The notes beneath the pieces were generated by a model, which was given only the letters and a program-made list of their open reading frames with translations, made no database searches and was not told where the DNA came from. A stretch of 32,521 bases of DNA from a virus: positions 1 to 32,521 of the IMG/VR virus record IMGVR_UViG_3300045988_012636. The stretch is one strand, 5' to 3'. The position numbers and the translations under genes are program-made. This document shows positions 1 through 32,521 of this stretch, piece after piece. Position 1 is the first letter of the stretch. The number at the start of each line of letters is the position of its first letter.

Positions 1-55
1 GGCGCATTCCACATACTTGATCGTCTTGCTCATTCGCTTACCGCCTTCCGCGCCA
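1..55. repeat. Terminal overlap copy 1, identical to 32467-32521
   Basis: Hand alignment of ggcgcattccacatacttgatcgtcttgctcattcgcttaccgccttccgcgcca at both ends shows 55/55 identity. This length is typical of a de Bruijn k-mer overlap on a circular contig. Confidence 0.9.
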
Positions 56-344
56 GTGTGAGTAGTTCCTTGGCTTGTCGGATATATCCCTCATGGAAGC
101 CGGGAATCCCACTGGCATAATTCCATGCGTCATCCTCGTCTTTCGCCGCGTAGCTATCGACGCCATCCCATTCGCAGCTATCCCAGCAGAGCCGTTTCGC
201 CACGGCCTCAATCTCAACAGCGGTTGGTGGAGCGGAACGTCCGGCCATGTACGCTGTACTGGCAAGTTCACGAACCGTCTGGGAAGTCAAATCATCATCC
301 ATGCCGCGCTCGTAAGCGTCGGCCTCGTCAAGCAGAATGCTCAT
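30..344 (-). CDS. Hypothetical protein (104 aa)
   Basis: ORF with a GAGGA RBS upstream of the ATG at 344. Its TGA (32-30) overlaps the ATG (33-31) of the downstream zinc-ribbon gene as ATGA. The product is acidic. Confidence 0.6.
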   Translation of the reverse strand: MSILLDEADAYERGMDDDLTSQTVRELASTAYMAGRSAPPTAVEIEAVAKRLCWDSCEWDGVDSYAAKDEDDAWNYASGIPGFHEGYIRQAKELLTLARKAVSE

Positions 345-358
345 TTCGTGTCCTCGCT

Positions 359-706
359 TTACTTTTTCTCATGGCCTCGCTCTACTCTCACACCGTCGAA
401 TGGCTTAATGAAAGTTAATGGGAATATTTGCGTGCAAGAGGTGGCTTCGCTAACCAGCGAGTCCCACGTGGAATGCCACATGTCAACCCTGCATAAATCG
501 GCATTGCCCGTTCTCTTTATGATTATCCACATCCACTCGAACGGGTCGGTATGCGCTAACAGGTTCCCTCGAACGTCGAGGTAGATTCCAAGCCGTTCAG
601 GTTCGCACGACATCAGCTCTTGCCTTTGCCTGATATATTCGTTCCGGGCGGATTTCACCTTGTCAACAAAATCGGTGATGCTGTCGTCTTCAACATTTCT
701 GTTCAT
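359..706 (-). CDS. Hypothetical protein (115 aa)
   Basis: ORF whose ATG (706-704) overlaps the upstream TGA (705-703) as ATGA, indicating translational coupling. Confidence 0.6.
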   Translation of the reverse strand: MNRNVEDDSITDFVDKVKSARNEYIRQRQELMSCEPERLGIYLDVRGNLLAHTDPFEWMWIIIKRTGNADLCRVDMWHSTWDSLVSEATSCTQIFPLTFIKPFDGVRVERGHEKK

Positions 707-948
707 TTCGTATCCTCTCTTTGATTCTGCACATCGGACGGCATGGAGTCGGAATAGCCGAGCAAGGAACGGCAGTGGTCGGCCGTCTGTTCGTATGCGC
801 TGATTTGTCCCTGCATGACACCGTATGCGGCCATGTCATGCTGCATCAGAAGGGCGCTCGCCAATCTCAGCCCATTCGCTTCCATCTGTTCGCACCAGTC
901 GATGATCTCGTTGAGCGTTTTGTCTTTCTCGGTGACGTTTACTGCCAT
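703..948 (-). CDS. Hypothetical protein (81 aa, MAVNVTEKDK...)
   Basis: The internal ATG at 948 overlaps the SSB stop as TAATG. The longer 155-aa form (to 1170) would run through the ssb gene and has an R/H/P-rich N-terminus that does not look coding. Confidence 0.55.
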   Translation of the reverse strand: MAVNVTEKDKTLNEIIDWCEQMEANGLRLASALLMQHDMAAYGVMQGQISAYEQTADHCRSLLGYSDSMPSDVQNQREDTK

Positions 949-1403
949 TACCACACGTTCCATTCGTTGTCGGTCTGGTTGGATGAGTCGGTCGGGGCGA
1001 ACGTGTCGGTTCCCGGCCACTGGTTGCCGGACTGCTGGTCTTGCTGAGGCTGCTGGGTTTTCGCCTTGAGCATGGCGAGACTGATGGTCGCGTGTTCGAT
1101 GATGAAGTCGGTGCGAGGCTGGCCTTGGTTGTCGGTGCCGGTCTTCCATTTCAGGACGCCATCGACACATACCGGTGTGCCCTTGCGCAACATGCGTTCG
1201 TAGGTTTCCGCCAGTCTCATGTCATATTCGAAGATGGTCGCCCACATGGTGTCGTGGTCCACCCATTGCTTCGTGTTCTTGTCCATGTGTCCGCCTGTGG
1301 CTGCGACTCGGATAAGCATGTAAGGGGTGCCGTTGCGGGCTTGTTTGCGTTCGGGGTCTGCTGCCAAGCGTGCGAGCGGTAGCGTGATTCTTGGATCATT
1401 CAT
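948..1403 (-). CDS. ssb: Single-stranded DNA-binding protein (OB fold)
   Basis: SSB-like OB-fold pattern: ...GTPYMLIRVAAT...TMWATIFEYDMRLAETYERMLRKGTPVCVDGVLKWKT...RTDFIIEHATI. It is followed by a Q/P/G-rich linker and a short C-terminal tip. An AGGAGA RBS precedes the start. Confidence 0.8.
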   Translation of the reverse strand: MNDPRITLPLARLAADPERKQARNGTPYMLIRVAATGGHMDKNTKQWVDHDTMWATIFEYDMRLAETYERMLRKGTPVCVDGVLKWKTGTDNQGQPRTDFIIEHATISLAMLKAKTQQPQQDQQSGNQWPGTDTFAPTDSSNQTDNEWNVW

Positions 1404-1578
1404 CGTTGATTGTTTCTCCTACGGGTAGTGGTGTGATGTCGGGGTTGAAGTAGTAGCGGTGGCCTACCTTGATGTACGGCAGTCGTTTCTCACGGCAGTA
1501 TCTACGGACGGTCTGGATGTTGAGGTGCCAGCGTTCCGCGTACTGCTCCACCGTTGAGGTGTAGTCTTTAGCGTTCAT
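1396..1578 (-). CDS. Excisionase-like / MerR-superfamily helix-turn-helix protein (60 aa)
   Basis: MNAKDYTSTVEQYAERWHLNIQTVRRYCREKRLPYIKVGHRYYF matches the Xis-type HTH pattern. It is the first gene leftward of the divergent switch. There is no SD upstream of the ATG at 1578, so it may have a short leader or be leaderless. Confidence 0.7.
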   Translation of the reverse strand: MNAKDYTSTVEQYAERWHLNIQTVRRYCREKRLPYIKVGHRYYFNPDITPLPVGETINDE

Positions 1579-1737
1579 AATTAAAATATACATTATATTG
1601 TTCTCGATTGCAAGTGGTGTCGTCGTAATATACAATAAATATGTACGCGCCAATAACGTGCAAATAAAAATCAAAGACAGTCAGAATAAAGTAAGCGCCT
1701 CCCCCGAGAGAATGGAAAGAGAGGCGCTAACAGAAAA
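1579..1737. promoter_or_regulatory. AT-rich divergent control region between the leftward and rightward transcription units
   Basis: AT-rich by eye. AATATACA occurs as a direct repeat at 1585-1592 and 1627-1634, with a variant AATATGTA at 1639-1646. A palindrome AATATA-CAT-TATATT lies at 1585-1599 and a self-complementary TTGCAA at 1608-1613. A GC-rich hairpin AGCGCCTC/GAGGCGCT lies at 1694-1728 in the rightward leader. Confidence 0.6.
1608..1636 (+). promoter_or_regulatory. Candidate rightward sigma70-type promoter
   Basis: -35 TTGCAA (1608-1613), 17-nt spacer, -10 TACAAT (1631-1636). The -10 lies inside the second AATATACA repeat. Confidence 0.5.
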
Positions 1738-1746
1738 GTGGAAAAT

Positions 1747-2613
1747 ATGTCCGATACGAGTATACCACAGAACTCGGGGTTTTCGATGCTGCCGAATTGG
1801 GCGGTGGATGATGACCGGTTGGGCGGCTACGACCTGCTGGTGTACATGGCGCTGATACGTCACGCCGACAACACCGGCGTATGTTGGCCGAGCTTGGAAC
1901 GGCTGGCGAAGATCGCGCGTTGCTCACAACCCACGGTATCTAAGAGCCTCAACGTGCTTGAGCAATTGGGGTACATTCGACGGGTCAAGTCAGATGGCAG
2001 GGCCAACCGGTATCACGTTTCGTTGTGGAAGCCGACCCCAAAACAGGGTTATGACCCTGCACTAACCCCAAAACCTGCTTTTGACCCCTCAAAACGTGCT
2101 TTTGACCTACCCCAAAACGAGGTTTTGACGAACAATATACAAGAGAACAAAACCCAAGAACAATACTCGCGCGGCGAAGAAAAAATAACAGTCGCCTGCC
2201 ATTCATGTGACACTCTCAAGGCGCTCATGGGATTGTGGCCGAAGAAATGCAGGGTGTCCAACGAATTCATTCAGTGCTTCAATCAGGCATTCGATGAGGT
2301 CGGTGCCAACTCGCTTATGAGAGCGGCGAAACGCTTCGTGGAATCGTGCGAGGGTACGCCATTGCAGTACGTGCGGACTCTTCCCGTATGGCTGGCCAAC
2401 CCGATTAATTGGAGGGTTCAGAAGCGGGAGCAGCGCAGCGAAGCGCAGTTGTCGAATTGGATAGCTAGGAGGCTTCCCGATTCCATGTCCTCTGACGTGG
2501 AGACGGTTCTACGGGCGAGGCGTGCGTATTGGGGTGCCACCGGTGGTGTGAATGCTCTGGAGCGTGAGTTCTTTCCCGACGTTGAGAATGGTGGCAAGTT
2601 GCAACAGAACTAA
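1747..2613 (+). CDS. Winged-helix replication initiator-like protein (lambda O / DnaD-like organisation)
   Basis: The N-terminus, LVYMALIRHADNTGVCWPSLERLAKIARCSQPTVSKSLNVLEQLGYIRR, is a wHTH. A low-complexity linker is encoded by the iterons, followed by a C-terminal domain. An alternative GTG start lies at 1738. Confidence 0.65.
   Translation: MSDTSIPQNSGFSMLPNWAVDDDRLGGYDLLVYMALIRHADNTGVCWPSLERLAKIARCSQPTVSKSLNVLEQLGYIRRVKSDGRANRYHVSLWKPTPKQGYDPALTPKPAFDPSKRAFDLPQNEVLTNNIQENKTQEQYSRGEEKITVACHSCDTLKALMGLWPKKCRVSNEFIQCFNQAFDEVGANSLMRAAKRFVESCEGTPLQYVRTLPVWLANPINWRVQKREQRSEAQLSNWIARRLPDSMSSDVETVLRARRAYWGATGGVNALEREFFPDVENGGKLQQN
2036..2195. repeat. Putative origin of replication: four 21-bp iterons plus an adjacent AT-rich tract, inside the initiator gene
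   Basis: Iterons CCCCAAAAC-NNG-NTTTTGACC lie at 2036-2056, 2066-2086, 2087-2107 and 2110-2130. Each has an internal CAAAAC/(G/C)TTTTG dyad. An A-rich tract follows at 2131-2195 (aacaatatacaagagaacaaaacccaagaacaatac...gaagaaaaaataaca). Confidence 0.6.
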
Positions 2614-2653
2614 CATTGTGCTATAATGGATATATCAAGCAATAAGGCTTGAT
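2599..2653 (+). promoter_or_regulatory. Promoter P1 (extended -10) with leader hairpin
   Basis: -35 TTGCAA (2599-2604), 17-nt spacer, TGc-TATAAT (2622-2627), conserved ATATATCA (2630-2637). Hairpin ATCAAGC/GCTTGAT at 2634-2653, then an AAGGAGG RBS. Confidence 0.7.
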
Positions 2654-2674
2654 CTATTCCATAAGGAGGAAACA

Positions 2675-3064
2675 ATGAACGAGACAGACATCCAGACCAT
2701 CCGAGGCGGCATCCAGCACGTCATCCACCTCGCCAAAGACCACTGGACTCAGAAACCTAAGACTTCCGGCTTCTACTACCATCACGAACTCTACGGGTAC
2801 ATCCCAGTCTCCAAGATATCCAAGCTGATTCGGGACGATTGGAACGAGACCTACATGAACTGGGAGGAATACGCTTGGGTCTGCTATGAGAATCGGTGGC
2901 TGACTATCGAACAGATGGCCGAAAAGATGCTGGAATGCGGAAGCTACTCCGGATTCACGGAAGCGCTGTACAAAACAGTCAAGATGAAGTACGGAACCGA
3001 ATCGCATCACACTGTCGACAAAGTCTTCATCGACGTTGACGGCACCGAATATCGCACCATCTGA
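2675..3064 (+). CDS. Hypothetical protein (129 aa)
   Basis: ORF with an AAGGAGG RBS 6 nt upstream. It is the first gene after P1. Confidence 0.7.
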   Translation: MNETDIQTIRGGIQHVIHLAKDHWTQKPKTSGFYYHHELYGYIPVSKISKLIRDDWNETYMNWEEYAWVCYENRWLTIEQMAEKMLECGSYSGFTEALYKTVKMKYGTESHHTVDKVFIDVDGTEYRTI

Positions 3065-3084
3065 CATAGCAAAGGAGTATCGAA

Positions 3085-3444
3085 ATGCGTGATGAAAACA
3101 CTTTCGCAACGGCATACCGTTCCGACTTGCGGGATGAAATTGTTGAAACACTTAAGGATTATGCGGACGGCATTACGCCAACCTACCAATGGTGCTGAGA
3201 CCAGTATGACGACGTTGAACTTCCCGTTACCGGCAACGATAACGGTTCTTGGACGTGCAACGCCAGCAAGAGTTCCGAGAACCTGCAAAACGTCATGTTC
3301 TCAGATGACTGGGACGGGTTCGTCGCCAGCGATTACGCTTACGACGCACCCCTTAATAATCCTGAAAAACTTGAGGTTTTCTACCGCACTTGGCTGTTCT
3401 CCGAAGAGTTTGACAATGCGGTTTCCGAACTGCTTGCAGAGTGA
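3085..3444 (+). CDS. Acidic hypothetical protein interrupted by one in-frame TGA (codon 38, 3196-3198)
   Basis: AAAGGAG RBS 7 nt before the ATG at 3085. The frame-1 translation MRDENTFATAYRSDLRDEIVETLKDYADGITPTYQWC*DQYDDVELPVTGNDNGSWTCNASK...FDNAVSELLAE looks like protein on both sides of the stop. The alternative 120-aa frame (3089-3451) is R/T/S/P-rich and does not. Confidence 0.55.
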
Positions 3445-3488
3445 GGCGTGAGGGGAACGTAAGTAGTCTCCCTACATTCCGGGCTTTC

Positions 3489-3513
3489 GGGCGTGAGCCT
3501 ACCAATCACGCCC
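3489..3513 (+). other. Intergenic GC-rich hairpin (8-bp stem, no U-tract)
   Basis: GGGCGTGA (3489-3496) pairs with TCACGCCC (3506-3513) across a 9-nt loop. Confidence 0.45.
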
Positions 3514-3550
3514 ATCAATCAACATCGATCATCAAGGAAAGGAAAACATC

Positions 3551-3835
3551 ATGGTGGTATTAATAGACAACAACAAGGCAGTGGAAATCAGCATCCGAGA
3601 ATGGGATGAGGAGAACCCGGGATACGGCCCCGACTGGTCGGCAGACTTCTTCGAGGTCGGCGGGCTGGAGACCGTTGACGATCCAGATTTTGCCTACATT
3701 GTGGAGGACGTCGATTACTGCATCGAACAGGCGAACGATATGGTGGCCGGTGTGGGAGACTTTGCGGGAGACCCGCAGCCGAATCAGGTTGTTGACGTGA
3801 CGGAACTCGACCGGAGCGCATACCCGAAGCTGTGA
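3551..3835 (+). CDS. Strongly acidic hypothetical protein (94 aa)
   Basis: ORF with a GGAAAGGAAAA RBS. By hand count it has about 23 D/E residues against about 4 K/R. Confidence 0.7.
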   Translation: MVVLIDNNKAVEISIREWDEENPGYGPDWSADFFEVGGLETVDDPDFAYIVEDVDYCIEQANDMVAGVGDFAGDPQPNQVVDVTELDRSAYPKL

Positions 3836-3894
3836 CCGCCTAAAACGCAGAAAAGCCCATCACCCAAGCAATGATGAGAAATACAGACATCAGT

Positions 3895-3948
3895 TTGTAA
3901 TATCACACAACATGTGCTATAATGGATATATCAGGCAAACAGCCTGAT
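3895..3948 (+). promoter_or_regulatory. Promoter P2 (extended -10) with leader hairpin; near-duplicate of P1
   Basis: -35 TTGTAA (3895-3900), 17-nt spacer, TGc-TATAAT (3918-3923), ATATATCA (3926-3933). Hairpin ATCAGGC/GCCTGAT at 3930-3948. The 21-nt block tgtgctataatggatatatca is identical to P1. Confidence 0.7.
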
Positions 3949-3971
3949 CTTATACCCCAAGGAGGTCCACA

Positions 3972-4433
3972 ATGAACAACAATCTGAAGCCCATCGACCA
4001 ACTGCTCGACAACTGGAAAGCCAACATCATCGAACAAGTCCCAGCCCTCTACAAGCAGTACAAGGAAAAGCGTGGAGCCATCTGGCACGATCCCGAGCTC
4101 GACAGCTATGGCAAGCTTGAGGCTCAGGCCAACCTTAAAAGCGCCTATGGCAAGATAGTCGTAGAACATGGATACGACTCCGTTTACGACCCCGTAAAGT
4201 TCGCCACGTTCCTCGACAAGGAAGCCGCCTGCAAGAAGGCCGACATCATCGACCGTTGCAACGCCAAAGCCGGAGGCATAGATGAAGTCGAGTGGACCTA
4301 CATCGGCCCCGATGGAAGAATCAACGGCATCATCTCCGGACCCAAAGGCCGCTTCTCGATCAAGAGCATTTTCGCGGGAGGATACAACATCCAGTGCCTC
4401 CATGTGAGGGTCCTAGTCCACAAACTCAAGTAA
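3972..4433 (+). CDS. Hypothetical protein (153 aa)
   Basis: ORF with an AAGGAGG RBS. It is the first gene after P2. Confidence 0.7.
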   Translation: MNNNLKPIDQLLDNWKANIIEQVPALYKQYKEKRGAIWHDPELDSYGKLEAQANLKSAYGKIVVEHGYDSVYDPVKFATFLDKEAACKKADIIDRCNAKAGGIDEVEWTYIGPDGRINGIISGPKGRFSIKSIFAGGYNIQCLHVRVLVHKLK

Positions 4434-4441
4434 TCACACTC

Positions 4442-4466
4442 GCCTCGCGGCCAGCAGCCGCGAGGC
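4442..4466 (+). terminator. GC-rich hairpin (10-bp perfect stem) downstream of 3972-4433; possible U-tail-less terminator or attenuator
   Basis: GCCTCGCGGC (4442-4451) pairs with GCCGCGAGGC (4457-4466) across loop CAGCA. No T-run follows. Confidence 0.45.
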
Positions 4467-4505
4467 ACCTTATATATCATCACACTATCAGAAAGGAACA
4501 TTGAG

Positions 4506-5099
4506 ATGGCAACCAACAACCTCAGCAACAAGTTCATGAAAGTCCTCAACGAAGTCCCCAACTTCGTCACCGACGAAACCGCACAGGCAGGCAACCGGAC
4601 TTACAAGTACCTCAACCTCGCCACAATCCTCAAAACCATCAAACCCGTTTTCGAGAAGCACGGGCTTGCATTCAGCCAGCGCGTCACGTTCGACAACACG
4701 GGAGAAGCGCGGCAGGTCATCGGAACAGTGGAAACCATCATCTTCGACGATGAAGAACAGATGGTGGCCTGCTCCTACCCGTTCTTCGTGACCGGCGACC
4801 CCCAGCAGGTCGGCAGCGCGATCACCTACGCACGCCGCTATAGTCTCTACGCGGTGTTGGGCATCTTCCCAGATAAGGACGACGACGGCGCGTATGCGAA
4901 ACAGCGTTACGATACTGCCGACCGTACCATCAGCGCCGAACAGTACGCCGAGCTGGTCAAGGCGATGGACGCACACACCATACCGTCCGAGGCGCGCGGC
5001 GAGTTCATCAACGGCACTCTGAACCGTCAGGTCAGGGGATGGCGTGGACTCACCCAAACCGATTTCCGGAATCTGATGAACGCCATCAACCGAATGTGA
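4506..5099 (+). CDS. erf: ERF-family single-strand annealing protein
   Basis: Carries the ERF signature ...GDPQQVGSAITYARRYSLYAVLGI... and lies upstream of the YqaJ exonuclease gene. Confidence 0.85.
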   Translation: MATNNLSNKFMKVLNEVPNFVTDETAQAGNRTYKYLNLATILKTIKPVFEKHGLAFSQRVTFDNTGEARQVIGTVETIIFDDEEQMVACSYPFFVTGDPQQVGSAITYARRYSLYAVLGIFPDKDDDGAYAKQRYDTADRTISAEQYAELVKAMDAHTIPSEARGEFINGTLNRQVRGWRGLTQTDFRNLMNAINRM

Positions 5100-5127
5100 A
5101 TTGAACCAATCAATTGGAGGCTCTGAA

Positions 5128-5352
5128 ATGAATCAACAGAAGAACAACCACGACAGCAAACCCGAAGCAACGAAGCCGAACTACACGCTCCGCCGTCTGA
5201 AGTTCGCAGCCGCCATCATCGGATTCGTGAGCAGCATGACCCTGCTGTTCACGTGGAGGACGGCGGACTCGCAGACGGCGACCGTCCTTGTGAGCGTCAT
5301 CTACATTCTGACCGGCCTATGGCTGATCGTGCGGTTCGCGCCACGCGACTAA
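5128..5352 (+). CDS. Small membrane protein (two predicted TM helices)
   Basis: GGAGG RBS before the ATG at 5128. Hydrophobic segments: AAAIIGFVSSMTLLF and VLVSVIYILTGLWLIV. Confidence 0.6.
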   Translation: MNQQKNNHDSKPEATKPNYTLRRLKFAAAIIGFVSSMTLLFTWRTADSQTATVLVSVIYILTGLWLIVRFAPRD

Positions 5353-5511
5353 AAGACTTCCCGCCAGCCGACAGTCCAACAAAACAAACCAATTGGGACG
5401 TTTTCGCGGACATCCACGTTCACCAGTCAGCTGGTGGGGACACATAACTGAATATCGACAAACAACAAATCCGCCACGGCGTTTACATACACAAATTCTG
5501 TCGTGACATTC

Positions 5512-5541
5512 GGTTGGGCGGGACTCGTCACCCGCCCAACC
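5512..5541 (+). other. Strong hairpin (11-bp perfect stem) 22 nt upstream of the exonuclease start
   Basis: GGTTGGGCGGG (5512-5522) pairs with CCCGCCCAACC (5531-5541). It sits within a 210-nt intergenic gap and has no U-tract. Confidence 0.5.
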
Positions 5542-5562
5542 CAAACCAAAAGGACAACCACA

Positions 5563-6471
5563 ATGAAGATCATCAATGTATCGCAAGCCACCGAAACCGA
5601 AGCATGGCTCAACGAACGCATGGGCCGTATCACCGGCACCAAAAGCGGCGGACTCGCATTGGAACACTACACCCAGACCGACGTGAACAAACTCGTGGAA
5701 TACCGAGACAAAGCGTTGGAACAGGCAAAGAAAGCGAAGACGCCCGACAAAGCCAACGAGTATTACAGCAAAGCTCAGAGCTACGATATCAAGATTACCG
5801 AAGCCGAAGCCAAGAACAAGCGGCTGAAAGTCGGCGTTGACTTCTGGAAATTCCTAGCGGAACTGTGGGCCGAACCAGCGGACGGTGAACCGCCGATGGA
5901 ACGCGGCCACCGTCTCGAACCCGAGAACATCCAGATCACACTCAAAACGCTCGGCTTCAACCCCGGCGATTGCGTCACCGACTGCGGTATCTGGGAGAGT
6001 GACGACGACGACCGTATCGCTTGCAGTCCAGACGCCTACGAGAACACTGAGAAGCCGACGTGGGCCATCGAATGCAAGTCGCTCGGCTCCGCCTACCATT
6101 CGCAGACCGTCGTACCGTGGATGATGCACACCGACGCCATGCGATCCCATATCGCCAACCTCAAGCCTGAACTGGTCGAAGCCATCGAACAGGTGTTGCC
6201 CGAGTACACGCTCGACAGCAAGGCTACCGGCTTCGACTTCATCCCCGACCAGTACAAGGCTCAGGTACTCCAATACTTCGTAGTATGCGATTCACTGGAA
6301 GTCCTGTATTTCTCGATGTTCGACCCGCGCGTTGTCGGAGAGGCAAGCCATCAGGTCATTCCCGTGTACCGTAAGGACATCACCGAACAGATCGCTGAGC
6401 ATAAGCGTCGCCAGTTGGCAACGCTCCATATCTCCGATGTGCTGGCCGACGCTCTGGGGGTGACGTTCTGA
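5563..6471 (+). CDS. YqaJ-like (lambda-exonuclease-type, PD-(D/E)XK) recombination exonuclease
   Basis: The N-terminal motif EAWLNERMGRITGTKSG and the ...ACSPDAY...WAIECKS... block match the YqaJ viral recombinase pattern. It is paired with Erf. Confidence 0.8.
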   Translation: MKIINVSQATETEAWLNERMGRITGTKSGGLALEHYTQTDVNKLVEYRDKALEQAKKAKTPDKANEYYSKAQSYDIKITEAEAKNKRLKVGVDFWKFLAELWAEPADGEPPMERGHRLEPENIQITLKTLGFNPGDCVTDCGIWESDDDDRIACSPDAYENTEKPTWAIECKSLGSAYHSQTVVPWMMHTDAMRSHIANLKPELVEAIEQVLPEYTLDSKATGFDFIPDQYKAQVLQYFVVCDSLEVLYFSMFDPRVVGEASHQVIPVYRKDITEQIAEHKRRQLATLHISDVLADALGVTF

Positions 6472-6791
6472 TGAAAACCGCAACGATTCTTGAAAGCCAT
6501 GACATGTTCGCCTTGTTCGACGGATGCCCCACGTGCAACTGGCAGGACGCCGGTTATCTGGTGGGGTGCCGCGTATACGCCCAAAAGATTGGGCGTAGGC
6601 TCCGTGTCGTGCCGTCTGGGAGTCCCACCGCAAGAGCGATACGCGCCATAGCCAAAGACCAAGGAGTAACCGTGCGTTATCCGATGATCTTGCTGGACGG
6701 ATTGATCTACCTCACGCCGAAAGACATCAGCCTAGCCGATTATGTGGCGGACGATGAAACCGAAGAAAAGGAGGCTGCTGATGAAGCTTGA
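6471..6791 (+). CDS. Glutaredoxin/NrdH-like thioredoxin-fold protein (putative)
   Basis: FALFDGCPTC redox motif plus ...VRYPMILLDGLIY..., resembling a cis-Pro beta3 segment. Its ATG overlaps the upstream TGA. Confidence 0.45.
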   Translation: MKTATILESHDMFALFDGCPTCNWQDAGYLVGCRVYAQKIGRRLRVVPSGSPTARAIRAIAKDQGVTVRYPMILLDGLIYLTPKDISLADYVADDETEEKEAADEA

Positions 6792-7119
6792 CCCTCTCAC
6801 CAGCGATGTGCTGGAACTGTTCGACCGGAACCGTATCACGGTGAACACTCTTCGTACGTTCGTGGTGGAGAGCGTTGCCGACTTCCTCGGAGACGGCAAA
6901 CACGACAAAGTGTGCGGCAAACTGTTCGACCGCTGGTATCAACACGTTCGCCGCTCCATCTGGATTGGTGCCGCGCAATACGTCTTGGAACACCACGGAT
7001 TGAAATACGAGGAAGCCACCAACGAGGCGAAACAACTCTACGAAGACCTGTACGCGGACTACAACAAGCGATATCACTGCTGGCGTCGCCACGAGGAAAG
7101 GAAAACCGATGAAGACTAA
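6781..7119 (+). CDS. Hypothetical protein (112 aa)
   Basis: AAGGAGG RBS before the ATG at 6781 (MKLDPLT...). The longer form starting at 6742 lacks an RBS. Confidence 0.6.
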   Translation: MKLDPLTSDVLELFDRNRITVNTLRTFVVESVADFLGDGKHDKVCGKLFDRWYQHVRRSIWIGAAQYVLEHHGLKYEEATNEAKQLYEDLYADYNKRYHCWRRHEERKTDED

Positions 7120-7474
7120 TGGCAATTGGTGGACTGCCGTGCTTTCCGCTGGAATCACAGCGGGATACGCGACCACCGTCGTACAGCTCTCGCCCGGCCC
7201 CGGCTACGTGTTTTCCGCGCTCCGCCGCAAGCTCACCGTAAAGACCGAGAACCTGCCCAGCTCGCTCCCCACGTGGGCCAAGGATTGCGCGGATAGTCTC
7301 GGGAACCTCGCCTACTGCGGCTGGTGTCTCAGCCCGTGGGTTTCGCTCCCGGTGTGGGCGATAGCTGCCAAGATCAACCGGGTACGGTTCGGGGTCAAGT
7401 GGGTGGCCGGGTGGATTGTGGCCGGTGGCGTGGCCGCGTTCCTACGCCACTCCGCTGAAACGACGGTGGCGTAA
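7109..7474 (+). CDS. Membrane protein, DUF1360-like (CxWCxSxW motif)
   Basis: GAAAGGAAAA RBS. Contains TM segments and the motif YCGWCLSPWVSLPVW, reminiscent of DUF1360 proteins of actinophages. Confidence 0.5.
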   Translation: MKTNGNWWTAVLSAGITAGYATTVVQLSPGPGYVFSALRRKLTVKTENLPSSLPTWAKDCADSLGNLAYCGWCLSPWVSLPVWAIAAKINRVRFGVKWVAGWIVAGGVAAFLRHSAETTVA

Positions 7475-7752
7475 TGTTCGGTCTGCAACAGGGTCATGTG
7501 CTGTTGATTCTTTGGATGGCGAAACGACCGCTTACCCACGAGGAAATCGAACGGATGGCGGTCTTGGCTAAGTATGACGATACTCCGCAGGGATTGAGGT
7601 CGCGCATGATCGAACTTGAGCGTTCCGGTCATGTGTACCGTGTCGATAGGGAGGGTGTGAACAGTCGGCACCGTCATTGCTGGCGGTTCGCTCTGACCGA
7701 CGACGGGCGCGAAGCCATCAGTGAACTGTTTGGCGAAACACAAACAATGTGA
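7474..7752 (+). CDS. Winged-helix (MarR-like) DNA-binding protein
   Basis: HVLLILWMAKRPLTHEEIERMA...GLRSRMIELERSGHVYRV has a wHTH pattern. It overlaps the upstream gene as TAATG. Confidence 0.6.
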   Translation: MFGLQQGHVLLILWMAKRPLTHEEIERMAVLAKYDDTPQGLRSRMIELERSGHVYRVDREGVNSRHRHCWRFALTDDGREAISELFGETQTM

Positions 7753-7773
7753 TATAATATATATATCACATTG
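7730..7773 (+). promoter_or_regulatory. Promoter P3 (extended -10) overlapped by a 12-bp perfect inverted repeat (operator-like)
   Basis: -35 TTGGCG (7730-7735), 17-nt spacer, TGa-TATAAT (7753-7758), ATATATCA (7761-7768). Palindrome CAATGTGATATA (7745-7756) / TATATCACATTG (7762-7773). Confidence 0.65.
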
Positions 7774-7787
7774 TAGGGAGGTGAAAC

Positions 7788-8117
7788 ATGCGCAAGCAAA
7801 CCAAAATCAAGACAGTAATCAACGGCCAAGAAGTCACCGTGGAACAGGATAGCCAGACCGGCCAATTCTTCACACGAGAGAACCTCGGCAACATCCCCAT
7901 TGACTACGCGAGTGTCAGCGACCGAGTAACCATCGGCCAGTGCATCAAATACTGGCGGGTACGCCACGGATACTCACAGGCGGAACTCGCCGAACGAATC
8001 GGCGTAGCCGGCCATAACGTCATCGCCATGTGGGAAAACGGACGCCGCAAACCACAAAAAGAATACCGGTTGCGACTGGCCGAACACCTCGACCGTGACA
8101 TCCTGACCAAAGACTAG
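7788..8117 (+). CDS. XRE-family (Cro/CI-type) HTH transcriptional regulator
   Basis: IGQCIKYWRVRHGYSQAELAERIGVAGHNVIAMWENGRRKP is a classic HTH_3 pattern. GGGAGG RBS. Confidence 0.85.
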   Translation: MRKQTKIKTVINGQEVTVEQDSQTGQFFTRENLGNIPIDYASVSDRVTIGQCIKYWRVRHGYSQAELAERIGVAGHNVIAMWENGRRKPQKEYRLRLAEHLDRDILTKD

Positions 8118-8175
8118 AAGATAGTCTAAATAGTTGCACAATTAGTTTAATCATCATCACACCAAAGGAGCAACA

Positions 8176-8469
8176 ATGGAAAACGACACTGTTCACTACC
8201 TGACCTCAATCATCAACCTCCTCCTGAAGAAACCGGAACTCCAACGAATCATCGACAACCAAGGACTCGGGCAGGAACTCACATTCGGGCAGATCGGCTT
8301 CAAAGACTATGAAGCGTTCCTACGAGTCTACGAAATCCTGAACAGTATCGAGGGAGTGGAAACCACACCCATACGCGAATCAGAATTCGTGAATACGGAA
8401 CAATACTCGTTCCGTCTGGTCGCTCCGGTTAATCTGTGGTTCTTCCACTGCACGGGAGTGTTCAATTGA
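8176..8469 (+). CDS. Hypothetical protein (97 aa)
   Basis: ORF with an AAAGGAG RBS. Confidence 0.65.
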   Translation: MENDTVHYLTSIINLLLKKPELQRIIDNQGLGQELTFGQIGFKDYEAFLRVYEILNSIEGVETTPIRESEFVNTEQYSFRLVAPVNLWFFHCTGVFN

Positions 8470-8795
8470 GCAAGACCGATCCTGACATCGAAACCCGTAT
8501 GAAGGTGTTCAACCGAGACCACGGGAGGTGCTTCATCTGCGGGAAAACGTTAAGCTCATCCGCGTTCAACCTGCATCATAGGCGTATGCGCTCCCACGCT
8601 TGGGAAGGATTGAATCTACCCAGCAACCTGATTACCGTCTGCGGCTCGGGAACAATGGGATGCCACGGGCGTATCCACGCTCATCCAAAAGAATCGTATG
8701 AGAACGGTTGGCTGGTCAGCGCATACAACGATCACCCCGAGAACGTTCCAGTGTTCAGCGAATACCGATATAAAAAATTGCTCTTAAGCAACTAA
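8466..8795 (+). CDS. HNH endonuclease
   Basis: RDHGRCFICGK...NLHHRRMRS...ITVCGSGTMGCHGRIH is an HNH/zinc motif. Start is uncertain: TTG 8466, ATG 8499 or ATG 8436. Confidence 0.8.
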   Translation: MSKTDPDIETRMKVFNRDHGRCFICGKTLSSSAFNLHHRRMRSHAWEGLNLPSNLITVCGSGTMGCHGRIHAHPKESYENGWLVSAYNDHPENVPVFSEYRYKKLLLSN

Positions 8796-8803
8796 AAAAA
8801 GAA

Positions 8804-8840
8804 TAGCCCGGCATTAGTCATCAAGACCAGTGCCGGGCTA
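8804..8840. terminator. Bidirectional intrinsic terminator between the convergent units
   Basis: 10-bp stem TAGCCCGGCA (8804-8813) / TGCCGGGCTA (8831-8840). It is flanked by A7 on the plus side (a T-run for the minus-strand transcript) and by ttcattttt downstream on the plus strand. Confidence 0.8.
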
Positions 8841-8919
8841 ATTCATTTTTGGTCATCACACCATCGCTCGAAAGGAGCAACACCAGTGTATCACTTGGAG
8901 ATACTAATGCAGATGCATA

Positions 8920-9354
8920 TCATGCTTCCTCACGCCACCCCTGCGGATAGGCGTCCGGGGTCCACACGCAGCCGTCGTAGATGCACGTGTAGTGTTTGCC
9001 GTTGTAGGTGATTTTGTCGCCCACGTGGTAGGCGTCGTGTGCGCCGGTCGGCTGCTTGTATTCCGGCCACTCGTCTGCTGGTTCCTCAAGTGCACCGGGA
9101 TTGGTCGATGAGCTTGATTCCAGCTTGGCGAGACGATCCTCGATGGTCATCTCCCATTCCTCGATGGCCTTCACGCGGTCGGCCAACGGAGCGTAGGAAT
9201 TGTCGGGCTCGGCGTTGTCCTGTGCCTGTTTGAGAAGCTGTTCCACCTCGTCCTCGGTGAGCTCGCCCATCGTATACATGGTCTTGATGCGCTGGGTGAG
9301 GTCGATGAGATCGTAGCCTCCGGCGTTGATGATGGTTTGGAATGTTTTGAACAC
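8920..9354 (-). CDS. XkdX-like N-terminal domain fused to a CBM5/12-like carbohydrate-binding C-terminus
   Basis: GTG start with an AAGGAGA RBS. The N-terminus is MFKTFQTIINAGGYDLIDLTQRIKTMYTMGELTEDEVEQLL. The C-terminus YHVGDKITYNGKHYTCIYDGCVWTPDAYPQGW resembles chitin-binding type-3 motifs. Confidence 0.5.
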   Translation of the reverse strand: MFKTFQTIINAGGYDLIDLTQRIKTMYTMGELTEDEVEQLLKQAQDNAEPDNSYAPLADRVKAIEEWEMTIEDRLAKLESSSSTNPGALEEPADEWPEYKQPTGAHDAYHVGDKITYNGKHYTCIYDGCVWTPDAYPQGWREEA

Positions 9355-9365
9355 GATAACTCTCC

Positions 9366-10013
9366 TTACTGGTTGGTTTCCAAAGAATTGATGCGAGCCT
9401 CCAAAGCTTCCAATCGCGTTTGCATGACAGCAAGCTCATTTAACTTCGATTCCAACGTGGCGATACGGGATGTCAACGCGGAAACATCCGGGATATCGCT
9501 TGCAAACGCAAGGCGTTGCCACGGTGACCAATCATCGTAAGAGACCTTGATACGATATGAAACAAACGGCTCCCCGAAGCCTCCCGACCTATTTAACCAT
9601 AGTTGTGCAATATCAGCACCAGCCGCAACCCCGCACTTGCATGTGACTAGAGCCGCTCTAATATAGAAATCGTTTAACCCTGTTGGAATGTTTGCGATAT
9701 TTGAGGTATTTTTATCTGAGGTGACGAAGTAAACTCCGGGGTCTATGTAATTGTTTGGGTCAAACAGGGAAGAGCTAGTCCCTTCTATTTCTGTTGCGTT
9801 TTTAAACGAACCTATAACAGATAACGCATTATTTATCGTACCGTTGCCGGCCAACGTGTTGTCATGTTCGACCGATGCCGGTTCGCCCTTGTCGCCGCGA
9901 GGAATGGTGAAGCTCGCCGTATACTTGGTGCCGGTCTTCTGAATCTCAACCGCAGCATTAGTCCCGGGTTCGCCCGTGGTCGTTGTACCGGCCTGCAAAC
10001 CGAAACCGTTCAC
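9366..10013 (-). CDS. C-terminal part of a BppU-like tail fibre (receptor-binding end with terminal coiled coil)
   Basis: The frame is open upstream to 10115 and there encodes PAAGLSERNAAQSAVQAAQSATAAAQSASDAQNAV. This continues the Ala/Ser/Gln repeat of the upstream ORF. No RBS precedes the GTG at 10013. Confidence 0.6.
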   Translation of the reverse strand: MNGFGLQAGTTTTGEPGTNAAVEIQKTGTKYTASFTIPRGDKGEPASVEHDNTLAGNGTINNALSVIGSFKNATEIEGTSSSLFDPNNYIDPGVYFVTSDKNTSNIANIPTGLNDFYIRAALVTCKCGVAAGADIAQLWLNRSGGFGEPFVSYRIKVSYDDWSPWQRLAFASDIPDVSALTSRIATLESKLNELAVMQTRLEALEARINSLETNQ

Positions 10014-10089
10014 GGCATTCTGGGCGTCGGAAGCGGATTGTGCGGCAGCTGTGGCGCTCTGAGCGGCCTGAACGGCACTTTGAGCGGCG

Positions 10090-11046
10090 TTACGTTCCGA
10101 CAGTCCCGCAGCCGGTCATGCTCTCTCCGGCCTTGCTTGCACTATCCGCAGCGGCTTGAGCGCTCCCACCGGCCTCGCTCGCACTACCAGCCGCAGACGC
10201 CGCTGATTGCGAAGCAGCCCGTGCGGCGTTTTCGGCCTGAGTGACTGAACCGGAAACGGACGCGACCACGTTGGCTGCTTGTTCGGCGCTCGACGCGGCG
10301 TTCCGTTCACTCTCTGCGGCGTTACGTGCGCTCTCTGCCGCGTTATCCTCGCTTTGCTTCGCCGCTGTGGCAGACTGCGAGGCTTGCATGGCACTATTGG
10401 CGGCGTTCCGTTCACTGGCTTGCGCCGCACTGGCGGAAGCAGCCGACTGATTGGCGCTGTTCGCGGCGGCCTCGGCGAACTCACGCGCATCCGTCACACT
10501 CTCGCTAATGGATGCCTCGGCCTTACCGAGACTGTCCACCGCATCACTAGCGGTCTGATTGATGCGCTCCACCGCGTCATCAGCGGTTTCGTTGACATTA
10601 TCGATAGCCGTATCTGCGGCAGTCTGCACGGTGCCGATGATCTTGTCCAGACGTGTTTGCTGACCGTCCTCCGGGTCGAAAACACCCGACACTGCGGGTT
10701 CGACCAGAAACACGACATTACGGGAATACGTTTCGCCATTACCATCGATGAAAGCGAGGTTGCATTCGACTCGTCCCGCACTCAAGGCTCCAACGGGGAT
10801 AGTGAAGTCCCAAGCACCGTCAGACTCGACACCGGTCACGTAATCGCCATACGTGTTGTCAGATCGCGGTGGATAATACAAGCGTGCCCCGGTGAACCCA
10901 GTGACTTTCTGCCCGTGATCCATTGGGACGAAACGGATGATCTTGCCGTTATCGTCCGCCTGATTGACAACGATATACGGGAGTTGCTGACTGATGTCGT
11001 TAATCTTGACGGTGATAGTGCGGAACAAGTCGGATGCAATTGTCAT
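10090..11046 (-). CDS. N-terminal part of a BppU-like tail fibre/baseplate upper protein (BppU_N-like domain plus Ala-rich coiled-coil repeats)
   Basis: The N-terminus ITVKINDISQQLPYIVVNQADDNGKIIRFVPMDHGQKVTGFTGARLYYPP resembles the BppU N-domain. Long SAxxAxxSExNAA repeats follow. The ORF ends abruptly (..GESMTGCGTVGT*) where the repeat continues in the +1 frame. Confidence 0.6.
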   Translation of the reverse strand: MTIASDLFRTITVKINDISQQLPYIVVNQADDNGKIIRFVPMDHGQKVTGFTGARLYYPPRSDNTYGDYVTGVESDGAWDFTIPVGALSAGRVECNLAFIDGNGETYSRNVVFLVEPAVSGVFDPEDGQQTRLDKIIGTVQTAADTAIDNVNETADDAVERINQTASDAVDSLGKAEASISESVTDAREFAEAAANSANQSAASASAAQASERNAANSAMQASQSATAAKQSEDNAAESARNAAESERNAASSAEQAANVVASVSGSVTQAENAARAASQSAASAAGSASEAGGSAQAAADSASKAGESMTGCGTVGT

Positions 11047-11053
11047 GATTACC

Positions 11054-11329
11054 TCACTTGGAGATGCCTGCGTAGTGGACGCCGAACATTCCAGCCACGC
11101 CGGAGCCGACCAGAGCGCAAGCGCCACCCATTACGGCAATCCATGACGGCACGTCCGGTACGGCGCTCACGAAACTCAGCACCGCACCGGCGATACCGAC
11201 CAGACCGGAAACCAGATACGCCCATTTGCGAGTCGCGGCGTTGAATGTCGGCACGTAATCATCATTACCGTCCGGCATCTCATTCGTAATCGTAGTGTCC
11301 GTGGTTGGTTCACCAGTATTCACATCCAT
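11054..11329 (-). CDS. Holin (two TM helices, acidic N-terminus)
   Basis: WAYLVSGLVGIAGAVLSFVSAV and WIAVMGGACALVGSGVAGMFGV are the TM segments. It lies immediately downstream of the endolysin. GGAGG RBS. Confidence 0.65.
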   Translation of the reverse strand: MDVNTGEPTTDTTITNEMPDGNDDYVPTFNAATRKWAYLVSGLVGIAGAVLSFVSAVPDVPSWIAVMGGACALVGSGVAGMFGVHYAGISK

Positions 11330-11351
11330 AACAAACCTCCTATCGGATAGT

Positions 11352-12143
11352 CTACTTGATGCGGATTGTCTGGCCCGCGTAAATCACGTCAGGGTTGGCG
11401 ATACCGTTCAACGCCACCAGATTGGAAACACTGGTACCGTACTGGGCGGCGATACCACTCAACGTGTCACCGGGCTGGATAGTGTACGTCGTAACGGACG
11501 GTGCCGGTGCGCCGCCCGGCAGTTTCAACACCTGACCCGGATAAATCAGATTAGGGTCGGCAATGCCGTTAAGCTGCTGGAGAGTCTGCCATGAAGTCCC
11601 GTACTTGGCCGCGATACCGCTCAGCGTGTCACCGGACTGAACCGTATACGTGCCAGACGCCGGAGTAGACGGAGCAGGAGCGGGAGCGGACAAGCCACGC
11701 GCCAGTTTATCGAGTCGGTCAAGATCATAAGTGCCGGGGCACTGAGTCGCGGAACAATCACGATGACGGATAAGCGGCAGGTCGCCGTATACTGCGCGGA
11801 TGTTATGAATCAGTTCGGCAATAGTCTCGTAATCGCCGTCAGACTGGCGTGGGTTGCATTCGATGCCGATACCCTTGTCGTTGCCCTTCGAGCCGACTCC
11901 CACGCCGTCGCCAGCGTGCCAAGCTCGGTTATCAGGGTCAACGATGCAGGCCACTCGACCGGCTTCCGCGATGTAGTGTGCGGACGCGCCACGGTTCGGG
12001 TCGCACAGGGTGTTGATAACTGCCTCGAACGCGGGGTGATTGCTCGGGTCATCCCACCAGTGGATGACAATGTAGTGGATGCCGTAGGGGCGTCCACTGG
12101 TGTAGTTGGGACTGTTGTATTGGGTAATGTCCTGATAGGTCAT
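11352..12143 (-). CDS. Endolysin: N-acetylmuramoyl-L-alanine amidase (Amidase_2/PGRP type) with two LysM domains
   Basis: IVIHWWD...ASAHYIA...AWHAG...GIECNP...HRD is an amidase pattern. Two [17 protein letters not shown]...[12 protein letters not shown] LysM repeats follow. AAAGGAGA RBS before the ATG at 12143. Confidence 0.9.
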
Positions 12144-12154
12144 TGTTTCTCCTT

Positions 12155-12298
12155 TCAGAGGGTAAACGCGTACCAAACCATGATGAAAAGCTTGAGAAGA
12201 TTGGCGGCGTTGATGATGATAGCGTATGCTCCCAGCACTATAGCGCCGACCAGTACGATTGCTAGGAGTATCAGGGCTATGAGTTCGGTTCGGCGCAT
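12155..12298 (-). CDS. Small hydrophobic protein (47 aa), possible holin/antiholin
   Basis: Hand translation: [47 protein letters not shown]. It lies directly upstream of the endolysin. The RBS is weak. Confidence 0.4.
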
Positions 12299-12371
12299 GG
12301 TTCCAGTATATCAACTGGGCTGATAATGCCCATTATGGACAAGCGATGGAACGTGGAACATGAACCGGCGG

Positions 12372-12740
12372 CTAGTCATTGTCTCCGGCCAGTTCCTCAA
12401 GGGACGCGATACGGTCGCGTAGATCATCGGGCAACGACGGTTTAGGATGATTCTCCAAAAATTCAGGTTCGATAATCTCGCAAAACTTGGACAGCCAGTG
12501 CCCCAACGCGCGAATATAACCCGTCTCCAAGTCAATGGTGTATTGCAGAGCATCCCTGTTCTTGATTAGCGCGTTTATCTTCTGGTCTTGCGCGTCAATC
12601 TGCCGTTTCATATCCCCTTGAGCGGACACTAAAGCTTGATATGCGCTGGTCAAGTCTGACCTACGGTTAGCTAGCCATGTTATGAGCCCTCCGAGAGCCA
12701 CGCCGCCTACGCCGATGATTGCAGTGAGAATTTCCATCAT
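12372..12740 (-). CDS. Membrane-anchored coiled-coil protein (possible lysis accessory protein)
   Basis: N-terminal TM segment MMEILTAIIGVGGVALGGLITWLA followed by a coiled-coil-like segment. It sits between the fibre genes and the lysis genes. Confidence 0.55.
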   Translation of the reverse strand: MMEILTAIIGVGGVALGGLITWLANRRSDLTSAYQALVSAQGDMKRQIDAQDQKINALIKNRDALQYTIDLETGYIRALGHWLSKFCEIIEPEFLENHPKPSLPDDLRDRIASLEELAGDND

Positions 12741-12755
12741 CTTAATAAGGATATG

Positions 12756-13670
12756 CTAGTCCTTAATAATCCATGTTGACTGCGCGTACAAGTAAGTACC
12801 TACAGCCCAGTCACCAACAGTGCCTGTCGAGTTAAACATAATATAGTCAGTATTATCTATCACGCTCAACCGGAGCGTTCTGTTGTTCGTAGATTGTGTG
12901 AAATTCTGCTGGTATCCATCGAATTTTATTCCGTTCGGCATTCGAAGAACATGGTCGGTTGCCGCCGGATTCCAGCCCTTGACCATTTTCAAGCTTCCGC
13001 CGACTTGCAGTATATTACCATTGCGCCTAACGTTCAGCGGGTCAAGCTCCTGAAAAATAGAAGATAAAATGATAGACGCTTTCATCTTCCCGGAATCCCA
13101 TTTGCCGCCGTTTCTGACATAATGGGCATTATCGGCCATCGTCACAGCCTCCTGCCCGTCCACCGCGTCAATAGTGTTAAGCTGGGCAAGATCACGCGCC
13201 ATCAGGATAGCGTTATTACGAATCATCGGAGCCGCGTCCGACGCGACACCGGCGTTCACCTTGGCGATTACAAGACCGTTGATATTCGAGTCAAGCGTAC
13301 CAGCAGGGAACACTTCTATCTTGCCGCGCGGAGTCGTACCATGCGACTGAGACGGGTCTTCCACAGTCACCGCAATCTTGTAATCGTTGGTGGAGTCCGC
13401 CAGTCGCACGGTCGTATTGGTGGTGATGGCGTAAGTGTACGCGCCCAAACCATCCCACGGGCTGATGGTACCGCAATGAGGTTTGACCGTAACAGTCAGA
13501 CCACTCACCGTGACCAGAGGAACCGGGGAACCGTAACGGATACCAGACAACCCGTTGAACGCGCTACCATCGGACGGTACCAATAGAGGATTAATGGCGT
13601 GCCTGTAATCGTCCGCCGTATACTCCGGTGAACCGTTCTGCGCGGTAAGCGGGTGCATGATAATAGCCAT
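12756..13670 (-). CDS. Minor tail / receptor-binding protein (putative)
   Basis: ORF in the fibre region with a GGAGGA RBS 6 nt before the ATG at 13670. No recognisable catalytic motif. Confidence 0.55.
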   Translation of the reverse strand: MAIIMHPLTAQNGSPEYTADDYRHAINPLLVPSDGSAFNGLSGIRYGSPVPLVTVSGLTVTVKPHCGTISPWDGLGAYTYAITTNTTVRLADSTNDYKIAVTVEDPSQSHGTTPRGKIEVFPAGTLDSNINGLVIAKVNAGVASDAAPMIRNNAILMARDLAQLNTIDAVDGQEAVTMADNAHYVRNGGKWDSGKMKASIILSSIFQELDPLNVRRNGNILQVGGSLKMVKGWNPAATDHVLRMPNGIKFDGYQQNFTQSTNNRTLRLSVIDNTDYIMFNSTGTVGDWAVGTYLYAQSTWIIKD

Positions 13671-13672
13671 AA

Positions 13673-14401
13673 TCAATCCTCCGAATCGTCTACACCCATT
13701 TTATCTTTATTAGTGGATAGCGCTTCTACCTTAGCCTTGAGCGCGTCCACTTCATCCGCAACCTGCTGGGCGAGTCGGAGCGCAGCCACTCCCAACATCG
13801 GATAGTTGATGCCCACCAGACTGCCATCTGCATCGTATTCGCAGAAGAAACCTAAACCGTTTTCATCCAAATCGTCGGCTATCATGCCTACCATCGGCTG
13901 CGAATCATCAAGATTCAGGTTCTTATCATCCTTCATCCGGTAGACGCACCATTTCACCTTGCGTAGAGCGTCAACTGGGATATATTCGTCGGCGTCCACA
14001 ATATCGGTTTTCACCGCACGAATCGACTGCGCCGTGCCCATAGTGCCGTCAGACAACACCCATGCGGCGCGCCACTGGCCGGACGTAAACAAGTTGTTGT
14101 AGGCGTTGCCGGTACCAGTACCACCACGGTTCGGAGTCAATACACCCCAGTTCCATTCCTGTGTTTTAGCGTCAATCTCGGAACGGGTGTAACTGTTGCG
14201 GGCAATGCTTTCCTGCACACGCTGGTCAAGATTGTTCGTCAACGTCTGCACTTCCTCGTACATGGCCGTAATCTGATCGACCATAGGTTTAACACTGTTG
14301 ACGATGCTCGGCGGCAATTCCTGCAACTGGCGTTTAATGTCCGCAAACTGGCGTGCGGTCGCGTCCGCGCTATCTAGACTGAACTTGAATTTGCTCGGCA
14401 T
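13673..14401 (-). CDS. Tail fibre protein with C-terminal Peptidase_S74 intramolecular chaperone domain
   Basis: AGGAGG RBS before the ATG at 14401. The C-terminus ...IRAVKTDI..IPVDALRKVKWCVYRMKDD...VGMIADDLDE...LVGINYPMLGVAALRLAQQVADEVDALKAKVEAL matches the S74 chaperone pattern. Confidence 0.7.
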   Translation of the reverse strand: MPSKFKFSLDSADATARQFADIKRQLQELPPSIVNSVKPMVDQITAMYEEVQTLTNNLDQRVQESIARNSYTRSEIDAKTQEWNWGVLTPNRGGTGTGNAYNNLFTSGQWRAAWVLSDGTMGTAQSIRAVKTDIVDADEYIPVDALRKVKWCVYRMKDDKNLNLDDSQPMVGMIADDLDENGLGFFCEYDADGSLVGINYPMLGVAALRLAQQVADEVDALKAKVEALSTNKDKMGVDDSED

Positions 14402-15530
14402 TCGAATCCTCCTGCTGCAATGTAGGCGTGATAGTCCACGCCTGACTGAAATCAATCTCGTAGCCGATGATACGGGCGGAACCGTGATTATAGTCGGGAA
14501 AATGCTCGGCGTCTTCCTCCACAGTCCATGCGATAAGGTCGCCCGGCTTCCACTCCTCATACACCATTGGAGCGGATAGCAGACTCAAGCCCATAGTGAT
14601 GGTCTGGGTACCGTTCTGCATCTGCAACAACGAGGACTTGGCATGTTCGTTCAACGTACTCTTGTTCTTGATGCTTGTAGACGGTTGGAACACGTATTCG
14701 ATCATGGGCCGGTTTGGCTGGTCTGCGATCATCCAATCGGACTGGGGACGGTCTCCAGCGTCAGCCGTACTCACTGCCATGACCGCGTTAGCACCATACC
14801 CGTTCGTATAATCCTCCAACAGTGTGAACGTGGTCATGACGCTTTCATCGAACGTGGTGCTTGGCGTGGTGGAACCGATACGGTCGGCTACCGTCATGAC
14901 CGGCTCATAATGACCGTCGTTGATGGCCCGCCATGATGTACACCATTCAGGACCGTTCAACACGTTGGCAAGCTCTTGCAATATGCTTAGCAGGGTCTTG
15001 TCGCTTTCGGCCTCATACGTGCGGTCGCGTTTGATGCTGCTCGGGGACGCTTCGACAATGAGGTTGAACCGGTGGTTTTTAAGCGTGGTGGTTACGAGGT
15101 CTTCAACTATCTCGCACTGGTCACGATTCGTGTACGTGTGATCCTGCACATACACGTTATCGAGATAGTGTTCGACAGTTGCCAGTGTCAACGTCAAACC
15201 GTCGCCGCGCATTGCACGTTCTCGTTTGACCACGATACCGCCCCACAGCACGGTGGATTCGCGCACCAGAAGAATGGCGGCCTGATATGGTGTGGTTGCT
15301 TCATCCCAGTTGCGGGGAGCATTACGCCACGGGAGCGTGGCCGTTTCGCTGGTTGTTTCCTCGAAACGGTACGTCAAGTGAGTCAGTTGAAGGTCTGGGA
15401 GTTCGGCTATCACAGTGCCGTCATCCAATGTGACGGCCACGAACTGCAAACCGGAACGCTGCCACAATACACGCGCCGTGTCAGAGTAGAGGCCGTTCGA
15501 CTGCGGCAATCGGTTAGAGATAAAAGACAT
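14370..15530 (-). CDS. Tail-associated (Tal-like) baseplate hub / minor structural protein
   Basis: 386-aa ORF directly after Dit. Its position and size fit the siphophage Tal N-terminal domain. GGAGG RBS. Confidence 0.6.
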   Translation of the reverse strand: MSFISNRLPQSNGLYSDTARVLWQRSGLQFVAVTLDDGTVIAELPDLQLTHLTYRFEETTSETATLPWRNAPRNWDEATTPYQAAILLVRESTVLWGGIVVKRERAMRGDGLTLTLATVEHYLDNVYVQDHTYTNRDQCEIVEDLVTTTLKNHRFNLIVEASPSSIKRDRTYEAESDKTLLSILQELANVLNGPEWCTSWRAINDGHYEPVMTVADRIGSTTPSTTFDESVMTTFTLLEDYTNGYGANAVMAVSTADAGDRPQSDWMIADQPNRPMIEYVFQPSTSIKNKSTLNEHAKSSLLQMQNGTQTITMGLSLLSAPMVYEEWKPGDLIAWTVEEDAEHFPDYNHGSARIIGYEIDFSQAWTITPTLQQEDSNAEQIQVQSR

Positions 15531-15541
15531 CCTGCACCTCC

Positions 15542-16435
15542 TTAGATGTAAGCCGGGTTGAACGATACCGTCATACGCGCGTTACTCGATGGTTCCTCGG
15601 CGCTGAACATCCAGATATTCTCCCCGATCTGCGCGTAACTCCATTCGCGTCGGATCACACTGCCACGCGCCGGGTCGGTGCCATCGATAAGAATCTCATG
15701 GGTGGCACCGTTAATAAGAATGTAATGACCCTCACCCAACGTGATGTCGAACGCCATGATATGCCCGCTCGGACTATGCTCAACCTGCGGGTTGACCACA
15801 GGCCCATCGATGCGAATAGTCACCGGGCTCGGAGCGCTACCCGTATTCGTGAGGCGTACGCTACCGGACACGGTTGTTTCAGACCAGACCCACGTAGACC
15901 CATTGCGCGTGTTGATATCCTCGAAATGATAGGGGAACGTCATACCTCCCTGACTGTTTGGCAGACCAGTATTCCCGTTCAACGACTGCGTATCGTACAG
16001 ATACGAGTCCAAAGAGGTCAAGCCGATACTGAATTTGAGAATGTTGACGCCAGCCCACTCCACCAATGGCGCGGAAGACGATTGCATGACCTGCACCTGA
16101 CGGCTGATATTCCCCAACTCCACGACAAGCGACTGACCGGTGATATTAAACGACCGTTTGAACGAATCCCAAGCGTTGATACAGTTTTCCGTACATTTGC
16201 CGATGATATGACCCTCAATGGCGATTGAGCGGCCTTGAGCCACGGGAATATTGCTAAACCAACCGTCCGACCATGCTTTGTCCTTGGTCTGCAAGGTCGA
16301 GCCAACACCGTCGAACAGGCCCGAAACGTTCTGAAACGTCACGTGCCACTCGCAACCGTACTGGTCAATACCGTACAATGGGAACCCGTTCAGGGTGAGA
16401 CGAACGTCGCGCGGGTCAAGGGTAAAGATAGCCAT
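15542..16435 (-). CDS. Distal tail protein (Dit)
   Basis: 297-aa ORF immediately downstream of the tape measure gene, the conserved TMP-Dit-Tal order. Confidence 0.65.
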   Translation of the reverse strand: MAIFTLDPRDVRLTLNGFPLYGIDQYGCEWHVTFQNVSGLFDGVGSTLQTKDKAWSDGWFSNIPVAQGRSIAIEGHIIGKCTENCINAWDSFKRSFNITGQSLVVELGNISRQVQVMQSSSAPLVEWAGVNILKFSIGLTSLDSYLYDTQSLNGNTGLPNSQGGMTFPYHFEDINTRNGSTWVWSETTVSGSVRLTNTGSAPSPVTIRIDGPVVNPQVEHSPSGHIMAFDITLGEGHYILINGATHEILIDGTDPARGSVIRREWSYAQIGENIWMFSAEEPSSNARMTVSFNPAYI

Positions 16436-16460
16436 ACCCTCAGTCTACCCGCGCGGCTTG

Positions 16461-18506
16461 TCACACGTAATGGAAATTAATCACCCTCACGGTTTCCTGT
16501 GCCGCTGCGTTCGGGTCAAGAGCGTTCACCGTAATAGGCGCGTTCACACGCGGGCCACTGTTCGCGTTCAGCTTCACCGGATTAGATATGACTGGCATGG
16601 GCGTCACGATGGACGACGGCAGAAGAGAGTCCACCATGTCTTCCACCGGACGAGTGGCCGCACGCTCGTTCTCAGATACGCCACGTCCAAGACCAGCCGG
16701 AATCATCCGACCTATCTCACGGTCGAATACCTTCGACGGGGAATGAATACCCAACATGCTCTTGGCACCGTCGATGATACCGCTAACCGCGTTCTTGACT
16801 GCTGAGATGGCACCGCCGATGGCGTTCGTAATACCGTTAATCAGACCCTGAATAATGTTCTGGCCTGCGCTCAGCAACCATGATCCGGCTCCGCTGAACA
16901 CGCCCATGATACGGCTCGGGATACTGGTGATGAAGCTCATCATGCTGCTAACGCCACTGCTGACAGCGCTGGTAATGCCACTCCATGCGCTGCTTACTGC
17001 TCCCCTGATACCGTTCCACACACTGCTGAAAATACCGCTGATACCGTTCAGGACGCTTGAGATGACGCTCGACACTGCATTGATGGCACCAGAAACGATA
17101 CTTTTGATACCGTCCCAAACACTAGAAACGATATTCTGGATACCTTCCCAGACTCCAGACCAGTCACCGTTAATCGCGGCCAATACTGTGGTGATTATCG
17201 CGTTGATAACGTTCATAACGGAGGTGACAACCGTTTGGATAAATGGAAAAACCGCGTTAATGACACCCTGAATCGCAGAACCCCACGATTGAAACACTGA
17301 CTGAATCACCGGAAGCACCGCCTGAATCAACGCAGCGATGTTAGTGATCACCGGCGTTACAGCAGTAGCGATAACGCTCATGGTCTGCATGACGTTGCTC
17401 ACCACGGTTGCCAACACTGGGGCGATTGTTTGAATTGCGGCCGTGATGATTGGCATGACCGCGTTGCCGAGATTCTGTAAGGCACTCATAAGCGGTTGGA
17501 GCGCCGGAAGCAACTGCGATTGCACTATTCCCACCACCGGCTGGAAAGCGGTCTGGAACGTTGTGCCGATCTGTGAGAGAATCGGGCCGATAGTCTGCAC
17601 CAGTCCCGTAAACACGCCGCTAAGACCACTGATGCCTTGCGCCAACATGCTGATACCGGAGGTCAACGGGCCTTTGAACTGGTCAAGAATCGTCGTACCC
17701 ACGCCAACCACGGACGCTTCCAGATTACCCATAGCGCCTTCGATAGTGCTGGTGCTGGTAGCGGCCTCTTTCGCGGCGTCAGTCATGCCCAAGTCCATTA
17801 TGGCTTGGTTGAATTCCTCCGCTGAAATCTCGCCCTTCTCCATCGCGTCGCGGAAGTTACCGGTGTAAGCGCCATTCTTCAACATCGCTTCCTGAAGTTT
17901 GCCGGAAGCACCCGGAATGGCGTCGGCCAACTGGTTCCAGTTCTCGGTGGTGAGCTTGCCTGCGCCAGCGGTCTGCGTAAGCACCATACCAACCGAGCTG
18001 AAAGTTTCCGCGTTACCACCGGCTACAGCGTTCAAATTACCTGCCGCTTCGGCTAGTTTGTCGAAGCCTTGTACGCCGTTCGCGGCAAGCTGGGCGGTCA
18101 CGTTGCGAATATCGCTGATGCTGTAAACGGTCTGGTCGGCGTAAGTCTGAGTGCTGGCAGTGAGCGCGTCAATCGTACCCGTATCCAATCCGGCGAAGTT
18201 CAGCGTGCTTTTGAACTTGTCCGCCGAGTCGGACGCCTCCACGATATCGCCAGCAAGGTTGCCGATGGCGTCCACAGCCATGCCGATCCCCGCAGAGACA
18301 AGACCGCCAACGGCACCGGCGGCGGCACCGAACTTTCCGAAACCGCTGGAAGACTTGCCAGCCGACTTGTCAACGTCACCCAACGCTCCATCAGCCTGCC
18401 GTGCCGACGTTTCGATTTGACGGCTACCCGATTGAATATCCTTGACGCCAGCGTTCCAATCGCCGGTGTTGATCTCGGCGTCTAGGGTCAGTGTCGCGTC
18501 GGCCAT
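16461..18506 (-). CDS. Tape measure protein
   Basis: About 680 aa with long hydrophobic/Gly-Ser-Ala-rich helical repeats (..SGISGLSGVFTGLVQTIGPIL..AINAVSSVISSVLNGISGIFSSVWNGI..). It follows the chaperone genes. Confidence 0.9.
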   Translation of the reverse strand: MADATLTLDAEINTGDWNAGVKDIQSGSRQIETSARQADGALGDVDKSAGKSSSGFGKFGAAAGAVGGLVSAGIGMAVDAIGNLAGDIVEASDSADKFKSTLNFAGLDTGTIDALTASTQTYADQTVYSISDIRNVTAQLAANGVQGFDKLAEAAGNLNAVAGGNAETFSSVGMVLTQTAGAGKLTTENWNQLADAIPGASGKLQEAMLKNGAYTGNFRDAMEKGEISAEEFNQAIMDLGMTDAAKEAATSTSTIEGAMGNLEASVVGVGTTILDQFKGPLTSGISMLAQGISGLSGVFTGLVQTIGPILSQIGTTFQTAFQPVVGIVQSQLLPALQPLMSALQNLGNAVMPIITAAIQTIAPVLATVVSNVMQTMSVIATAVTPVITNIAALIQAVLPVIQSVFQSWGSAIQGVINAVFPFIQTVVTSVMNVINAIITTVLAAINGDWSGVWEGIQNIVSSVWDGIKSIVSGAINAVSSVISSVLNGISGIFSSVWNGIRGAVSSAWSGITSAVSSGVSSMMSFITSIPSRIMGVFSGAGSWLLSAGQNIIQGLINGITNAIGGAISAVKNAVSGIIDGAKSMLGIHSPSKVFDREIGRMIPAGLGRGVSENERAATRPVEDMVDSLLPSSIVTPMPVISNPVKLNANSGPRVNAPITVNALDPNAAAQETVRVINFHYV

Positions 18507-18835
18507 CACAAATCCTTCCCAAGATTATTGATGATGCTGGTTATCTTCCTGTCGCCGTGCTTGCTGAACGCGGCGGCGATGCAATCGAACGTCATGCGAT
18601 ACTGGTCGGCCAGCTTCACACGTCTAATGCGGCGTCCCTCTTTTATGAGTTTCATCATCAGGTCGGGGGCCACGTTGTTCTCCAATACGTCGCGGATAGC
18701 CTGCCACCCATACAAGTCACCCAATTCGGCGAGGATACGAACGGACGGAAGCGGCTTGCGAGCCGCCTCCTTCTGCTTGTAACTCTTCATCGCCTCCCGC
18801 TCGGCGGGAGTAAGCAGGCTATCCCACGACTTCAT
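18506..18835 (-). CDS. Tail assembly chaperone-region protein (gpT position)
   Basis: 109-aa ORF between the gpG-like ORF and the TMP. Its ATG directly follows, in the same frame, the TAA of the upstream ORF. Confidence 0.55.
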   Translation of the reverse strand: MKSWDSLLTPAEREAMKSYKQKEAARKPLPSVRILAELGDLYGWQAIRDVLENNVAPDLMMKLIKEGRRIRRVKLADQYRMTFDCIAAAFSKHGDRKITSIINNLGKDL

Positions 18836-19189
18836 TTATTCGCCCTTGATGTCAACGGTGATGTTCTTCGCCATAAGCCCGCACAACGCGGTCATGGCAC
18901 GCTGATAGGCAAGGTCGCTACGCTTACGGGTCTGTTCAGCCCACTCGGAGAATTTATCAGCTGGACTCATAAGCGATTCAACCAGCGGGAAAATAATCTT
19001 TTCCGCGGTTTCCAAAGTCTCACGGTTCGCCACGCCAGCGCTCAGCTTGTCGATTGTCTCCGCATTATCCAAGATCGTGAGCATGTCCTTCGAGCCGAGC
19101 GGGCGCATGGTGTACACCGTACCGTCGATTTTCACGGTGAGGGTGCGGAACGCTTCTCGGGTGTCGATGCTCAAAACCGGTGTGGTCAT
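18836..19189 (-). CDS. Tail assembly chaperone (gpG position)
   Basis: 117-aa acidic ORF after the major tail gene. GGAG RBS before the ATG at 19189. Confidence 0.6.
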   Translation of the reverse strand: MTTPVLSIDTREAFRTLTVKIDGTVYTMRPLGSKDMLTILDNAETIDKLSAGVANRETLETAEKIIFPLVESLMSPADKFSEWAEQTRKRSDLAYQRAMTALCGLMAKNITVDIKGE

Positions 19190-19252
19190 TATTGCTCCAA
19201 TCATGTGATATCATGTGACTGTTCCCGCTCTAGGAACATTCCCTCTCAACTG

Positions 19253-19283
19253 CGCCCGCCACCCACAATTCTGGTGGCGGGCG
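19253..19283 (-). terminator. Hairpin (11-bp perfect stem) after the major tail protein gene; attenuator or mRNA-stabilising element
   Basis: CGCCCGCCACC (19253-19263) pairs with GGTGGCGGGCG (19273-19283). No clear U-tract on the minus strand. Confidence 0.45.
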
Positions 19284-19297
19284 TTACTTATGCTCAC

Positions 19298-20119
19298 TTA
19301 CTTGATATTGAAGTTAACCACGGTCTGCACACTGCCGCTCTTGAACGTGACGGTACCCGTACCGGTCTGCTTCAACTGAATATCCCAAGTGCCGTCCCCG
19401 TTGTCCGTAGCGGAAGCCTTAGCAGTGTCGGCTACCGTGGCGGTGATGCTGCCAGTCGCACCATTCGGGGAGGCCACCACATTGACCGTCACATGATCGT
19501 TGACTTTGCCGGAAATGTTCGTCGGGGAAGCGGTAAGCGCTGTGACCTCAACGGTCTCCGTCTTGATAGTGCCGGAATCTTCGTCGTAATACGACGGGGT
19601 ATCCAGATCAAGTTCGCCCATGACCACGGCACCGTTCGCACCGGAGGTCATCGAACCGGTCAGCTTGACCACGAACGGGTCGGACAGACTCAGAGTGAAT
19701 TCGCCGCCCGCGCTGATTAGCGCCTGCGGAATACGGAAGTCCTGCGCAGACGAATGGCCATCGCACACGTTATGAATGATAATGTCACGCGGAGTGTTCG
19801 ATACGCATTCGTTTGCGCCGAAACGCACCTGACCCGTCTCAGACAGCGAACCGGAGATAACACGCTTGAATTTCGCATTATGGTACAGCTCCGGGAACAA
19901 CATTCCGAGGTAACGAACGCTCGGACAGATAATGTTCAGCTCGAAACTCATTTCCTCGTAGGAGCCGTTCGGCACGTTGATGGTGCCGGACTGCGAAGAA
20001 ACCTCGGTAGTGCCGGGAGTCAGGGTAATGGAGCCCACTTCATCTTGCACGAAGTCGGGGCTGATTACGAGGTCGTCAATGTATACGGTCTTTTTACCGA
20101 TTAGTGGGTAGGAGGCCAT
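19298..20119 (-). CDS. Major tail protein with C-terminal Ig-like (Big_2-type) domain
   Basis: Position upstream of the chaperones. The C-terminus VTALTASPTNISGKVNDHVTVNVVASPNGATGSITATVADTAKASATDNGDGTWDIQLKQTGTGTVTFKSG is Ig-like. Confidence 0.75.
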   Translation of the reverse strand: MASYPLIGKKTVYIDDLVISPDFVQDEVGSITLTPGTTEVSSQSGTINVPNGSYEEMSFELNIICPSVRYLGMLFPELYHNAKFKRVISGSLSETGQVRFGANECVSNTPRDIIIHNVCDGHSSAQDFRIPQALISAGGEFTLSLSDPFVVKLTGSMTSGANGAVVMGELDLDTPSYYDEDSGTIKTETVEVTALTASPTNISGKVNDHVTVNVVASPNGATGSITATVADTAKASATDNGDGTWDIQLKQTGTGTVTFKSGSVQTVVNFNIK

Positions 20120-20172
20120 TGTAATGTCCTTTCGTCGGGCGGGACTGCACGCGCGCGACTAATGGACGGTTC

Positions 20173-20601
20173 CTATTCTACCGTTTCAGTGGAGAGTTTG
20201 TAATCCACGTTGAATCGGATGCTTTTCACCCAGCGTCCTTCTCCGTCGATGGCGTCCATGTCGATGGCGGTCGCCGGATGCACGCGGATTGATACAAAGT
20301 CAATATCGGCAATGGGGTTACAGGTCAGTTTGCAATAGTCATGCAGACGATTGTTGACGAAGTGCAGGAGTCTGAGCATCAACCGTCCTTGCTCGATCAC
20401 GTCGAAGTAGCGGCTGCTTACCGTGAGCTGATCCGTGTACAGGTCGCCATTGATGTCCACAGTGTTCGCGTTGACCCAGATTCCCTCGGCGTTTGTGACG
20501 CTGCCCGTGTCCAGTACTGGGCTGGTGCCGAAGAACAATGTCTTTCCGTAAGTGCCGAAACCCTCGTTTTGGAGGGTCATGCACATGGCCAGATCAATCA
20601 T
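20173..20601 (-). CDS. Neck / tail terminator-type protein (minor capsid protein family, putative)
   Basis: 142-aa ORF in the head-tail joining block. AGGAG RBS. Confidence 0.5.
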   Translation of the reverse strand: MIDLAMCMTLQNEGFGTYGKTLFFGTSPVLDTGSVTNAEGIWVNANTVDINGDLYTDQLTVSSRYFDVIEQGRLMLRLLHFVNNRLHDYCKLTCNPIADIDFVSIRVHPATAIDMDAIDGEGRWVKSIRFNVDYKLSTETVE

Positions 20602-20611
20602 AATGTCGCTC

Positions 20612-20935
20612 CTATCCTAGGTTGAAATACGACTTGGCTCTGGAGGCGGCAGTGTTCCGCGCTCGCTGGAGGTAGCGCACCGTGTTCGGGTGCAGCCGGT
20701 TCGTATGTTCGCGGATACGCGCGTAAGGAACGCGACTGTTGCCGAACGTGATACGCCACTTCACGGTGGAAAGTTGTTGGAAGCGTCCGCTGTTACGCAA
20801 AGCGCCGGTGAGTACTGGAGCGTTCTGACGGGCCATCTTGAGAATGTCCGTCATCATTCTCACGCCGCCCTTGTTCAACTGTTGGGTGGATAGTTTGCGC
20901 GCCCAATCAGCGGACAACTGTAACCGGTAGCTCAT
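20612..20935 (-). CDS. HK97 gp10-like head-tail joining protein
   Basis: ..MARQNAPVLTGALRNSG.. matches the gp10-family P-x-x-TG-x-L-R-x-S pattern. Confidence 0.6.
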   Translation of the reverse strand: MSYRLQLSADWARKLSTQQLNKGGVRMMTDILKMARQNAPVLTGALRNSGRFQQLSTVKWRITFGNSRVPYARIREHTNRLHPNTVRYLQRARNTAASRAKSYFNLG

Positions 20936-21303
20936 AGACTATCCCTTCCATACGGGTTCCCATACACGGTGATGAACCGAGTTTCCCCCATGTCCATATC
21001 ATCGCCGCGACTGGCTTGCGTGACTTGGTACACTCTGCCATCGGACAATTCCAGCATGAGATCGGGCCATAGTTCCATGTTTTCCCGCAAGTTCTCGGGA
21101 ACCGTGTCCGTTTGAATATGGAAGCGTCGGATGCTGGTACGCGAACCGTATTCGGTCGGCTGGTCGGACTGTGTGGAATGCTTCACAATCACATGCACGT
21201 CGGCCAATTGTTCGTTAGGCAGGCCGGGAGCCGTGTACCGCCAAAGCGTAGCTGTCTGAACTTGGTGTGGGAACAAGCGGAACGGGTCACATAGCGTTGC
21301 CAT
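20932..21303 (-). CDS. Head closure / head-tail joining protein (putative)
   Basis: 123-aa ORF, overlapping-coupled within the neck gene block. Confidence 0.5.
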   Translation of the reverse strand: MATLCDPFRLFPHQVQTATLWRYTAPGLPNEQLADVHVIVKHSTQSDQPTEYGSRTSIRRFHIQTDTVPENLRENMELWPDLMLELSDGRVYQVTQASRGDDMDMGETRFITVYGNPYGRDSL

Positions 21304-21949
21304 AAGCGTAATTACCTCCCATATAGTCCTGAGCGTTCAACCACCACGGCAGATTATGGTGTTTGCGAGGCATGGAGAGGATGCCACCGGTCTGAGTGCC
21401 GTTTTGGCATAGGCTCCATTGGTTGATAAGAGACTGGTACGGGGTCAACGCACGTTCCATAGCCGTCTCGTTGCTCGTTGCGTAGCTTACGCTCACATCT
21501 TCGATACTCTTGGACGTGATGCGGTCGGTCTGGTCAAGAACGTTCTGGTCTGCCTCGATGATTGCAGCCAATACCGAAGATAATGGTGAGGGGAGTTTGG
21601 CGAACCCGTGTGTTCCGGTCACGGTGATTGCCGTGCCCGCAGTGAGACGCTGAGCAATGGTCAAGCAATTTGCGTACTTGGTTTCTGGCTTCCACCCGTC
21701 GCCCATATCATAGTTCACATGAAAATCGAGGTTCACCCCGTCGGTGGTCTGCACGTTGGTCACCTCCGAATACCATGCCAAAAGGGCTATGTGGCGGCCA
21801 TCTCCTACGACGATTCCCCCGTAATCATCTGTAAGCTGGGTTAAGGTTTTTTGGCATAGAATGTTGGCGAGGTCTGCGAGCGCGGCATCCTTCCACCGTG
21901 CGTAGTTCGCGTCTCCCACCTGATTGATTACGCTGGCGTCGATGTCCAT
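21287..21949 (-). CDS. Head-tail adaptor region protein (putative)
   Basis: 220-aa ORF. It is the first gene after the capsid-gene terminator. Confidence 0.45.
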   Translation of the reverse strand: MDIDASVINQVGDANYARWKDAALADLANILCQKTLTQLTDDYGGIVVGDGRHIALLAWYSEVTNVQTTDGVNLDFHVNYDMGDGWKPETKYANCLTIAQRLTAGTAITVTGTHGFAKLPSPLSSVLAAIIEADQNVLDQTDRITSKSIEDVSVSYATSNETAMERALTPYQSLINQWSLCQNGTQTGGILSMPRKHHNLPWWLNAQDYMGGNYAYGNAM

Positions 21950-21973
21950 GTTTGCTCCTTCCAGAAATGAGTT

Positions 21974-22006
21974 AGGCCCTACCTCCCATTGTAGGAGATA
22001 GGGCCT
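21974..22006 (-). terminator. Hairpin terminator/attenuator downstream of the capsid genes
   Basis: On the minus-strand RNA, AGGCCCUAUCUCC pairs with GGAGGUAGGGCCU: a 13-bp stem with one G-U pair. AACUCAUUUCU follows. Confidence 0.55.
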
Positions 22007-22042
22007 TTGCGGTGCAGTCCCGCTACTGTTTAGGGTAGCGTG

Positions 22043-22243
22043 TTAGGCGGACGCCATCAATCCTGCGGCGATCAGAGCGTTCACCACCTGCGTTACTGTG
22101 CCGGACGTCGGGTCAACGTGAGCGGCCTTACCGACAGGCTGACCATTTTCGTTCACGAAGTTGATGACCTTAACCGTGTTCATGTTGTCTTTTGGCAGTG
22201 CCTTGCCGCCGACTCGTGCGTACATTTCAGCGTTCATCATCAC
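22043..22243 (-). CDS. Small head-associated hypothetical protein (66 aa)
   Basis: The ORF starts within the GTGATGATG overlapping the capsid gene stop. It lies between the MCP gene and the terminator. Confidence 0.55.
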   Translation of the reverse strand: MMMNAEMYARVGGKALPKDNMNTVKVINFVNENGQPVGKAAHVDPTSGTVTQVVNALIAAGLMASA

Positions 22244-24063
22244 TTACCCTTCGGCTTGATGACCACGGCGGACTTCTCAGCGTCCAAACCGCCACCAGCA
22301 TAGATCTCCTGAAGATACTCGTTGGTGTTCGTGGACAATGCGAAGTTCGTGAACGCCTCGATGGACGTATCGCCAACCACAGCGTAATGGGAGGCAGACA
22401 TGATAACGCCCATAGTCGTATTATCGTCCGTGTCAGTCCACCATTCCGGGGTGATGATCTGGTTTACGCCGAGGGCGCGGGCCAGAGTATCGTCACCGCC
22501 GAGAGCGATGTACGTGTTGCCGTTCGCGTTCGCGGACATCAGCAGGTCGGCTACAGTGTCAGCGTTGCACAGCAGCACCTTGTTTCCCTGAGCTCGAACC
22601 ATGTGGGAGGCGCGCACGAAGTCCATCAGCGGAGCCGCATCCGTCATGGTGTAGGAGAGTGCGAAACGGTTGCCCTTCCAACCGGACGAGGACGAATTGT
22701 CTCCCGCGTCGGTCACGACAGAACGGAAGTGAGTCATGTCCGTGTAGCTGCCGAGCGTAATCTGACGTTCGATGGTCTGGACGATGTAGTTCGGGAGTTC
22801 CTGAAGCACGTAGCGGAGCAGAGCGCCCGGACGCTGGGTGCGGCGGATATCGCCCTTGTTCAGGGTGATGTACTTGTAGGTGTAGTCTGCCTGAAGTTCA
22901 CGCTTCACGAACGAAAGCGTCTGTTCCTTCTTCTTCTGGCCGTACTCGGTCACCGGGTAGCCGTGGGCGCGGGTCGCATCGGTCAGACCAGTAATGTTGC
23001 CGCCGATGGTGAGGCGATCCATGCCGGTCTTGCGCAGCAGGTTCCACAGGCCGGAGCCGCGCGTGTTCAGCGCGTCCGAGATTGTGGTGATGGCTTCGGT
23101 AGGGATGAACTTGGTCACGTTGGTGTTGTCAACGCCGAACGACGCGGTGTCCGACATGTTACGGTTCACGGTGTCAGCCCACTCACGGTGGAACGCTTCA
23201 ACACCCTTGTTATCGGTATCAATCAGGGCACGCTCGAACGCGATCATGGCGTCATCGGAGTCAAGCCACGTCTTACGGTCGTGGGAGAACTTCACGGTAC
23301 CCGACTGATGGGCGGCGTGATTGGCCTTGTTGATGATGATGGTCTGGCGGGCGTTGGAAGTCTGCACGGGTTCCTCCGGGGCTGGAGTGTTTTCCTGATT
23401 GTCAGATTCGGACTGTGCTCCGATGGCTTCGGTGATGTCATCGAGCGCGCCCTGCATGATGTCACCGATGCTGTTGGTGAGCTGTTCCGCCTCGTCCGGG
23501 GTGAGTTTGAACTGGGCGATGGTACGCGCCAGCTTCTTCAGGAGTTCCGGGTTCATGGTGTCTCCATTCTTAGTGTTGCGGCTGTTGATTGCTGTGAAAG
23601 CGGCCCGAGGGTCGGCACCACGATAGACGACGCTGATTTCCAGTAGTTCGCCATCGTGGATGATACCGTCTTTGCCGGGACGCTTGTTGAATTCAACGGT
23701 GATGCTGAAACTGTTGGTCAAGCATCCGTCGGCTGCAAGCTGGCGGATACGTTCGCCTTGGTCTACCTCGCTGAGTTTCGCTTCGGCCATTAGTCCAGCG
23801 TCGGTCATCCAAAGTCGGGTGATTGCACCCGCTTGGCATTCGATGCTGGGCATGTGGTCGATCAGCAACGGTAGTGATAGTTTGTCGGACTCTGTGAGGT
23901 CGGACACGAGTTTCAGAGTGCCGTCGATTAACGGCGCTTTCAGTGTCTTCAAGTCTACGGTGAGTCCGTCGCACATCACTTTGCCGCTGTTGGCGAGGAA
24001 TGTGAGGGTACGACCATTGGTTTCTGGGGCACCGCTGTTGGCGAAGCTCTTACGAGTCTTCAT
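22240..24063 (-). CDS. Prohead protease - scaffold-like linker - HK97-type major capsid protein fusion
   Basis: The N-terminus LLIDHMPS...GCLTNSFSITVEF...ELLEISVVYRGADPRAAF matches the HK97 prohead protease pattern. An acidic helical linker and a capsid-sized domain of about 330 aa follow. Confidence 0.7.
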   Translation of the reverse strand: MKTRKSFANSGAPETNGRTLTFLANSGKVMCDGLTVDLKTLKAPLIDGTLKLVSDLTESDKLSLPLLIDHMPSIECQAGAITRLWMTDAGLMAEAKLSEVDQGERIRQLAADGCLTNSFSITVEFNKRPGKDGIIHDGELLEISVVYRGADPRAAFTAINSRNTKNGDTMNPELLKKLARTIAQFKLTPDEAEQLTNSIGDIMQGALDDITEAIGAQSESDNQENTPAPEEPVQTSNARQTIIINKANHAAHQSGTVKFSHDRKTWLDSDDAMIAFERALIDTDNKGVEAFHREWADTVNRNMSDTASFGVDNTNVTKFIPTEAITTISDALNTRGSGLWNLLRKTGMDRLTIGGNITGLTDATRAHGYPVTEYGQKKKEQTLSFVKRELQADYTYKYITLNKGDIRRTQRPGALLRYVLQELPNYIVQTIERQITLGSYTDMTHFRSVVTDAGDNSSSSGWKGNRFALSYTMTDAAPLMDFVRASHMVRAQGNKVLLCNADTVADLLMSANANGNTYIALGGDDTLARALGVNQIITPEWWTDTDDNTTMGVIMSASHYAVVGDTSIEAFTNFALSTNTNEYLQEIYAGGGLDAEKSAVVIKPKGK

Positions 24064-24111
24064 CTTGGCCCTTTCAATAGGTAGTGGTGCGGTCGAACGT
24101 CCTTAATGGGC

Positions 24112-24252
24112 TTAATGTTCTGTACTCCATAGTAGCACGATGCGGTACGTGTCCAAACCTTTGCAGTTCGGGCACTTCAATGTGACCATCGTGTCGCGGG
24201 TGCAGGATCCTAGGTAGCGTCCGCAACGTTTGCAATGGATGTCATACGTCAT
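24112..24252 (-). CDS. Com-like zinc-ribbon protein (46 aa)
   Basis: Hand translation: MTYDIHCKRCGRYLGSCTRDTMVTLKCPNCKGLDTYRIVLLWSTEH, with two CxxC pairs arranged as in Mu Com. Its ATG (24252-24250) overlaps the portal TGA as ATGA. Confidence 0.6.
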   Translation of the reverse strand: MTYDIHCKRCGRYLGSCTRDTMVTLKCPNCKGLDTYRIVLLWSTEH

Positions 24253-26342
24253 GATTCGTCCTCCACTACTTCGTAGTCTTCGTAGCACCGGCAGTTGGGG
24301 TGTCCGTTCGGTGTTTGCATACTCTCGAAGTTGTTCACGTAGGTGCGCTCGCCGATTTCGACGCTGGCGTTCTCCGCCATATACGTGTCATCCAATGCGA
24401 TTCGCTTGCCTTCCATATGACGGCAGAACTCGCACACTTTGCCATCACCGGAAGTACGCCACACCTTGTCCAGTCGGACGCCGAGCGTCTCACTGAGATT
24501 GCGGGCGCTGTACAAGCTGCCGAGCCGTTGCGATTGCACCGTCTCGCATCGGGCAATCAGTTCGGCGTGATTATTACCCATACGTTCGAGCGCTTCGCGC
24601 AAGTGTTCGGCGTCCCACTGTTCCACGTCGGCACGGTTCAACAGTTCGAGCACGTCGTTCGTAATGGTCTTGCTGGTGGACTTGGCGATGCTACGCAAGT
24701 GTCCCACGTAGGCTTCACGCACGGTGTCGGGGAGTTCCGCCCAGAAGTAGAGTTGCCTCCAATCATCGGCGGTGTATCCCTCGACCTGCACGGCAATGGA
24801 GCTTTCCGGATGGACTTCAGCCCACATGGTAATGACCTGTTCCAGCTCGTAGCCGGTACGGCGGGCGTAGGCGGCGAGGTTCTTCATCAACTCGTCTTCC
24901 ACGTCGTTTATCCACTGGTCGCCGATATCCTCCAGATCGTCACGTAATCCGTTCTGGGAGCGGCGGGCCATGCGGATGATTCTGTCCACGTAGGTTCGCG
25001 TGGCTGGGAGGATACGGGTTTCGGTTGCCGTTTCCTGCGGTTTGATATTCCTCGCATATCGTTTCGCGGCTATTGGGATAGTCAGCGTCGGAGCCTGCTG
25101 GTGCAAGTCAAGACGCTTGTACGAGTCTGGGAGTCCGAGAGCGTCCACGGCAGATTCCAGACTGGCCCCCATGTTCACAAGCTGGGTCAGCGAGTCGATA
25201 CGTACCTTCTGTGTGTCGGCCTGCACCTTCTCTACGTCGGTTTGGGACGGCAGGTTGAGATCGAACGTGATGCCGTAGCCGAGTCCTCCGGTGATGCGGT
25301 CTAGCTCGAACTGCCATTTATCCCACACCGTCATACACAACGGTTTCAGCGTGTTTTCAATGAACGCGCGTTCCGCCTGTTCGGCGTTGGCATAGGTCTG
25401 ACCGTTATCGATACCTCGAATAATGTCCGGGACTGCCAGAGCGTTCGACAATCGGTTGTTAACCACGTCGTTCACGGTCTGCAAGTCCAGACTGTCGTTG
25501 GCGTTCTGGAACGGCACCCACACCAGCTTGCTGGTGGTGCTGGGCTTATGGGTCATGGGGTCAACCGGGATCATGTTGTAGACGATTCCGTTGTTGTTCC
25601 CAGCCCCTCGGAACGTGCTTTCCAACCGGTCGCGGTTGCGTTGAAAGTCCTCAGTGTTCTCCGACACGATGCCGAGCATTCCAGCGGGCACGGCGTTATT
25701 GCCGAAGAAACCACGCTCATAGTCGGCAATCATATCGTCAACATTCGCCCACTTCTTCACCGTCATTGCCGGTGCAATGCCCCGAGTGGGATCGTTCGGG
25801 TGCTGCGAGTAGCTGAGGGCGATGGTTTCATCACGGGAGAATTCGTAGACTCGTTCGCCATCACCCAAGTCCATAGTGACGCGATGGTACCAGTCGGAGC
25901 GTGTGGAATTGTATTGGCGGCTGTTCGACGGTAGTAGCGTATAGCCGATGATGTTGTCGGCTGTAATGTCTCCGCCCGGCCCGTTAGATGTCCAGATCAG
26001 AACATCCAAGTGGGATTGAGTGAGGATACTGGCGGAGATGAGTTTCAGGAATTCGAGGCAGCTATAGGTGTCGTTGGGCGCGTAGAGTGCGGCCAACGGT
26101 GCGGGAGCCGGGTCGATACGCCTGTTCTCCGCGTCCACGGCATAGGGGATTACCGTGCTGAACCGTTGGGCGATGGCGTTCACATAAGGGAACACGTTGT
26201 CGTAAGTATCATGCAGTGGGATGGTGTTGCCGCCCATTGGCTGCCAGATGTTCCCGCCCATCGGTGTGGGGGACATGCTGGGCGCATGGTTACGGTCGAA
26301 CGCGCTCATAAAACCTTCACGGAGATTGTTCAGCAGGCTCAC
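24249..26342 (-). CDS. Portal protein fused to a MuF/SPP1 gp7-like head morphogenesis domain
   Basis: 697 aa. The C-terminus ...KVCEFCRHMEGKRIALDDTYM...NGHPNCRCYEDY is the Phage_Mu_F signature. The N-terminal ~450 aa are portal-sized and directly follow terL. Starts with GTG. Confidence 0.8.
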   Translation of the reverse strand: MSLLNNLREGFMSAFDRNHAPSMSPTPMGGNIWQPMGGNTIPLHDTYDNVFPYVNAIAQRFSTVIPYAVDAENRRIDPAPAPLAALYAPNDTYSCLEFLKLISASILTQSHLDVLIWTSNGPGGDITADNIIGYTLLPSNSRQYNSTRSDWYHRVTMDLGDGERVYEFSRDETIALSYSQHPNDPTRGIAPAMTVKKWANVDDMIADYERGFFGNNAVPAGMLGIVSENTEDFQRNRDRLESTFRGAGNNNGIVYNMIPVDPMTHKPSTTSKLVWVPFQNANDSLDLQTVNDVVNNRLSNALAVPDIIRGIDNGQTYANAEQAERAFIENTLKPLCMTVWDKWQFELDRITGGLGYGITFDLNLPSQTDVEKVQADTQKVRIDSLTQLVNMGASLESAVDALGLPDSYKRLDLHQQAPTLTIPIAAKRYARNIKPQETATETRILPATRTYVDRIIRMARRSQNGLRDDLEDIGDQWINDVEDELMKNLAAYARRTGYELEQVITMWAEVHPESSIAVQVEGYTADDWRQLYFWAELPDTVREAYVGHLRSIAKSTSKTITNDVLELLNRADVEQWDAEHLREALERMGNNHAELIARCETVQSQRLGSLYSARNLSETLGVRLDKVWRTSGDGKVCEFCRHMEGKRIALDDTYMAENASVEIGERTYVNNFESMQTPNGHPNCRCYEDYEVVEDES

Positions 26343-26400
26343 AGTTTCCTCGATTCATAATAAATCCTATGTCTAGTCTACCGGTGGGCAGGGCTTAAAC

Positions 26401-27660
26401 CTAGCAGACAGCGACATCCCAAGATGGCAGCTTCGGAGGTTCATAGCAGGCAAGCAATACGGCGTCCGCTAGATCGGGGCTGCCCAAGTTCTCCCGGTCT
26501 TTGTAATCCTGCTTGCTTTCGATCTGACGTTGGTTCCTGCTGGTGATTTTCCACCGTCGCGTGGTCAGTTCGTTTGAAAGTTTGGCGAAGTCCTCAAGAT
26601 TAGGGTTGATGCTCAATGATGGCAGCATGGTAGCGAAGTCGAACCATAGTTCGCTGGCAATATTCGGATACTGCTGGTCTTTCGCCTTACCAGCGTAGTT
26701 GATGGCGTCAACGGGCAGGCCGTTTACCTTGAGCAGGTCTGTCAAGCCTCCGCCCACGCCGGTATCGTCCACGCGGATGGCGACTGGCTTGTACTGGGAG
26801 GCCCGGAGTTTGATGCGTTCCGCAGTGTCCACGATACTGCTGTGCGTCCACGACTCCAGAATGCTGATTCGGTTGCCTTGTTTGATGCAGAGCGCTGTGC
26901 GGTCGTTGCCGTATCGGGCCACGTCCACGCCGAACGTCACGAGCCCGGTCAATGGTTCGCGTTGGACGGCTTCCCCTATCATGGTGTCGCTGATTAGCTG
27001 GTTATCGGTGTCGGAGTACGGTAAGCCTAGCCATATGTGCGCGTAGTCGGCGGATTGCTGGTCGGCGTGGATCATGTCCAGCACGTCTTGACTTAACAGT
27101 CTGCGAATATCGTTGTAGGTGGTGTGCCAGTGGCATGTCTGGCAGCGGCGTTCCTCCGAGTCGCCCGTGATGAAGTACGTCCATACTGGATCATGCGAAG
27201 TGAGCGGGTTCCAAGTGAAGATAAGAGTACTGTTGGGGCGGCGTATCGTCGGGATGAGAGTGGTCAAGCTTTCCTTGCTGATGGTCTGCGCTTCCTCAAC
27301 CCAACACACGTCCACGCCCTCGATACTCTTGATCGATTGCAGATTATTGTGCAAGCCACGGAAGATGAACATGCTGCCGTTGATATGGCGGATTGCGTCG
27401 CGCGTGACCTCGAAGCCCTTCACGCCGAACGATTCGATAGTGTCGGCCAGCAGCTTATACACGGAGTCGGTGATACTGTTCTGGAATTCTCGGGCGCACA
27501 ATACCGTGATGGGTTGGGTGGCGGCGCGAAGTATGAGACTCTGCGCCACGCTCGTACTCTTGCCCGAAGCTCGTCCACCGGAATAGCAGTAATACCGGTA
27601 TGGTGGCGTCTCTGAGTGGAGCCACCACCATAAGTCCCGGTACGGTTTAGCTATCTTCAT
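26401..27660 (-). CDS. terL: Terminase large subunit (PBSX/Terminase_3 type)
   Basis: Walker A YSGGRASGKST, Walker B-like VDVCWVEEA, and a C-terminal nuclease region. Confidence 0.9.
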   Translation of the reverse strand: MKIAKPYRDLWWWLHSETPPYRYYCYSGGRASGKSTSVAQSLILRAATQPITVLCAREFQNSITDSVYKLLADTIESFGVKGFEVTRDAIRHINGSMFIFRGLHNNLQSIKSIEGVDVCWVEEAQTISKESLTTLIPTIRRPNSTLIFTWNPLTSHDPVWTYFITGDSEERRCQTCHWHTTYNDIRRLLSQDVLDMIHADQQSADYAHIWLGLPYSDTDNQLISDTMIGEAVQREPLTGLVTFGVDVARYGNDRTALCIKQGNRISILESWTHSSIVDTAERIKLRASQYKPVAIRVDDTGVGGGLTDLLKVNGLPVDAINYAGKAKDQQYPNIASELWFDFATMLPSLSINPNLEDFAKLSNELTTRRWKITSRNQRQIESKQDYKDRENLGSPDLADAVLLACYEPPKLPSWDVAVC

Positions 27661-27666
27661 ACTCTC

Positions 27667-28299
27667 TTAGTCTAGAGTCTTCGCCCATGCGATGACGTGG
27701 CGAGTAATCAGCGGGAACACGATGACTTCTACGACGATCTTAAGCGCGTATGTGAGGATGATATTCTGCAAATTTGCCATGATGCTGTAGGAGACTCCAT
27801 ACATCAAGAGCGTGACTACGATGGTATCCACCAAGCCTCCTGCGATGGTGGACAGGATGCAACGAGTGAACAAACCACGTTCTCCCATATGGTCATGCAT
27901 TCGGCTCATGATCAAATCGTTGGTGAGCGTGCCGAGGAAGAACGCAGCCATAGACGCTACGACCATCCACGGAGCAAGAGTGAATATCGAGTCGAACGCG
28001 CTTTCCAACGTGAATTCTGGGGCGGCTGGGACTATGGCCACTATGCTGAGTAGAAGCACGGCGTAGATGTTGCACGCCATCGCCAGCAAGCGTAAGCGTA
28101 GCGCTTTCTTGAACCCGTAGACTTCCGCTGCCATATCACTCGCCACATAGTCAACTACGATTGTGATAATGCCTCCGCCAAGCGTAAGACCGAAGAAGCT
28201 TTCCGTTTTGATGGCGCTCAGGTTGGCGGTAATCAAGCTGGCGGCGCTGAGGGCGCAGAGGACAGCGTACAGGTTTTGCTTGTTGATTCGTTTGACCAT
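27667..28299 (-). CDS. yhhQ: YhhQ/DUF165-family queuosine-precursor (preQ0/preQ1) transporter
   Basis: Polytopic membrane protein with the family pattern: ..SLITANLSAIK.., ..SDMAAEVYGFKKA.., ..ASMAAFFLGTLTNDLIMSRM.., ..LFTRCILSTIAGGLVDTIVVTLLMYG... Confidence 0.8.
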   Translation of the reverse strand: MVKRINKQNLYAVLCALSAASLITANLSAIKTESFFGLTLGGGIITIVVDYVASDMAAEVYGFKKALRLRLLAMACNIYAVLLLSIVAIVPAAPEFTLESAFDSIFTLAPWMVVASMAAFFLGTLTNDLIMSRMHDHMGERGLFTRCILSTIAGGLVDTIVVTLLMYGVSYSIMANLQNIILTYALKIVVEVIVFPLITRHVIAWAKTLD

Positions 28300-28316
28300 T
28301 TTTTTCAGTTCCTTCG

Positions 28317-28568
28317 TTAGAGGGGAGGATGGTTATGAACTCCCATTCGCGCCCATTTTACCTCGTAGTGTCGTTGCATCCGAATCAGGTCGTCGTAGCA
28401 GGCAATGAGTAAATCACTCCGGTTAGTGCGGGTCTGTTCTCGGCTTACCTTGCGCCCTTTGTAAGTCCCGTAGATGGTAGGCGTCTTCCACGATGCGCTG
28501 TCCACGCTGTCGAATGGAACCTTGTCCAGCACTTTTTCCGCGTCATGCCGAGGCAGTGCAGCCAGCAA
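28317..28568 (-). CDS. dpdA: DpdA-like DNA 7-deazaguanine transglycosylase, C-terminal fragment (frame -1 relative to the N-terminal part)
   Basis: Contains ..KVLDKVPFDSVDSASWKTP.., matching the conserved DS-x-x-W end of TGT/DpdA barrels. It has no independent RBS and its frame opens right after a TGA at 28569-28571. Confidence 0.7.
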   Translation of the reverse strand: MLAALPRHDAEKVLDKVPFDSVDSASWKTPTIYGTYKGRKVSREQTRTNRSDLLIACYDDLIRMQRHYEVKWARMGVHNHPPL

Positions 28569-29071
28569 TCATTCTTCCAAGCTTCCTTCAAGAAAATCAG
28601 ATACTGGTAGTCTTGAATGTCTTCGTTCTGGAACCCGGTGACGGCGGCTATCTGGTGTTCGCTGACCATTCGGTGATAGTCTTCGATTCCACGATTGCGA
28701 TGCCATACCGGAATGATCTTGTCCGCGTGCCCTGATTCGCGTTCCAAGATGCGTCGCAGCTTCAACACGTTTTCGTAGCCGATAATGTTGTCCACGTCCA
28801 TCTCGAAATAGCCTCGGATGCGTGGCGTATCGTTTTCGCGTATCCATTTGGCATAGTCGTGCGTGTACTGCTCCCAATCGACGTGTACACCTTTCTGGAA
28901 GCTGTGAGCGCCACTATCTATGATCGAATCTGCTACTAAGTGAATATCGAATTTGCTTTTACGCAAGTAGAAGTATGAACACAGCAAGTGTTGGAGCTTA
29001 CCCTTATTGCTGAGCAGCTTTATAATATCGTCGGGTATTCCGGTTTCGAATGCGCTACCATAAATAATCAT
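28445..29071 (-). CDS. dpdA: DpdA-like DNA 7-deazaguanine transglycosylase (TGT family), N-terminal fragment
   Basis: MIIYGSAFE.., ..SIIDSGAHSF.., ..IPVWHRN.. and ..CWLHCLGMT.. resemble DpdA/TGT barrel motifs. After the A5 run (28537-28533) the translation degenerates (RKKCWTRFHSTAWTAHRGRR..). Confidence 0.7.
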   Translation of the reverse strand: MIIYGSAFETGIPDDIIKLLSNKGKLQHLLCSYFYLRKSKFDIHLVADSIIDSGAHSFQKGVHVDWEQYTHDYAKWIRENDTPRIRGYFEMDVDNIIGYENVLKLRRILERESGHADKIIPVWHRNRGIEDYHRMVSEHQIAAVTGFQNEDIQDYQYLIFLKEAWKNDCWLHCLGMTRKKCWTRFHSTAWTAHRGRRLPSTGLTKGAR

Positions 29072-29592
29072 CAGTCAGCTTTCGTGAAGTGTTCTTTTCG
29101 GTCGATGTGCCCGCAGGATGGGCATTTCAGCATTACGTGTTCCGGCTCGTCGTATTCGTCTTCAGTTAAGTCTGGTACGTCTTGAAAATCGATTTGTGGT
29201 AGGTCGAACCCGTAATAGTCCATGTCGAAGTCAGCAGTGAGGTCTTCCAGTTCCACACCGAGCATATCCGCGTCCCAACCAGTGTTCATGGTGAGCTGGT
29301 TGTGAATGAGGGTGTAGGCTCGGCGTTGCGAGTCGGTCAGATCATCAAGACAAATGACCGGGCATTCCTCGATATTGAGTTTCTGCAAGGCGAGTACCCT
29401 GCCGTGGCCCTCAACAATGACCGGCGTACCATCCTTGTCATGCCAGACAGCCACCGGATCGTTCATACCGAACTCACGGATACTTGCAGCGATCTGTGCC
29501 ACCTGCTCGTCGGGATGCTGTTTCGCGTTCCGAGCATAGGGAATCAGGTCACTGGTCTTCATGGTTTGGACTTGCAAACGTGGTTTACTCAT
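29071..29592 (-). CDS. ParB N-terminal-domain (ParB-like nuclease/NTPase) protein
   Basis: KTSDLIPYARNAKQHPDEQVAQIAASIREFGMNDPVAV...VEGHGRVLALQKL is the ParBc pattern. It has an acidic C-terminal region with one CxxC. It is coupled to terS (TAATG) and to dpdA (TGATG). Confidence 0.8.
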   Translation of the reverse strand: MSKPRLQVQTMKTSDLIPYARNAKQHPDEQVAQIAASIREFGMNDPVAVWHDKDGTPVIVEGHGRVLALQKLNIEECPVICLDDLTDSQRRAYTLIHNQLTMNTGWDADMLGVELEDLTADFDMDYYGFDLPQIDFQDVPDLTEDEYDEPEHVMLKCPSCGHIDRKEHFTKAD

Positions 29593-29981
29593 TATTCGCC
29601 ATCCTTCTTGTTCTCGGGATTATCATCAAACGGTTCCAACACGATGCGCGGCGGCTCGTAGCCGGTCACGTTCACGTCGGTGGACTGGTGCGGCTTACCG
29701 TCCAAACGGTCAATCAGGTCGGTAGCGACCTTCGGGTTCTTCTCCGCGTCCAGAATATGCTTGACCGCGATACGTTGGATCATGGTCAGGGTGGGGTCTT
29801 TGGCTTTCTCAGCGAATTCCTTTGCGGATAGTTTCCCGTATTCGCGTATCCACCGGGTTGGGCTGGTGTCTTTCGTCCATGTGCCTCGGTCTTGTGGGCG
29901 TTCTTGGAAGCCGCCTTTGCCGGTTGGATTGTTGATGCCTCCGGTGATTCTGCCGTGTGCGTCTCGGGTTACGTTGCTCAT
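29592..29981 (-). CDS. terS: Terminase small subunit (putative)
   Basis: GGINNPTGKGGFQERP.. plus ..TMIQRIAVKHILDAEKNPKVATDLIDRLDGKPHQS.. resemble small-terminase/DUF5681-type proteins. It lies in the packaging region. No SD precedes the ATG. Confidence 0.6.
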   Translation of the reverse strand: MSNVTRDAHGRITGGINNPTGKGGFQERPQDRGTWTKDTSPTRWIREYGKLSAKEFAEKAKDPTLTMIQRIAVKHILDAEKNPKVATDLIDRLDGKPHQSTDVNVTGYEPPRIVLEPFDDNPENKKDGE

Positions 29982-30044
29982 AAGAGGTTATTTTATGCTT
30001 TCTTGGGTTTAGTTTGTTGTTGTTGGTTGATGGGGCATGATGGT

Positions 30045-30203
30045 TTAGGCGAGGATGTAGGTTATGAGGAGTTTGAGTAGGGCTATGGTGCCGGTGGTGA
30101 TGAGGAGTACGGTTAGGGTGATGAGTAGTATGCCGAGGATGCGGCCTAGCTTGTAGCCGGGTGTGGTGTTACGGAAGTAGTCGAATTCGCTTGGTTTCTT
30201 CAT
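30045..30203 (-). CDS. Small membrane protein (52 aa)
   Basis: MKKPSEFDYFRNTTPGYKLGRILGILLITLTVLLITTGTIALLKLLITYILA. It overlaps the rusA stop as ATGA. Confidence 0.55.
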   Translation of the reverse strand: MKKPSEFDYFRNTTPGYKLGRILGILLITLTVLLITTGTIALLKLLITYILA

Positions 30204-30649
30204 TGGTTTGGTTTCCATGTGATTGTGAGGAATACGCCGGTGGGGGTGTCGTCGGCGTATCGTTTGTGGCTGGTTACGTCGGTGATCTGACAGTCGTCGT
30301 GCCAGATGTGGGTTTCGGTGATGGCGTCGTATAGGGCGCGTTGGAGTTTGTCGATGTCTGGTTTGACGGTTGGGTGTTTGCGTTTTCTTGGTGGGATGGT
30401 TTTGGGGCGTGGGAGGTAGAACGTTGTTTCTACGGTCACGTATGAGTCGTGGGGAATGGTTGGGTGTTCGTGGCTGAGGATGGTGTCGCGTACATGGTCG
30501 CGCCACGGGCGTTCTTTTTTGTCCATTGGTATGAGACGGGTTACTGGTTTACCGGTGGTGCGGCTCCTGCCGGTGATTGGCCGGTAGGAGCCTTTACTTG
30601 CGGGTATGCCGGGAACGAACAGGCTGAATGAGTATGGTTCGCCGGTCAT
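30200..30649 (-). CDS. rusA: RusA-family Holliday junction resolvase
   Basis: ..FVPGIPASKGS.., ..TFYLPRPK.. and ..KPDIDKLQRALYDAITETHIWHDDCQI.. match RusA motifs. Its ATG at 30649 overlaps the upstream stop. Confidence 0.8.
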   Translation of the reverse strand: MTGEPYSFSLFVPGIPASKGSYRPITGRSRTTGKPVTRLIPMDKKERPWRDHVRDTILSHEHPTIPHDSYVTVETTFYLPRPKTIPPRKRKHPTVKPDIDKLQRALYDAITETHIWHDDCQITDVTSHKRYADDTPTGVFLTITWKPNQ

Positions 30650-31257
30650 TGGTTGACCTCCGCCAGATCGAATGTCGGTTGCGTTTCCGCCTTGAGTTTG
30701 AGCGTGCGCAGGATGTCGGCACGGTTGCTTTGATGCTTGTAGGCTAGTTGGTCTTGGCCGACGTATTTGAATCGTTGCCCGCAATTGTGGCAGAAGAGCG
30801 GGTCTGGGTTGTTCTTGTAGATTTCGAGAATTCGCTTGTAGTATTCTGCGTCGTTTTCTGCTTGTCCGTTGATGTAGCGTTGTGTGGTGTCTGGCCAGAT
30901 CAACGCTCCGCAACGTGGGCAGTATGAGACGGGTGGGATGCCGTCCACTGGTTTAGGACTGGCGGTGATGAACTTCATGGGCGTCCAGAAGTCTTCGGTT
31001 TTGCTGAGCATGTCCCGGTAGGTTTTCACGAAGCCTATGAGGTCGAATGATTCAGCGGTGAGATAGCGTTCGATGATGTCGAATTCTTCCATGCTGTTGA
31101 CGAATGCGTGTCGTTCCAGCAGGTAGAGCAGGGCGACCGGGATACTGTTGAGTTCGTTCGCGTCCTCGTAGTCATAGAGGGTTATGGTGGTGTCTTCGCG
31201 GTCGTCCTCGGGACAGTCCTGCCAAACTTTGACGTAGGCACGTTTCGTGAATTTCAT
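30646..31257 (-). CDS. Hypothetical protein with C-terminal zinc ribbon (CPRC...CHNC)
   Basis: 203-aa ORF containing two CxxC pairs. Confidence 0.6.
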   Translation of the reverse strand: MKFTKRAYVKVWQDCPEDDREDTTITLYDYEDANELNSIPVALLYLLERHAFVNSMEEFDIIERYLTAESFDLIGFVKTYRDMLSKTEDFWTPMKFITASPKPVDGIPPVSYCPRCGALIWPDTTQRYINGQAENDAEYYKRILEIYKNNPDPLFCHNCGQRFKYVGQDQLAYKHQSNRADILRTLKLKAETQPTFDLAEVNQ

Positions 31258-31266
31258 GATTACTCC

Positions 31267-31356
31267 TTAACTGATGGCGAATATGATGATAGGGGCGACG
31301 CACAGGCAGACCGTCAACGTGACCGCGAACAGGATTTCAAATGGGTTGTGTTTCAT
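31267..31356 (-). CDS. Very small membrane peptide (29 aa)
   Basis: MKHNPFEILFAVTLTVCLCVAPIIIFAIS. An AAGGAG RBS precedes it and it overlaps the upstream stop as ATGA. Confidence 0.4.
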   Translation of the reverse strand: MKHNPFEILFAVTLTVCLCVAPIIIFAIS

Positions 31357-31511
31357 TCGATGGTCTCCTTGTACGGGTTGTCGGTGGTATATTTCGGAAA
31401 GTCGCATTCTTGGTCTTTCCATCCGGCTGTGTAGCCTTTCTGCCATGCTTTGCGGCGTTCGTGTTCCAACCATTCCAAACTGCACATGGTTTCCGGTTTA
31501 TCGTGTCTCAT
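31353..31511 (-). CDS. Hypothetical protein (52 aa)
   Basis: AAGGAG RBS 5 nt before the ATG at 31511 (MRHDKPETMCSLEW...). Confidence 0.5.
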   Translation of the reverse strand: MRHDKPETMCSLEWLEHERRKAWQKGYTAGWKDQECDFPKYTTDNPYKETIE

Positions 31512-31773
31512 GATTTCTCCTTGTTGAGTTGTTTCGCCATCTGGCAGGATCGTTGGTCTGGCGTGGCGGTTTCCTTGTTGCTGCTGGGCTATGATGTCCA
31601 ATGCTCCCGAATCGCTTGTAGAATTCGCTGTCAGTCATGCCATACAGCGGATCCATGCCAGTTGTCGGTTTGCGCACGGCCAGCTTGAATCCGCAGTACG
31701 GGCAGGTCACGTAGTAGGTGCCGACGGTTTCGCCGCAGTGGGCGCATTCCACATACTTGATCGTCTTGCTCAT
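31498..31773 (-). CDS. Zinc-ribbon protein (MSKTIKYVECAHCGETVGTYYVTCPYCGFKL...)
   Basis: Two CxxC pairs. GGAAGGCGG RBS. It is a paralogue of the gene at 32359-32499. Confidence 0.6.
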   Translation of the reverse strand: MSKTIKYVECAHCGETVGTYYVTCPYCGFKLAVRKPTTGMDPLYGMTDSEFYKRFGSIGHHSPAATRKPPRQTNDPARWRNNSTRRNHETR

Positions 31774-31797
31774 TCGTTTACCGCCTTCCACGCCAGT
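31689..31797. repeat. Direct repeat copy B (paralogous 5' end plus RBS of the zinc-ribbon gene)
   Basis: Aligns by hand with 32411-32521 continuing into 56-57. The core at 31741-31797 matches 1-57 at 55/57 positions, and flanking similarity is patchy. The copies are 722 bp apart. Confidence 0.8.
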
Positions 31798-31800
31798 CGC

Positions 31801-32247
31801 TCAATTCAATTCCTTGACAGCCTCATTGGCTAGTTGTCGTTTACGTTTCCGCTTTGCCTCATACTGGGCGTATTTCTCGGGATGCTCCAACATCCAACGG
31901 CGATGGTATTCCGCCATCTCACGCTGATGGGCGGCGGCATACTTACGAGCCGAAGCCCGAGCCTGAGCCAAATGCTCCGACCGGTACCGGCGTGCATACT
32001 CATTGCGTTTCTCACGATTACGAGCGTTCCGCCGATTCGCCAGATCACGCAGATGCTGCGCATACTCGGGGTCGGTTCGACGCCGTTCCTTGACACGACA
32101 GTTCCGGCACATGCCATCCTTGCCGACCCGGCACATGTCACCGCACCAATCGCATTTCGGATGACGTTCAGTTATCAGGCCGGACAGTTCGCCGCCGTTC
32201 CGGCAATAATCGATGAACTCCTCATCGGTCATGTCATCAACGTTCAC
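31801..32247 (-). CDS. Cys-rich (CxxC...CxxC) protein with a highly basic helical C-terminus
   Basis: ..HPKCDWCGDMCRVGKDGMCRNCRVKERRR.. is followed by R/K/E/A-rich repeats. The likely GTG start at 32247 overlaps the upstream TGA as GTGA. The ORF track starts at 32253. Confidence 0.6.
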   Translation of the reverse strand: MNVDDMTDEEFIDYCRNGGELSGLITERHPKCDWCGDMCRVGKDGMCRNCRVKERRRTDPEYAQHLRDLANRRNARNREKRNEYARRYRSEHLAQARASARKYAAAHQREMAEYHRRWMLEHPEKYAQYEAKRKRKRQLANEAVKELN

Positions 32248-32372
32248 ATCCACACCTCCCCATTAGTGAACCTGCGGAACAACACAGGGTCGAGCTTGTA
32301 CAACGCCCGCCGAAACTGCGGGTCACGGCAGAACAGGATGAACAACAGGCTTACTGCTTCAGCGGTTCGCAT
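32244..32372 (-). CDS. Small hypothetical protein (42 aa)
   Basis: Hand-found ORF MRTAEAVSLLFILFCRDPQFRRALYKLDPVLFRRFTNGEVWM. An AAGGGAGG RBS lies 9 nt upstream and it overlaps the next gene as GTGA. Confidence 0.35.
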   Translation of the reverse strand: MRTAEAVSLLFILFCRDPQFRRALYKLDPVLFRRFTNGEVWM

Positions 32373-32499
32373 CGCGTCCAACCTCCCTTATCGTCCAGAA
32401 GCACTCAACTATCCGCAGTAGGGGGGGGTAGGTCACGTAATATGTGCCGACAACCTCTCCGCAGTTGGCGCATTCCACATACTTGATCGTCTTGCTCAT
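32359..32499 (-). CDS. Degenerate paralogue of the zinc-ribbon gene containing a C8 (G8 on plus) tract
   Basis: MSKTIKYVECANCGEVVGTYYVTYPPLLRIVECF... diverges from its paralogue exactly at the homopolymer (32421-32428). The second CxxC pair is lost. Its start is coupled to gene 30-344 across the contig junction. Confidence 0.45.
   Translation of the reverse strand: MSKTIKYVECANCGEVVGTYYVTYPPLLRIVECFWTIREVGRDANR
32421..32428. repeat. G8 homopolymer tract
   Basis: gtaGGGGGGGGtagg read directly from the sequence. It replaces the GCCCG-equivalent segment of the paralogue at 31701-31706. Confidence 0.9.
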
Positions 32500-32521
32500 T
32501 CGCTTACCGCCTTCCGCGCCA
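32467..32521. repeat. Terminal overlap copy 2, identical to 1-55
   Basis: 55/55 identity by hand alignment. Confidence 0.9.

Follow-up and report, generated by a model that had tools for sequence, protein, structure and literature searches.

We consider it likely that the three genes lying between terS and terL in the window (the whole 32,521-nt stretch of viral DNA analysed here) form an accessory DNA-modification cassette of three parts, in which the DpdA copy carried by this phage is probably inactive or depends on rare ribosomal slippage. In the mechanism that we propose, a minimal 251-aa DpdA-family TIM-barrel transglycosylase would replace guanine in the phage DNA with a 7-deazaguanine base, a ParB-fold protein would bind DNA and nucleotide and help the enzyme on double-stranded DNA, like the ATPase DpdB for the bacterial DpdA, and a YhhQ/QPTR transporter would import preQ0, preQ1 or a related base from the environment. 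The phage itself carries no synthesis genes, and its likely hosts, gut Gram-positives, usually lack them too; the expected gain would be the shielding of phage DNA from restriction. Among relatives, the same cassette is seen deleted or exchanged for other ParB-led modification enzymes.

Layout of the locus and supply of the precursor

The phage is a gut siphovirus of roughly 32.5 kb, with a closed genome in which an identical 55-bp overlap is common to both ends; its relatives by terL are, without exception, uncultured contigs some 30 kb long. The genes for terS, the ParB_N protein, a split DpdA-like barrel, the YhhQ/QPTR importer and terL are all encoded on the minus strand and tightly packed (Table 1). 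The start of ParB overlaps the stop of terS (TAATG), the start of DpdA overlaps the stop of ParB (TGATG), and gaps of 17 nt and 6 nt separate DpdA from YhhQ and YhhQ from terL, respectively, which agrees with the description in the initial annotation of three co-oriented, coupled ORFs separating the terminase genes. The terL product matches Terminase_3 (E 6.9e-38) and phrog_3717 (1.8e-50). The terS product shows no match in Pfam, PHROG or NCBIfam and is therefore called from its position alone; the nucleotide sequence of the gene is conserved to about 90% among sister phages.

Table 1. Features of the cassette and of its flanks, in window coordinates.
Feature	Position	Strand	Remarks
Putative small terminase subunit terS, 129 aa	29592-29981	-	Position only; left flank of the cassette slot
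ParB_N (ParB/Srx-fold) protein, 173 aa	29071-29592	-	First cassette gene; Pfam, PHROG, structure
GHGRVLA, ParB residues 62-68	29389-29409	-	Fits the GxxRxxA nucleotide-binding motif of ParB-type NTPases
ParB C-terminal tail CPSCGHIDRKEH (C157, C160, H162, H168)	29089-29124	-	Cys/His-rich; beta-hairpin in the model
DpdA-like gene, 5' part, frame A, 208-aa ORF	28445-29071	-	phrog_887; premature stop past the frame break
Frame break, A5 run in cgGAAAAAGtg	28533-28537	-	1-nt deletion relative to AAGAAA of relatives
DpdA-like gene, 3' part, -1 frame, VLDKVPFDSVDSASW... to stop	28317-28541 (ORF 28317-28568)	-	
YhhQ/QPTR (COG1738) queuosine-precursor transporter, 210 aa, polytopic	27667-28299	-	Vut_1, TIGR00697
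terL, large terminase subunit, 419 aa	26401-27660	-	Terminase_3, phrog_3717; borders the slot on the right
Swappable segment, comprising DpdA, YhhQ and the tail of ParB (starting near residue 138)	27661-29178	-	Replaced or deleted in sister phages

The assignment of the last cassette gene to the YhhQ/Vut family, made at first from the letters, was confirmed by matches above the curated cut-offs to Pfam Vut_1 (E 1.5e-32, 113.5 bits, cut-off 27.2) and to the 'queuosine precursor transporter' equivalog TIGR00697 (84.7 bits, cut-off 50.95); in a 19-residue hydropathy scan the protein shows overlapping windows, interpreted as about six hydrophobic segments. When 45 ORF segments spanning the remainder of the genome were scanned with Pfam, no FolE, QueD, QueE, QueC, QueF or amidotransferase family turned up, and the six-frame ORFs of the window, searched by phmmer with FolE, QueD, QueE and QueC from phage CAjan as queries, gave no match at E <= 1e-3; the claim that the closed genome lacks genes for precursor synthesis is thus upheld. 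Gut Bacillota and Actinomycetota are for the most part devoid of QueDECF and use salvaged Q precursors (PMC11130926). The identity of the imported base is uncertain because QPTR specificity varies between members of the family, preQ0/preQ1 versus queuine (PMC11130926).

The three-part architecture is conserved. In 93 of 99 related loci the gene immediately upstream of DpdA, on the same strand, is ParB, and a supply gene is found near DpdA in 92 of the 99 (YhhQ in 56, QueT in 28, the full preQ0 synthesis set FolE/QueD/QueE/QueC in 8), with none in the other 7. A transporter, YhhQ or QueT, is the sole supply gene near DpdA at 84/99 loci, and salvage-only is therefore the commonest form of the cassette; what had been conjectured for this phage, salvage of the precursor with an importer of its own, proves to be the dominant design of its DpdA clade. 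The hosts of the cassette are phages and prophages assigned to Clostridia, Lachnospiraceae, Lactobacillus, Megasphaera and Methanobrevibacter, and the pairing of ParB with DpdA persists over differing phage backbones, terminase types and prophages of several phyla. At the Bacteroidota loci DpdA adjoins a Que cluster, and a weak ParB match is present in some only.

The DpdA-like enzyme and its frame break

The 208-aa ORF of frame A matches phrog_887, 'queuine tRNA-ribosyltransferase' (E 1.9e-25), and the 5' and 3' parts joined give a 251-aa protein which is 93% identical to P0001 over the full length and in which the motifs IDSGAHSF, WLHCLGMT and PFDSVDSASW, pointed out at the beginning, are all present. 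The AF2 model of this protein (pLDDT 91.2, pTM 0.89) alternates strands and helices. In hhalign, a 54-sequence profile aligns with CAjan DpdA at 97.4% probability (E 1.2e-11, 179 columns), pairing DSGAHSF with DSGAFS of CAjan and DSASW (clade consensus DSSSW) with its DSSSW; phmmer with CAjan DpdA recovers 81/86 loci, and by tblastn the window DpdA is about 27% identical to it. Foldseek against BFVD returns many phage models named 'queuine tRNA-ribosyltransferase', such as that of Arthrobacter phage Mufasa8 (E 1.6e-10, TM 0.67). Against these matches, Pfam TGT PF01702 matches 0/54 clade members, the window DpdA has no NCBIfam or PADLOC match, hmmsearch of PDB sequences gave nothing, and Foldseek against the PDB returned generic TIM barrels only, with no TGT or DpdA among the best 50. 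What places the protein in the DpdA family is therefore its resemblance to phage DpdAs in profile-profile comparisons and in predicted structure.

TGT and DpdA use three invariant active-site aspartates, for general acid/base catalysis, base recognition and nucleophilic attack (PMC10164549). In the sequence alignment D92 and D94 (EMDVDN) and D188 and D191 (FDSVDS) are invariant and D52 (DSGAHSF) is nearly so, a pattern that appears compatible with these three aspartates. The zinc site CxCx2Cx22H of TGT and of bacterial DpdA was not found in the 251-aa sequence, where the conserved Cys and His residues are only C169, H172 and C173.

The initial annotation had treated this protein as 'frame-corrected', but the correction conceals a real break. 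The window junction reads CGGAAAAAGTG, whereas all seven relatives in which the junction DNA was read (L001-L004, L148-L150) have AAGAAA in CG[GC]AAGAAAGTG and encode intact DpdA proteins of 245-251 aa; the nine relatives with the DpdA type of the window all encode the protein in a single frame. Three of them (L148-L150), at 94.4-94.7% nucleotide identity to the window, have an identical ParB and an intact 251-aa DpdA gene. The 208-aa ORF keeps the aspartates of IDSGAHSF and EMDVDN, and those of FDSVDS are missing from it because of the frameshift. Since the 1-nt deletion lies upstream of the predicted nucleophile aspartate, the window copy of DpdA, judged from its sequence, is probably inactive or leaky, its activity in the latter case arising through rare -1 slippage, and in consequence of the frameshift this phage may not modify its own DNA at all.

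It is possible, although we regard it as rather doubtful, that the cassette is fully functional here, either because the missing base is an assembly or consensus error, which it could be, or because enough ribosomes slip by -1 on G_AAA_AAG. A -1 slip after CGG AAA AAG yields ...GMTRKKVLDKVPFD..., identical to the intact homologues, and AAA_AAG is the slippery lysine pair of a dnaX-type site; moreover, no stop interrupts the ORF of the 3' part, neither YhhQ nor ParB is damaged, and the exact 208-aa truncated product is unrecorded in other assemblies. However, the site is G_AAA_AAG and not A_AAA_AAG, and a stimulatory structure is lacking, the fold of the RNA downstream of the break being unremarkable (z = +0.41) with a hairpin that begins without a spacer. 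The single-frame DpdA of all nine relatives also speaks against slippage, so that frameshifting is no conserved feature. As for an assembly error, the 55-bp end overlap suggests that the genome was assembled from short reads by a k-mer method, where an indel error of one base would be uncommon, and a clear decay of the same cassette is seen in relatives.

We hold it improbable that the DpdA-like enzyme and YhhQ act instead on tRNA and host queuosine metabolism, as an auxiliary module boosting Q-tRNA. The enzyme does belong to the TGT superfamily, its relatives are labelled 'queuine tRNA-ribosyltransferase' in databases, YhhQ is an importer of Q precursors, and phages with Q-pathway genes and without DpdA might raise the production of Q precursor (Hutinet 2019, PMC6884629). 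Nevertheless, the nearest tested relative is CAjan DpdA, the deletion of which abolishes dPreQ0 in the phage DNA (PMC7544227), and the window enzyme has neither the TGT Zn subdomain nor a Pfam TGT match. In addition, its invariant neighbour has the ParB fold, typical of DNA-binding proteins, and the corresponding slot of sister phages holds DNA-modifying enzymes such as a TAGT glycosyltransferase.

The ParB_N protein and the terS-terL slot

The first cassette gene encodes a protein that matches Pfam ParB_N (E 2.5e-6) and phrog_620 (E 1.6e-47), with the PHROG label 'ParB-like partition protein', as well as the N-terminal region of ParB-methyltransferase fusions (phrog_498, 9.8e-44; PADLOC MTase_II, 1.1e-32). 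The N-domain of its AF2 model (pLDDT 85.1) superposes on CTP-binding ParB/Noc, the Foldseek matches being Noc 7NFU (E 3.2e-7) and ParB 6SDK and 7BNR (about 98 residues superposed at rmsd 2.1-2.2 A), as well as PadC, pNOB8 ParB, Atu1540 and sulfiredoxin; all five structures reported nearest to DpdB, namely Noc 7NFU and the last four (PMC10164549), are included among them. Residues E61, G62, H63, G64, R65 and A68, in and next to the nucleotide-binding motif, are invariant across 52 homologues, and the protein is accordingly predicted from its sequence to bind an NTP.

Past the N-domain the model consists of one helix, a stretch lacking regular secondary structure and, at 154-156/163-165, a short beta-hairpin, with a mean pLDDT of 83-91 in 10-residue blocks over 141-170. 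The CPxC of the tail is present in 88/98 ParBs of DpdA loci, and in 68 of the 77 DpdA-linked ParBs left after dereplication at 90% identity; it was not found in those ParBs of sister phages that are linked to GNAT or TAGT. In the model the tail could possibly be a small zinc-binding beta-hairpin.

The proposal that this protein is a miniature DpdB-like partner stands at the level of working like DpdB, given its linkage to DpdA (93/99), its loss together with the cassette and its DpdB-like fold neighbours, but not as membership in the DpdB family, which we reject. The signature DGQQR/DGQHR was not found in ParB, EGHGR being in its place; NCBIfam and PADLOC gave no DndB or DpdB match (E <= 1), the best matches there being generic ParB models and the N-terminal region of MTase_II; the helical SspE-like C-domain of DpdB is absent from the 173 residues; and the N-domain serves other enzymes as well. 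The protein consists of a ParB N-domain of the generic type and a C-terminal tail rich in Cys and His, and because the same N-domain accompanies unrelated enzymes its role may be generic and not DpdB-like.

The slot itself is optional and its content is swapped. In 39 of 53 relatives terS abuts terL, lying 9-72 nt upstream of it, and ParB was not found in any of these 39 cassette-less relatives. Homology between the window and L116 ends at 29179 and restarts at 27660, L005 is without 27842-28576, and larger deletions have left scars in L143, L144 and L155. In sister phages the same ParB N-domain precedes a glycosyltransferase (TAGT) or an ATPase/GNAT pair, and the C-terminal tail differs according to whether the neighbouring enzyme is DpdA, TAGT or ATPase/GNAT. 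The slot thus behaves as an insertion/deletion hot spot, and the two further lineages that were examined have the cassette immediately upstream of their terminase genes. The suggestion in the initial annotation that the placement reflects coupling to packaging is not borne out by these data; since the cassette is optional, being absent from 39/53 relatives and reduced to deletion scars in some, no specific link to packaging is supported, although late co-transcription is plausible. ParB travels with the enzyme and not with packaging.

That ParB is a packaging or partition accessory of the terminase genes (pac-site binding, genome segregation) unrelated to DpdA is highly improbable: it does lie between terS and terL, overlapping the terS stop codon, it bears the PHROG partition label and ParB-like genes commonly adjoin phage terminase genes, but the 39 relatives package with terS abutting terL and without ParB, deletion variants lose ParB along with the enzyme, ParB stays with DpdA on different backbones, and against partition ParBs the N-domain alone aligns (about 98/173 residues, no helix-turn-helix or dimerisation domain; TIGR00180 31 bits, below the cut-off of 58.45).

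Within the preferred reading of a DNA-modification cassette we advance, quite speculatively, that small ParB_N proteins may serve quite generally as interchangeable subunits that load phage enzymes of post-replicative DNA modification onto DNA. The conserved NTP-binding N-domain would engage the DNA, and the short enzyme-specific tail would recruit DpdA, the TAGT glycosyltransferase, the ATPase/GNAT pair or, in fusions, methyltransferases; the Cys/His-rich tail might make up in trans for the missing structural zinc element of minimal DpdAs, and recombination inside the ParB gene would let near-identical phages exchange their DNA chemistry as one cassette.

Significance and comparison with known systems

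Modification of DNA with 7-deazaguanines is a known phage route round restriction. The present DpdA clade suggests that the usual gut version of it imports the base via YhhQ or QueT and does not make it, which would link the DNA chemistry of phages to the queuosine precursors available in the community, contested by bacteria and host. The near-invariant ParB-like partner is a testable candidate for giving a minimal DpdA access to duplex DNA, and such a role would assign a function to many phage genes annotated 'ParB-like'. At one and the same junction, phages that closely resemble each other have exchanged the cassette or lost it, and phage taxonomy therefore cannot tell the state of DNA modification, which matters for the choice and engineering of phages and for the reading of sequencing signals; in the genome of the window, a cassette that is present may nonetheless be dead.

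The literature already includes DpdA-only phages that carry YhhQ, as well as an ORF of the ParB superfamily put forward as a possible homologue of DpdB. Hutinet et al. (2019) counted 76 DpdA-only phages, for which a host-made or imported precursor was proposed, and found 'no correlation' of YhhQ with any phage group (PMC6884629), whereas the clade of the window is transporter-only in the large share of loci given above. The phage DpdA1 systems (Escherichia 9g and CAjan, Mycobacterium Rosebush) have, as here, a TIM-barrel homologue of the DNA guanine transglycosylase, and YhhQ occurs in some of them, the CAjan cluster included (PMC7544227). The window DpdA is, however, much smaller than that of CAjan (251 versus 306 aa), and in its clade DpdA is almost always preceded by ParB_N and followed by a transporter rather than by synthesis genes. 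In E. coli, 9g DpdA alone put dPreQ0 into plasmid DNA (PMC6884629), and thus a partner is no general requirement.

Annotated isolates with this gene order are Fusobacterium phage phiFN37 (OR492271), where a ParB-like gene and DpdA are followed, after one hypothetical gene, by a 'queosine precursor transporter'; Mycobacterium phage Typha, where ParB-like gp1 and DpdA gp3 precede QueD/QueE/FolE and the terminase, gp9, comes a few genes further downstream; and Mycobacterium phage CRB2, the ParB-superfamily ORF1 of which 'could encode a dpdB homolog' (PMC6392294). The DpdAs of the three are 28-33% identical to that of the window, and the ParB of Typha is without the CPxC tail, unlike that of the window. 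In a limited literature search we found no published analysis of the ParB-DpdA pairing, of the tail or of the exchange of the cassette.

The bacterial Dpd system (PMC10164549) pairs, as here, a TGT-like transglycosylase with a ParB-fold protein, DpdB, the ATPase activity of which is needed for preQ0 insertion. Bacterial DpdB, however, has DGQQR and the SspE-like helical C-domain and forms a dimer of 80-95 kDa, against EGHGR and 173 aa in the window protein; bacterial DpdA has the zinc site and DpdA-specific insertions, both absent from the window enzyme; and the bacterial system includes DpdC and restriction components, neither of which belongs to the window cassette. Finally, ParBc domains are often fused to DNA methyltransferases in phages or adjoin CmoX, in a role that is unknown (PMC12783734), while the window ParB is a stand-alone protein of a kind whose tail varies with the neighbouring enzyme.

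Gene layout and identity of the DpdA-like protein and the importer

The ends of the window share an identical 55 bp in its 32,521 bases, so the genome is closed at about 32.47 kb. The phage shows a siphovirus-like gene content, with a lactococcal-type major capsid protein, a tape measure protein, the ERF, YqaJ, SSB and RusA proteins, and an endolysin formed by Amidase_2 and two LysM domains that suggests a Gram-positive host. The genes of the ParB-DpdA-YhhQ cassette lie on the minus strand exactly where the initial annotation had placed them. The terS/ParB and ParB/DpdA junctions are overlaps, while gaps of 17 and 6 nt separate DpdA from YhhQ and YhhQ from terL. The terS gene is named by position alone, giving no family match in Pfam, PHROG or NCBIfam; the terL homologues (about 3000) are all uncultured. 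A megablast search of the module against GenBank phages gave no match, and neither a preQ1 riboswitch nor a tRNA was found within the window. The portal and Mu-F-like domains, fused here, are encoded by two separate genes in the distantly related phage L087. Just upstream of terS the strand composition is very skewed (GC skew +0.38, AT skew -0.38) in a region spanning the RusA gene and an overlapping P/R/H/T-rich ORF.

Features of the terminase region, in positions of the window
Feature	Position	Strand	Product	Remark
Skewed region	30001-31000			
P/R/H/T-rich ORF	30045-30506	minus		
Putative terS	29592-29981	minus	129 aa	
ParB_N protein	29071-29592	minus	173 aa	
DpdA-like gene	28445-29071 and 28317-28568	minus	251 aa once joined	two frames
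A5 run	28533-28537			at the DpdA frame switch
YhhQ	27667-28299	minus	210 aa	
terL	26401-27660	minus	419 aa	
Portal and Mu-F-like head morphogenesis domain	24249-26342	minus	697 aa	one ORF; Phage_portal match

The frame-restored DpdA aligns end to end with an intact database protein at 93% identity; of its roughly 1,200 relatives, none carries a Pfam domain. Its model is a confident (beta/alpha)8 barrel (pLDDT 91.2). A profile of 54 such sequences aligned to the DpdA of Escherichia phage CAjan, whose deletion abolishes dPreQ0 (PMC7544227), with an alignment probability of 97.4% and an E value of 1.2e-11, the DSG and DSxSW aspartate motifs being matched; furthermore, many predicted phage DpdA structures match the window model. 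On these grounds we place the protein in the phage DpdA superfamily as a putative minimal and divergent member, with DpdA1 as the closest type. The TGT/DpdA relationship proposed by the initial annotation is therefore upheld against phage DpdA proteins and not against the PDB, where neither the DpdA profile nor the CAjan DpdA sequence found a match at E <= 10, and where Foldseek gave generic TIM barrels only, with no link to solved TGT/DpdA structures. Because of the latter result a TGT-specific fold is not claimed.

The importer is identified by a match to TIGR00697, the queuosine precursor transporter (84.7 bits, curated cut-off 50.95), and to Vut_1 (E 1.5e-32), in agreement with its first assignment to the YhhQ/Vut family. 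The reported lack of precursor biosynthesis genes also holds: a Pfam scan detected no FolE, QueD, QueE, QueC, QueF or amidotransferase family in 45 further ORF segments, and phmmer with the four CAjan preQ0 enzymes found no match in the six-frame ORFs of the window.

The reading frame of DpdA switches at cgGAAAAAGtg. In three contigs whose ParB is identical and whose nucleotide identity is 94.4-94.7%, this junction reads CGGAAGAAAGTG and the encoded 251-aa protein is intact, so the window gene is one base short; DpdA is likewise intact in more distant relatives. Since the break falls upstream of the FDSVDS aspartates, the resulting 208-aa product should be inactive, and the cassette is probably defective in this genome. 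It is possible that the single-base gap is an assembly error. A -1 slip on G_AAA_AAG would restore the exact wild-type sequence; programmed frameshifting was rejected as the main reading in view of the imperfect heptamer, the lack of downstream structure (the RNA there is unremarkable, z = +0.41) and the single-frame relatives. The frameshift fits the pattern of decay seen in relatives. Two further decayed versions were observed, namely an in-frame deletion fusion ParB(12-74)::DpdA(50-end) in which the DSG motif has become DFG (L064, 9695-10591), and a ParB split over two frames in a Gordonibacter MAG contig (L087, 7390-7912).

The ParB protein and its C-terminal tail

The ParB protein matches Pfam ParB_N (2.5e-6) and phrog_620 (1.6e-47) and, through its N-terminal region, ParB-methyltransferase fusions (phrog_498, 9.8e-44; PADLOC MTase_II, 1.1e-32). 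In the AF2 model (pLDDT 85.1) the part that superposes on the CTP-binding N-domains of ParB/Noc spans residues 8-100, with an rmsd of about 2.2 Å over about 98 residues for 6SDK and 7BNR, PadC and KorB ranking lower. The segment GHGRVLA fits the nucleotide-binding motif GxxRxxA and is invariant in 52 homologues. No DndB or DpdB model of NCBIfam or PADLOC matched. Thus, of the earlier proposal of a DpdB-like partner, the ParB_N assignment and a possible functional resemblance survive: the protein does not fit as a DpdB family member, and the joint travel of its tail with the neighbouring enzyme (see below) fits a partner or adaptor that would be DpdB-like in function. A ParB-superfamily ORF beside DpdA in mycobacteriophage CRB2 has already been suggested as a DpdB homologue (PMC6392294).

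DpdA-linked ParBs usually end in ...EPxxxML.CPxC[GH]H.D....HFKKV, the corresponding window residues being C157, C160, H162 and H168. The model of this tail is a short, confidently predicted beta-hairpin. Of the 98 ParBs in DpdA loci, 88 carry the CPxC (68/77 DpdA-linked ParBs after dereplication). In sister phages with 90-96% ParB identity from residue 1 to about 140, the tail differs and the gene after it is other than the window-type DpdA: a TET-associated glycosyltransferase (PF20691, E 5.2e-28), a P-loop ATPase and GNAT pair (phrog_11143), or a very divergent DpdA with YhhQ. Relative to the window, homology is lost inside ParB near residue 138 and picks up again at the start codon of terL, so the tail travels with the enzyme. 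The association of tail and DpdA (Fisher p = 0.002, one DpdA-linked locus being miscounted as unlinked) is weak evidence, as there are only four independent non-DpdA tail types. A strictly DpdA-specific tail is made less tenable by a paralogue in Fusobacterium phage phiFN37 that carries it away from DpdA, and by the DpdA-linked ParB of Mycobacterium phage Typha, which lacks it. At least three ParB-like genes are annotated in phage phiFN37; two end in CPxCGG, and of these two only one adjoins DpdA (L146, 6715-7203).

Distribution and precursor supply of the cassette

A DpdA-profile search of IMG/VR and a one-genome-per-species collection, together with contigs encoding individual homologues, gave 99 loci with a window-type DpdA. 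Of these, 93 have a ParB-like ORF directly upstream of DpdA and in the same orientation. A supply gene, counted within 5 kb of DpdA and usually located just downstream, is YhhQ in 56 loci, QueT (PF06177, E 4.8e-31) in 28 and the set FolE, QueD, QueE and QueC in 8; none was found in 7, several of them short or truncated contigs. The cassette is carried by different phage backbones, and it is found as well on contigs assigned to Clostridia, Lachnospiraceae, Lactobacillus, Megasphaera and Methanobrevibacter. The Bacteroidota loci have a Que cluster beside DpdA, with weak or absent ParB detection. The loci carrying a preQ0 synthesis set argue for a preQ0-type base as the probable substrate of the clade. 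The preference for importers would be explained by the reliance of gut Bacillota and Actinomycetota on salvage, most of them being without QueDECF (PMC11130926).

In L032 (9959-11200) DpdA and the QueT transporter domain form one 413-aa stretch with no intervening stop, as they do in L038, L040, L042, L045 and L051, which points to a true enzyme-transporter fusion or else to two genes that overlap in frame. The ParB-DpdA-YhhQ cassette was also seen in contigs binned to methanogenic archaea, two from Methanobrevibacter MAGs (L096, L098) and one from Methanomicrobiales (L097), the latter with the order YhhQ, DpdA, ParB.

The terminase slot and comparison with known systems

Both terS and terL were found in 53 relatives, with terL at least 79% identical except in L205 and L206. 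The slot between them is empty of cassette matches in 39 (gap of 9-72 nt; L205 and L206 included), and holds ParB with the ATPase/GNAT pair in 11, ParB with the divergent DpdA and YhhQ in 2, and a deletion remnant in one. The distant L205 and L206 contain about 2 kb of unrelated sequence; a ParB cassette there was set aside, the content resembling by eye a phosphoesterase-type ORF. In the "empty" close relatives L144 and L155 the 5' end of ParB (13-55 nt) and the 3' end of YhhQ (14-55 nt) are still present, so both are deletions of this very cassette. In L143 ParB codon 61 is fused to the YhhQ tail, and a 735 bp deletion in L005 removes the 3' part of DpdA together with the 5' part of YhhQ, where an 11 bp overlap of the alignment blocks suggests microhomology. 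The junction of terS and terL is a hot spot for insertions; therefore the location, from which coupling of modification to packaging had been proposed, gives no evidence for it, and ParB is clearly dispensable for packaging.

The ATPase/GNAT content, in which ParB precedes the P-loop ATPase and a GNAT acetyltransferase, is typified by L116 (4531-5241 and 5322-5642, jointly matching phrog_11143) and shared by L117-L128, L153, L157 and others; it may represent an uncharacterised ParB-led nucleic-acid acylation cassette. In L135 (4004-5615; also L133-L141) the ParB has 255 aa and a long tail of another kind, and precedes the TET-associated glycosyltransferase, which also matches phrog_842, "beta-glucosyl-HMC-alpha-glucosyltransferase".

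The three-gene finding is genuine and its first reading was reasonable. As to whether such a configuration had been described, DpdA-only phages, suggested to use host-made or imported precursor, and YhhQ in some phages are published (PMC6884629). In the limited literature searched we found no description of the near-obligate ParB-DpdA-supply architecture in a large clade, which comes largely from gut and rumen metagenomes, nor of its strong importer bias, the enzyme-specific ParB tail or cassette exchange at one junction. The YhhQ of CAjan is dispensable (PMC7544227), and ParB_N domains of unknown role are fused or adjacent to other phage DNA-modifying enzymes (PMC12783734). Bacterial DpdA depends on the ParB-fold ATPase DpdB and, like TGT, has a structural zinc site that is absent from the window DpdA (PMC10164549). 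Among isolates, phiFN37 follows the same logic with ParB, DpdA and a queuosine-precursor transporter, and in Typha ParB and DpdA are accompanied by QueD/QueE/FolE, with the terminase a few genes downstream.
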